64,000 nucleotides of DNA, taken from Octopus vulgaris. Lineage: Eukaryota. Shown here piece after piece: positions 1 to 64,000 of this stretch; the first letter of the stretch is position 1; each line of letters starts with the position of its first letter. The stretch is from assembly GCA_951406725.2 (NCBI GenBank), contig OX597817.1, positions 120,714,001 through 120,778,000 of the forward strand, in the 5' to 3' direction. A program made the position numbers and the translations under genes. Below the pieces are notes generated by a model that searched no databases, had not been told where the DNA came from, and was given only the letters and a program-made list of their open reading frames with translations.

Positions 1-155
1 TCCCTGTGACTTAGCAGTTAGGCAAAAGAGACTGAAAGGATAAGCATCAGACTTTCAAAGAAGAAACATGTACTGGGGCAATTTACTTGACCAAACCATT
101 CAAGGCAGTGCTCTAAAATGATTGTTGTCCAATTACTAAATCAAGTAAAAGATAA
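1..155 (+). mobile_element. SINE family A, 3' part (cut by window start)
   Basis: Matches the 3' half of the full copies at 20084-20478 and 58496-58908 (acttagcagtt..gcaaaagagac...aaggcagtgctc...caagtaaaaga). Confidence 0.75.
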
Positions 156-1641
156 CATAATTTGTGCCATGAATAATTTTAGTTTAATTTCTATTATTTG
201 TTCAGGTAATTTTCTTCTTTTGTCATAATTGAATTTAATATTCTGTTACACTTAAATTGCAAAGTAATCATTTTTTCTTTCACCTTATAAGAAAAACCAC
301 CTTACATAAAAATTCATGTAAGGTCACTAGTATTCAAACACACACCACATATACAAGCATTCATTGACACATTATTTTAATACCTTTTGTTAATTGGTGG
401 GCTAAAGTTTGTAGATGTAGACAAGAGAAAATTTAATATGCAAATGAAATCCTGAGAAAATGAAGATAGAGATATCACACTGAACCAAAACCTTGTTGTA
501 ACAATAAAAACAAATATGTTAATTGCCATTACACCTGACTAATTAACTAATGCTCAGGTGGGTTTCTCAGACAGTTTTATCTTAGCACCAGTGAAGTCTG
601 ACATTATCAATTTTGATAAAAGTGACAAGAACTAATGCTTATGGCACCTACCAACACATATACATAGCTCACACTATAATTTATATCGTTTATATCATTT
701 GTTATCTTGATTATCTCTGACAGACCTAGCCAACCCATCACAAAACTAAAAGAGTGGATGAGGTATCAATTATTGCATCGATTGCTGCCATCAATATCTT
801 TTGTCATTTCCAAAATGCTTTATTTATAATCATTTTCATTGGCTTTTACATCAGTTATTCTTTATCTATAAGCTTTTAAAATAGATGTTGGAATATTGCC
901 CTGCCGCCAGGAACATTTGCTTTGCATTTCATACATGCTGTCATTTGCTCTTATGAGAGGAAGCTAACTGTAGCTGCTATGCCAAAGCCAATTACATTAT
1001 TAATGGTAAATATGGCTGCAAAAGTATTGTATACTATGTAGTAACAACAAGGAATGATCAGTAAAATGAGTTGCATTGAATTATTTAAGAATACCTCTAT
1101 AATTTGCCACCTACAACATATCAAAGCCTGATGATACGAACAAGCAATTCTAGATTGATACAACGATGATGTTGATGATGATAATGGAGGTGGTGGTGGA
1201 TGATAAAACACTTAGTGCAATGCTTTGTTCTTACTGGACTGAAAATGTGACCCAGCTTTGGTTCCCAGTTAGAATTCTTCACTTAGATTCTATCATTAAA
1301 ATTAAATTCTATAACACCAGGAATGGTAACAAAAATATCAACAACAAAACCTATGTTTACAGCAGCAGTAACATTACTGATAATGCCAATGATGAATGTC
1401 TATATATGGTTTATGTTTTCAGTGGATATTTAATTGTTATGTTAAGTAGATTACTTAACCTACTTGAAATAACAGTCAAATCTCTGTAGAAACACCTACC
1501 ATCTTAGAAAGAAAGACATATGGGACTATTTATATATATATATATATATTTCACTTCAACATTGTGCAACTAATAACCTGATGTAGAACTCAATATACAT
1601 ATGCTTTGGAATGAAGCACATATATATATACATTTTGCTGA

Positions 1642-2085
1642 CAAGAAAGTAAATTTTGAATGCAGTAAAGCTAGCAGAGAAAGATTGAGTATTTACCCTT
1701 ATAAGATGGAAAAAAAAGTTGTCAGAAGGCAGCTACAGGACCTGTACCCCTCAGATACTGGCTGGATGCTCTAGCAATTAAGCTAAACAACTCCTACCCC
1801 ACGACAACAATTACCATCAAATTTAATACTAAATTATAGCTTTTAAATGAGACAACAGTTCATCAAGAAAGTAAATTTCGAATGCAGTAAAGCTGTGAGG
1901 ACAGCAGAGAATGATTGGGTATTTACCATTATAAGATGGGAAAAAGCTGCCAGAAGGCAGCTATGGGGCTTGAACCCATAACTGTCAGATACTGGCTGAG
2001 TGCTCTAGCCATGAAGCTAAATGGCCTCCTAGACAACAGTTACCATCAAATTTAATAATAAACTATAGCTTCAAATGTGACAACA
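1642..2085 (-). repeat. Tandem duplication of a ~222-bp unit, each with a tRNA-like sequence
   Basis: Units 1642-1857 and 1864-2085 both start caagaaagtaaattt and end gacaaca, and align throughout. Confidence 0.9.
1956..2026 (-). pseudogene. tRNA-like pseudogene or tRNA-derived repeat head (anticodon position reads AGT, Thr-like)
   Basis: Minus strand GGCCATTTAGCTTCATGGCTAGAGCACTCAGCCAGTATCTGACAGTTATGGGTTCAAGCCCCATAGCTGCC: A-box TAGCTTCATGG, stem TCAG/CTGA around CCAGTAT, B-box GGTTCAAGCCC, then TTTTT shortly downstream. Acceptor stem is mismatched. Confidence 0.55.
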
Positions 2086-2719
2086 TTTTCTAAACAATGT
2101 ATCTATATATATTTAAATTTTGTACTAGAAGTAACTCTATAAGGTAAACATTATCAATGTGAAATACTTAATGTGTGTTGCAAAATTCTTTTAGGCTATG
2201 GTGTGTTGTTCAGGAAATGTCCTCTTAAAGATGTAAGTGGTTAAGAAACACAGCATACTTCAAAGCCAGACTAAATAAACTGCTCAAGAGTGAACAATAA
2301 TGATAAATATCAGTATTTCATTGTTATTTCTGCTTGTTGGTGCTGTATACTTGATTCATTCTCAAAGCATATTCTAATTGCGGGCCTGAAGTATGTGCAG
2401 ATAATGTAAAATATATCTGCTGATGTGCAAAGGTATTGCACAAGTAAAACAAAATTCAAATTTTGTGTTTGAAACAGCCCCATAATGTAATCATTATCAA
2501 TGTCACAATTCTGCAGGCCACATGAATCAAGTATATGGCACTGAGAGCAGAAATAACTGAAATATTGATAACTATAGTTCTCATTCACCTCCGGGGTGTT
2601 TCTTGTCATCTAGCTTTGCATGGTGTTTGATTATGATTGACTTCCTTTTCGAAGATGATGTATGAGTGTTCAGCGTTTTTGTCAAGTGACCTCCACAAAT
2701 GATTTGCTTATAATGATCA

Positions 2720-2868
2720 AATGTATGTGTTGTACATTACTTTACTCCCTCCATCAAATCGACATTGCCTGAACAGGTGCACAGTGTGGTTGCAGAGCAA
2801 TGTGAGATGAAGTGCTTTGCTCAGTAACACAATGCACCACCTGGTCTAGGAATTGAAACTATGACCTT
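2720..2868 (-). mobile_element. SINE family C fragment
   Basis: gagcaatgtgagatgaagtgctttgctcagtaacacaatgcac...ctaggaattgaaac is the reverse complement of the head and core of the copy at 31939. Confidence 0.65.
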
Positions 2869-3070
2869 CCCTCAAAAACATTTTGCAGCCTAAAAGCTTT
2901 TAACAATATACATACATTAAGCATGTGACATTGTTAATATTTACATTGTAGATCTGCTTCTAACACAAAATTGAATTTGGTTTATTTGTGAGGTGCTGTT
3001 GCATATCAAGAGATAGATTTTATATTATCTGTAAACACTTCAGGCATGTGATTAGAATTTGTATCAAGGG

Positions 3071-3139
3071 TGAATTGAGTATATGACACTGATGAGCAAA
3101 AATAACTGTGAAATATCAATATCTGTAATTTCCATTCAT
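3071..3139 (+). ncRNA. Type I hammerhead ribozyme motif (decayed)
   Basis: tgaca CTGATGA gcaa aaataa ctgt GAAA tatcaata TC tgtaa; extended stem I gtgaattgag/ttccattcat. Confidence 0.7.
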
Positions 3140-3289
3140 CTCCAGGGTAGTTTATTTCTCCCATCTTTAAAGTATTACACGTTTTTCAACACTACATCTT
3201 TAACAGGACCTTCTCAGGATGAAATACCATAGCCTAAAAGTGTTTAACAACACACATATGTGACATTGGTAGTATATATGCATATACAA

Positions 3290-3355
3290 GAATTGAGTAT
3301 ATGGCACTGATGAGCAGAAATAACTGTGAAATATCAATATCTGTCATTCTCTTTC
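3290..3355 (+). ncRNA. Type I hammerhead ribozyme motif (near-intact)
   Basis: atggca CTGATGA(3307-3313) GCAG aaataa CTGT GAAA(3328-3331) tatcaata TC(3340-3341) tgtcat; stems I and II pair, with G-U wobbles. Confidence 0.8.
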
Positions 3356-3756
3356 ATCTGCAGGGTGGTTAATTTCTTCTGATTTTGAAGTGTTACATGT
3401 TTTTCAACACACTACATCTTTAATGAGACATTCCCAGGATTAAATACCACACTTTGAAAATGTTTAACAATACACATACATTGAGTATGTGACATTGGTA
3501 ATGTATATGTATATAGAAGAATTAGTCTTGATGTCTGAATCGCCATTCATCACAGGTCTGCTTAATAAAGGCTGTCTTGCAACTAAGCAACAACAAATGA
3601 ATGAACATGTTTATATGACTGATTGTAAATGAATATAGCTTTGAGTGAATGTGAGTGCAGGTATGTTTGTGTCTCCTAGTCTTTAAACAGACAATATTTT
3701 AAATTTTTAATAAATTATTTTCAGGTGAATATCATTTTAAAAACATTTTTCACATA

Positions 3757-4713
3757 TCTAAAAACAATTTTTAAGTGAAAATGGCTCTAAAAACACGGTA
3801 AATATTTTGTAAAAGACCCGTTTGTAACCTCGGTGTGAAATAATTTTTTCCATAGGATTTTTTTGAGTGCATTCAAAGTATATTACCTCAAAAAATTTGG
3901 TTGCTATTTCTAGTAAGCCCTGCTACCACGTAACAGCTATTTGAGACAAAGGACCTGTTACATGGTAGCAGGGTGTGGAAGAAATAGCAACCAAGTCTTT
4001 CCTTTTCGGGGGAAAGGAGCTGTTTATGTGTGATTTCGATGTCACATTCATTGAAAGCATGTGAAGTAACCTAGAAAAGAAAAACAATCCATGAAACAAA
4101 ATTCCATTAATGGGAAACTCAGAGTTCCCTGGGAAACTCAGAGTTCCCTGGGAAACTCCAAGTTCCTCACCACCCCTGTTCCCTTCTTTTTCAGAAGAAA
4201 GTGGCTTGCAGTGGGTTTGGAGGTAAGATATATTCATTGCACTAAAAAAATCTTGTGTAAAAAATTATTTCACACCAACGTACGAATGGGTCCTTTATGA
4301 AATATTTACCCAAGATTGGGGCAGGCATATGAATAGAAGAATCGATGAGACTGATAAAACAAGGGCTGATCATCTGGTGGAACAGAGAGAAAGACACAGA
4401 AGCAGGAGAGATCAGGAATCTGATGCTCAGAGACCTGAGTATTTGGTGAAACTGGGGGAAAAAAACAGAACCAAGAAACGTCAAGAAATTTCGCATAAAT
4501 CAGACCACTGGTTACTCAGATATAGAGTTTTTTTCAGGAACATTTATAAATAGCCAAACTGGCATATAATGAGAAAAATGCTTTGAAAGTAGGGCACCAT
4601 TGAAATGTGAACACTCACAGAATAACGGAATTTTCACGTAAATCGGACCAGAGATATGCGAGCTTTTGGGTATCTTGAACTATTGGTGACCCAACGCGTC
4701 ATGAGTAGTCTAG
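3757..4713 (+). mobile_element. Probable non-autonomous Helitron-like element with internal inverted repeats
   Basis: 3' end has the hairpin TGAC-ccaacgc-GTCA, then CTAG|T at 4710-4714. Possible A|TC start at 3757 (uncertain). Internal ~75-bp inverted repeats at 3815-3889 and 4220-4292. Confidence 0.45.
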
Positions 4714-4749
4714 TATGTGTGTGTGTGTATATATATAGATATATATATA

Positions 4750-4990
4750 AGTCTGTGTGTGTGTCTTTGTGTCTGTGTTTGTCCCCCTCCCTCACAACTG
4801 CTTGACAACTGGTGCTGATGTGCTTATAGCCCCATAATTTAGCTCTTCAGCAAAGGAGACTGATAGAATAAGTGCTAGGCTTGAAAAAAATTCTGGGGTC
4901 AATTTATTCGACTAAAAAAAAAAACCCCTCAGGGGAGTGCTCCAACATGGCCACAGCCAAACGACTGAAACAAATAAAATAATAAGAGAA
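4750..4990 (+). mobile_element. SINE family A, 3' half
   Basis: tgtgtctgtgtttgtcccc...cttgacaactggtgctg...cagcaaaggagactgatagaataag...gtgctccaacatggccacag...actgaaacaa. Confidence 0.8.
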
Positions 4991-5458
4991 TAAAAAAATA
5001 TAAACATTTAAGAGACACTTTAGTAAAGCTAAATATATATTTATTAAACCTATCCATGTGAATTTATATACAGCTTGTACACACATACACACACACACAC
5101 ACTCATACAACATTCACACCACCTATGTACACATATATGTATGTAAGTGTTTATATTTCTTAGCTGAAGTGTGTGTATAGTGTGTATATTTCTGTTATAC
5201 TGCATTGGCATTGCATTCATGATAGCATCTGTTAAGCCCTCAAACCTCTCTCTTGTATGACACAGCATGCAAGTAACTGTCTGTACATGCACACGTGCTA
5301 CATATGTATCTGTGTATGTGAGTGTATATATTTATGTCTACATGCATGCGTGCATGACAAGCTTGTTGTCAAATACTATAACCATATTCTTAATGGGCTG
5401 TTCCTCCGGAAAATAATTTCTTTAAATGTTCTTCATTATTCATTTATCATTATCATTG

Positions 5459-5459
5459 C

Positions 5460-5513
<54 letters not shown>

Positions 5514-5529
5514 CATTATTATTATTATT
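5459..5529. repeat. (ATT)n microsatellite
   Basis: Direct reading. Confidence 0.95.
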
Positions 5530-5983
5530 GTCATTTATTTTTTATATTTTGCTGTTTTTTTATTGCCTTCTTAATGTATTTTTTATTTGTTTTTTGGCAA
5601 ATAGCATTAGACAGTGAATTGCTGCTTAATTTAGCTGGAATAAAACTTAAAACCAGCTGCCAATCAACATTAGAACTAGATTTATGTATCAATTGTTGCT
5701 GGTCATAATATCTTAAATAAATGAGTATAGGAGAGAGGTAAAGAAAGACAGAGAGAGAAAGAGAGAGGAGGAGGGAGTGAAACTGGTGAGGGAGATTATT
5801 TTCACCCTACTTGGAGTACTTACTGGTACTTCAGAGTAATGATACTTTTATGAGATTTCTTCTAAATGCATTTTTTAACTTTAATGCGCAATCACACACA
5901 TAAATGTATGCTTGTAGGTGTTTATGTTTACATATATATATGTATACATGCACACAGACGTTTAGATACATCCGTACATATAG

Positions 5984-6048
<65 letters not shown>

Positions 6049-7034
6049 TACACACACATACATAAATGCATATACAAATATATGAATGTACATACATTTG
6101 TGAGTGTGTGTATATATATCTATATATACAAATACATATATATAGATCTGTGTGTATGTGTGATTCATTTTCTATTATCATCTTAATGCAGCACACTTTT
6201 AGCTTCGTTTTCATTTTAAACAAGGCTGTGAAATTACATAGAGATAAGTCAGCAAGTACAGAGAGTTAAGGATAACCATTATTTCCTTCTTCAAGAAAAA
6301 TTCTGTTGTTGTGAAGGAGATTTGTGTGAATGAATTGTTAGAATCCAATGGCCAATAGCAGTTATATCACTATTAAGGCCTCCAGTATTTTGCACTACAT
6401 ATCATCCATGAAGCACTTTAGAGCCTTGCATTAAAATTAAAAATTCATCTTACATTTCAGAGGAACAATGCCCTCGTTATCAATAAATATGACATGCATG
6501 ATTTTCATTGTACTCAAGCCGTGTTTTCGTTGGCATGGTTTCAATGACCGGATGATCTTCTTAATATCAGCCACTTTCTAATACAGTACACCGGGTCCTG
6601 TTTATTGTGGCACTAGCATTAGAGAATTTGTCTTGTATTTGCAAAGATAAGAATAATGATTCTTGACTGAATATTGTCTTCACTTATTTGTTTCATTCAG
6701 TAAATGCTCAAAGAGCTGTGAATTAAAGGAAATCTTAGAATATGGAGCTAATGAACAAATGGAAATATAATACAGAGATTTGAATAACTTGGATAAATAA
6801 AATGTAAGCAAACCTTTATTTTTGATGTGGGCAGTGTATTAAGAATTGAAATAGGAAAAGAAGTCATTGCTTGCCATATTAGGAATCAATAACTGAAGAT
6901 AGTGCATTCCAGATATTTTAAATAAATTCAAAGTTTTGGTATACTAAAGTAATTTTGTAAAAAGATCTTAAAATGTTGGCAATGGATTTCTTTTGCCAAA
7001 CACCAGAGAGGTTTTAAAGTGTGAGGGATTATCT

Positions 7035-7371
7035 CAGGGGTTCTCAACCATTTTTTATCTATGAACCCCTTTGATTACTATTTTACTTTGGTGAACTCCC
7101 ATAGCCATTCGATGTTTAGAAACTAGTTTTATAGAAACTTCTTTCAAAATTCCTATTTTGTTTTTCAACCATTATCTTGTGTAGGTTGAACTATGTAAAC
7201 TGTTAGAGAAAGAAACCCAGCTGTTTTTTACAGTACATACCAATACATACATCTAAGCAGAAATTTTTCAGGGGCTCTTAAAATACTATTGTGGATCCCC
7301 AATTTACTATTTTGTTATGTGAACCACAAAATATCTTATATGGACGTTCAGACTCCAGCTGAAAACCACTG
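7035..7371. mobile_element. hAT (Charlie-type) MITE
   Basis: TIRs CAGGGGTTCTCAAC / GCTGAAAACCACTG; 8-bp TSD gattatct (7027-7034) / gattagct (7372-7379). Confidence 0.85.
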
Positions 7372-7719
7372 GATTAGCTTCTGTAACCTATTAAAATTAT
7401 TTTACCCTATAATATAATTTAATGGAAAAATAATTAGTACTGAAGTGTAATAACACATCATTAAGATAGCATATTTAATGTAAAATTAATTTGAATGGCA
7501 TACAAAGATTGAAGAAAGATTTAGAGAACAGGGGAATGCTAAATTTGATAAATAGTTTATATTGAAAAGAAAGTTCAAAGAAGTGAAATGTTAAATGTAG
7601 TAAAATATATAGAAGTGGAGTATGATAAAGCAGTATGAATTAAATAAATTAGTATATTCAAAATAAAGTTAATTTAGGTAGTACATATGCATTTAGGAGG
7701 AATTATAGAAAGCGTAATA

Positions 7720-8070
7720 TTTTTAAAAGGGAAATGCTAAATTCGATACAATGATGCATATATTCCTTCCCAATATTCTGTGGTTTTTTGTCATCAAGGA
7801 ACATCAAATGTTATGAACACACATTTGATGATGTAAGGGAACTTTCAGATACTGCACTGTTTTGACCTTATAGTGTGTCTCCTCAGTCAAAGCTGTCTCA
7901 CCACATTGATGTATCTAACAAGAGTACATGTCCTTGTTTATAGAAATCAACAAATATATTTTCTGATGCATGCTGATGTCTGCCAAATAGAGAATAATTC
8001 ACGGGGTACATACAGAACAGCAGGAATCCAAACAATAATATATCTATTCATTTTCAATACATTCTGGCAG
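7720..8070 (-). mobile_element. Possible highly decayed Penelope GIY-YIG remnant
   Basis: Scattered minus-strand peptides INKDM, CGETALT and FSI(S) in the expected order; heavily frameshifted. Confidence 0.25.
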
Positions 8071-8803
8071 ACTTGAATGATAATGTTAAAAATGAATAGA
8101 TCTGTTATTATCTGGATTCTTGCTTCTCTGCATGCACCTATGAATTACTAAAATTGATCGTTTATATTAAAATATATCCTGATAAAATATGTGAAACAAG
8201 ATGGAATTTAGTATAATGAAAATAATGAACAGAAGTTGGGGTTGGATGAAGTGTAAGTGAAGTATGTCAGAAAAGTATTGTATGATTTTGACATAGAACA
8301 TATATAGAGAATAATATTAGAGAGAATAATTGATTAGGAATAAAAGCTAAATATTAGACTGTACTGTAAGATATAGTTCAAAGAATGAGAAAGTATATTT
8401 AGGGAATAAATCTGAAAAGATTAGTCTAAGAAACATATAATTAAGCTTAGTGTTCCATTTATGCGTATTTATACATTTCCTCTTCTATTTTCCCAATATG
8501 AACATTCTCACAAATTCTTCTTATTCTTCTCTCCTGTTTTACCCTTTATCTCTTTTATTCTTCTCTATAATAAATCACACAGCTATTCTTTCCTTTTCAA
8601 CCTCTTTTATTTTTAATTATCATGATGTATAAATTGATGCTCTGGTCAACTAATAAAATCTATTAGTTTCAATATTATCCAATATCAAATCTTGCCAGGA
8701 TATTCAAATATTTCTACTGACATTTCTCATGTTCCTTTTTTTTTTTTTTTTATTATTTATCTAAAACTTGGCAGTTATTGGAAGTTAGAAACTTGAAATG
8801 ACA

Positions 8804-9011
8804 GTTTCAAATGTTGGCACTAGGGGAAAGGGCTAGTTGATTTCATCCCTACCCTTGTGCTCAGGTGGTATTTATTCTATTAATGCTAAGCCCAAAAGGA
8901 TGGAAGGCAAAATTGAACTCTGCAGAATTTGAACTCAGACTCTAAAACCAGAAGAAATGCCTCTAAGTATTTTGTCCAGTGTGGTTATGATTTGGTCAGC
9001 TTGTTGCCCTT
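8804..9011 (-). mobile_element. SINE family B (Deu/Nin-domain-like)
   Basis: cccaaaaggatggaaggcaaaattgaactctgcagaatttgaactcaga is the reverse complement of the family B core. Confidence 0.75.
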
Positions 9012-9184
9012 ATAGAAATTGTAAGTAATAATTTGCGAAGTTTCAGCTACCAATAAAACATAAACAACATTCTGCCTATAGTATTGAGTACTCTTTTGTC
9101 CTTCATACTGAAGTGTTCACATATATCTGTCATTATTTTTTATACATGAGCAATGAATAGAAACAGATAAATTCTAGCTGAATA

Positions 9185-9735
9185 TAGAAAAGTACTCATT
9201 GAATTATTCCACCAGAAATATTTCCATTTAAATGGCATTGCTTCAATGGTTTAATGAAGAAAATTAAAGACTTAACAAGAAGAATGAGATAATAAGCTCA
9301 TTTTCAACAGAGATATACCTTAGAAAATAAATATGGATTCATACAAGAAAAAGAAAAACACTCAACAAAGAACTCAAGCCATTTAAAACAAACCTTTTCA
9401 ATCTGATAAAGAGAGCTAGATTCAGGAATGCACTTTAAATATGAATTTAATAGTTTTATCTACTTCTATTGAATTTATGTATTGTCATATGAAGCCAGAA
9501 TCTCTTGCAGTATAAGCAAAATATCAGCCCATCAATATTTTTTTTTTAATCTGGCATCAACACATAGAATTCCTTAAATATAGATGCCAAAGATATAGTC
9601 ATCAAACTTAAACTGTATGACAGAGTAGAATATTTAGACTCCTCATTTATTTCCCTTAAACATCACAACCCTAATTTTTCTAGTTACTGTAAATACAACT
9701 AACTAAACCAATACCAAATTAGGAATAGTTAGGGA
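9185..9735 (+). mobile_element. Decayed Penelope-like element, ORF N-terminal region
   Basis: Frameshifted peptides LNYSTRNI, DLTRRMR**AHF, ELKPFKTNLFNLIKRARFRN, SFISLKHHNPNF and LGIVR resemble recalled PLE motifs (RRMRWKAHFF; FITLKDHKPNF). Confidence 0.6.
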
Positions 9736-9752
9736 AATAGTAATAAGAAACT

Positions 9753-10070
9753 AATTGTATACAATGCTCAGATGGTGTACTGTAATTTGTCAGAAAAGGT
9801 TAAAAAGAGGAGACAGGAGGTAGTAATAAGTCAAGTAAAGACAGCAATTATAGCAAAAAGTGCTTGTATAGTACATAGACTAAAACAAAAACAAACAAAA
9901 AAAGACAAAAATGAACAATAAAAGATCCATAAAGTGGAAAATGCATGTCAGGAGTGCTGTTGGCAAATTTTGGGGAGCATGGAATTTTCAAAAGACACAG
10001 GGCTCTGTCAGCTAACAGCCAATGCGAAGTTGTTTAGTTGATGTTTCAACAACTCTGAACGTTGAAAAAC
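9753..10070 (-). mobile_element. CR1-like LINE 3' end
   Basis: Minus strand resembles the CR1 ORF2 C-terminus (FF.VRVVET...S...SF) followed by a short 3' UTR. Confidence 0.5.
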
Positions 10071-10581
10071 AGGCTGTGCAAGTCGTGGGTGCTTCCCTGT
10101 GTTTTCATTTTATAAACATTTTATAATCCTAGATTCAGTTTTACTTAAAAAATACAAAAAAACAAAAAAAAAACAAAGAAATATTTATATCCTTTCCTTT
10201 GTGGAAGAAGACTAAATCAGTGGTGAAATGGTTTAATAGCACGAGTGACAAACAAGATTGTAAATTTACTCAGTTCCAAATTATCTATCTCTAGCTCCTC
10301 TACTAATAACCTACTTCTCTTCAAAGGTTTTGCATTTGCATACACCATTGATATCTATCAGAAAATTTGATATTAAAATATTTTTGTATTCCATGAAAAT
10401 CCCTTTTGGTTTTTGACAGTTCATGCTGAGTCCTTAAAGAAGACAGAGAATTATTTATTGTCTGCATGACAGATACAATAGGGACTGAACTATGTGAAAC
10501 TATTGATATGTTTATTTTAGACTGTTTGCATTAAATATATTAACTGCTTTGATATGTGTGTATATGTGCATGTGCACACAT

Positions 10582-10881
<300 letters not shown>

Positions 10882-11356
10882 TTATGTGTGTGTGTTGTAC
10901 TGAGAATATCGGTTGTATTTTTTATAAGTTTGTTTAATATATTATCATTAATTTTTTTTTTATTATTGCAGAATGTTCTAAAGAATCATTTTGGTAAATT
11001 TTAGTATTCAAAGCAAGATTCTACTATGATGCTTGAATATATTTTTTGCTTTGTGCTATCTTCTCAACAACAACAACAACAACAACAGCAATAACACCAC
11101 CACCAACACCACCACTACCATTACAACCACCATCGACAACTATACACACAATCACAGAATATTTGGCTTTGTACACTTATGAATATCAGCTGTTAAGCTT
11201 CTTCAAAATATGCAGTATGTTCAGTTCATCAAGTGATATGAAATAAAGTTTTATATGGACATGATGATAAATATTTAGTACAAAAAGAAAATAAGAACAG
11301 CAGTGAAATTTTATGTATTTTTTAATCATATATACATATATGTATGTTTTTTTTTT

Positions 11357-11414
<58 letters not shown>

Positions 11415-11510
11415 AACACACATATATATTGTTTGCCTGTGTGTGTGTGCTTTTCTGTGTGTGCATGTGCTTGTGTGTCAGTTTATATATTTGGTGGTGG
11501 AGCAGTGTAG

Positions 11511-11561
11511 CTTACCACAGTCACATAGTATAACCTTACCACAGTCACATAGTATAACCTT
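11511..11561. repeat. 24-bp tandem duplication
   Basis: cttaccacagtcacatagtataac twice. Confidence 0.9.
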
Positions 11562-11929
11562 AATGATACATTTGTGTTTTTACTTAGAAAAACTACTTTG
11601 AAGTTGGAATAGCTGCATCTGATGTGTCCTCACACTTTGCCTGTACTGGTGCAAGTGAGAAAAAAAAAACAAGAAACTTGCATGTCATATCAAGTTAGTT
11701 CTGAGGTGAGCTTGATAAAAAAATAATTGGCAAAACTCTTTTACTAATATAGATGCTGAAGGGGACACACTATCACAACTCATAGTTTACTTACATTCAC
11801 ATAAAAGTTAACATGTATAACATATAAACACCTTCATACACATATATAATGGTGGGTCTCTGATCAGTTTATTTTTCTGTTGTATTTGTAGCAAACTGAT
11901 GAGTATCTGAGTGTCCCACAGAAACTTGC

Positions 11930-12625
11930 ACTCTTAACATAAATCTCTGCCAGAAACAGCACAATTGCTATGTGGCACAAGATGCCTTTTGAATTATTGG
12001 TATAATCTATTCCATAGACTTTTGCACTGTTGCTGGGGTATGTTTGAAGACACTTTACCAAATGTGTCAAACAGCAAGACTGTAGGATTGAGTACCCTTC
12101 TTGTACACTTCTTGGCAGAATTTCTGATTTAAGCATGCCATATAACACCTCATAACTACTATTTTATTTTGGGAAATTTTCAGAAAATTTTTGTGTATTT
12201 CTGTCCTATACTCAAGAATTCAAATGATTATGAAAAATCAATTTTTTAAAAAAGTTTTGGAATTTTTATTTTTTTAAATCAGACAGTTCGAATTTTTTTG
12301 CTTAAATCCCAGCAATAGAATATTAAGTGTATTTATGGGGAGAAACATTGAAAAACATCAATGCATCAGAGTGACAAACAAACAAGGATGGTATCAGGTC
12401 ATCGTGAGGTGTGCTAAAAATAACAGCTAAATAGTCCTTAAATCACACACAAAGAAATCTTTTTTGTGGGGGTGGGGTGCATAATCATATGAATTCCCAT
12501 GTGTAGAAAACAAATTTACAAAATATTTCTGAAAATTCCATAAGATAAAAAGTTATGAGGGGTTATATGGTGTACTGAAAGCAAAATTCCACCCACTTCT
12601 TAACTGTTTTGTCACGCTTGTGTTT
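11930..12625 (-). mobile_element. DNA transposon remnant; possible Merlin/ISXO2-type transposase tail plus inverted repeats
   Basis: Minus strand CKSLWNRLYQ*FKRH then, after frameshifts, FLAE-FMLR. Inverted repeat ccatataacacctcataact (12138) / agttatgaggggttatatgg (12551). Confidence 0.35.
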
Positions 12626-13122
12626 ACATTGCTCACACATTTACATTGATTTAATTTCAGTATTTTTTAAAGCTCTATCAAAAACTGTGGATTTCCTGAA
12701 GGATATAAATTTTGCTGACAGCATATAAATTACTCTCTGTCACTCATTAACAAAACACATTGAATATGAGAACAGAAAGTTATTTTTGATTGATTTTAAA
12801 GTGCTAGACAAATTATAATTTATTGTTGCTAAAGAAATGATGAGATGATGAGAAATTAATATCTTACAATATAATTATTGTTTCTTTTAATTTTCTTTGG
12901 AGGCTTAATTGATAGTTATTTTACACAACTTTGTTATGTTGCTATGTTCTACACTTATACACATTATTGTATCATATATTTATACAACATAACTGTTTTA
13001 CTCTTCTATTAATAAATACTAAGGTATCTTTATTTGTAACTTGTGCTGTATCTTATACACCAGACTCTGTGCTAAAATCTATGACTAAATGTTTTGCTTC
13101 TTAAAACTGAATTTTAAACAAA

Positions 13123-13705
13123 GGCATGAGAGTGCCAGTCTGGTAAGAGGTTTGCTTCCCAACCACATGGTTGTGGGTTCGGTCCAACTGTGTGGCAACT
13201 TGGGCAAGTGTCTTCTACTATATCCTTGGGCTGTCTGAAGCTTTTTGAGTGGATTTGATAGATAGAAAGTAGACAGAAGTGAATCAAAAAAGAAAAAAAG
13301 AAAGGTGGCAAGCTGGCAGAAACGTTAGCACGCCAGACGAAAAACTCAGCAGTATTTCGTCTACAGCTACATTCTGAGTTCAAATTCCGCCGAAGTCGAC
13401 TTTGCCTTTCATCCTTTTGGGGTCGATTAAATAAGTACCAGTTACACACTGGAGTCGATATAATCGACTTAACCTGTTTGTTTGTTCTTGTTTGTTCCCT
13501 CTGTGTGTAGCCCCTTGTGGGCAGTAAAGAAATAAGAAAGTGAAAGAAGCCTGTCATATATATATGTATATGTATATAACTATGTGTGTGTGTGTCTTTG
13601 TTTGCCCTTCAATCTCACTTGGCAACTAGTGTTGGTGTGTCTATGTACCTGTAAATTAGTGGTTCAGCAAAAGAGACCAATAGGATAAGTACCAGGCTTA
13701 AAAAA
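13123..13705 (+). mobile_element. SINE family A interrupted by a family B SINE
   Basis: tRNA-like head (tggtaagaggtttgcttcccaaccacatgg...gggttcggtcc) and CORE-like cttgggcaagtgtctt; host sequence resumes at ~13538. Confidence 0.85.
13302..13537 (+). mobile_element. SINE family B, full length (Deu/Nin-domain-like)
   Basis: aaggtggcaagctggcagaaacgttagc...gagttcaaattcc (B box)...gcctttcatccttttggggtcgat...aagtaccag...aaagaaataaga. Confidence 0.9.
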
Positions 13706-13904
13706 TTAAAACAACAAGAATGCGTATATTGAGCTCTACACTTGGTTATTAGTCTCGCAATGCCTACGCAATATTGCCAGATCAGACTGGAGACTAGTGC
13801 AGCTTCCTGGCTTGCCAGTCCCAGTCAAACCGTCCAACCTATGCCAGCATGGAAAACAGATGCCAAACGATGATGATGATATATATATGATATATTTATA
13901 TAAA

Positions 13905-13943
<39 letters not shown>

Positions 13944-14050
13944 TATATGGATATATATACATATATGGATATATGTATATATATGTGTGTATGTGCATCT
14001 ATGTGCATATGTGCATGTATATGTGTGTGCATATATATAGTAAGTCAGCA

Positions 14051-14193
14051 TGATAAGAAACTTGCTTCCTAATCACATGGTTCAAGGTTCAGTTCCACTG
14101 CATGGCATCTTGGGCAAGTGTCTTCTATAGCCTCAGGCTGACCAAAGCCTTGTGAGTGGATATGGTAGATGAAAACTGAAAGAAGCCCGTTGT

Positions 14194-14281
<88 letters not shown>

Positions 14282-14473
14282 TTGTGTGTCAGTGTTTGTT
14301 CCTCCACCATTGCATGACAACCGATGTTGGTGTGTTTATGTCTCCATAACTTAACAGTTCAGTAAAAGAGTACTAGGCTTACAGACAATAAAACCTGGAG
14401 TTGATTTGTTCAACTAAAGGTGGTGCTCCAGCATGGCCGCAGTCAAATGACTGAAACAAATAGAAGAATAAAA
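14051..14473 (+). mobile_element. SINE family A with internal (TA)/(TG) tract
   Basis: Colinear with 20084-20478. Confidence 0.9.
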
Positions 14474-14598
14474 AATAATCCCTTAGTATATGTATTTTAT
14501 ATATATATATATATATATTTCCTGAGCATTATACTAATACATCTGCGTGTTGTCTACACCACCTGTCTTCGTCTTTTGTTTTTTTGTGAATTCTCCCC

Positions 14599-14637
<39 letters not shown>

Positions 14638-16141
14638 TATACATTACATCTTACTAAATATTTCATTTATTTTATAAGTTTGTTAGCATCATTGAAAGAA
14701 TCATAACTTCTCTATTTCCTGCCAATGTTATTCAGAAGGGTCATTTACTCCTATGGTTAAAATATTCCTCTGTAACAACAATTAAACCATGCTGTGCTTA
14801 AAAAATTGAGAATGAGATATAGTTTCAGTGAGATATTATCTCAAGAATAAAGACTCTGAAGCCTACTTTTCACCCTTTTAAACATCTTAGAAAAGCAAAC
14901 AATAAATCTGTCGCAAGAAATACTTAGAATTTATAAATTAGATTTAAAATTATTGCCTCCAATTTTATTTGTATTCAAAGGTAATTATAAAAGATTAAGA
15001 GAAGCAGATTTCATTTTGAAACTACTTCTGTTCAATTCAGGAAAAAAAAAAAAAAAACCATAATGAGAAAAGTGTCATAATAATGTGATTTTATCTTAAT
15101 GCAAAGAAAAAAAAATAATAATAATTTTAGAATAACTGCCAGAAAAAAAAAAGAGAAAATAAAAATGGAAGTGGGGGTGAATTCATAATTTTGTTTTTAA
15201 TATATCTCAAATTGTTATTCCACCAGCTATGCAATTAAAATTTTTGAACATTAAAAAAGAAATGGCTAGTAAAATAACAAAAAAAAAGGCAAAAGTAAAA
15301 GAATCAAGTAAACAAACAAAGAATGGCAAAACATGGAATAACAATAAAAATAAATGAATGTTCAATATGTTTGAATGCTTTTTGGCTAAAGCAAACACAA
15401 TATTCCATTATAAAGTTACTGAGACTATAACATGTACATTAAGTGATTTAAATTCTTAAATCCTCCCAAGTTTCTGCTTAATGTGCTAAAATATATCATC
15501 TTTAGATGACAGCAGTGCGTTTTTTTTAAAAAGAAGTAGTTATTCATGGCATTACTAAACCAATTTATGTGACTCTAATAACACTGTTGAGAAGATATGC
15601 ATGAAAGCTTATTGTCATGCTGCTATAAAAGAATGCATTACAAGTCAATGAGGGAGCCTCTATGAGTTTGCTTGATCTAACTACCAAAATCTCCTTCAAA
15701 TCACATCACTGCACTGTCTTAAAAAAAATAATGCATCTAATATTAACACTGGTTTCCAAGGTAAAAACATGCCTTGAAGAACAAGGATGGAGTGCTAACA
15801 GGAAGAAAAATGAAACACATACACAGAAAAACCCCAAATGTTAAATGAACAGATGAATATATGTATATGTAAGGAATATAATGAAATATAAAATTATATA
15901 TATGTATTAATACATGCATACATACATACATACATACATACGTACATGCATACATACATATATATACACATGCATACATACATACATAAATACATATATA
16001 CATATGTATAAATGCAATGTTCAATATGTATGTATACATGTATAACTGTAATATATATTTACACACACACACACATAAACACATACATACATACATACAT
16101 AGATAGATAGAGAGAGAGAGACAGATAGACAGACAGACAGA

Positions 16142-17210
16142 TTGATAATAGTTCTCCAAGCTACATTAGAAGAGTTAAAGATCAGCTATTCATGGAAATC
16201 CTGTATGCTGATGATATATAGAAGAGTCAGTGAAAGACTCAGAAGTGAAATTCCAGAGGCAGAAGCAAAACCTGGAATCGAAAGGTTTCAGGGTAGTAAA
16301 CTTAATAAACACCAAAGTTTCAGTATGTAGTGTAGAAGACAGGACACTACTGCCATCAAGGAAATGACCATACATAATATTTAGAAAAAGGGTTGGTAGA
16401 AACTTCATATGGTGAATTGTGGTCACAGACTTGATGATGGTGAAAAAGGTTTTGTGCACAGCAGATGTACAGGAGAGGTTAGCAATCAATGCAGTTGTAC
16501 TACAAATTCCCTTCCGTGTTCAAGAGGGTCTATAGAAGTAATTGATAGCAGTGTAATTGTCATTGAAAGAGTGCGCTTTGAAAGTATAGTAGATAGAGTT
16601 GAAAAGTTCAGTGGGATATTACCTCTGCTGGTAGCAAAGGGATTCTTTCTTCTGGCTGAGAGTAGATTGTATGCTCCAGGGATACAGGCATCCAGCAACA
16701 GGACCTCCGTAATGCTATGATGGACTGTGAAGTCTGGCGTAGCATGGTAAATTCCACTGTCTCGATCACGGTCGAACAATGATGATGATGATGCTACATC
16801 ATCATGATGTGGGTACTGACATGCAAAAACTGGAGGGAAATGAAGCAATCATGCTACAATGGATGTATAATGCCACTAAGCATGAATGACATGATACAGA
16901 TGAGCTGATAGATAAACTAGATATAAGAGGAATCAGTTGCTGTGTGAAAGAATGGAAACTGCACTAACAGGGATGTGATGCATGTTGGAAAAAAGAGATG
17001 GGTAAATAAGGGCCACGATATCCAAGTGGAAAGAAATTGTGAAAGTAGAAGACTAGGAAGAGATGTGCAAAAGTAGTAAAAGCTGGTTTCAAGAATTTTT
17101 TGTTTTTGGCCCTCACAAAGGAAATGGCAAAGAACATAAGAAATAGCAAGATACTTCTGTGGAAAGGAATCATCCAACCCATGCAACCATGGGAAAGTGT
17201 ACATAAAATA
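16142..17210 (+). mobile_element. RTE-clade LINE, decayed RT to 3' end
   Basis: IIVLQAT.EELK, ctgtatgctgatgat (LYADD), KFSGILPLLVAKG..L.AESRLY, NEAIMLQWM; ends with ccaacccatgcaaccatggga. Confidence 0.8.
16674..16792 (+). mobile_element. 3' end of a second RTE-type LINE nested in the first
   Basis: GIQQQDLRNAMMDCEVWRSMV followed by a (GAT)n tail; it interrupts the host ORF. Confidence 0.6.
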
Positions 17211-17503
17211 TGAGGAGGATAACGATAATATATATTGACCACTGTACCTATTTCATAGAGCTCTATTTACCAAATGTCTTAGGTTTTAAGTTATCCATTA
17301 ACTTAAGGAGTCACTACTCTAGTAAGCCTTAACTCAGAAACAAACACACACACACATATGTATACTGTAGGTATATGTGGGTGGCTGTGTATGTGTGTAT
17401 ATATTTAGTTATGTGTCTTTTATGTCTGTGCATCATATGTGTGTGCGTGTGTAAATATATATATATACACACACACATATACACACATACACGCACACAC
17501 ACG

Positions 17504-17540
<37 letters not shown>

Positions 17541-19036
17541 CTTTGTATATGTATATATATATATGTATATACATGTATGTAAATAAATGCTTTTATGACT
17601 ATAAATTTTACACTCACACACATGTATATATTTTTTCCTCCTTTATTTTTGTGTCTTATCCAGGATTTTCCACCTCAAAGAGTTTGTGCTAACATTAATA
17701 TTGCTTCTACTGATAGTCATCTTGTGTCAGTAGTTACAATCATAAACATGCTGATCAGTGTAAAATCTCTGTGATTTATGGCCTTTTCAGCACAGTTCTC
17801 ATTGTCTAGAAGCCTCAAAAACACATGAGTGTAAAATCCTACCAACACTTTGCGAAGGGAAAGAAAAAACAATACGAAGTAAAATATAATCTATACTTTG
17901 GAGGTGAGAATAGCCTTGAGTTAAATGCTATGATTTCTGCTTAAATGGTCCTATTATTTCAAGCAGCCTGATGCAATTATTGGTAAGCATAGAATAAACT
18001 AGATGAAAAAAATGGAAGCAAAATTTTTTGTGCACTGAACATGAGAGAAGATTTTTAAAACATTCTCTCATTGGATTTTATTTTAGAAACTAAATTTTAT
18101 TTTTCAACTTTTTTACATTATTGCCATATTATTTTTCCTTTCTTTCTTTCTTCCTTTCTTTCTTTCTTGCTTGCTTTTTCTGATTTTCTTCTATCACTTA
18201 CACAGTCTTGAACATATATGCATCCAAACACTTGCACAGACATTCACTCACACACACACACACACACACACGTACATACATATGTATCAACAAATACATG
18301 CATACACATGCAAATAGATAATCAATCAATCAGTGACTAATTTAAACTTTTAAAATAAATATATATGAAATCATTCATCATGATTGGAAAGCAGGAAATT
18401 GATAGAGAAATTGGGATGATCGGGGGTTGAGGACAACACTAACTCAATATACATTTGTTGAAGTCATTTGAAAAAAAAAAAAAGATTTCTGAGTTAATAC
18501 TTATTTAAAAGTATTTTATTCACTTTTATTTATAGATTTTAATATTTTACATGGATGATAAAAAATTAAAAACAAAAAATAAGATGCATTTCAACCCAGC
18601 TTTCCATAATATAACAATATATTTATTTTTATCTTCTGTTGTGATTTTTTTTTTAAATTTAAAAGGGAAATTCAGTAAAAAATAATAATGGAATAAAATA
18701 TAAATAGCTTATAGATCTGTTTATTTTTAATGTAAAATTTCTTTGAAGAAAAGTGAAATAATAGAATATTGGACTTATGTGAAAACTTGGTGCATTGAAG
18801 CTGAACAAAATTGGCTTTTCATATGTTGATCAGTATTTTTAGAGTGAAGAAGGTATTTGGAACTTTAAAATTATTTGTTAAGGGAAGAAAATAACAGCCC
18901 CTTGGAATACTTTGTAACACACACACACACACATATATTTATAGATATATCATATATATATCATATATGTATATATATGTGCATATATACATATATATAT
19001 AAATATATATATATATTTATTTATTTATTCATATAT

Positions 19037-19095
<59 letters not shown>

Positions 19096-19210
19096 GGGGG
19101 GTGCATATGTGTGATTATATGTGTATGCATATGTATGTGTATATAGATATATATATATGTATGTATATATGTATGTATACATGTTTGCATATATATATGT
19201 GTGTATGTGC

Positions 19211-19251
<41 letters not shown>

Positions 19252-20083
19252 ATACATGTAAATATATAACTGAGTGCATGCATGCATATATATGCGTATA
19301 TGTATATGTGTATATTTGAGTGATTATATGTGTATGTATATATATTTATATATATATATATGTATACATGCTGGACTACATGTCTGTGTGTATGTCTGTG
19401 TGTGTGTGCATGTATGTGTGTATACATATATATATGCTTGTACGCACACACACACACACACATACACACATCAGAGTGGGTTGAATGACTAAAACAAAGT
19501 GTAGTTTATTGATTTGAGGAGTGTTTAAGTGTTACTGAATATGTACTGAGGGTAATTCTATAGAAGATATTTGCATGAGTATAGAAAAGATAACTTTGGT
19601 AAACAAGAGTTGCTATTTAGGAATCCAGTACTAAGTGTTCTTGGAGAGGAAGATTGCTTAGTGTTACATAATAAAATATTGATGACCAAATAGGATTTAA
19701 AATATTATTTCTAAAAGAAGTTATCAATTCTCTTTTCAAAATAATAATATTTGCCATCAGTTAGGATCTTGTCTTATAATATTGTTTTTTTTATACACTG
19801 AGGAAAATGAATGAAACAGCACAGCTTATAAAATAATATTCAGCTGTATCATCACCACCATCATTGCCATCATCATCATCATCATTGTTGTCTTAATGTT
19901 CACTTTTCCATACCTACATGGGTCGAATGGAATTTTTTTGCAGCAGATTTTCTATGGCCGAATGCCCTAACTTCACTCATTTTCAAACAAAGGTAATATT
20001 TCCCCATGACTAGACACCTTTCTGCAGAGTATTGGAAGTGAAGGACACCGCCTGCATGATGGTGACATTTGTTTACAACTATA

Positions 20084-20478
20084 GGCGCAGGAGTGGCTGT
20101 GTGGTAAGTAGCTTGCTTACAAACCACATGGTTTCAGGTTCAGTCCCACCTCATGGCACCTTGCGCAAATGTCTTCTACTATAGCCTTGGGCCAACCAAA
20201 GCCTTGTGAGTAGATTTGGTAGACGGAAAAGCCCATCGTATTTATGTATATATGTGTGTGTGTGTGTGTTTGTATGTCTATATTTGTCCCCCCAACATTG
20301 CTTGACAATCGATGCTGGTGTGTTTATGTCCCCATAACTTAGCGGTTCAGCAAAAGAGACCAATAGAATAAGTACTAGGCTTACAAAGAATAAATCCTGG
20401 GGTTGATTTGCTTGACTAAAGGCGGTGTTACAGCATGGCCGCAGTCAAATAACTGAAACAAGTAAAAGAGTTAAAGAG
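20084..20478 (+). mobile_element. SINE family A, full length
   Basis: ggcgcaggagtggctgtgtggtaag (A box), ggttcagtccc (B box), body, gtaaaagagttaaagag tail. Inserted into a minus-strand RTE-tail repeat (~19850-20520). Confidence 0.92.
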
Positions 20479-22071
20479 AATATCAAGCAATGTCATTTCA
20501 AGGAGGCAGTAACACACACAAACACACGCACGCATGCACGCTCATGTGCGCACATATACACAAGGAAAGTTATGTACCATCATAGAGGTAAGCTGTCCAG
20601 TTGATAAGGATATCTCTTTGAAAATCAAAGAGAAAGAGGATATAACTATGGACAACTGCTTCGAAACTTCCAGCTTCTATATCCAGATTATAAATTCACA
20701 TTTATACTAATAACAATAATTGGTGCACTTGGTTTTGTGAGCAAATGCCTAAGTGGTAATCTGGATAAGCTAGGGTTTTCAGAAAAAGAAATCTGCCCAC
20801 TAACTCACACATTGTAAATACAATCTGTAAGTGGAACAGCAAAAATATGCAAGACTTTCTCCAGTTTAAAATGTGACTTCATTTTTGTTATCTGCATTCC
20901 AACAGTGGAGTTTTGTATCTTTGTTAGAAACTAGCATCTTTCTCAGAGAAAGAATTCAAATAATTAAAAACAGAATGAACACACACACACACACACACAC
21001 ACACGCACGCATACACACACACACATACATACATACACACACACACAGACACACTCACACACAGTGGACTTCTTTCAGGTTTTCCTGGGTCTGGAAGAAT
21101 GATCAAAAGGCATTTTAGCATTGACCCTGTCATGTTTTTAGCGATTCTTTGGATTACATTATCCATCATGCCTTTCACTTGTTTTAAGTTATTAGGGTGT
21201 GATTTGGAGGATATCGAGGTATTTGTCTGCTTGTTTAGAAAGTCAATGATCATGTAAAGGCTTTCTCTCTGGCCTACATTTTGTTGCTGGTGGAAAAAAC
21301 AACTACAAATTACAAATTTCATAATATTTTGCTCAGTGTTTCTTTGTACTCATTTTAAATTCTGACTGAGCCCAACTCAATTTTACTTCAACATATCTCT
21401 AAAACCATATCATTAAATATTAGTACAAAATGTGGTGAATGGTTGGTTGTGACAATTCAATTGCCTATAGCTCTCTTTTAAAAGAATTCCTATTGTTCCT
21501 AGTTAAACAATGTCAATATTTGCAATATCTCCATCAATAATGCCATTGTTTGCTCAATTTGATAAGAACTAAGAAAAGAAAAAAAGTAATATTTGAAAAA
21601 AAAAAGCGTTATTAAGAAAACCAGTCAAAATTTATCAAATTATGTAATTTCCGAATTACTGGGTTTGTAAATATTATCTTTAAAATAATCAGCAGCTCTT
21701 ATTACCATTACAAGCTATCTTAATGAGAAGAAGAAAGTGAGGAGAGACAAAGGGAAAGAGGGGGAGAGAGGGAGAAGAGAGAGAAATGGAAATAAAGTAA
21801 AAACAAAACAGAGCAAGGGAGGAATTAGAGTTTTAATGTAGAACAGCTGAGTGGTTAAGATATAAGGCTTTTAAACATGGTTTCTTGGGTTCAAACTTTA
21901 GACTACATGTGAGTATTTATGTAGGAAATTTAAAAAGAAAAACAAACACAGTAAACTCACAAATAATACCTAAATAGCATTTTATGTGCAATATGACTTA
22001 GCTGATATTTTGGATCCAACTTTGGATCTGATCCAACACTACACAGAAAGTGTACTGATATTTATAGCTCT

Positions 22072-22250
22072 AAGGCAGTGAGCTGGCAGTACTGTTAGCA
22101 TGCAGTGAAAAATGTTTAGCATTTCATGTGGCTTTATGTTCTGAGTTCAAATGCAACCAGGGTTGACTTTGCTTTTCATTCTTTTAGGGTCGATGAAATA
22201 AGCACAAACTGAACACTGGAAAGCTACTGACCTTTTGTCAAATTTTGAGA
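22072..22250 (+). mobile_element. SINE family B
   Basis: aaggcagtgagctggcag...ctgagttcaaat...gactttgcttttcattc. Confidence 0.8.
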
Positions 22251-22310
22251 CTGATAGTATTTATAACTTTATCTACTTTAAGTTCTACCATTCAAACTGA
22301 TTTAATTCAA

Positions 22311-22349
<39 letters not shown>

Positions 22350-22494
22350 GAGAGAGAGATGTACTTGCATAGCAAGTGACTTGATCTGAGATTGTATACT
22401 GAAACAAAAACAATTGCAACATGAAAGATGCTTATAAGCCATTTAAGAACTCACAAAAACCGTTAGATTCACTTCAACATTTAAATTTAATTTG

Positions 22495-22542
22495 TGTCAA
22501 AATATTTTCATCTCTTTGGGAACCGTAACCTGTTCACTGACA
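22495..22542 (-). ncRNA. Type I hammerhead-like motif with GUGAACA core
   Basis: TGTCA GTGAACA g GTTAC ggttcccaaa GAGAT GAA AA ta TT T TGACA. Confidence 0.65.
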
Positions 22543-22565
22543 AAACTTTGTGCTGCATGAAGCTT

Positions 22566-22612
22566 TGTCAGTGAACGTGTCACAGTTTCAAAGCGATGAA
22601 AATATTTTGACA
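22566..22612 (+). ncRNA. Type I hammerhead-like motif with GUGAAC(G) core
   Basis: TGTCA GTGAACG t GTCAC agtttcaaa GCGAT GAA AA ta TT T TGACA. Confidence 0.6.
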
Positions 22613-24029
22613 CAAATTAAATTTAAATGTTGAAGTGAATCTAATGGTCTTTTTGTGAGTTCTTAAAAGGCTTATAAACATCTTCCATGCTGCAACTGTT
22701 TTATATATATGCACACATATGCTCTGTCTGTCTCTCTGTCTCTCTGACACACATACACATACAAATACACACACACACACATATATGTATATATACATAT
22801 GTATAAAAGAAAAATCCAGGGGAATAATTACAAGGTAGCTAAATGTTGCTTAAGTGTCCCAGTATTTATATATACACACATGGACATACGCTGTATTAAA
22901 GGTGTTCAAGACTGACAACAGGAACATTTTCTGATGAGAGGACCACAATATTGAGAGCTAAATTTATTATAAAATGTGGGTTGACTCACTTGGACATTAA
23001 GTTTTTGCCTTATCCAACCAGGCTGAAAAGGCCATCAGGTGAAACTTGAAGACTCAATCAACACAGATTTTTATACTAAGATATACATGTGTATATATAC
23101 AACACATCATCGTTATAGTTTTAATGTCTACTTTTCAATGGTTGCATGGGTTAGATGGGATTCAAAGGGACAGATTTTCCTGTTGATAGCCATTGTCTGT
23201 TTTCAAGAAAGGTAAAGTTTCTAAGATTAGAAATAGATGGCGCTACATGTGTGACAATGATGCTCTTTTACAACAATCATGCAAGGTCAAGACAACGTGA
23301 CACAACCAAACACACACTCACTCATATGTTGGGCCGATTTCAGCTTTCATTTACCAAATCCACTCACAAGGCTTTGATTGGCCTGATGCTAAAGTAGAAA
23401 GCTCTTAACCAATGTGTCACACACTTCTTAACTATAAAACCATGCCTATGCCTTTCCTAAAGCCATATAGTGTACTGGGTTCTTTTTTCCATGGTGCCAA
23501 CACTAATGATGTTACTATGTAACTCACAACAGGAAAAGGCCTTCTTTACTGAGTGGAAGTATAGATGAAAAAAAAGGCCTTGTGCTAGGTATTGAGAGAG
23601 GGGTTGAAGTATGATAGAAGGGATATAAACAAGTTTGTCGCAGCTCTGCATTAGATAATGTTGGGTGAGAATAATTGGCATGCAGCTAGAAAGAGAGATA
23701 AAGATGGTGGTAGAAAGGTGTCAGAGAAAATCCTCATGAATAGAAGAGAATGAGAGAAACAACTGAGAGATGGAAGTTAGGGTGAATGTGGTGTATGATG
23801 AACAAGCGTGGAGGAATAGTCAGTGGTACACATGAGTGGTGGGAAGAGTTATACAAATGAGAAATTGGTTAATTTTATTTTATTTTAAGCCAATAAATAT
23901 TTTTCTTTTGAAAATTGGTATTAGTTTCAATGTTTTTTTTATAGGTGCCAAAAAACTTCACAAGAGTTAAATTATAATTATTGTCCTTGTGCCATTGTTT
24001 CTTGATGCTACCTATGGTAGCATTGCTTA

Positions 24030-25273
<1,244 letters not shown>

Positions 25274-26395
25274 CACATCCACTATTTAAGTAGATAGATG
25301 TTAAAATACAAATAGCATCCTAAACAATAAAAAGTTTCTTTAGAATTAGGCATGTCATCAGTAAGATGAAAATAGATATAATGACATAATATTCAAGTGT
25401 TCATGTTTCTGTAAGTCATTAGATATCTTATTATTGGAAATCAGTAAGAATTTGAAAAATTTTCAAAGAATTTGAAGGAAAGTTCCATGTTATAATCATA
25501 TTTAACATCTATCCAGCCAATATCGAGGCATTTTAAAGAATTAATGATGATTTATTCAAATATTCTGGCTGCTATCATTGGTTTGTATAGTTTATATTAT
25601 TCTGAATCCATAAGAAACTGAAGTAATGTTCCATGTTTTGAAGATAATTTTATGAATATCAAGAACATAGTAATTTCTCATATTATATAAACCTACATAT
25701 TTCAGCAACCAGAATATGGACCATGCTCAATGTTAAGGAAAAAGAACATAAAACTATAATATATATTATTATTATTAAATGTATTATACATGTATACATA
25801 TAAATTCTTCAGCACCACCTTAACTCTGTGTATATGTGTGTGCATTCACACATATTTTTCAGAGATATTAAATTCCTGGAGAGGTTTTAAATCCAGTAGG
25901 TACATGTTGTTTCAGTTCTTCTGTGTTTTTAAGGATTTTTTTTTTCCTGTAGCCTGGAGAATGGTGGGCTTTGATAGATCTTACTCTCCATGATACATGT
26001 AAAAAATTAGAGCTTTGTTTGCTGGTTAGATGCTTTAGGTTATTATTTATAATGTTATAATGGGATGATTATTAGATAACATATCTGATATGCTATGAAA
26101 CAAATGCAGATAACTCCCCATATATATCACCATCATCATTTTTTGAGCTTGAATGGATCAGATGGAATTTGTTCAGAGAGATTTTCTATTCCCTTCTTTT
26201 TGCCAACCCTGATCTGTTTTCAAGCAAGGTAATATTTCACTTCGACCAAGCTTGCTTTTCAGGGATATCAGGAAAGATTGAAAATGAACGATGCCACTTA
26301 TGTGACAGTGGTGCTCATTTACAACTATCACATGATGTCAAGGCAAGGGTACGCACATTTACACACACCCACATAATACAGTATGGTAGATGAGG

Positions 26396-26579
26396 CAATT
26401 AAATACATTATTTACGTTATTTACATTTGACGAATATTTGTCCTGATCCTGTTTGTTGTTAACACAATGTTGCGGCTGATATACCCTCCAGCCTTCATCA
26501 GGTGTCTTGGGAAAATTTCGAACCTGGGTTCTCATTCCCAAGGTATTTTTCGATGTTATTATTATTATCATCATTATTT

Positions 26580-26621
<42 letters not shown>

Positions 26622-26638
26622 TCACTGCCTGGAATCAA
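26396..26638 (-). mobile_element. Short element with hammerhead motif, internal (AAT)n and B-box remnant
   Basis: Minus strand TTGATTCCAGGCAGTGACC-(AAT)n-...GACAC CTGATGA a GGCTG gagggtatat CAGCC GcAA ca TT GTGTT...(gtaaataat)-type tail. Confidence 0.65.
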
Positions 26639-26639
26639 T

Positions 26640-27470
26640 ATCTCCTCATGTCACAGCTTTGCAATGTTCCTCTACTCTTATTTTGAGCGGGGCGATGTTC
26701 TTCTACTCTTATTCTGATGATCTTGCCTCATAGCAGATTTCATATCAGAGCGAGAAGATAAATTCCAGGTGTTGAATCAAAACCTGGAATTTAAGTGTCT
26801 TAACATTAACTTAGCAAACACTAAGGTCCTATTAAGTAAGCTAACTGACAAAACTCTACCGGGCAGATGGCCCTGTTCAATTTGCAGGAAAGGTATAGTC
26901 AAGAACTCCATATGGTGTACTTAGTGTAAGCTATGGACACACAAGAGGTGCAGTGGATTAATAGGAAGGTTATCAGAGAAGGCAGTTTTCATTTGTGGAA
27001 GATGCACAGGATCCATAAAAACTATAGAGGCTCAGGAAACTGATTCTCTGAAATGCCCTGATGGCTTATTAGAAGTAATAGATAATTTCTGCAACCTAGA
27101 GGACCAAATTAGTAGTGAAGGAAGATGCATAGAAAGTATGTTAGCAAAGAATGAGGTTAGTATACTTTGCTGGATGTGTAATGTAAGCATACGTTCAACA
27201 GAGTGCTGGTGTATTGAAAGTGAAGTTAGGCATAAGAGGAATTAGCTGCTGTGTGCAAGAGATAAGACAGCGATGGTTTGGTCATGTGGTGTGAATGGAT
27301 GCTAACAACTCCATAAAGAAGTGCTGAGCTCTCAAAGTAGATGGAACACTTGGAAGTGGGAGACACAGGAAAACATAGGATGAAGTACTGAAGAATGACC
27401 TCAGGACGCTGATCCTTTCAAGCAAGATGACAAAGGACCGACATAATGTGTATTGGAACTGAACTGAAAA
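26640..27470 (+). mobile_element. RTE-clade LINE remnant (RT end, C4HC3 finger, C-terminus)
   Basis: YSDDLA, INLANTKVL, GRWPCSICRKG...CKLWTHKRC...FICGRC, LEVIDNFCNL, WFGHVV, GSGRHRKT*DEVLKNDL. Confidence 0.85.
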
Positions 27471-27532
27471 CCAGACCACGTGGTGGAGAAGCAAGTTCTA
27501 AACCATGCAGCCACACCTGCATCTACATATAT

Positions 27533-27821
27533 GGTAAAGACCCCCTTTGGTCATGAATGACCATGGGATTGCACCTAGAAAGTTTCTCTCTTTGATACAA
27601 GTCCGGACAAATTTGTTTACCGGAGACTAGCAGGGAAAGGCAAAGGCTGATATAGCTTAGTATCAGTGATGTCACAACTCATTTCTACAGCTGAGTGAAC
27701 TGGAGCAACAGGAAATAAAGTGTCTTGCACAAGAACACAACACACAGCATGGTCTGGGAATTGAACTCACTACTTCATGACTGTGAGCCCAATGCTTTAA
27801 CCACTAAGCCATGCACTTTCA
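27533..27821 (-). mobile_element. SINE family C, near full length
   Basis: Reverse complement begins tgaaagtgcatggcttagtggttaaagca (A box)...gagttcaattccc (B box)...gttgtgttcttgtgcaagacacttt. Confidence 0.85.
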
Positions 27822-28154
27822 TATATGGAAGGTATGGTTGTGTGCTTAACAAGTTTGCTACACTGTTGGTTCCAGGATGCAATCCTCTTATGTTGTACAA
27901 TGAGCGAGTACTGCCATAGTTTCAAGCTGACCAATGCCTTGTGATTAGGATTTATTTGAAAGAAACTGTAGAGAAGCCTGTCTTGTGTGTGTCTATGTGT
28001 ATATGTATATATTTATTTTGAGTGAGATGACTAGGTGTGGTTGGTTGGATGCTAAGGATGTAGCTAAGCTAACTAGGCATTGAATCTGTTTTGACGATGA
28101 TATATTTTAGCACTGGAATCAAACACACTCACACATACACACAAGCAGAAATAT

Positions 28155-28524
28155 ACACAGGTATGGCTGTGTGGTAAGAAGCTTGCTTCCCAACAACATG
28201 GTTCCAGGTTCAGTCCCCTGCATGGCACTTTGGGCAAATGTTTCCTACTATGGCCTTGTGAGTGGATTTGATAGATGGAAACTGAAAGAAGACTGTTGTA
28301 TATATAAGTATATATTTGTGTGTCTGTGTTTGTTCCTCCACCGTCACTTGACAGTTGATGTTAGTGTGTTTACATTCCTGTAACTTAGTGGTTTGCCAAA
28401 AGAGATCGATAGAGTAAGTACTAGGCTTACAAAGAATAAGTCCTTGAATCGATTTGTTCAACTAAAAGGCAGTGCTCCTGCATGGCCACAGTCAAATGAC
28501 TGAAACAAGTAAAAGAATAAAAGA
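28155..28524 (+). mobile_element. SINE family A
   Basis: Colinear with 20084-20478. Confidence 0.9.
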
Positions 28525-28699
28525 AATATATTAATAGTGTGTGTGTGAGAAAGAGAGAGAGAGAAAGAGAGAAAGCAAAAGAGAGAAAAGTGGGTGACGA
28601 AAAATGAGAGAAACATTGAAATATCTGATGTCAGTCAAAGCCAAATAGGTGGTGACAAAACAGCTGTGCCAAAATGTCTCATATTCATTGACATTTACC

Positions 28700-29110
28700 T
28701 ATAAATGGGTAGGTTGTATGTTGCTTGTGTGTGAAGTGTGGTCCTATGTGGTGGACTTGAGATGACCATTCAATGCAGAAAATGTATGGTGGTTGGAAGA
28801 AAATGAAGCAAGCATGTCATACACACCCTGGATGTGTAATGTTAATGTGTATGGGTGATGTTTTATAGAAAAGCTGAATGAAAATCTAGGTATAAGAAGA
28901 AATGAATGTAATTTACAGACAGATAACTGTATGTGGACATACAGCTGATGCATCTGGCTGGTAACAGATAGGTAAAGACATGCTTGAAGATAAGGTGGAT
29001 GGAAACCAAGAAGACAAAGGCGAACATGAACAAAGCTGGGAAAAGCTGATTTCAGGATGTTAAATCTCACACAGATGACAAAGGAGCACTACAGATAGCA
29101 AGACATGAAG
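28700..29110 (+). mobile_element. RTE LINE C-terminal remnant
   Basis: GRLYVACV, LEENEASM, WMCNVNV, LNENLGIR; matches the 16.6-17.1 kb and 27.1-27.4 kb copies. Confidence 0.65.
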
Positions 29111-29699
29111 CTGACACCTATTTGAGTTGCTGATGTAGCTCTCACCTATAGAAACACTTTTGAAATCGTTGTCGAAGCTATTCTTGTTAAAGGAAGGTAA
29201 GTTGTACTCTACACAAAGTATTGAGTAGTCTTTCAGTTTAATGTAAAAATGTAAAAAACTGTTTGTGTTATAACATAAAAAAACAATCATTCACACACAC
29301 ACACACACGCACACACACACACGTGTTATATGTCTTTCCTGTGACGCAAGCTGCAGAAAATGTTTTGACAAATCCAAGGGTTACATGCAAGCACAGAAAA
29401 GAACGTTATAATGATGATATGTGCATAAATACACACACACACACACACACATATATGCATACATATACGAATACACACATATTTTGACAAAATGCTTTGC
29501 TTGTGACTATATAACACATTGAGATATGGCTTTTCTCCTGTTTGTATGCAATGTATATGTAATAAACAGTGTATAATATTTATTTATATGAAGCAGCTGT
29601 TGGTTTTTCAGTAGATTGTCAACTATGATAAAATTAATTGTTGGAATTATCTGTGGTATTTCAGTGCTAGTGATATGCTGAAAGATACCTGCGAAAAAT

Positions 29700-30650
29700 T
29701 GATGGTGTTTGTACTTGTTGTTGTTATAGTGGAGACGATGATGTTGGTGTTTATAGTGATGTTGATAGAGGTATGTGGTGGTGATTCTAGTTACGATAAG
29801 CTTGAAGATACGGTTTACACAATTATAATGGAAATTTATTAATGCTGATGGTATTAGTCTTGGCTGTGTTGGAGTGAGACATCGATGGAGAGATGGTTGT
29901 ATTACTTGGTAGTTGTGGTGCTAGTGTTATTATAATGATTAGTAACTGCAGCAAATGTTGTAGTAGTAATTGCTATTGCGATGGTAGTGGATGTAGTGGT
30001 GATGATGATGATGATGATGATGATAATGAGATATGAATTATTTCGTTGTATAGTTAAGGTGATAGTACTAAGTGGTGTATGTGATAATAATGATGATGAT
30101 GGTCGTGGTGGTAGTGGTGGTGCAGAGGATGAAGATGGTGATGATTGTGGATGATGAGGGGATGATGATGGTGATGATGGTGATGTTTGTGTAAGTGGTG
30201 GTGGCGAGAGCACTGGTGGTGATGTGAATGATGATGATGATGATGATATAAAAAATATTTCCTTGTAAAGTTAAGGCAATAGTACTAGGAGGCATGTCTG
30301 GTGATGGTGATGATGGTGGTAGTGGTGGTAAGGTTGATTATGAAGATAGTGGTGATGATGATGATGGTGGCGGTGGTGGTGGTGGTGGTAGTGGTGGTAG
30401 TTGTCGTGGTGCCAGTGGCAATGATGATGTGAATGGTGATAATGATGATAACGATGATTAGAAGAATAGGAAGAAACCGAGTGAAGATTGAGGTACTGAT
30501 AATGAAAGTGTATCAGTTGTAGTTGAAGTGGTTTATGAATATCATCATTATCATATTCCTCATAATCATTATCATTAACATCATTGTCAAAAGGTGGAGG
30601 TGATTGTTGTTGTTGTTGCTGTTGTTGTTGTTGTTGTCATCATTACCATT
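29700..30650. repeat. Degenerate (GAT/GGT/GTT)n low-complexity tract
   Basis: Direct reading; includes an internal duplicated block around atttcgttgtatagttaagg / atttccttgtaaagttaagg. Confidence 0.9.
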
Positions 30651-30880
30651 GTGAATAATGTGTAATTAAATCAAAATAAAATTTGCTTTCGATAATCTCA
30701 AAGATTATAGTTTAGACTCACAAAATGTCATCATATCTCAATTTTATTTATTTCATTTCATGCCTACTCACACCTTGGCAATTACATTATTGAGTTTTAA
30801 TTCAAGGGGCACCAGATAAATTTTAAAATAAAAAATATTTATAATAAAAACAAAGAAAATAAACCAAAAGTATATCTATA

Positions 30881-31030
30881 GGCACAGGCATGGCTGTGTG
30901 GTAAGACACTTGCTTCCCAACTACATAGTTCTAGGTTCACTCCCACTGTGTGGCACCTTGAACAAGTGTCTTCTACTATAGCCTCAGGCTGACCAAAGCC
31001 TTGTGAGTGGACACTGAAAGAAGCACATCA
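30881..31030 (+). mobile_element. SINE family A, 5' part
   Basis: ggcacaggcatggctgtgtggtaag...gcaccttgaacaagtgtcttctactatagcc. Confidence 0.85.
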
Positions 31031-31037
31031 TATATAC

Positions 31038-31084
<47 letters not shown>

Positions 31085-31112
31085 CTTCTGTGTATATCTA
31101 TATATAAAATTT

Positions 31113-31409
31113 GCATGTCTTAGTGGTTAGGGCATTCAACTCACGATTGTAAGGTCGTGAGTTCAATTCACAGTAACATGTTGTGTCCTTGAGCAAAACA
31201 CTTTATTTCCTATTGCTCCAGCCCACTCAGCTGGCAAAAGTGAGTTGTATCTGTATTTCAAGGGGCCAGCCTTGTCACACTCTGTGTCACGCTGAATCTC
31301 CCTGAGAACTACAGGATTGCCCACCCATTTGCACGTTAATTTTACGAGAAAGCTGTTCCATTGATCATATCAGCTGGGACTCTCATCATCATAACCAACA
31401 GAGTGCTCC
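31113..31409 (+). mobile_element. SINE family C
   Basis: cttagtggttagggcattc...gagttcaattc...gttgtgtccttgagcaaaacacttt. Confidence 0.85.
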
Positions 31410-31665
31410 TATATCTATATACACATCTATCTTGCTCTCACTGATTCATCAGCCCCCACTACTACTTTAGCTAGTACAATAAATATCTACGTCTATTTTA
31501 AGAAACCTGGCCATTATATCTTATTATTCTTCCCTTCCTTTTTGAGGAAGAAACAGCTGTAGGACTACCTTTATTTTCATAAATGTCCTATAAATTCCAC
31601 ATAGCCTTGGTTTTTTGCTGTTTTATTTTATTTAATATGTGTGTGTGTGTGAGTGTGTGTGTATG

Positions 31666-31707
<42 letters not shown>

Positions 31708-31910
31708 TATATATATATATGTACCCTGTTTTTTTGTTGTTAAAAAAAGTCAGTTTCCATGTTTGTTGTTACGTTTTCGTTTCTCGTTGAGTTCTACGTC
31801 TATTTGTGGTGTCCTGTACTCACATATATATATTTATATATGCATGTATATATACATGTAGATGTAGGTACGTACATATATGTATGTATGCATATATTTT
31901 ATTTATTAAT

Positions 31911-31938
<28 letters not shown>

Positions 31939-31941
<3 letters not shown>

Positions 31942-32104
31942 GAGGCACATGGCTTAGTGGTTAGAGTGTCAGTATCATGATCGTAAGATTGTGTTTTCGA
32001 TTCCTGGACCGGGCGATACGTTGTGTTCTAGAGCAAAACACTTCATTTCACATTGCTCCAGTCCACTCAGCTGGCAAAAATGAGTAATGCTGCGATGGAC
32101 TGGC
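31939..32104 (+). mobile_element. SINE family C, 5' part
   Basis: gtggaggcacatggcttagtggttagagtg...ttcgattcctgg...gttgtgttctagagcaaaacactt. Confidence 0.85.
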
Positions 32105-32117
32105 TTTAAAAGGGTGC

Positions 32118-32162
<45 letters not shown>

Positions 32163-32501
32163 TATGCGTGTGTGTATGTGCACATTTGTGTATATCTGTG
32201 TTTGTGTGTGGCTGTGTTTGTCCCTTCACCAATTTTGTTATGGAATGGTGAAGTTATTTTTTTGTTTTCCTAAAAGGCAACATTTTGGACTTACGACACT
32301 TTTGCATGATAACAACGATATATAAGTACAACTAGCTAGATGGTCATGAAGTGGGTGTCTTTGATCTTAGTACAGTTGAATCAAGGCTAACGAGGAAACA
32401 ATATTAAAAACAAGGATCAAAGAAGGATGGTTCATCGTAGTGTGTATGAAAGACTTGGACTACAGAAATCGAATATATTTCTGGATGGATAATATTTGTA
32501 A

Positions 32502-32872
32502 CTAGCTGGCACCATGCTGTCAAAAATCAGGGCTAATTGTAGTATTTCATATAGAAATAAGGTACAAAACCAAGTTTTTAGTTCAATAATCCTTTTATTA
32601 CCAAATTTTTTGTGGAAAATCTCTCCGCAACTAACATCCCTTGACTGCTTGTTTCCTTCAAAAGAATTTTAAAGTTTTCCTTCCTTCTTGTATGACTTAA
32701 AGCCACATAAAGCTGGCCCTGACTAAATACGGGATAGAATATAGATGGTAGATCAAATGAAAACACTTGTTAATGTTATCTAGTTGTTGTCTTTTGAGAT
32801 GTGACATTGATCATCATTTGTTACTGAAAGAATGCTGGCTCACACATACAAACATTCACATACTTCCCTTGC

Positions 32873-32903
<31 letters not shown>

Positions 32904-33148
32904 GAGTTGAAATGCTGTTTGATTTTTCTTTTCAGCATTGACTGTTCACCATCCCACTTCCATTGCATAGACACACACACCTTCCTTTTACATCCACACA
33001 CACTGTTTCATATTTTATCACCGTAGAGTTTCCATCATCCCACTACCAACTTTGCCATCACCCCTTCCTTCCTTATTCCTTTATCACTCCTTCCTTTCTC
33101 ATTCATATGTTGTGACAGAGAAAAACACAAGAGTATTATTATAGTAGA
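32502..33148 (-). mobile_element. Complete non-autonomous Helitron retaining the RepHel C-terminal coding fragment
   Basis: Minus strand A|TCTACTATAATAA...GCCAGCTAG|T (TC/CTAG termini in an AT target). ORF 32578-32766 PVFSQGQLYVALSH...FKILL...TKNLV matches PIF1-type helicase motif VI and tail. Confidence 0.85.
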
Positions 33149-33164
33149 TCATTAGCATCAATAA

Positions 33165-34365
33165 TGTAGGCAGCTGGAAGAAATACCTCAATTTATGTTA
33201 TGGGTTCAAATACAGCTGAGAGCAACATTGCATTTTCACCTGTTTTAGGCTTGGTAAAAAAATAAAAGTACCTATAAAGTACTGGGATCACAGTAATTGA
33301 CTTCTTTTGTTCCCTCAAAATTGCTAACCTTGCACCGAAATTAGCATGCCAGACAAATTTCTTAGCAGTATTTCATCTGTTTTTGTGTTCTGAGGTCAAA
33401 TTCTACCAAGGTAGACTTTGCCTTTCATCCTTACAGAGTCAATAAAATAAGTACCAGATGAATCAATTAGTCCTGGCCCTTAAAATTCCAGGCCTTATTA
33501 AGGTAGAGAGCTGGCAGAGTAATTAAGCAGGCTGGGCAAAATGTTTATAGTATTTCTTCCAATTCACTAAGATCTGAGTTCAAATTCTGCCAAATTCAAT
33601 TTCATCTTTCATCCATTCAGGGTCAGTAAAAATAAGTACCAGTAGAACAACAGGGGTCAATTTAATTAACTACCCCACTCCTCCAACATTTCACACCTTG
33701 TGCCCATAGTAGAAAGAAATGTTATTACTATTAAATGGTTTCAAATTTTGGGGCTAGGTCAGTAATATTAGTTGGAGCAGGGTTAGTTGATTACATTGAG
33801 CCCAGTACTTAAATGTCACTTTATTCTATTGGCCCTAAAAGGATGAAAAATGAAGTTGACCCAGACCAGTTTGGAGCTCAGAATACTACTAATCATTTTG
33901 TCTGGCATGCTAACATTCTGCCAGCTTTCCCCCTTTATAATAATTTAAGCACAAGGCCAGCAATTTCAGAGGTGGTGGTTAAGTTGATTACACCGATCCC
34001 AGAGATCAAATGGTACTTATTTTATCGGCCCTAAAATGAGGGATGGCAAAATTAACCTCAGCAGCATTTGAATTCTCTATGTAAAGCTGGAAGAAATGCA
34101 GTGAAGCATTTTGTCTGGTGTGCTAGCATTTCTGTGACTTTGTCACCTTAATAGTAATAACAGTGGTTTAAATTTTTTGGCACAAGGCCAGCAATTTTGG
34201 GGGAGGGGTAAGTCAATTAAGTCAAATACATTGACCCCAGTACTCAACTGGTATGTATTTCATCGACCCTGAAAGGATGAAAGGCAAATTCGACCTTGCA
34301 GAGATGGATGAAATGCCACAAAGCATTCTGCCTAGCATGCTAATAATTTTGCCAGCTTGCTGCCT

Positions 34366-34366
<1 letters not shown>
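33165..34366. mobile_element. Cluster of ~6 family B SINEs (three +, then three -)
   Basis: Core ttcatcc/aagtacc on + near 33230, 33420 and 33610; ggatgaaa on - near 33840, 34040 and 34275. Confidence 0.75.
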
Positions 34367-34415
<49 letters not shown>

Positions 34416-34681
34416 ATAATAATAATAATAATCCTGTCTACTAAAGGCACAAGGCCACAGTTTTAAAATTGCAACAGTTTTAAAAAAAGCATCAGCCTTA
34501 AAAATGCAAGGAAAATACCCTTAAACCTATATAGTTAAATGCTGAAGAATTAGAACCAAAGGTACATGATAAATTCACAGACCATATATTGTTAAGAAAA
34601 GTAACATTGTCATTTTTTGGAAAGACTTTTTATAAACACTTCATATGATAGAAGATGGTCATGCATAACATGTATTCTAAG

Positions 34682-34742
<61 letters not shown>

Positions 34743-36014
34743 CACGCATACACACAAGATAATAGTCTTTTCATTTTATTTATTTCTATAAATAATGGCA
34801 TTCTTTCATACATTGCTCTATTTTCATGACAAATACCAATACTTCATCATTTGATATTATAAATCTACTGAAATTTGTGATTCTTTCTCATGATCATTTG
34901 TAATTTATTGTAAGAACTACAGACTAAAAGACCCTGTAAGTTGTCAGGATATGAATTAATCATAGTAACACTAAAAATAAAATTGCCCCTACATCTGTTC
35001 CTCCTTCTCCTTGTCAACGATTGTATTAACTAAATTATCACATATCTTTTATATCATTTTTCATCGCAGTCAATGTCAATGACAAAAGAGAGAAAAAAAC
35101 ACAGATAAAAATAAAACAGAAAGAAAAGAAAAATGTTATAGTATCACATAAAAGGTACAATCGCTAAGTGTTTGGAAGAGTACAGAGATTTTGTGTACAG
35201 GTCATAGATTTGAAAACCTGCCATAGAAGCTGTATTATAGTCCAAACTAAGCTATATATCACTTGTTTAAAACTGACTTAGAAGATATCAAGTGATCAGT
35301 ATTAGTGGGGGTCAGTATACCATGATAAAAAAAAGAAAAAAACCTGCTGTGTGGTATTGGTGGTGGTTGTGGTGGTGAAACAAAAAGTAAAAATATCCAA
35401 CTTGTTAACATGTTTAAAGGCACATTGTCAATTTTCCTATTTCTTTCTTAAAATGACTCCTTCATATCTAGGTTGGCCTTTTTTTCTTTGATAGCTAAAG
35501 CATGGCAGCATAAGTCTCTTTATATACTGATCTGAAGTAATATAAATGTGAAAGATAAAACTTGAAAAGATTATGAATGAACTAAGATGTCTGAGAATTT
35601 TGCCAGAGAAACAATATAGGAAAATTTCACCATTTTTTCCCCATTTCCTACAGCATTACAGATGTAAGCTAAAGTGGGATAGTTTATAATTTGCCATTAA
35701 ATCTGAGTATGAATTTGGCTTCCCACGAGAATCTTCCCCCTCAGCATCATCATACACCTCATTGTTTTATTGTCAATTTTTCCATTATTAAATGGATTGG
35801 ATAGAATTTGTTGGGAGTGGTTTTCCTATGGTTGGATGCCTTTCCTGTCACCAACTTTCACTTGATTCTTAGCAAGGTAATATATCCACATGACTTGACA
35901 TATTTTCATGGAAAACTGGAAATGAATGACACCATTTTTGTGCTGGTGATATTACTTAGAACTATCACTTGATGTCAAGTCAATGAAGCACAAATATACA
36001 TGCACACGCACACA

Positions 36015-36052
<38 letters not shown>

Positions 36053-36055
<3 letters not shown>

Positions 36056-36259
36056 AGAGTAAACACATAAATGTGAAACAAGGTGGAAAAAAGAGTACTC
36101 AAATACCAGTGATAGAGTAATATGCTTTATTCAAAAGCAGCAGAAAATTCAACAAAACCTATTACTCTGAGTTTCGCAAAAACTGTCTGACGAACGGGAA
36201 CGTGAAACTCAGAGTAACAGGTTTTGTTGAATTTTCTGCTGCTTTTAAATAAAGTATAT
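36053..36259 (+). mobile_element. Fold-back + tail element in (TA)n carrying an intact hammerhead
   Basis: Tail 36053-36119; inverted arms 36120-36175 and 36204-36259. Confidence 0.9.
36183..36220 (+). ncRNA. Type I minimal hammerhead ribozyme, canonical core
   Basis: CTGT CTGACGA ACG ggaa CGT GAAA CTC a GAG TA ACAG; all three stems pair; GUA triplet, predicted cut after 36216. Confidence 0.88.
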
Positions 36260-36438
36260 ACATATATATATATATATATATATTAGCGAGAAGTTGAGGT
36301 TATAAGAGATAATGGTGTCATTGAGACCCAACGGTGTCAGGTAATGCTGAATAAGTGCAATAGACACACCATAGTTAAGTTCCAGATTTGGTAATATTGT
36401 GAATAAAGGGTTCAACATTGGTTCTATGTCAGCATGTG

Positions 36439-36586
36439 TATATATGAATTTTTTGCATAATGAGATAAAAAAACCAAGGCTGTATAGATATTAGAGCATT
36501 TATAGATAGAAGGTCTTACAGCTTAATATCTCTAATATCTATACAGCCTTGGTTTTTTATCTCATTACACAAAAAATTCATATATA
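36439..36586. mobile_element. Fold-back element in (TA)n
   Basis: Arms 36439-36496 and 36530-36586; the spacer contains aggtcttacagct (reverse complement AGCTG-TA-AGACCT, the 3' end of an HHR). Confidence 0.8.
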
Positions 36587-39500
36587 TATATATAGCTTAT
36601 TGTTCCATTGAAGTAGGGTCAACAGAATAGAACTCCATCCAGTGAAAGATAAATATCATTTAAAGTACACAGTATTCAAAATAAGAGCTACTATGAGTTT
36701 CATGCCATAGAAATATTAAGATAAGGCAAATTTATATAACACGCATTGTGTCTCCAAGCAATCTGTGGGCTCAGGGCACATAGTTCCATCTGAAAACTGG
36801 GATACTAATACATGAGAAAGTGCAAGAGAAAAATGAGAAGATTGATGCAAAAAGTGAAAAGGGAAGACACTACTATCTCTGGATTCAGTAATTGTCTCAT
36901 AGGCTTTTGGACTCCTCACGATTAAATTATACCATGCCAGCTAGATTAATTATGACTTCTATAGTCAAAGGGGGTGCAGCTCTCAATGTTTTTTTCTTTT
37001 TTATTCACCTGTTGTCTTCTCATTCCACTTTTTGCATCACCCTTGCAAAACCTCATAGGTACAACCCATGCTTTCTTCACTAAACCATTCACAAAAGTCT
37101 AATTGAACAAAACAGGGATGTACCATCTATGTAGGCAAGGCAGTTGATAGCAACATTTTTCTTTCATGGGAAAATATGCACCTAATTCAATAAAATTATG
37201 AAGGTCACTCTGCTTACTATACATAAAATGCAAAATATATTATTTTTGTAGTTTAGGTAGGCATGATTCATCCCTGCTTTTCAATCTCAGTATTTAAGCT
37301 ATGCATAATATTGCTCAAGTACACGTACTGCATACATTCCCACATTTTCTTTATGTGCTACAAAGGCAAATATAAATCTGCCTACAACTCAGTTGCGCAC
37401 CTGTGTTTCTCTTATTTTCTGTGTTTTACTACATAAAGGTCACCAGCTGCCTACCCTGAGTAATTACTGATGGCACGTGCCTGGAACAAAAGTGTAACCT
37501 ATACCACTTTCTTTTAGTAAGGTTATGAGAAAGATTCAAGTATATATATATATCTATAATAACAAGAGAAAATGAATATAAAATATATTTGAGCACAATT
37601 TCTCAAGAACACCTTGTTTTCCCCCTTTTTCTAAATATAAGATAATGGTACAAAATTAAAACAGTAAATATGGAAAAATCTATTGTGTTACATTTTAGAC
37701 ACTTTCTATAACGCTCTATTTTCAGACAATATTTTGGTTTAAAAAACAAAATTAATCTAAGAATGCATTATTCTCCTCATAGAATAAATTCACTGGTAAA
37801 ATTGAAAGAACTGCATTAAATACTGTAAAAGTATAAAATATAATACTATTAATCACTTGTCTAGAATGTTATTGACATTTGACAGCCATCAATCTAAGAG
37901 AGAACTGATTCCTATGAAATCATTGCCAAATATATGATTTGTTGTTATTAATTCCTATGACACAAGCTGCTAAATTCATGTGTTAAACACTACTTAAAAT
38001 GCTTGGTAATTTTCCACAGCAGAATGCAAGGTGAAAGAAGGGTCAAACTACTTGGAAATACCAGGTTAGAGGGGTTAATAAGTCATATCAATCAGAAAAC
38101 ATCATTGAAATAAAGATTGTCACTAAGATAACCGAAATAATACAACATTAATTAAGAATAACTGCATAAATATTGCAAATTTCATAAGAAAAAGCTTGTT
38201 TTAAGGTTATGAAATAAATTTGTCAGTTATGGTTGGAGGTATGTTATATTAGCTCAAGTGTAATTTTATTGAAGGAGAAAATATAAAACAAAAAGGAGCT
38301 AGCAATTTCAGACTTTGAAAAAATTCTTTGAACAGTGTCTTTGATATGAAACATCATACCAACTTAAACAAGACAAGATTCACTGTAATTAAGTTGATCA
38401 TCAAAGTTGAAATTAAAATCCTTTAAAAAAAATATCACTAAACAATTCAGTAGAATGAAACATTTTCAACGTTTTCAAACAGAATTTCTTAACTTAACAT
38501 TGTTTGCTTGTCATGTTTATATTTTAGATAGATTATCAATTGTTTTCATGTCAGAGCACTAGCCATTAACAAAATATGTTCTATAAAAGACAACATTATC
38601 ACTAATTTGAAGCAATGTTTACAAAATAATTCTGGAGAGGAAAAAAAAATGGATATTTCTCCCTTCCTTCTGTTTTTGCTCTACTTTGATATTAAGTTCA
38701 AGTTGGAATTATTAAAAAAGACAAGCAATAATTGTATAAGATTAGGCTCCCAAATGACGAGATGCTTACTCCTGATCAAAAGAAAATTAATCAATAAAAT
38801 CTAAGAATGTATGAAGTTGAAGGGTACACACTCTCATTTGAATTCTATGGATTAATCAATTTCTATGTTGAAAAATATTCCAATATCTGAGGGAATAATC
38901 TGATGTACAATGCTTGTTTCATGAAGGTGGAAGAAGTACAGTATTCAAGGAAGGAAAGCCTGTATTAGAAAATAAAGCAGGCTCACAGCATTATTCACCA
39001 AATATAGTTAATTTCATCATGTCATCAATGCCTGAGCTGGATTTTCTGGTAAAACATTGCCAATCAATAACAAAGTTTGGTGTTTCAAATTCTTTTAGTC
39101 AATAAATCTACTTTTAAGTGTCCAGTTTGTGTACAGCTTAGTCTTTCGGTAGTAATAAATATATTTGAAAGCTGAATTGAACCCTTGACCAATGAAGATA
39201 GTACATAATCCGCATAATAACACTTTGATATATATGTGGAATGGAAACAGTCTTATGTAAATGCTCATCAATATATTTATATATATATATACACACACAT
39301 ATATATATACACATATATACATACATACATACAAATATATATATACACACGTACACATAAATACACATACACATATGTACGTATATACATATATATATAA
39401 TATGAGAGTGTATGTGAATATATATACACATACACACACAAACACACACACTCATATACAAACACAAACACACACTCGCACGCACACGCATATATACACT

Positions 39501-40353
39501 CTTGTATGTATGTATGTCTGTCCGTATAACTTTTAGTAAAGCTCTGTAAAGCAAACAGAGCATATAGCAATTATCTGTCATGAAAAGTAGGAAGCAAATA
39601 GGTATTGTTAATTGGTTGTTTGATGCATAATAAACATCTAATTTAAGTCAGAATGTGACAAGGTATCATTTGTCAAGCTTATCACACAACAATAGTAGCA
39701 TCAGTATCTCAATGATAATTGCAATTTGCTTTCGCTAGAGATGTGATGTATACGTTATCAACTGTTGGGGTCATTGGTTGTGAAATTCTACATTATATCA
39801 ATGACATCACACTGTGTCCTTAGAAAACAGAGTGCTTCATTTTCATATACAATGAGAAATAAGAGGTTTGACTGAGTTTCTATAGCTCATCATTTATATC
39901 ATTTTAAGTTAGCTTGATTTAATGCTAAAGCTTAATGTGTCTGTTAGTGTGTGTGTGTTTGCGTGTGTTTGCACGTGTGTGTGTTTAGCGTGTATTTGTA
40001 CACACAAAGGAAAATTATAGTTGAGTTTGACAAGCAACAATACAAAGCTCAAGTGCTTTAGTAGCTTCTCCCTATTGTGGATTTACAGTATCACAAATCA
40101 TGCATGTGTGTACACACACACACACACACACACTTGTATATGTGTGTATATATATATGTATACATTCATACATATATATATATATATATTTATGAATGTA
40201 TGTGTATATTTACATTTATATATGTATGTACCTCATATACATTTATACATACATTTATATATATGCATATATATATTTATATATATGATTGATTGATTCT
40301 AGTTTCAGCTCATGAGCTGTGGCCATGCTGGGGCGTCTATATATATATATATA

Positions 40354-40526
40354 CTTTATTTAAAAGCAGCAGAAATATAAAAGCTGTTACTCAGAATTTC
40401 ACATGAAACTCTGAGTAACAGCTTTTGTTATATTTCTGCTGCTTCTAAATAAAGCATATTACTCTACCTCTGGTATTCGAGTACTCTTTTTTCCACCTTG
40501 TTTCACATTTATGTGCTTACTCCGGT
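40354..40526 (+). mobile_element. Fold-back + tail element (same family as 36053 and 46074), centre collapsed
   Basis: ctttatttaaaagcagcag...gttactcagaatttc-acat-gaaactctgagtaac...ctgctgcttctaaataaag plus a tail ending ttactccggta; embedded in (TA)n. Confidence 0.9.
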
Positions 40527-40670
40527 ATATATATATATTTATTGACCTGATCACTTAGCCAGTGGGGTGGCGTCATTTGAAGGCTAAAACAATGTGAAGC
40601 GCATTGTGACCAGCAATGTGTAGCACCATCTGATAGCCTGTTCAGTCATGGTGATATATATATATATATA

Positions 40671-41250
40671 TCAGGTCATTAAGAATGAAATCTCCGATCT
40701 TCTTATGCACCAAGTTTGATAGTTGTTAACTCTAATGTTTATCCTAATAATTCTTTGTTTTACGACATTGAAGACTTACATCATCACTTTTTGAAATGCA
40801 ATTCATAGTGTCTGATTATATCGTGAGTTTTCTCTTCTAAATCAGCTTGTATAGATAAAATTTTGTGTTGTTTATGAATGAGGTCTTCCATGGATCCAAT
40901 GCATCTCAAAACATAAAATGTGGTGTATGGGAGCACTGTATGTCGATGGTTTGAGAAGTTCTGGTTTGGTGACATTACTCTTGAAAATCAGCCCTGTGGT
41001 AGACCTAAGACCAAGGTGGATAATGATGAGCTGGAAACTGTAGTAGAGGCAGATACATCTCAAACTACGCATGAATTAGCAGCAAGGTTTGATGTTTCAA
41101 TTCCAACTGTATTGGACCATCAGCAAAGTAAAGAAGCTGGACAAGTGGATACCACATGAACTGAATGAATATCAAATAACACATCATCTTAAAACTTGCT
41201 GTTCTTTGCTGTCATGGCATAAAAGCAAAACGATTTTGCCTTGTATTGAA
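40671..41250 (+). mobile_element. mariner transposon remnant (TIR + transposase N-terminal half, pseudogenised)
   Basis: TA|TCAGGTC start; TVCRWFEKF..GDITLENQPCGRPK...QTTHELAARFDVSIPTVLDH; after a frameshift KVKKLDKWIPHEL (WVPHEL motif). Confidence 0.9.
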
Positions 41251-41361
41251 CCACTTTAAAGAGTACTGGGTATTTTTCATGAAGCACCAGTACAGGTACT
41301 TTTATTGCGGCACTAGCACTACAGACATGCAATTATTCCACACACACATACATACATACCA

Positions 41362-41593
41362 ATTTCTTTACTGCCCACAAGGGGCTAAACAAAGAGAGGA
41401 CAAACAAGGACAGACAAACGGATTAAGTCGATTATATCGACCCCAGTGTGTAACTGGTACTTATTTAATCGACCCCGAAAGGATGAAAGGCAAAGTCGAC
41501 CTTGGCGGAATTTGAACTCAGAACATAGCGGCAGACGAAATACCGCTAAGCATTTCGCCCGGCATGCTAATGATTCTGCCAGCTCACCGCCTT
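41362..41593 (-). mobile_element. SINE family B, full length, CpG-rich (young)
   Basis: Reverse complement closely matches 13302-13537. Confidence 0.92.
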
Positions 41594-42161
41594 GTACCAG
41601 CTTGTACATACATACCAGCCATCTTCTCACTCTTCTTTCCCAGAATGCACTTTCTCTTCATTCCATCTACTTACTGCTATTGCTATTTCCACAGGTGAAG
41701 CCATCTATGATGTGCCAACCTATTCCTGCCTTCACTACCTATACTGGAAATCTGTGTGTGTGTGATCAACGTGATCAGAAAGCTCCTTGCAGCATTTCAT
41801 CTTCAGTGGCTAATATTCCTTTTCACTTGGTTAACTACGCTTCTCTTTTTCAATAGAAATTAAACAAATAATAGCCATACACTTTAAAATGATCGATACA
41901 AATGAATAAAATATTTTAAAGTGATGCCACAGCATGGTTGCAAACCAATGACTGAATTCAGTTAAAAATAGGGGAACATTTCTAAATATTTAGGATACTT
42001 CAGTGGCTTAGTGAGATGTGAGCAAGGCCTAGCCAATAATCTTTATATCATGTATAGCATGAGATACTGATTGAGGAAAAATAGGTAAAAATCAGAAACC
42101 TGGTCTGGATGCTTTATAGTATAATGGCTTTTACTAAAGGTATCCAAGGCCCAAGTGGTTG

Positions 42162-42377
42162 TTTAGCATTTAAACTGGCCAAATTCAGCCCAAATATTCT
42201 ACCTGTTTTATGTTCAAACTGGCCATATCGAGTTTCTCACATTTATCCTACAACATCAATCCAAAAATAACAATGACATCTTTGAAATCTCAAAGCCACG
42301 AGATAATGCATGATTAATTGAAAACAAAATGAATAAATAAATATTACATTTGACAGAGTAATCTGAATGTTGAAGGG
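42162..42377. mobile_element. TTAA-type (piggyBac-like) MITE, left end eroded
   Basis: tttagcatttaaactggcc...ctgaatgttgaaggg|ttaa; same family as the outer element at 59552. Confidence 0.7.
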
Positions 42378-43465
42378 TTAAGCTTAAAACAGCTAAGAAC
42401 AACTATTCTTTAATTGTCTCAAAATACAATGACAATGTTATACTGTAATAAATGCAATTTTATTTCAGATCTGTTGCATTGTTCCATATCTAATTGTTTT
42501 CAGTTATAAATGAGCCAGATTCTCTACAATTTATTGTTATTTTAAATTGCTTGCATATCTTTGCTGTTTTATTTTATATTAATCTTTATTTTGAAATATG
42601 ATATTTCAAAAAAATATAAATTTTTAAAAACAAACAGTTTCAAGAAAAAAATTTTGTAAGATATATTTACTTTTACATTTAGATTTGCTTCTGATATGAT
42701 TTTCCTGTATTCTTTCCATATTTACAGTTTTGGGTATGGATGGATGTTTTAGAAGTCCATTTCATGACAACATGATTAGGGAGGTCAATACCACTACGCA
42801 GTACCTCGGGCAAGTGTCTTCTACTATAGCCCTGGTGTCACTAAACCCTTATGAGAAGATTTGGTGGATGGGAATGGAGGAAAGAAGGCTGTATTATATA
42901 AATGCATTTAAGCATGTGGAGGAGTAAGTGTGCATTCCTTTTTGGTTAAACCATAAATCTGGAACAACCACCATATATATATTCATAGGTGTGAGTGGAC
43001 AAACAAAAGAAGGGCACTCAACAACTTTATTGGGAATTACATGTATGGATCAAAACAGTTTGATTCAAATTTGTTGGTGCTCTGAGAGTTTCAACTATGA
43101 TGTTAATCTTCAGCCATTTTGAATTTGAATGAAAGAAGTTGATTGTTATTACTGTAAGGTGGGCTACAATTGGTCGAAGAAGGTCACGTGGTGTCATGGT
43201 TTGATGTTGGTATAACTGTATATCAGTGAAGACAGTTATTAGGAAATCACTGCATGGTGAACAGGAAATCAAACATGTGGTGGACAGGAAATCAGTCAGG
43301 TTGCTGGAGGGGATGTAGGGAGGGGTGGTATGCATAAGTATATAGTTGTGTATGTGGGTGTATGGATGCGCTTATATGGTTTTGCATGCATGTCTACATT
43401 GATACGAACATAGGCATCTGTACATGGGTGTGCATGTGCATGCCCCCCCCCCCACACACATATAT

Positions 43466-44155
43466 TTTCTGCCAGGATCAGATGATCAACACACGGAACA
43501 ACTGTTGGCTTGCTGTGTCCTCAAAACATGTACCAAGAGTGATAAAAATCAAACATCCAGTCAACATCATGGTGTTTGGAGTGATCACTAGTGATGGTGA
43601 CGTTATGCCTCCATTCATCTTCCCACATGACCTCAAACTCAACATGGAAGCCTTTGTCAAGTGCCTGGAGGAGGCAGTGCTGCCCTGGGTCAAGATGGTG
43701 ACTGCTGGAAGACTCTATGTCTGGCAACAGAACACTGCACCATGCCACACAAGCAGAAGAACCTAGTCATGTTTGTCAGACAATTTCTGTGACCACATCA
43801 CCCCTAACATCTGGTCAATTAATTCCCCAGACTGCAACACCCTTGATTATTATGTGTGGGGAACAGTTGAGTGAGAGACCAACAAAACTCCTTATAACAT
43901 CAAAGGTGAACTGAAGATAAGGATTATGGCAGCATTTAACAACTTAACCAAAGAAACCATCCATAAGAGTTGCAAGAGATTCTGAAGTTGTCTGGAGGCC
44001 GTGGTTGAAGCCAATGGTGATTTTATTGAAAAAATTTACTTTTTAGTATTTCAAGATATTTTTATGCAATTTTGGTAAATATACCTGTTAAAATAAGATG
44101 TCAGTGTTAGTTTTATTTTGCATAATTTAGATGACAATTTATTCATCACACCCTG
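43466..44155 (+). mobile_element. Tc1/mariner superfamily DD37D (maT-type) transposon, 3' half, pseudogenised
   Basis: IMVFGVITSDG...YVWQQ(N)TAPCH...WSINSPDCNTLDYYVWG with 37 residues between the 2nd and 3rd catalytic positions; in-frame stops; TIR end atcacaccctg|TA. Confidence 0.9.
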
Positions 44156-44162
44156 TATATGC

Positions 44163-44428
44163 CATCATCATCATCACTTAACATTCGCTTTCCATGCTGG
44201 CATGAATTGGACGGTTTGACTGAAGACTGGCAAGTCAGGAGGATTTACCAGGCCCCAATCTGATCTGGCAACGTTTATACAGCTGGATGCCCTTCCTAAC
44301 ACCAACCACTCTGAGAGTGTAGTGGGTGCTTTTTATGTGCCACTGGCATGGGGGCCAGTCAGGCAGTACTGGAATCAACCATGCTCGAATGGTGCTTTTT
44401 ATGTGTTGCTGGCACAGGAGCCATCCAA
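44163..44428 (-). mobile_element. RTE-type 3' tail repeat
   Basis: catcatcatc...ttaacattcgctttccatgctggcatg...agctggatgcccttcctaac...gtgctttttatgtgccac. Confidence 0.8.
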
Positions 44429-44519
44429 GCGGTACAATATGTATGTGTATTCATATGTGTATATATGTATATATACATTTTTGTATGTATGTGTGTCTAT
44501 ATATATGTATATATAATTA

Positions 44520-45059
<540 letters not shown>

Positions 45060-45603
45060 ATGTATACATACAAACATACATACATACACACGCACACACA
45101 CACATATATATGCACATACGGGGAAATATATAAATTCATTTGCCGAAGGAAGAAGTTAATATTTCATATTTGGTGGCACATAGACTCTGTATAAATATTA
45201 GTGTATGCTATTAATAAATTGGCCTTAATTCTAATCAAAGGAAATCGACATTTAACCCTTTTGATATCAGTCCACTTCAGAAGGCATCTGTTTATTTGGT
45301 TCAGTGCTGGATATTATTATGAAACACTGATTAATCAACTGAGCTAACAGGCTTTTATGAATGTTTTGAATATTATCGCCATTGTTGTCACCGTCATCCT
45401 TCTCCTCATTGACTACTTCTGTGTGCTTGCATGTGTGAGATGAAATTTTGTTGAGTCAGGATTTTCTGAGGCCTGATGCTTTTCTTTTTGCCAACCTTCA
45501 TCAGCTTCTAAGCAAGGCAATAGTTTCGGTAGCCTCTTGAATACCAAATAAATCTGAAATGCTTTTACAGAGGACTGTAAACCAATAATACAGTTTGTAT
45601 GAA

Positions 45604-45791
45604 TGGTTTCAAATTTTGGGACAAAGCCAGCCATTGCGGGGAAGCATGCAAATCAATTACAATGGGGCCTGCGCTCAACTGGTACTCATTTTATCGACTG
45701 TGGTGGTATTTGAACTCAGAATGCAAAGCTGGAAGAAATGGCGCTAAGCATTTTCTCCAGTGCGGTAATGGTTCTGCCAGCTTGCCACCTT
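45604..45791 (-). mobile_element. SINE family B (internally deleted)
   Basis: ggtttcaaattttggg...aactggtactcattttatcgac...tttgaactcaga...ctgccagcttgccacctt. Confidence 0.8.
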
Positions 45792-46015
45792 ACTATTTGT
45801 ATGAATGGTGATATATGTTAACAGTGCACTTCAAGACAAAGAGAATACACACTCACTCACTCAGGCACACACTCACACACACACACACACACACAGAGTG
45901 GGTTCTTCTCAGCTCCATCCCCAAAATTTCACACACAAGATATTGTCCAACTTGCCACTATAGTAGAAGACACCACCCAACAGTGCTCATACATTGAGAA
46001 TGACCTACACACACA

Positions 46016-46071
<56 letters not shown>

Positions 46072-46073
46072 AA

Positions 46074-46356
46074 CTTTATTGAAAAGCAGCAAAAGTATAT
46101 CACAAATACTGTTACTCAGAGTTTCATGTTCCCATTCGCTGGACAGTTTTGTTTAGAATGGAATAGAAATAAGGTTATAAGCAAATTGCTTATAACCTTA
46201 TTTCTATTCCATTCTAAACAAAGCTATCTGATGAACGGGAACATGAAACTCTGAGTAACAGTTTTTGTGATATATTTTTGCTGCTTTTCAATAAAGCATA
46301 TTATTCTACCTCTGTTATTTAAGTAATATTTTTGCCACCTAGTTTCACATTTATGC
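46074..46356 (+). mobile_element. Fold-back + tail element: 223-bp palindrome with two opposed hammerheads
   Basis: Arms 46074-46184 and 46186-46296 centred on 46185; HHR (+) 46223-46262; decayed HHR (-) 46108-46147; tail to ~46356. Confidence 0.92.
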
Positions 46357-47511
46357 ATATATGTGTAAATATATATATATATATATATATTTATGTATAT
46401 ATATATATGTATAAATTATCATCATCATTCTCATGCTCATTTAATGTCTCTCATCCATGCTGGCAAGCTAGGGAGCTGCACTAGTCTCCAGTCTGAATTG
46501 GTATGGTTTCTATGGCTGGATGACCTTCCTAGTGCCAACAACTTTACATTGTGTGCCAGGTGCTTTTACATGGTATCACACAGGTACTTTTACATGGCAC
46601 TGCACAGGTATTTTTACATGATGCTTCATGGGTGCTTTTATGCGGCACTACCATGAGTGCTTTACACCACTTGAAGGATCAGTCTTAACACTCATATATA
46701 TATATATATATATTATATTATATTATATTGTATTATAGGGTTATACATACACTCTCTAGGACCACATCTGTCAATGTATCCTTTTTTACTTTGGCTGCTT
46801 TTTCTAGCAAATCATTTGACTACTGAAGAAACCTTCATTGGCATTTGTTGTTTTTTTTTTTCAGTACTATAAAAATATTTGATAATATTAATTTTTCCTT
46901 TTTTTTAGTTTTATGTTTCCAAAATTAAAAAAAAAATAGTTAATTATGTCTTTAATATACTAATAATTATGTATTCTATAAATTTGTTTTAATCACATCT
47001 TTCTGCAAGTTAATTGCTCCAAAATGAGATCAACTGAAGGTTTGGTCAAAAATGTAAATATAAAAAATCAAAAAATCAAAGCAAAACAAAACAAAACAAA
47101 AATAAAATATATAACAAGAATGAAAAAATATGATTTATTTATTTTTCTTTGACATTAGCCTCATTAATTTATTGCCAGTAGTATAAATTGAATATTTTTT
47201 TCCTTTTGAACTGTAACCAGTACATACACTCTGTCATGAGTTTCCATATACTCCCACACATACATACACGTGCTAGCTTTCTCTTTCTCCTCCTTCTCTC
47301 TACCCTTCTTCTCTTTCTCTAAGCCACTATTTTTTTCTAATATCATAATTAAGTTTTATATCTTTAACACAGCACTAGAGATTTAGATCTTGCTTTACCA
47401 TTCATATTCATTCTGTATTGGATGTCTGATTTACATATATATGTATGGGTGTGTGTGTGTGTACATATATATAGGTGCAGAAGTGGTAGTGTGGATAGGT
47501 GAAGGAGCAGC

Positions 47512-47602
47512 ATGTGAGTGGCTGTGTGGTAAGAAGCTTGCTTCCTAACCACATGTTTCTGGGTTCAGTCCCACTGTGTGGCACCTTGGGCAAGTGTCTT
47601 CT
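47512..47602 (+). mobile_element. SINE family A head
   Basis: gagtggctgtgtggtaagaagcttgcttcc...gggttcagtcccactgtgtggcaccttgggcaagtgtctt. Confidence 0.85.
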
Positions 47603-47640
47603 TCTCTCTCTCTCTCTCTCTGTATATATATATATATATG

Positions 47641-47692
<52 letters not shown>

Positions 47693-47875
47693 CGTATGTA
47701 CAATATACATACATACATACATATAACTCTTAATGAATCACAGTCCAATACTGTGGTCAAAACTTCGAAGTCACTGTCGACTATATTCTAGTGTAGGGAT
47801 AATAAATTTGTACTCTACAAAAGTATAGAGTAACCCATCAGATTAATGTTAACTTTTTATAACTTAAAAACAAAC

Positions 47876-47927
<52 letters not shown>

Positions 47928-47980
47928 CATACATACATACATACATACATACACACACACATATATATATATATATATAT

Positions 47981-48176
47981 CCGTCTGGCACGTAAAAAGC
48001 ACCCAATACACTCACGGAGTGGTTGGTGTTAGGAAGGGCATCCAGCTATAGAAACACTGCCAGATCAGACTGGGCCCGAAGCAGCCTTCTGGCTTCACAG
48101 ACCCCAGTTGACCGTCCAACCCATGCTAGTGTGGAAAGCGGACGTTAAATGATGATGATGATGTTGATGATGATGA
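47981..48176 (+). mobile_element. RTE-type 3' tail repeat
   Basis: tggcacgtaaaaagcaccc...ggttggtgttaggaagggcatccagct...ccgtccaacccatgc...gacgttaaatgatgatg. Confidence 0.85.
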
Positions 48177-48177
48177 T

Positions 48178-49461
48178 ATAGGAAATAATTGAGATTTAGT
48201 TGAATTAGGTACCTAAGCTGAAGCACCAAGTCAGTCTGGTATTATCTACACAGCTCGAAGTAAGGTGAATAAAATCAAAATAAGCAACAGATACCCCCTA
48301 GAAACTATAAAATCATACATATAACAGCACCTATAACATTACAACTTATAAAATCTCTTCAGTCTAAATACCTTTTACTGCCCTCTCTGCTTCCATACCA
48401 ATTACCCCCTCTTATTGGGTTACCTTTATCTCTTCCATACATCTAATTTTAATCCCCTGTCTCTTTATATGTAGGTTATATGTATTTCTTATTATTTTCT
48501 ATAAATTCTTATTATTTTGTTTTCATATTTTGATATCCTTACCTCTTATCCCTTATAAATTGTATGCATCTTTACATTTTTCTGATTCATGGTTTAAAAT
48601 TAATAGATACCATGTATATTTTTCCAGTTATCCCATAAGTAAATGCTCTGAGCAGTCTTTATAGAAAACACCTAATACGTAATTAATTAAGTACATGACT
48701 GAATATTAAATTGATTCTATGTAATCTTTCCTTTTTAATGTTTATAATTGATATATACACACTTTTTCACCTATTTTGGTTATGATATCATTTTTGAAAT
48801 TCTTAAATCTTATTTTTATACAACATAACAATATTGTTTATAAACAATCACTCACAGGGCCCCTAAATAAAATTTCCTCTGTATTCATATCTTAGGTTTC
48901 TTAGTGCCTTGCCCCTTTAACTGTTAATTAACATCATGATTTAAAGACTACCCCTAACTTGACTCTTTTTATAGACAGTTACTTATATCCAACTGACTAC
49001 TCCTAATGTCTTACTTCCTCCCTTGGGGAAAAGTGATACATATGATAATATTTATGACCATACCTAGCCATGAGCTGTCAACTCACTCTTGTCCTTTATT
49101 CAAAATAGACACTGTCTTCTAGTCTTAGATTTAATAGTTGATATAGAGATAAATGAATTAAAAATGAATTACAATTCTTTACAACACTATGACCCCACTG
49201 TGCTCCATGTGATTTTTAGAAGTGTAATCTATTCTTAGCTACAATAGCGGCAACATGAATTACTTCCATCTTCTTGCTCTATTAAAATATTTGAGAAAAA
49301 TTATATTACTATATCCTACTTGTTAAAATTCCATTTATTTTTTTGTGCAGCTGAAGGTGGCACTGCATTTAAATTGATGTAATGATTGCATTGTTCAATT
49401 AGATGGAGCCACTTGAAACAGTTGTACTGCATCACTACTTGATATCCTGTTGCTTATTTTG

Positions 49462-49464
<3 letters not shown>
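48178..49464. mobile_element. Probable Penelope-derived element with terminal inverted segment and decayed hammerhead
   Basis: aatcaaaataagcaacag (48273) is inverted to ctgttgcttattttgatt (49447-49464); HHR-like motif at 49345-49432. Confidence 0.55.
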
Positions 49465-49496
<32 letters not shown>

Positions 49497-49697
49497 ACAT
49501 ACAATGCAAGCATAGCTCTGAGAATAAGAAGTTTGCCGCCTAACCACATGTTTTCAGGTTCAGTCCTAGTGGGCAAGTATCTTTTGCTCAAGTCCTTGGC
49601 TGACCAAAATCTTGTGAGTAGATTTGGCAGTAAAAGAGTAATAGCATTTTAATAATTTTGCAGGTACTATGGGAAAATCTATTTTTGGATGTTATAC

Positions 49698-49760
<63 letters not shown>

Positions 49761-50115
49761 GAAAGAGATTATTTTATATAATTTCTATTGTTTCCACAAC
49801 TGGAATGTTAGTGAAAAGATTTTCCACATCTGGGTACCAATTTCATTAGTTTGTTGTACAACATTTTGTGATTCTTTGGATGATCTGATACTATAATTCT
49901 CTTGTATATATTTTGTGATAATTTCATCTAATTTCATATATTTTTGGGGGTGATTTTATATGTGGGTTACATACATTCAGGATTTATAGGTCAGAAGGGA
50001 ATTGTTTTGTTTGTGTATTTTTATTGCACCACACGCACGCATGCACACACACACACACTCACACACAAAGTTTGGCAGGGGTGTTTTGTTTATAGTACAA
50101 TATATGTGTGTGTGA

Positions 50116-50307
50116 CAGTGGCATGTAAAAAGCACCCAATACTCTCTCCTAAGTGGTTGGCATTAGGAAGGGTATCCAGCTATAGAAACAATGCCACCAC
50201 AGACAGATGGAGTCTGGATAGCTCCCTACTAGCCAGCTCCCTGTGAAACTGTCCAACCCATGCTAGCATGGAAAGTGGACGTTAAACACTGAAGATGATA
50301 GTGATGA
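50116..50307 (+). mobile_element. RTE-type 3' tail repeat
   Basis: Same family as 47981-48176. Confidence 0.8.
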
Positions 50308-50359
50308 TTTGTGTGTGTATACATATATATATATATATGTGTGTGTGTGTGTATATATG

Positions 50360-50790
50360 AATTCTTTTTTGATGTGGAGAAAGTACAGTGATTTGATTTG
50401 GGTGTTTATCACTGATTTTATTTATATTGATTTTTGTTATTGAGTTTGTCTCTTTGGATCTTTGTAAACCTGCTTATATATTTAAGTACCTCATTGATTT
50501 GTCTCTGTATGTGATTATGAGCATACTGCTTTTGTCATCCTTGCATATTTTTATATGGTTATTATGTTTTATGTTGTGTAGACCATGTTTGATCTATAAT
50601 ACTCTAATGTTTAAATTCTGGTGGTAAAATTGGTATAAATATAAGGTACCCACTATAGAAAAGAGCTGTGAAGAAGTCAAAACCACTTCACATTCTGAAG
50701 ATGAGACAGAATTAGACTGGAAACCTAGATAAAGCTGGGAACTTTGTTGTTTCAAATTAACTATAAGTATCTGAGAGAATACTCATAAAA
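50360..50790 (-). mobile_element. Penelope-like RT N-terminal remnant with adjacent opposite-strand HHR-like motif
   Basis: Minus strand HNIKHNNHIKICKDDKSSMLIITYRD (cf. PLE I.I.KADKG..VI); plus strand CTGAAGA..CAG/CTG GAAA CCTAGA TA at 50695-50731. Confidence 0.45.
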
Positions 50791-52589
50791 ATAATTAAAT
50801 TAGAACATAGTCATGTTTTCAAATGCAACTGTAAAAGGCTCTTCCCAATATATATATTCAAGTGTGTATAGATACATACATGTATGTATGTATGCATATA
50901 TATAAAAGAAGTTGTTTGTATATATTTGTAAAGTGATTCTGCTAAAAGGCTAAATGGCAGCATAGTGAAATTACCCCTAAAGAATCAATTGTCATTTTTC
51001 TTCTATTGCTTAGTATTAAATACAAAAATTCTTATTGAAATTTCCAAAGTCTCCATGTCTAGACAGAAATTATCCATGAAGCTAGTATCCAATAATATAC
51101 ATTGGTTTTATTGCCACAATTTAATCTTATAAATGAATGTATATCTTTTTTTTTTTTTTCCTTTTCGTCTATGATACTTGTTCAAGAAGTAGGGCATTGA
51201 GTTAGTAGAGTTGGAGATTATCATCGTTATTATTATCACTATCATCATCAACTTTTAATGTCTGTTTTCATGCTGGCATGGGTTGGATGGTCTTATAGGA
51301 TCTGCTGAACTGGAGGATCTGTGTTGGGCTCCAATGTCTGCTTTGGTATGATTTCTATGCTCAGATGCTTACCCTAACCTATCTATACAGTATACTGGGC
51401 AGTTTTTCTGTAGCACTAACCACTTTACATGGTATACTGGGTGGTTTTCTCATGGCACTAGAACTTGTGACTCAACACAGTCCTAGTAACTTGAAAGACT
51501 AAACAGCTCCCACCACTGAGTGGTAGTATGGAAGGCCATCTTTCACTTTTTATCTTTTATCTTCCATCTTCCATCAAAAGTTTATGCTAATTTGTCCCAG
51601 ACCCTAGCTTAATAATGAGAAAGATATTTTACTAAATTCTTCTTTATCTTCAAAATTAATTGAAACAAAAGCAACATATGCAGACAGAAATATGATAACA
51701 AAAGGGGTCAAAAAGTGATTTGAGAGGAACTTAGCTGCTATTTCTATCAGGTCAGATGACTATGAAGGATATCCTCATTTGCTCATCATCGCCAAGTGCA
51801 ACACCTTTGTGCAGAGTATCAGAGGTTATGTCAATAGCATGGAAGTTTCATTATATTGAAAATTAATTAAAATACTTAGGTATTCAGCTCATTAGAAATA
51901 TAATCACGAAAGGGTTAACAAGGAATCATACGGCTTAATTTCTTAACCAAATTACTTTATGCTAATGATTAGAAAAGATACAAAGTTCTTAGAGCACAAC
52001 TGTGATACATCCTTGAACCTGAGTAAAGGAGAAAGCTTTTACATGTTTGCTTGAGTTACTGCTAGAAACAACAGCCTAATTTCCATCAAGTTACTCACTT
52101 AACATGTTGAACAGAGGAAGTGTATATCTTAGACTACATTGTATGATGTAGTCCTAGATACATACAGCCTGAGAGAAAACGACTATCATCATCACTGGAA
52201 TTCCTTTGATCATGGTTCTGTTTAATTAGGGATGATATAAATCTAAACGAAGACATCATTAGCATTCTTAGATGAAAATGAAATTGTCAAATAACATTTA
52301 GCTGTAGGGTTACCACTGAATATTTTGGTATCTTTATGTTGAACACAAAGGAAGAATCAGCCTGGAACACTCCATTTTATTCCAGACTATTAGCTTCAGT
52401 CGGAAATTGTCCAACACAGGAATGAAAGAAATTATATCAACAAGAAGCTGAAATTACATTGAGTCACTGACAAAGTCTCTATTCAGTTACTTGATTGGTT
52501 ACAAGAAATGCAACCACATCTTCATCTGATTACATCATCCTGTCTTAAAAAAGGAATGACACAAAGTATGATGTAGCAACAGAGTACCG

Positions 52590-52831
52590 TCTTGAGTTTT
52601 AAGGCTGGTTATCTGGTTTTCATGGTGTATAAGTGACTGAGATCACAACATGGCCCCTAAATGGAATGGTAGCCCATTGCAGGTTTACTCGTTTATAGCT
52701 GAGTGGATTGATGTCATGTGAAATGAAGGGTTTTGCTCAAGAACATAACACATCACCTGATTCCAGAAACTAAAACCATGGACTTGCAAATGTGAATGCA
52801 TCACCCTCACCATTCAACCACATACATTCAC
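52590..52831 (-). mobile_element. SINE family C, decayed, nested in another SINE-like repeat
   Basis: atagctgagtgga...gtgaaatgaagggttttgctcaagaacataac. Confidence 0.6.
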
Positions 52832-53783
52832 AAAACATGATATAGCACATAGAAAATGGGGTGGGCATGACTGGCATGTCTTTGATCATAGTTTGCTGAA
52901 TCAGAACTGACCTTGGGCTAAGCAACATGCTCTTACATCATGGGTTAAGTTGATATTTTCATTGATTTAAGGAGTCTATAAAGCCAAGTGCTTAAATCTA
53001 GTTTTACTGTCAAAGGTGAATCAGATTTTTCCCTTTGACAGTGCAATCAAGTGTGAAAATGAAGGAAATAAAAGACAATCTAAATAACATAGCGTTTCTG
53101 GCCAAAAATAATGCTGACTGACTTTCTGCTAGCATTTGCTTCAATGTAGGAAGCCTGCACAGGAAAGCTGAATTAGTTCCAGAAGGAAGTCATCATTGGT
53201 CATCATTATTTAACATCCTTTGTCTGTACTGGCATGTCTTGGATGGCTGGACAGGAACTAGCAAGTCAGAAGACTGCATCAAAACTTGCTGCCTGCTATG
53301 GCATGGTTTCTTTTGAAGAATGACCTTCCTAATGTCAACCACTTTATAGAGTGTACAGGATGCACTTTTTATGTGGTACCAACAGCAGTAAGGTCACCAA
53401 ATAACTTGCTAGGCAGGAGCCCTCAACTAAGTTGTGTGTAGTAGTGAGGGACAAAAGAGGAGTCTTGCCTTAGAAGGCTACTTCAGTTGAGTGAAAGTGG
53501 AGAAAGAGAGAGAGAGAGAGGACACAACTTTCTCTGGAGACCTGGAATCTATTTCAAACAGCTAGATCAACTAAAGTATGTAAAATGCACTGTTTGTTCT
53601 TAAAAATGAAACAAAGTACCCTTGACAGATTTGAACCCATAAACTATGAGTTATATTTCAATATTTCATGCATGTGACCATTTTTCACCACTAGATTTAA
53701 GAGAAATACCCTCAAGAATGTCATTTAAATAAAATTTCAAAAGGCATTGAACTGCCTTTATGCTGTCAATATACTGCTGTAAC

Positions 53784-53999
53784 AAAGTGGTGAGCAGGCG
53801 GAATCATCAGTCTGACAGGTAAAATGCTTTGTTGCATTTTATCTGTCATAATGTTTTGAGTTCAAATGCTATGGAGGCTGACTTTGCCTTTCATCCTTCT
53901 AGGGTCGATAAAATAAGTACCAGCTGAACACTGGTGTCAATGTAACTGACCTGATCTCCTTCCTCAAATTGCTGGCCTTGTGGCAAAATTTGAAATCAA
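53784..53999 (+). mobile_element. SINE family B
   Basis: gagttcaaat...gactttgcctttcatccttctagggtcgataaaataagtaccag...gctggccttgtggcaaaatttgaaa. Confidence 0.85.
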
Positions 54000-55845
54000 T
54001 ATACTATAGTTACAAGTTAAAGTACATGATTATTATTATCGTATGTGCTCTGTTTTTAGATTACGTACACTGTGTCTGCATGTGATAATAGATGACTAAA
54101 AGGGTGGCAACAAAAAGGACATAGGGGTATAGGGGCATGGTCCACTACCTCAGAAAACCAGTCCAATCCATATCAGCATAGAAAACCAGATGTAAAGTGC
54201 TGTTGATGATGGTGATGATGATAATAAATACACAGAATGCTATTGTTTAGTCCAAGTCAATTCCAGCTCAAACAGACCTATGATCAAAAGCTTTCCCGGT
54301 GTGACCATCCCTTATTCCAGTTCAACATCTCCTTTCTTAAAATGGTTAAATGTGATTTAGTAGATCTGGTTGTAATTTCTAGCAGGTCGAGAAACCCTGT
54401 TATGGCTCATTCATTGGTTTGGTAATAATATACAGGTTATAATATTTAGGTTTCTAATTGTGTGATATATTATCATTATATCTTGTAAAGTATTCTGTGG
54501 TTTTGATGAGAGATTGATAAGCAGAATGTAAAAATTTGATTTTTACATCAGATTAAAACATTATGATAAAAATAAATATAATGTGAAAACATTTGGGTTG
54601 TGAAATTGAAATTGATTAACAGCGCCATTATAATATAGAAACTATATATAATATGATATAATATAATATAATATAATATAATATAATATATATATAAAAA
54701 ATTTGCTTTTAGGTTTTTAGAAGCTTTAAGTCTTTTGAAGCTTGGCTTGTTCATGTATGTAGTTGATTGACTTTGGCACCCACGTCCTGCTATGTTATCA
54801 ACATTATTGCTTCATCTAATGCTGATTTTATTCCGCAAGCTTTCTCTTTAACAGTCTTTCTCACTTCTATTTTCTGTAACAAATGTTTCATTATACATAC
54901 TTTAGTCATCAGAAGCATTCATATCATCTTTGCAACTATCCATTACTCTATTCTATATATTTTTACTGCATTTACATTAGACCTATAGTCCCCTCTTAGT
55001 CTATGTTTTTGCTTGCAGACTTTGATCTATCTATAAATGTTCAAAGTGGACACCAGTGTAGCATCGATCTCTCTCTCTCCAACGATGGAGAGTCTACAAA
55101 AAACGATGGACACTCCTTCCCTTCTTCTGATGATTAACTTGTTCTTTTTTTTTTCTTTTTTTGTTAGATGTCAACTTTAGTTTTCATACTATCTTGTTAG
55201 GTAATGACTGAAAATATCTGTTTAAAAGAAAACCATCCAAAGTAGTCGTCGTCATCATCATTATCCTTCTCCTTTTCCTTCTCATCCTCACCCTCCTCAC
55301 TGCCACTTGTTTTCCATTCTGGCATGGGTTGGATGGTTTGACAGGAGAAACCAAGCCACAGAACTGTGCCAATCTCTACTATTTACCACGGTTTCTATGT
55401 CCAGGTGCTCTTCTTAATGCCAACCACATTACATACTGTACTGGTTGCATTTTCATGTGGCACTAGTACTGTCACAGTCACCTTTTCGCTTGCAAGACAA
55501 GGACCATTCAACTGAGAGGAGGAGTAATATTAAGGAAGGTGGCTTTATGCCAAATGACGAGAGGTTAAAGTATGATAGAAAGATAGGAACAGGTGTCTTA
55601 CTGCAGAGCACAATAATGTAATCACATATATTAACAAACAGCTGATGCACTTGAGCCAATTTCTGAGCATTTACACAGTTGTTTGATCTGCTGCAAATAA
55701 CAGCCAAATCTCTCTCAAATGTCACTGCAGCAGATTAAGAATGGGGAATTACATAGTAGGTAATACAATAAAAAAACTCCTGAAAGAAAATAAATCATGG
55801 TTATAGTAATGGTTATATCTGAAATGTTTTTAACCATAGGTTAAA

Positions 55846-57720
55846 ATCGAATACTACTAGTCAGTCAATCCAATAAGTGGGGCCTCACATCAGTGATGGT
55901 GGTGGTGGCAGTGAGGGCAATGTTCTGTAAAGCCGTCAAGAAGAAGGCTCTGAAAGATTTCCAAAATGTGGAAACCATTGGTTTCTTGATCTGGTTTGAT
56001 CTGGAGCTAAACAACATCAGTTGATACATTTGAATTTGCTGTTCTTGTTTCATACATGTCAGGTACTGACAGTATAGTATTTCCATTTCTACTCCTGGAC
56101 ACATTGAACTAAAACAAGGGATGGTCATTAATGGAAAGTCTTTGATCTAGATTCTGTGTATTCCACATCATCGTCATCCTCAGCAACAACAGCAGTATTT
56201 TACTTCTACTTTTCTGTGCTGATATGAATTAGATTGGTTATTTTTTAAGGTAATGATATCTGGCCTTATGCATTTTCTATGGCCAACGTCTTTAGGCATA
56301 TCTTACAACATGCAGAGGGACACATTGTACATAATTTAAAACCAAAGACACATACAGTATTAGTGACCGTATTATTTTCAAGCTGTTGAGAGCATATTAT
56401 ATTCATGTCATACGAGTCAAAAACATTTATAAGAATATTTATCAGAAGAGTATATTCACACTGAGTTCAAAAACAGTATAAACATAAGAAGAGTATATTC
56501 ACATTGAGGTCAATAGTTATATTTGGCTTCTTTTTATACTTTGAAGGAAATGTATTCCCCAGTATACAGAACAAAGATTTTCTATTGAATATTTATGATT
56601 CTAATATCCATCAATATTCACAGATACATCAAACTCATCATTGTTAAACATCCTATGAGTAGACTTTCTATCTTTTGTTGCTGTGTATCATATTATAGAA
56701 TCCTGTGATCTGCTGATTGAAAACTCTTCTCATTCTGACAGGTTTCTTAAATTGCCTATCATCAAATTATGGAGTATTTATCTTGGATAATGGAAATAGT
56801 ATATGCATATCTTTTTAACTTACTCTGGAATTCATTAGGGAATTGTGTAGTTTACGACAAGTATGGCTGTAGACACCTCTATAACATACTTCATTAATAA
56901 CTTGGCACTGTGAGCTTTCATAGATATTTTCTGTTCTGTTTGTCATCACAGCTAAACAATAAAATGAATATTATTTAAGCTATTGGTGCATTCTTGAAGT
57001 TCTGTCTTTAGATGTGCTGGTGTTAAATGATGAGTATGTTATACACAAAGTGAAAAAGTGTCCTCAGCTTATATTCCCCTTTCATATATATATACACCTG
57101 TGCCATCTATTATTCCATCTAGAAAGTTTCTTTTACTATTCCACAATGAACATTATAATTTTCTGACAGTCTTGAAAATCATTTTTACCCAAATCTCCAT
57201 ATTCATCTTATCTTGCTTATTATTCATGTTGTTGGTTAATATTAAGCTTGATCCAACAAGTGGATTTTTGTAACAATCATATCAATTATTTATGTAATGC
57301 AGTACACTATTCTGTAGAACTTGAATGAGGAAATTTTATTGGAATGAGACAACTATCAGGTGGTATTGATCGTCATCAATCAAATGTCACTATGAAAGAG
57401 ATCCAGGTGACTATTGAGAGAGCCAACTATAGGATATTGCTGAAAATCAATGATGAAACCTGGTGAAGAGGTAATGCATGCATGTAAGCCAGGTACCTGT
57501 TTGCCTATATGGTGAATCAGGCCTACACGAGTCCACATTTTGAATGGAAGTGATGATTCTGAAATGGACTTAGGATCGAATACTACTAGTCAGTCAATCC
57601 AGTAAGTGGGGCCTCACATCAATGATGGTGGTGGTGTTGGAAGTGAGGGCAGTGCCCTGTAAAGCTGTCAAGAGGAAGGCCCTGAAATATTTCCAAAAGA
57701 CCCCTGAAACCTTCTGGTTC
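55846..57720. repeat. Pair of ~140-bp direct repeats (55846-55984 and 57575-57720)
   Basis: atcgaatactactagtcagtcaatcca.taagtggggcctcacatca.tgatggtggtggtg...tgtaaagc.gtcaaga.gaaggc.ctgaaa.atttccaaaa in both. Confidence 0.9.
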
Positions 57721-58495
57721 AGTTTTGAACTGACTGTGTTTGTGCTAGAAAGCTGTTTCCAAGTCTGCATACATTTCAAGTTTAGTAATCATTTGCAGAT
57801 TAGATACATTTCTACATTAGAATATGCCTTAATTTTCAGATTTTCAAATCTAGCATTGTTACAAAAATACTAGGATACCACAGTTCATGCTATTTAACCC
57901 CAGGTCAACTCAGGTCAAGCAAACATTATGTGCAATGATTTATTTTTTCAAGACAGTAAAGTACCATTTGAAGGAGATTTTACTGCTATATCAAGAAGGT
58001 TGAGTGACAATATAAAAGCCTCCCTCATTGGTTCAAAGCACCAATGTTGAACATTTTAAAGAACTTATTAATAATTAATTTAGTGCTTATATTTTCCTGA
58101 ATTCAATATCCTTTGAGGTTACTTTTTCACCTTTTGCTGTGACAAAATGTAATGATATGAATGTGTGTGTGTGTGTGTGTGTGTATCAGTTTTTAATCAA
58201 TAACACATGTATATGTGTGTATATGTGTTTTGTATATGTATACACACACACACACACATTATTGAAAGACAATGTATACTCATTCCCTTATAAATTCCAG
58301 GAGGATAAGTTTAAAAGATAAACTCGATTAGTAAGACAACAAAGGAATTTGAAGCAGACTTAGAGAAAAGAGGATATGTTATTGATTGTGAATGGCAGTA
58401 AAAGGACTTTGACGAAGACAAACAACTGATTGATTAACTGAGTAATTAAACAGGCAATCAATCAGTTAGTTGATTAGATAACTAACAAATTGACT

Positions 58496-58638
58496 GGAGT
58501 GGCTGTATGGTAAGTAACTTGCTTAATAACCACATAGTTCTAGGTGGCAAGTGTCTTCTACTATAGCCTCAGGCCGACCAAAGCCTTGTGAATGGATTTG
58601 GTAGATGGAAACTGAAAGAAGCTAGTCGTATATATGTG

Positions 58639-58698
<60 letters not shown>

Positions 58699-58908
58699 TG
58701 TTTGTCTCCACCAACATTGCTTGACAACCGATGCTAGTTTGTTTATGTCCCTGTAACTTAGCAGTTCAGCAAAAGAGACCAACAGAATAAGTACTAGGCT
58801 TACAAAGAATAAGTCCTGAGGTCGATTTGCTCGACTAAAGGCGGTGCCCCAGCATGGCCGCAGTCAAATGACTGAAATAAGTAAAAGAGTTAAAGAGTAA
58901 AAGAGTAA
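58496..58908 (+). mobile_element. SINE family A
   Basis: Colinear with 20084-20478 apart from a small deletion in the head; (gtaaaaga)n tail. Confidence 0.92.
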
Positions 58909-59551
58909 GTGAAATTAAACCAGTGCATGTGTTTATTATTAATGTAGTGACCTTCCTAAGGTACAAACAGAATTTGTTTCAACAAATGAATTCACATCAA
59001 AAACCTTGCAAGTGAAATACAAATACGAAATGTTAAAATGACTAGCTTCTAGTACTTGTATGACATTGTGGTTTAAGTATCTAATGTAAAATTCTTGGTT
59101 TAGAATTGGATATTTTATATCCACAATCCAGTAAAACAACTTCTTGATCTCCAGATAAATCTTTGACAGTTAGTAAGGATATTTGTATGTATTCAAATTA
59201 TTTGTTTAGAGTTTCAGCCAAATGACATGCAATCTGCTGTCTAAAATATTATGTACTCCAGGCATAGATGTTCATATATTATTTATGTCAGTATACAAGA
59301 TATAAGATCAGTATATTTTGTTACTTGCATAATTATCATATTTGTTGGTATAGTAACACAACTAGCCAATAAGGGAACTTCTACATGGTTGCTTGAAATA
59401 GTAACCAAAATAGCTAAATCTTCAATCCTCCTTAAATATAAAAGGGAAAGACATAGTAGATGGTGTGGTCATGACTGGCACGCTCATTATAGGATAACTC
59501 AAAGATAAAGAGCAACATCATTTTTTCAACAGATAAATATAGTTAATTTAA

Positions 59552-59984
59552 CCCTTAACACTTTCGTTACTGTATTTATTTTGAAATGCTCTGTGTTTCT
59601 TTCAATTATTTTAAATATAACAAAGAATTTAGTAAAATAACTTAGTTATCATTCAGCTAGTGTTAGGAACATAAATTGTGACTAAGGTTTGGTAGAAGAT
59701 TTTAATGCAAAACTCATGAAAACAAAACATTTATACTACAGAGCCAGAGCTGGTTTCAGCCAGGTTGATAACGAAAGAGTTAAGCATTTAAACTGACTAT
59801 ATCAGGCCAAAATGTTCTATTTTTTTTACATTCAAACCAACCAGATCCGGCCTCTTACAGTATCATTCTAAAAATAAATAACTCAAATCATTGAAATCTT
59901 GAAGCTACAAGACATGCATGATGAATTCAAAACTGTATGAAAAATAAGCATTTCATTTGACAAAGTAATCTAAATGCTGTAGGG
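59552..59984. mobile_element. TTAA-type MITE (outer) containing a nested TTAA-type MITE
   Basis: TTAA|CCC-TTAA[insert]TTAA-GCATTTAAAC...AATGCTGTAGGG|TTAA. Confidence 0.8.
59559..59779. mobile_element. TTAA-type MITE (inner)
   Basis: TIRs CACTTTCGTTAC / ATAACGAAAGAG with a TTAA duplication at 59555-59558 and 59780-59783. Confidence 0.85.
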
Positions 59985-60555
59985 TTAAAACCCATTTCTC
60001 CTAACTAAAGAGCTAGTTAGTAACCAAGAATATGAAATTCTATTGTTATCTGATGAATGGCCTTGTTCCTAATATAACAAGTGTGTAAGTAGAAGATTGA
60101 TGTTGTTACTTGTTGCAAGCAATGGCTACACATAATGATGAAGTGGAACATCTGGCAAGCTTATAGAGAACCAGAAATTTAGGTGTGAAAGATAGAGAGA
60201 AATTCTTGACAATACTTTCATTTCTCTACTTATTGTATCCAAAGGTCAAATGTATTTATTCTTTGTCCATTGTCTATGTTTCACTCTCTCTACCTGATAA
60301 TATTTATCAAGCAAAGATATATTTTCTTAATCTTTATAGAAAGTAATCCATTGAGGATAATGTCTGCTTTGAAATAAGAATGTGTGTGTCATAATTTATA
60401 GAAGCATTGTATTTGTAAATAACCTATGTATTTCCAGTGCTTTTGATAAATACATTTAACCCATTTCTTGAGGAGTCACTATCAAATTCTACTGAATTTC
60501 CCTCAGCAAAGCTATTATGCATGCTTCCATGAACATCATGTACCTACATACAACA

Positions 60556-60624
<69 letters not shown>

Positions 60625-61182
60625 GTATGTACAAACATTTATGGAGTTATTTCTTTCATATGCTTAAATAACTAATAAAATTTGTTTATAGCATGCATAT
60701 AAATATTTTGTAAACTAGTACCCTGTCAGGCAAAACCTTATTAAAACACATGAGAGGAACAAAACATGTTTCTGACACATTTAAGCGGCTGCTTCAAACA
60801 CAAATAACAAAAAAAAGTGTGTTATACAAATAATAATAATAATAATAATAATAATGATAATAATAATAATAAAGCAACAACAATATATAAATAAGTAGAT
60901 AAAGGAGAAAAAAAATTCAATTTCTTGTATGAAAAGCAAATTTAATTGAGTGAACTCAAAATACTTTTGAAAATATATTTATCAAAAAATAATTCTATTT
61001 CATTTTGTCTCATGTTTTCAGTTTTCCTACAATGTACTGTTTATCTGTTCTTTTTAAACATACACGCAACACCTTTGAGCAATCTATTTAAGCAATTATT
61101 AATTGAATGGTTGCATGGTTGCATCTAAAGAAGTTTTCCCATCTTAGATTCTGTTGCTGCTTTGTTATTGACTCTCTTGTAA

Positions 61183-61221
<39 letters not shown>

Positions 61222-62005
61222 TTACCCACCCTCATAATAACATTTTTTAAAGAAACCCAGCCCATTTGATCAAGGAAGATCAGAATGAAAAAAAACAAAA
61301 CAAAAATAATCACCTCTTTGAAACTTTATTTGGTTAGTTATTTTTCTACTTAGATTAGATTTATTATTATTATTTTAATTTTTTTTATCAAGGATATTAC
61401 AAGCAATCAACACCCATGTTACTATCAGAAACTCTTTCAATTCTTAGAACTGCTCCTAAATTCTGGATTGACTTTTGACTTTCTTTTCTTCCCCACTATC
61501 AAAGGTTTTGTATTTTTTTTAATGTTATAAACTAATTTCACATCACAGCATCATGTTTAATCACCATGTCCTAATACAAGATTTACGGAATCACTTCAAG
61601 TACACCAGTATTGTATCTTGTATATAAGCAATCTGCACACCCTATTTCATTGTATTGGTCTAATTGGAAATGTTTACGAGCTCTTTCAGTTAAATCACTA
61701 AAATATATTAATTTCTGTGTGTGCACTTTCTTTCATGATATTCATCTTTTGTATTGATTTAATATTTATTTCTCCATGCTTAGAAGAGCTCTATGAATAT
61801 ATCTTCATATTCATATATGTGTGTGTTACATATATCAGATATAAAGAATTCTGAGAGTAACAAAGTAAACAGTACAAATTGTGCTTGTTGTAACATTACA
61901 TAATACAAAGCAAGTTTAAATAGTATTCCACATTCTATGAATTTGAAAAACAGAGCTATTTTGATTTATAATGAAAATTATTATGACTGCAGTAAGAAGC
62001 TTGCT

Positions 62006-62069
<64 letters not shown>

Positions 62070-62070
62070 C

Positions 62071-62734
62071 AAGCCAAATGAGACCATAACCGCGTGGCCT
62101 ATGCCAGGGGTGTAACCAGCCCACTTGTGCGTACCTTTTCCTTCTTTGGACACTAAACTCTGCTTGCGAAGACCTTTTGAGGCAAGTGAAATCAAAATCA
62201 AAATCAAAGTGAAATTCGATGACGGGCACGTGCACCATATGAGTGGGATCGTTGAGAGAGCGGCTAACTGGCTTCCATGCCAGTGGCACATAAAAGGCAC
62301 CATTCGAGTGTGATCATTATCAGCTTCGCCTTACTGGCACTTGTACCCCATGCTAGTAGGATGTTAAGAGCACCATCTAAGCATGATCATTGCCAGAGCG
62401 GCTAACTGGCTTCTGTGCCGGTGGCATGTAAGAAGCACCATTCGAACGAGATCGATACCAGCATCGCCTTACTGGCACCTGTGCTGTTGGCATGTGTAAA
62501 AAGATTCAAGCAAGGTCGTTGCCACTACCGTCTGACTGGCCCCCATGCCACTGGCACGTAAAAGCATCCACTATACTCTTGGAGTGGTTGGCGTTAGGAA
62601 GGGTATCCAGCTGTAGAAACTCTGCCAGATCAAGACTGGAGCCTGCTGCAGTCATCAGGTTCACCAGCCCTCAGTCAAACTGTCCAACCCATGCTACCAT
62701 GGAAAGCAGACGTTAAACAACGATGATGATGATG

Positions 62735-62740
<6 letters not shown>
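62071..62740 (+). mobile_element. RTE-type LINE 3' UTR with internal hairpin subrepeats and (GAT)n tail
   Basis: Recurrent gtgcc.gtggcac.taaaa.gcacc and gccag...actggc modules; the terminal part matches 47981-48176. Confidence 0.8.
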
Positions 62741-62780
<40 letters not shown>

Positions 62781-63029
62781 TACATTATGTGTTTATGTAT
62801 ATTTGTGAGGTGTGGACAAACAAAATTGGTGCATCAAACAAAAATATTGTATGTTAAACACCAAACAAAGTATTTTAGATTGTCGTAATTGATTAAAATG
62901 TTTCAGCACAATGTATACACTCATACTTTGATAAAACATTTCTCGCCATTTCTATTTATATACATCTAATATTGAATTTTTATTATGATTACTTATTTTA
63001 TCATTAAACTTGAAAAGACCTCAATCACT

Positions 63030-63250
63030 TCAAAAGTACACCTTAACTCTTACAGGCCAATGCATGAGCCCATACGTGGTCATTTGATTTGCTAGAAATA
63101 GCAGTGAAATCTCCTTAAATAACACTGCTGTCTTGATAGAGGAAAAGGAATATATTAGATAATGTAGTCCTGGGTTCTTACTAAAAACAAAGTAGATGAG
63201 ATGGTCGTTGATCTGCTCAACCAGACAGAGACGAACCATGGTTAACCAAC
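63030..63250 (+). mobile_element. Old SINE-like repeat (many decayed copies, e.g. ~21.1, 52.0, 54.2, 55.7, 57.9, 59.4 kb)
   Basis: Shared motif ttgctagaaatagcag..aaatctcc.taaat.acac...gataatgtagtcct...gatggtc. Confidence 0.6.
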
Positions 63251-63521
63251 AGTAACAAGCTTAGAGTCTTATATTTATATATTCATTTAATGCATAAAGA
63301 AAACTAAATTTGTATACACACATCAAAACTTCAAAATATTCGCCATACATCAAATAAATTAATTATTTAGCAGACTTTTAACGCAATATATTGTTACAAC
63401 AAAAACTTGTATGAATGCATAAATATTTTATGTATTTTGCAAATGATTGTCTTTATAGATTGGTTTTAACTTTTAAAATATGTCTTACCATTTTGAATTT
63501 AATCTATCAACAAACAAACCT

Positions 63522-63584
<63 letters not shown>

Positions 63585-63950
63585 TATGTTTTGCGGTATG
63601 GTTAGTGTGACTATGAATCTACATTATGTGTGAACCTGTAAATTTGTGCATAAACATCACTATGTTATTTTCTTGTAGGTTCTTGTTGGCATATAATAAT
63701 AATGGTGATGATGATGATGATAATGATAATAATAATAAATAATACTAATACTAATAATGATAATAATAATGTGTGTAGGTGTATGTTTAAAGTATATGAA
63801 TGACTATTTTACTTTGTGTTTCTAGTTTTGATAAAATTTTATGGTTCCATTCTGTAAGGTAATTTTACCAGCATTGGTTTGTGTGTGTGTGTGTATTTAT
63901 ATACACGTTAGCTGGTATTTTGTTCTGATATGTATATTTATATATATATA

Positions 63951-64000
63951 GGTGCAAGAGAGGCTGTGTGGTAAGTAGTTTGCTTACCAACCACATGGTT
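63951..64000 (+). mobile_element. SINE family A head (cut by window end)
   Basis: ggtgcaagagaggctgtgtggtaagtagtttgcttaccaaccacatggtt. Confidence 0.85.

What the first reader, a model, noticed from the sequence alone, without database searches (positions are those of the whole stretch)
3072..3518. Tandem ~220-bp hammerhead-delimited units: retrozyme / circular RNA candidate
Seen: two head-to-tail units whose HHR cores are 218 bp apart (predicted cuts after 3123 and 3341), plus a third degenerate HHR at 2523-2587. Stem III reads TATCAATA in two copies and TATTGATA in another. These are the two opposite CpG-deamination products of the palindrome TATCGATA. Stem I extends beyond an internal loop (gaattgag-tat-atgaca / tgtcat-t-ctc..ttc), unlike minimal PLE motifs. 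Established: metazoan non-LTR retrozymes are tandem repeats of a few hundred nt with type I HHRs that release monomers able to circularise. Inference: a read-through transcript would release a 218-nt RNA (3124-3341).
Basis: partly seen in the sequence, partly recalled or inferred. Interest (0 to 1): 0.75.

Follow-up and report, generated by a model that had tools for sequence, protein, structure and literature searches.

The report
Fossil hammerhead retrozyme, locally duplicated
The two side-by-side self-cutting RNA motifs are real, but they are decayed remains of an old, likely extinct jumping repeat whose normal unit is about 345 letters, and the 218-letter spacing is likely a one-off local DNA duplication that is unlikely to make a circular RNA, so this is an ordinary fossil of a known kind.

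Summary
In detail: two type I hammerhead cores lie 218 bp apart (predicted cuts after 3123 and 3341), with a third at 2517-2594 and an overlooked fourth on the minus strand. The 218-nt circle reading is not supported.

The family is dispersed (at least 73 other loci), old (copies about 70% alike) and non-coding. Its hammerhead spacing elsewhere is 326-345 bp in 8 of 10 pairs, never 218. The 218-bp unit lacks about 125 nt of the family unit, carries host flank and is bounded by a 5-bp microhomology. Its junction was found nowhere else. It folds no better than shuffles (z +0.8), against z -4.2 for the family consensus. The first hammerhead has broken stems.

The family behaves like a non-LTR retrozyme inserted by Penelope-type enzymes: covarying stems, 19 head-to-head inversions against 0 tail-to-tail, and two fixed ends about 31 nt apart at microsatellites. 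No partner element was found, and cleavage and circles are untested. The scan had already reported younger hammerhead retrozyme families with this footprint elsewhere in the same genome. Verdict: a new, dead member of a known kind.

The parts
2111..2507 (-). Inverted arm of the insertion, about 1.15 family units, head-to-head with the plus arm (16 nt gap); ends at the family's second fixed end, next to a short TA run
   Evidence: 80% to the family consensus
2284..2364 (-). Dead hammerhead in the inverted arm; core positions 3-9 read CCAACAA, the expected CpG-decay product of a CCGA-type core
   Evidence: (62.8 bits; this copy was in the training set)
2517..2620 (+). Start of the plus arm with a dead hammerhead (2517-2594: one core base and two stem II bases deleted)
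2621..2862 (.). Unrelated high-copy repeat sequence interrupting the plus arm; likely a later insertion
   Evidence: summed contig depth in the thousands to tens of thousands at 2668-2859 against tens beside it; 2795-2863 matches four other places in the window
2863..3275 (+). Rest of the plus arm: more than one full family unit, ending near the family's first fixed end
   Evidence: 84% to the consensus over 2886-3258
3065..3145 (+). Hammerhead 1: core letters intact, G10.1-U11.1, A-C mismatch in stem II, G-A mismatch in stem I; predicted cut after 3123
   Evidence: (constrained fold -3.1 kcal/mol, 8.6 above the minimum)
3072..3289 (+). Duplicated unit 1 (218 bp): hammerhead to element end plus about 20 nt of host flank
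3283..3363 (+). Hammerhead 2: core letters intact, G10.1-U11.1, inner stem I and stem II paired, outer stem I cut short by the duplication breakpoint; predicted cut after 3341
   Evidence: (constrained fold -6.6 kcal/mol, 4.9 above the minimum)
3290..3518 (+). Duplicated unit 2 (229 bp), with the same element end and host flank as unit 1
3519..3523 (+). 5-bp microhomology GAATT, also at 3072-3076 and 3290-3294: likely breakpoints of the duplication

Best explanation
The locus is a decayed copy of an old repeat family with one hammerhead motif per unit of about 345 nt, likely a non-autonomous retrozyme pasted in by a Penelope-type enzyme, and the 218-bp repeat is likely a later local DNA duplication that is predicted not to yield a stable circular RNA. 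Steps: (1) inferred from known retrozymes: tandem copies were transcribed and cut by the hammerheads, probably pairing the palindromic stem III between two copies; (2) predicted: the roughly 345-nt monomer folds so that a long stem extending stem I holds its two ends together, which would allow ligation to a circle; (3) inferred from the insertion shape: a Penelope-like RT-endonuclease cut in a TA/CA-type microsatellite and copied the RNA from both DNA ends, starting at two fixed points about 31 nt apart, giving two head-to-head arms (shown: 2111-2507 minus, 2517-3275 plus); (4) shown: CpG decay and point changes damaged all four hammerheads and another repeat interrupts the plus arm; (5) inferred: at roughly half the element's age the stretch between two GAATT words, one in stem I and one in the host flank, was duplicated, before the lineages of organisms A and B parted.
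For: Unit length: same-strand hammerhead spacing at other loci is 326-345 bp in 8 of 10 pairs, 278 and 597 in the other two, never 218; seven multi-unit arms give periods of 335-347. Local origin: units 1 and 2 are the most similar of 1264 copy pairs (84% against a mean of 70 +/- 4%), differ at 30 of 197 columns against 58 of 196 and 64 of 203 to the inverted arm, share 14 departures from the consensus and share non-family flank. The junction search gave 3 of 3 candidates: itself and two matches to the hammerhead half only. Real and old: contigs of 998 and 990 nt in runs X3 and X4 and a 607-nt piece in X5 (organism B, 27 substitutions) cross the junction, and B's unit 1 keeps a 9-nt stretch in unit 2's state. 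Lost structure: the 218-mer as a circle has z +0.81 (49 of 60 shuffles as good), the family consensus z -4.24 (0 of 60), three well-kept arms -2.85, -3.02 and -1.74; 37 of 109 consensus pairs lose one strand and 24 lose both in the 218-mer. Selected ribozyme in the ancestor: stem II pair A-U 18 / U-A 20 / G-C 2, stem I pair A-U 32 / G-C 8; covariation score 0.276 with 0 of 500 shuffles as high and at most 0.132 when slid. Penelope footprint: 19 head-to-head against 0 tail-to-tail junctions in 52 loci, ends piling up near unit positions 165-169 and 196-200, and alternating purine-pyrimidine flanks at 14 of 51 such ends against 5 of 91 5' flanks (Fisher p 0.0005); this matches the inverted 5' copy, 30-40 bp tail and microsatellite bias described for PLEs. 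Extinct: best non-self matches are 72-80% even with a CpG-rich copy as query; 4 of 75 hammerheads keep the core plus G10.1-C11.1, all four picked by pattern.
Against: Both window cores still read CUGAUGA, GAAA and UC, and hammerhead 2 keeps stems I and II (pair probabilities about 0.8 in the 81-nt fragment, though stem I drops to 0 in a 450-nt context), so slow cleavage is not excluded. No partner PLE was found: the family matches none of 30 GIY-YIG loci examined, out of 150 scored. Genome searches score only 40 candidates each, so uniqueness of the junction and absence of young copies are lower-bound results. The covariation shuffle ignores relatedness, the structure was drawn from the consensus, 12 of 55 rows were chosen by pattern, and the count of pairs changed on both sides did not beat shuffles (75 of 500). 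The broad clustering of 3' ends is partly set by the queries used; 40 of 91 arms end elsewhere. Organism B shows no change in 3056-3126 while 8 lie in 2995-3055, a post hoc hint of constraint.
Confidence: 0.78

Rival explanations
1. The repeats are pseudo-LTR remnants of a 5'-truncated autonomous Penelope-like element rather than a free-standing retrozyme.
For: Inverted 5' arms, a roughly 31-nt offset between ends and microsatellite targets are PLE traits. In Xenopus many retrozyme families match PLE termini.
Against: Long arms run into the next unit (up to 3.05 units) rather than into an ORF. tblastn with 25 open frames from GIY-YIG loci over 93 family loci (duplicates included) gave as best hits only stretches of 26-45 residues from the start of one frame that also hits six places in the window. 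The hammerhead has the canonical 6-bp stem I and 4-bp stem II, not the minimal PLE form.
Confidence: 0.1
2. The second 218-229 bp unit was made during the original insertion by a reverse transcriptase template jump, or is a second insertion into the first copy's microsatellite tail, not a later DNA duplication.
For: PLE insertions are often partial tandems of 5'-truncated copies, and the family targets such tails. One other locus has a short 278-bp spacing.
Against: Arms from one event should be equally diverged, but units 1 and 2 are half as far from each other as from the inverted arm. The duplicated stretch includes host flank and ends in a three-way 5-bp microhomology.
Confidence: 0.07
3. 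One reading: the pair is a working retrozyme dimer and read-through transcripts release a 218-nt RNA (3124-3341) that circularises.
For: Two cores with intact catalytic letters in tandem; 218 nt lies in the published size range of about 170-400 nt; the pair is kept in organism B.
Against: The unit is not the family monomer and is found only here. Hammerhead 1 has broken stems I and II, both lack G10.1-C11.1, and the palindrome needed for a dimeric stem III has decayed. The 218-mer is not self-paired beyond chance. In a published test only 1 of 9 predicted genomic dimers cleaved.
Confidence: 0.05

Closest known systems
Metazoan non-LTR retrozymes (Cervera and de la Pena 2020, PMC7229834, passages and section 14 seen; mussel 350-390 bp, axolotl 330 and 350 bp)
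   Same: One canonical type I hammerhead per non-coding unit, unit of about 345 bp, GC 36%, monomers to trimers, predicted highly self-paired circle, PLEs in the same genome.
   Different: Those are expressed and cleave; this family is about 30% diverged between copies with no young member found. Copies are dispersed, short and often two-armed rather than long arrays. The 218-bp pair is not a family unit.
Non-LTR retrozymes as non-autonomous PLE derivatives (Li, Clavereau and Pollet 2026, 10.64898/2026.07.22.740005, parts 1-3 of 5 read)
   Same: Dispersed monomers and dimers; co-occurrence with RT plus GIY-YIG elements.
   Different: They show homology to PLE pLTRs in Xenopus; no pLTR homology was found here in 30 loci. 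Their rule (two consecutive units with complete hammerheads) could score this locus as active although the pair is a local duplication.
Penelope-like element insertions (Craig et al. 2021, 10.1101/2021.04.23.441226, passages seen) and PLE minimal hammerheads (Cervera and de la Pena 2014, PMC4209133, passages seen)
   Same: Partial tandems, an inverted copy adjacent to the 5' end, a 30-40 bp offset at one end, microsatellite bias, palindromic stem III.
   Different: No ORF; canonical rather than minimal hammerhead (stem II 4 bp, stem I 6 bp plus an outer helix).

Membership tests
Non-LTR retrozyme (family level) | Canonical type I hammerhead in each unit (6-bp stem I, 4-bp stem II, short stem III with palindromic loop) | tested here: met
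   definition from passages
Non-LTR retrozyme (family level) | Head-to-tail units of about 150-450 bp | tested here: met
   spacing 326-345 bp in 8 of 10 pairs; arms of 2.05-3.05 units at four loci
Non-LTR retrozyme (family level) | Non-coding, GC below 45% | tested here: met
   longest stop-free frame of the circular consensus 45 aa; GC 0.36
Non-LTR retrozyme (family level) | Monomer predicted to be highly self-paired | tested here: met
   consensus circle z -4.24; single arms -2.85, -3.02, -1.74; the window's own full unit +1.61
Non-LTR retrozyme (family level) | No LTRs, primer binding site or polypurine tract | not tested
   no LTR-like layout seen in the arm maps, but PBS and PPT were not searched
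Non-LTR retrozyme (family level) | Self-cleavage in vitro | not testable with these tools
   needs a transcription assay
Active retrozyme dimer (the 218-bp pair) | Repeat unit is the mobile family monomer, present at other loci | tested here: not met
Active retrozyme dimer (the 218-bp pair) | Two complete, foldable hammerheads | tested here: inconclusive
   core letters present in both; hammerhead 1 has stem I and II mismatches, both have G10.1-U11.1
Active retrozyme dimer (the 218-bp pair) | Released RNA highly self-paired | tested here: not met
   z +0.81, 49 of 60 shuffles as good
Active retrozyme dimer (the 218-bp pair) | Circular RNA detected | tested here: inconclusive
   only assembled contigs of runs guessed to be RNA were available
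Autonomous Penelope-like element | RT plus GIY-YIG ORF flanked by this repeat | tested here: not met
   limited to 30 GIY-YIG loci and about 1.5 kb of flank per family locus
PLE-type insertion footprint | Inverted 5' copy, 30-40 bp end offset, microsatellite target | tested here: met
   19 against 0 junctions, ends near 165-169 and 196-200, 14 of 51 against 5 of 91 flanks

The most novel reading that the evidence does not exclude
A dead retrozyme was reborn by accident: CpG decay turned an ancestral U4C (CCGAUGA) core into the canonical CUGAUGA, and a local duplication then placed two such cores 218 nt apart, creating a new host-transcribed self-cleaving cassette that releases a small RNA and has been kept since before organisms A and B diverged.
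Probability: 0.04. Interest if true: 0.65.

Novelty: new member of a known kind. Interest (0 to 1): 0.2.

Why it matters
As it stands it matters little. It adds an old, extinct family to a known class and shows that the two-armed Penelope-type footprint noted for young families in this genome was already present in a family about 15-20% diverged from its consensus. It is also a caution: local duplications of dead copies can pass pattern screens for active retrozyme dimers, and CpG decay of a U4C core can make a dead hammerhead look canonical. If the pair did cleave and circularise, it would be a case of a circular-RNA cassette arising anew from a fossil.

Tried and rejected
Rfam gathering scan: no hammerhead family hit; not informative for decayed AT-rich copies. 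Tandem Repeats Finder did not report the 218-bp pair.

Expression: no RNA holder listed. Laying contigs of runs guessed to be RNA (X1, X2, X6, X8) showed flat depth of 3-5 over the element in X1 and X2, similar to unique sequence beside it in X1, nothing in X6 and X8, and no 3341-to-3124 joint's table; one search's joint table was cut (47 rows not shown). These are contigs of uncertain type and are no evidence for or against expression.

Partner PLE: 30 of 150 scored GIY-YIG loci were scanned with the family profile (best E 0.47), by blastn (best E 0.045) and with the hammerhead model (2 weak hits to hammerheads of other sequence). None is related in sequence.

A whole-genome search with the covariance model was not available, so intact relatives that differ in sequence were not surveyed. 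Earlier scan notes had nothing by sequence or near this place, so whether the young 359-360 nt family noted elsewhere descends from this one is untested.

Rejected: assembly artefact (junction in three other runs); protein-coding role (six ORFs of 42-99 aa in decayed copies, none in the consensus); chance motif.

Literature: searches (20 of 97 listed; 20 of 52 listed) listed no paper describing this family; Repbase and Dfam could not be searched, and the supplements of the Li et al. preprint were not seen.

Full report
Observation. The window is G000:C4:120714001-120778000 in a 2.8-Gb, 227-contig genome. It is AT-rich and microsatellite-rich. Earlier AI notes call it a cephalopod; I did not test that. 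Hammerhead cores start at 3089 and 3307, 218 bp apart, and the two units align at 81% over 234 columns. Predicted cuts fall after 3123 and 3341. The stem III palindrome is confirmed as ancestral: 4 of 9 pattern matches keep the CG, and 43 copies not chosen by pattern read CA 25, CG 8, TG 7, other 3.

The family. DNA searches of the genome gave 49, 51 and 45 matches, with 40 candidates scored each time out of 69, 128 and 249. Similarity and pattern searches up to one search cover 73 distinct loci outside the window on 23 contigs. A capture-recapture estimate from only 2 recaptures gives about 340-470 loci, rough and likely low. Copies are about 70% alike (mean 70.1%, SD 4.2%, 1264 pairs of 51 copies). 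Even a CpG-rich copy finds nothing closer than 72-80%. The majority consensus repeats after 348 columns. Seven arms longer than 450 nt give periods of 335-347, up to 3.05 units. Same-strand hammerhead spacing outside the window is 326-345 in 8 of 10 pairs, with 278 and 597 in the others. The consensus has no stop-free frame over 45 codons.

The ancestral ribozyme. I aligned 55 of the 75 hammerhead copies found, leaving out 20 by eye for gaps or low identity. On the named type I structure 79.2% of cells pair. The covariation score is 0.276, with 0 of 500 shuffles as high and at most 0.132 when partners are slid. Stem II swaps A-U (18) for U-A (20) and G-C (2), and the core-proximal stem I pair swaps A-U (32) for G-C (8). 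Against this: the number of pairs changed on both sides did not beat shuffles (75 of 500), the shuffle ignores relatedness, and 12 rows were picked by pattern. The geometry (6-bp stem I with an outer helix, 4-bp stem II, short palindromic stem III) is the canonical metazoan form described in PMC4209133 (passages). Of 75 copies, 18 keep the core letters and 4 also keep G10.1-C11.1, all four found by pattern. Core positions 3-5 read CTG 20, CCA 8, CCG 6, TTG 5 and other 4 among 43 unselected copies, and 5 CCGA-type cores with intact C11.1 exist. So at least one subfamily had a U4C core, a variant said to lower activity in vitro yet work in vivo (PMC3088659, passage). The window's inverted arm reads CCAACAA there. 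If both arms came from one template, the canonical-looking cores at 3089 and 3307 may themselves be CpG-decay products. That is inference.

Insertion shape. In 52 distinct loci (75 before removing overlaps, the window included) there are 19 head-to-head junctions within 300 nt and no tail-to-tail ones (binomial p 4e-6). Of 91 arms, 51 end between unit positions 140 and 215, piling up near 165-169 and 196-200, far from the cleavage site. Fourteen of these 51 are followed by alternating purine-pyrimidine runs, against 5 of 91 5' flanks and 753 of 10,400 random 30-mers (Fisher p 0.0005). The broad range is partly set by my queries; the exact end points and their flanks are not. An inverted 5' copy, a 30-40 bp tail and microsatellite bias are described for Penelope-like elements (10.1101/2021.04.23.441226, passages). 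The idea of testing two fixed ends came from earlier AI notes on younger families. The genome holds many RT plus GIY-YIG elements, some with 781-codon frames, but none of the 30 examined shares sequence with this family, and no RT-length match lies beside family copies.

This locus. The element is an inverted arm (2111-2507, ending at position 200) set head-to-head with a plus arm (2517 to about 3275, ending near 165) that is interrupted at about 2621-2862 by high-copy sequence. The 218-bp repeat is an addition. Units 1 and 2 are the closest of all 1264 pairs (84%). They differ at 30 of 197 columns against 58 of 196 and 64 of 203 to the inverted arm, share 14 departures from the consensus, and share about 20 nt of non-family flank. 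The same 5-bp word stands at 3072, 3290 and 3519. A search with the junction gave 3 of 3 candidates: itself and two half matches. Contigs in X3 and X4 (998 and 990 nt) and in X5 (organism B; 27 substitutions in 607 nt) cross the junction, and B's unit 1 keeps a 9-nt stretch in unit 2's state. So the duplication is real, about half as old as the insertion by these distances, and older than the A-B split.

Would it make a circle? The family consensus folds as a circle far better than shuffles (z -4.24, 0 of 60); three well-kept arms give -2.85, -3.02 and -1.74. The 218-mer gives +0.81 (49 of 60 as good) and the window's full unit +1.61. In the consensus fold positions 16-53 pair with 259-295, extending stem I; the 218-mer lacks that partner, losing one strand of 37 and both strands of 24 of 109 pairs. 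Hammerhead 1 has a G-A mismatch in stem I and A-C in stem II (constrained fold -3.1 kcal/mol, 8.6 above the minimum). Hammerhead 2 is better (-6.6, 4.9 above); the best-kept copy L031 gives -15.8, 3.5 above. Stem III is barely predicted in any copy, the best-kept included, which fits a dimeric mode; its palindrome has decayed here. In a published test 1 of 9 predicted genomic dimers cleaved (10.64898/2026.07.22.740005, parts 1-3 of 5 read; supplements not seen). The RNA look-ups were uninformative and are listed under tried and rejected.

Results against my reading. Both cores keep their catalytic letters. Hammerhead 2 keeps stems I and II in isolation. Organism B has no change in 3056-3126 while 8 fall in 2995-3055, a post hoc and weak hint. 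No partner element was found, and all genome counts are lower bounds.

Comparison and verdict. The family works like, and meets the testable features of, metazoan non-LTR retrozymes (PMC7229834, passages and section 14), with a Penelope-type footprint. Cleavage and circles are untested. The 218-bp pair fails the tests for a family monomer and for a self-paired RNA. Four paper searches listed no description of this family, but repeat libraries were not searchable. It is a new, apparently extinct member of a known kind; interest 0.2.

Noticed in passing
window 36187-36225 (+) and 46228-46266 (+): A second, unrelated hammerhead-like motif with a short stem II, each preceded by an inverted partial copy and set between TA runs; both match L080 (84% over 255 nt, 82% over 197 nt, TA runs included), a GIY-YIG locus. 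Possibly another PLE-type terminal repeat family.
   Followed up: partly
window 1642-2085: Tandem dimer (period 228, 80% match) of a tRNA-like repeat on the minus strand, Rfam tRNA hit at 1955-2026, likely a SINE, just left of the inverted arm.
   Followed up: no
window 3812-4296: Nested inverted repeats (53-nt arms at 3812-3864 and 4244-4296; 46-nt arms at 3891-3936 and 3955-4000), MITE-like.
   Followed up: no
window 3056-3126: No substitution in organism B across 71 nt covering most of hammerhead 1, while 8 lie in the 61 nt before it. Post hoc; this hammerhead's stems are already broken.
   Followed up: no
L087:2945-3039 (-) and L094:3-79 (+): Hammerhead-like motifs of other sequence lying antisense and 1.2-1.4 kb downstream of GIY-YIG domains; the L087 one sits in an inverted pair ending at a TA run.
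   Followed up: partly
L082, L087 and other GIY-YIG loci: A young PLE family with many equal-scoring copies and 781-codon open frames (RT plus GIY-YIG); its 3' region holds tandem repeats rich in ATTGG and TGACGTC words.
   Followed up: partly

What the first reader, a model, noticed from the sequence alone, without database searches (positions are those of the whole stretch)
36053..36259. Intact minimal hammerhead caged inside a fold-back hairpin
Seen: CTGT CTGACGA ACG-GGAA-CGT GAAA CTC-A-GAG TA ACAG at 36183-36220, with every core base and helix intact and CpGs retained (young). Stem III closes a 1-nt loop. The 3' half of the ribozyme (from GAAA onward) is nearly fully complementary to the upstream arm at 36120-36175. 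Established: hammerheads with such short helix III typically act as dimers. Inference: a read-through transcript would sequester the ribozyme in ~56 bp of dsRNA, while a transcript starting in the loop or an A-to-I-edited duplex could free it, giving a built-in off switch.
Basis: partly seen in the sequence, partly recalled or inferred. Interest (0 to 1): 0.7.

Follow-up and report, generated by a model that had tools for sequence, protein, structure and literature searches.

The report
Head-to-head Penelope retroelement stub with hammerhead
The hairpin and the predicted self-cutting RNA motif are real, but they are the ordinary stub of a Penelope-type jumping gene with thousands of copies: two cut-short copies of its end lie head to head in a TA repeat, so the 'cage' is likely a by-product of how the element inserts and not an evolved switch.

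Summary
The hammerhead motif (36183-36220) and the fold-back are present as described. They belong to a Hydra-clade Penelope-like retroelement: intact copies with a 727-residue RT/endonuclease frame carry the same hammerhead end, 86-97% identical to this locus. The locus is two 5'-truncated copies of that end joined head to head in (TA)n, a published layout; 4,579 exact family ends occur in the genome, and kilobase-long insertions have the same two-arm shape. The 'perfect' core is probably accidental: this subfamily reads CCGACGA in 413 copies and CTGACGA in 24, as many as the core-breaking CCAACGA (21), which is what CpG decay gives. Caging is predicted for a plus-strand read-through RNA, but release by editing or by a start in the loop has no support, and the freed monomer is not predicted to form helix III. 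Of some interest: every two-arm insertion I could classify pairs one short end with one long end (none matched), both arms share one template, and arms stop about 45 nt upstream of the cut site, not at it. This points to two reverse transcriptions of one uncleaved RNA. New family member of a known kind; low interest.

The parts
36019..36052 (.). Left (TA)n target microsatellite
   Evidence: 36019-36053, period 2
36053..36175 (-). Long arm: 5'-truncated copy of the element end, family positions -121 to 0 (ends at site B); holds only the 3' half of the hammerhead
   Evidence: 93-94% identical to most pLTR ends of intact elements; alignment
36053..36124 (-). 72-nt 'tail' between end site A and end site B, present on this arm only
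   Evidence: A end = -72, B end = 0
36176..36254 (+). Short arm: 5'-truncated copy, family positions -149 to -72 (ends at site A); holds the whole hammerhead
   Evidence: 89-94% identical to pLTR of intact elements; alignment
36183..36220 (+). Minimal type I hammerhead motif; predicted cut between 36216 and 36217
   Evidence: same helix I, helix III and GTA triplet in published Hydra-clade sequences
36188..36188 (+). U4 of the core; the subfamily majority has C here, so T is likely a CpG transition after insertion
36207..36215 (+). Palindromic helix III (ACTC-A-GAGT), suited to a two-molecule helix
36125..36254 (.). Element-derived duplex 36125-36175 with 36204-36254 (51 columns, mismatches at 36132/36247 and 36161/36218), 28-nt spacer
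36255..36283 (.). Right (TA)n target microsatellite
40349..40526 (.). Second family copy in the window: A arm plus B arm, neither with a whole hammerhead
46069..46355 (.). Third family copy (more diverged subfamily): near-perfect palindrome with a hammerhead motif on each arm, one with a broken core

Best explanation
This is a 202-bp stub of a Hydra-clade Penelope-like retroelement: two 5'-truncated copies of its hammerhead-bearing end lie head to head in a (TA)n tract, and the hairpin is likely a by-product of insertion, not an evolved switch. Shown: the parent family, the two fixed end sites (A and B, 72 nt apart), one A arm plus one B arm per two-arm insertion, shared variants between arms, and a pile-up of arm ends at -150 to -159. 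Inferred: the element's protein cuts both strands of (TA)n; each broken end primes reverse transcription on the same uncleaved RNA, one at A and one at B; when this happens in the first copy of the repeat near the RNA's 5' end (about -155) both cDNAs are short; their 3' ends are joined by end-joining, leaving a palindrome. The copy then decays neutrally, and its canonical U4 probably arose that way. A plus-strand read-through RNA is predicted to fold the ribozyme into dsRNA and stay uncut.
For: Parent: 20 of 20 fetched candidate loci carry long open frames next to the same end, 12 with a 727-residue frame; motifs RWK, DKT, YRDD, CxCX5C, CxxC, CxH (definition). Same two-arm shape at kilobase scale: 14 of the 20 loci have two arms in view and all 14 are A+B. 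B-end-selected sample: 59 A partners, 1 tiny A, 0 B partners, 20 no partner, 4 unclear, 6 out of view, of 90. Core-selected sample, read by hand: 19 A+B, 5 solo B, 4 solo A, 0 A+A or B+B of 28 distinct insertions. Arms share a template: 0-0.22% apart within against 0.78-1.25% mean between insertions; 13 of 298 variable-site comparisons discordant against 105 expected if independent. Run-off: 22 of 25 A arms and 18 of 37 B arms still running at -150 stop by -159; only 3 of 140 arms stop at -107 to -109. CpG symmetry 24: 21 against 413; in 8 of 11 informative CTG insertions the sister arm has C (two read by hand). Published layout: PMC8557442 (inverted 5'-truncated copy, tail at one end, (TA)n), PMC4209133 (paired minimal hammerheads on opposite strands), PMC11167929 (both strands cut and extended, two start sites, uncleaved RNA is the template).
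Against: The priming and joining steps are inferred from genomic copies only. The RNA start at -155 is not mapped; the self-complementary CTAG at -152 could raise junction frequency there by microhomology. Core positions change a little less often than other positions (3 of 534 against 43 of 4,636 outside CpG; 4 of 213 against 13 of 302 in CpG context): counts are too small to show or exclude weak constraint. In 3 of 11 informative CTG insertions both arms have T, so U4 here could be inherited (about 25-30%). The two arms of this copy differ at 36132/36247, where the minor letter also occurs in 4 of 101 other arms. Arm likeness could be raised by later gene conversion or by assembly polishing. 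PMC11167929 saw no difference in start site between top and bottom strands in vitro. Clade placement rests on motifs and by-eye comparison, not a tree.
Confidence: 0.88

Rival explanations
1. Same element, different chemistry: one cDNA is primed at site B, folds back on itself, is copied as far as site A and is resolved there by the endonuclease; asymmetric loops arise by trimming of the hairpin tip. (Rival for the inferred step only; the confidence is for that step.)
For: Explains one A plus one B and identical arms without further assumptions; 22 of 53 two-arm copies have equal 5' extents, several as loop-less palindromes; PMC8557442 attributes the tail to endonuclease-mediated resolution.
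Against: The A arm reaches further 5' than the B arm in 20 of 53 small copies (B longer in 11), in this locus (-149 against -121), and by more than a kilobase in L132, L143, L144; solo A copies exist (4 of 28).
Confidence: 0.25
2. One reading: the arm has been kept to hold the ribozyme off until editing or an internal start frees it.
For: The cage is predicted to be very stable; 27 of 53 two-arm copies have a whole hammerhead with a partner arm reaching past GAAAC; A-to-I editing targets repeats in animals (PMC9989829, passages read); the A-C mismatch at 36161/36218 lies within the caging segment.
Against: Junctions vary from copy to copy and many copies lack a partner or a whole ribozyme; core-restoring and core-breaking CpG changes are equally common; the freed monomer has P about 5e-5 of the hammerhead fold in a nearest-neighbour model; 8 of the 11 adenosines in the caging segment are on the ribozyme side; no arm with three or more A>G or T>C changes among 49 arm pairs.
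Confidence: 0.03
3. The 207-bp hairpin is a non-autonomous element (MITE or fold-back SINE) that is copied as a unit.
For: Outer ends are fixed and some junctions recur among the best genome matches.
Against: Arm extents spread from -31 to beyond -800; there are no terminal inverted repeats (the left 72 nt have no partner); the same ends bound full-length coding elements; subfamily marks and junctions are not linked one to one.
Confidence: 0.05
4. Assembly artefact (fold-back chimeric read).
For: Long-read data can create palindromes (own knowledge).
Against: Arms are unequal, differ at 2 of 51 positions and have different flanks; strand-internal junction contigs of the family occur in independent short-read runs (tables 5, 5c). 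No listed contig spans this particular locus, so the exact copy was not independently verified.
Confidence: 0.01

Closest known systems
Hydra-clade Penelope-like elements (Craig et al. 2021, PMC8557442; read: abstract, passages, section 11, supplement look-ups), including Hydra-1_Obim
   Same: Single frame with RT and C-terminal GIY-YIG-type endonuclease; RWK, DKT, CxCX5C, CxxC and CxH; (TA)n targets; hammerhead in the pLTR. Two Hydra sequences shown in the supplement carry the same TGTCTGA...GAAACTC-N-GAGTAACAG frame.
   Different: Not Hydra-1_Obim: its listed hammerhead has other helices. Repeat unit 3,354 bp against 'generally under 3 kb'; tail 72 nt against 30-40; the second linker Cys is Phe in 14 of 31 frames.
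Inverted 5'-truncated pLTR insertions with optional tail (PMC8557442 Fig. 2 legend; PMC4209133 'dual min-HHRs 100-700 bp apart on opposite strands'; parts 1-2 of 4 read)
   Same: Exactly this layout.
   Different: The papers say the tail is 'often' at one end only; here it was at exactly one end in every two-arm insertion that could be classified.
Poseidon element of Anolis, PAc (Frangieh et al. 2024, PMC11167929; parts 1-2 of 4 read, plus passages)
   Same: Two internal start sites that define the tail; AT-rich targets without homology; both strands extended; unprocessed RNA as template; hammerhead near the ORF start.
   Different: Other clade; start sites lie inside the ORF there and in the 5' UTR here; no strand bias in start site was seen in vitro; inverted products were not analysed in the text read.
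Minimal PLE hammerheads (Cervera and de la Pena 2014, PMC4209133)
   Same: Short helix I, palindromic helix III, predicted dimer; monomers showed no cleavage and dimers little.
   Different: Helix II is only 2-3 bp with a GNRA loop and lacks G10.1-C11.1; several subfamilies have C at position 4 (U4C lowers activity but is tolerated in a viroid; PMC3088659, passage).
Non-LTR retrozymes (bioRxiv 10.64898/2026.07.22.740005; part 1 of 5 read)
   Same: Non-coding, hammerhead-bearing, derived from PLE pLTRs.
   Different: Retrozymes are head-to-tail tandem arrays with a ribozyme per unit; this is head to head with one whole ribozyme.

Membership tests
Endonuclease-bearing Penelope-like element insertion | Sequence belongs to the pLTR of an element coding RT plus C-terminal endonuclease | tested here: met
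Endonuclease-bearing Penelope-like element insertion | Partial-tandem pLTR-ORF-pLTR structure in full copies | tested here: met
   3,354-bp unit flanked by the same end in L131, L133, L134, L142, L144, L149
Endonuclease-bearing Penelope-like element insertion | Inverted 5'-truncated copy adjoining the 5' end; tail at one end | tested here: met
   tail is 72 nt
Hydra clade | RWK motif and DKG changed to DKT | tested here: met
   P0001
Hydra clade | CxCX5C linker before the endonuclease | tested here: met
   intact in 17 of 31 frames from L131-L150, Cys to Phe in 14
Hydra clade | No CCHH; CxxC and CxH either side of conserved E and N | tested here: met
   read by eye in P0001
Hydra clade | Insertion into (TA)n and hammerhead in pLTR | tested here: met
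Hydra clade | RT phylogeny places it within Hydra | not tested
   only by-eye agreement with the supplement's alignment; Pfam 0 hits; no significant PDB hit
Minimal (dimeric) PLE hammerhead | Core C3 U4 G5 A6 N7 G8 A9, G12 A13 A14, A15.1-U16.1, H17 | tested here: met
   U4 probably secondary
Minimal (dimeric) PLE hammerhead | Palindromic helix III and loop 3 | tested here: met
   arms of the palindrome 96-100% conserved, centre variable, in 103 arms
Minimal (dimeric) PLE hammerhead | Self-cleavage as dimer or with protein | not testable with these tools
   needs bench assay; no pile-up of arm ends at the cut site
Canonical monomeric type I hammerhead | Stable helix III and G10.1-C11.1 pair | tested here: not met
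   helix III pair probability 0.00-0.03; 10.1 is A and 11.1 varies; no Rfam hit
MITE / fold-back DNA transposon | Terminal inverted repeats and a fixed unit copied whole | tested here: not met
Non-LTR retrozyme | Head-to-tail tandem units each with a hammerhead | tested here: not met
Known microRNA precursor | Rfam gathering score | tested here: not met
   best 45.9 bits against 140

The most novel reading that the evidence does not exclude
Hydra-clade Penelope elements insert by obligatory asymmetric twin reverse transcription: one protein dimer holds one uncleaved RNA and assigns start site A to one broken DNA end and start site B to the other, never the same site twice; initiation in the 5' repeat with run-off at the RNA's first base mass-produces the thousands of short hammerhead hairpins. 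This would explain the one-sided tail and the inverted copy of Penelope elements in a single mechanism, and shows the ribozyme is mostly uncut in the RNA that gets copied.
Probability: 0.5. Interest if true: 0.5.

Novelty: new member of a known kind. Interest (0 to 1): 0.22.

Why it matters
As a locus it matters little: it is one of many thousands of stubs. Its use is as a ruler for an open question that PMC8557442 names, how Penelope-like elements form inverted insertions with a one-sided tail. The strict A+B pairing, shared template and run-off point give predictions that an in vitro insertion assay can test. It also warns that a 'perfect' ribozyme core in one repeat copy can be made by CpG decay, and it shows a steady source of short dsRNA hairpins in this genome.

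Tried and rejected
Rfam at gathering score and at E up to 10: no hammerhead family. Pfam on the parent protein: 0 families; PDB sequences: 3 hits at E 0.17-0.58, treated as chance; the protein atlas gave no answer. Host gene context: 140 of 167 filtered open frames of 40 residues or more gave 0 Pfam families, so intron or intergenic status and the transcribed strand are unknown. Expression: no RNA holder listed as on record; runs guessed to be RNA exist only as contigs, which cannot show starts, strand or level; the A>G rows at 36112, 36417, 36434 and 36484 appear in all four runs laid, including the three large runs of unstated kind, and are taken as family variants, not editing; contigs of guessed-RNA runs cover 24-30 of 30 bins of an intact element, not used as evidence. 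Footprint of ribozyme cleavage in arm ends: looked for, not found. Fossil A>G hyper-editing: none in 49 arm pairs over an 80-nt segment. Microhomology priming at the ends with (TA)n: rejected, because the intact element continues CTAACC after B and CATATT after A. The automatic partner calls missed 7 A partners seen, and 7 of its 8 'tiny' calls were false; only calls of 15 nt or more were used, and pairing counts come. The first 30 matches were selected by likeness to the whole hairpin and were not used for pairing counts. Samples overlap slightly (L291 = L212; L347 = L133), and the 90 B ends are the first 90 on contig C1. Literature: searches showed no paper stating a strict A+B rule in the listings or the passages read; most subscription papers are not in the library, and supplements of PMC11167929 and of the bioRxiv preprint were not seen.

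Full report
Observation. The arms 36120-36175 and 36204-36259 are complementary with three mismatches, and the 207 nt fold at -90.4 kcal/mol, z -15.15. The unit sits between two (TA)n tracts. Rfam does not score it as a hammerhead, as expected for so short a motif.

It is a repeat. Two more copies lie in the window, at 40349-40526 and 46069-46355. In the 2.8-Gb genome G000 the 40 scored of 1,769 candidates matched nearly end to end at 87-100%. An exact 35-nt pattern for the long end plus target letters has 4,579 matches. One hundred 10-kb stretches taken at round coordinates held 9 family clusters in 999,700 bases, which scales to about 25,000 (Poisson 95% range about 11,500-48,000; my arithmetic). 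The organism is not given; earlier notes of this scan call the genome octopus-like, which I did not test.

The parent. Walking upstream from the third copy reached a fragment with a Penelope-type RT thumb motif. Searching with it gave 150 scored places, many in long open frames and often as inverted pairs. Twenty of these were fetched; all carry the finding's sequence next to the frame, at 86-97% identity to the two arms, and 12 hold a 727-residue frame. The unit is 3,354 bp: hammerhead, 5' UTR, frame, 3' UTR, hammerhead again. The protein has RWK, DKT, YRDD, a CxCX5C linker, CxxC and CxH around E and N, and no CCHH, the marks that Craig et al. give for the Hydra clade (PMC8557442 section 11). 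Their supplement lists an octopus member, Hydra-1_Obim, whose protein agrees by eye but whose hammerhead differs; two other Hydra sequences there share this family's helix I, helix III and GTA triplet. So this is another Hydra family. No tree was built.

Anatomy. With the long end as 0, the short end is -72, the predicted cut follows -109 and CUGA starts at -138. The locus is a minus-strand arm from -121 to 0 (36175 to 36053) joined bluntly to a plus-strand arm from -149 to -72 (36176-36254). The cage is simply the overlap of two copies of the same sequence. Craig et al. describe this layout, an inverted 5'-truncated copy with a tail at one end, and Cervera and de la Pena saw paired minimal hammerheads on opposite strands.

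A strict pairing. All 14 large insertions with two arms in view, of 20 fetched, have one A end and one B end. Of 90 insertions picked by the B end alone, 59 have an A partner, 1 a tiny A partner, 0 a B partner, 20 no partner, 4 an unclear partner, and 6 run out of view. Of 28 distinct insertions picked by the hammerhead core alone, I read 19 as A+B, 5 as solo B, 4 as solo A and none as A+A or B+B. The arms share a template: 0-0.22% apart within an insertion against 0.78-1.25% between, and 13 of 298 variable-site comparisons are discordant where 105 would be expected. Either arm can reach further 5' (A longer 20, B longer 11, equal 22 of 53).

Where arms stop. Of arms still running at -150, 22 of 25 A arms and 18 of 37 B arms stop by -159, with 16 stops at -152; only 3 of 140 stop at -107 to -109. 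Solo arms also stop in this zone. The A at -155 sits in an initiator-like YYANWYY context (motif recalled; sequence). I infer that the RNA begins near -155, that short hairpins come from initiation in the 5' repeat with run-off, and that the copied RNA is mostly uncut. The self-complementary CTAG at -152 may add to the peak. This fits Frangieh et al.: both target strands cut and extended, two start sites that define the tail, unprocessed RNA as the main template, and a hammerhead that cleaves only with the protein. They saw no strand difference in start site, so the strict pairing is an added constraint that I did not find in the texts read.

The 'intact, young' core. For the finding's 35-nt context the genome holds CCGACGA 413 times, CTGACGA 24 times, the core-breaking CCAACGA 21 times, and 26 with the neighbouring CpG changed (463 in all). 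Equal numbers on both strands are the signature of CpG decay. In 8 of 11 informative CTG insertions the sister arm still has C (two read by hand). The two closest genome matches have CCG. So the canonical U4 here is probably (about 70-75%) a later mutation. The youngest subfamily does carry CTGATGA (49 of 51 arms), while the others mostly carry C at position 4; U4C lowers but does not abolish activity in a viroid (PMC3088659). The CpG at the long end is also lost. The arms differ at 2 of 51 positions, against 2.0% on average in 49 small pairs and at most 0.22% in the intact family. Core sites change slightly less often than others, but the counts are too small to decide.

The switch idea. In a plus-strand read-through RNA the hammerhead fold is 33.7 kcal/mol above the hairpin ensemble, so caging is predicted. 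Without the arm, helices I and II form but helix III does not (P about 5e-5 for the whole fold), and the double-hammerhead dimer (-16.8) is above the best dimer fold (-27.2); such models omit tertiary contacts and protein. Minimal PLE hammerheads showed no cleavage as monomers and little as dimers. The caging segment has 8 adenosines on the ribozyme side and 3 on the other. The copy starts at -149, past the likely RNA start, although Penelope promoters can be internal. A whole hammerhead with a covering partner occurs in 27 of 53 two-arm copies: common, and explained by geometry. Public runs gave only contigs and nothing locus-specific. No host exon was identified.

Earlier notes. No earlier finding lies near or matches by sequence. 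By words, several AI reports read similar hairpins as ordinary Penelope stubs; they are leads, not support. One suggested arms from different parents for another family; in this family the arms are concordant. One reported fossil hyper-editing; I saw none in 49 pairs.

Verdict. Real feature, known kind, new family. The switch is unlikely (0.03). The by-product reading stands at 0.88; within it twin priming is favoured over fold-back by roughly 0.65 to 0.25. Interest 0.22, carried by the pairing rule and the run-off point.

Noticed in passing
window 36441-36584: A second, unrelated fold-back (about -72 kcal/mol) lies just right of the finding, with high contig depth in public runs, so it is another repeat family.
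   Followed up: no
L351 (G000:C12:81790350): A solo A arm of the youngest subfamily preceded by a different fold-back element; its junction recurs as a loose end in contigs of 3 of 4 guessed-RNA runs, perhaps a well-transcribed, uncaged copy.
   Followed up: partly
L131-L150: A very young autonomous family: arms 0-0.22% apart, many intact 727-residue frames; a Cys/Phe polymorphism in the zinc-finger-like linker splits the copies 17 to 14.
   Followed up: partly
L261-L350 hammerhead arms: U4 goes with A at position 11.1 (49 of 51 arms) and C4 with G, T or C there: possible linked evolution of core and helix II among source elements, or plain shared descent.
   Followed up: no
L008, L009, L015, about 1800-1950: Three duplicated loci carry a different GIY-YIG fragment (CxxC..YIGQT..H, Neptune- or Naiad-like by recall) directly beside the hairpin.
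   Followed up: no
window 43338-43766 (+): Open frame that looks by eye like a Tc1/mariner transposase fragment; Pfam gave no hit.
   Followed up: no
window 1642-2085: Two 228-nt tandem units overlapping a weak tRNA-like hit at 1955-2026 on the minus strand.
   Followed up: no
window 33389-34373: Cluster of diverged SINE-like copies in direct and inverted orientation.
   Followed up: no
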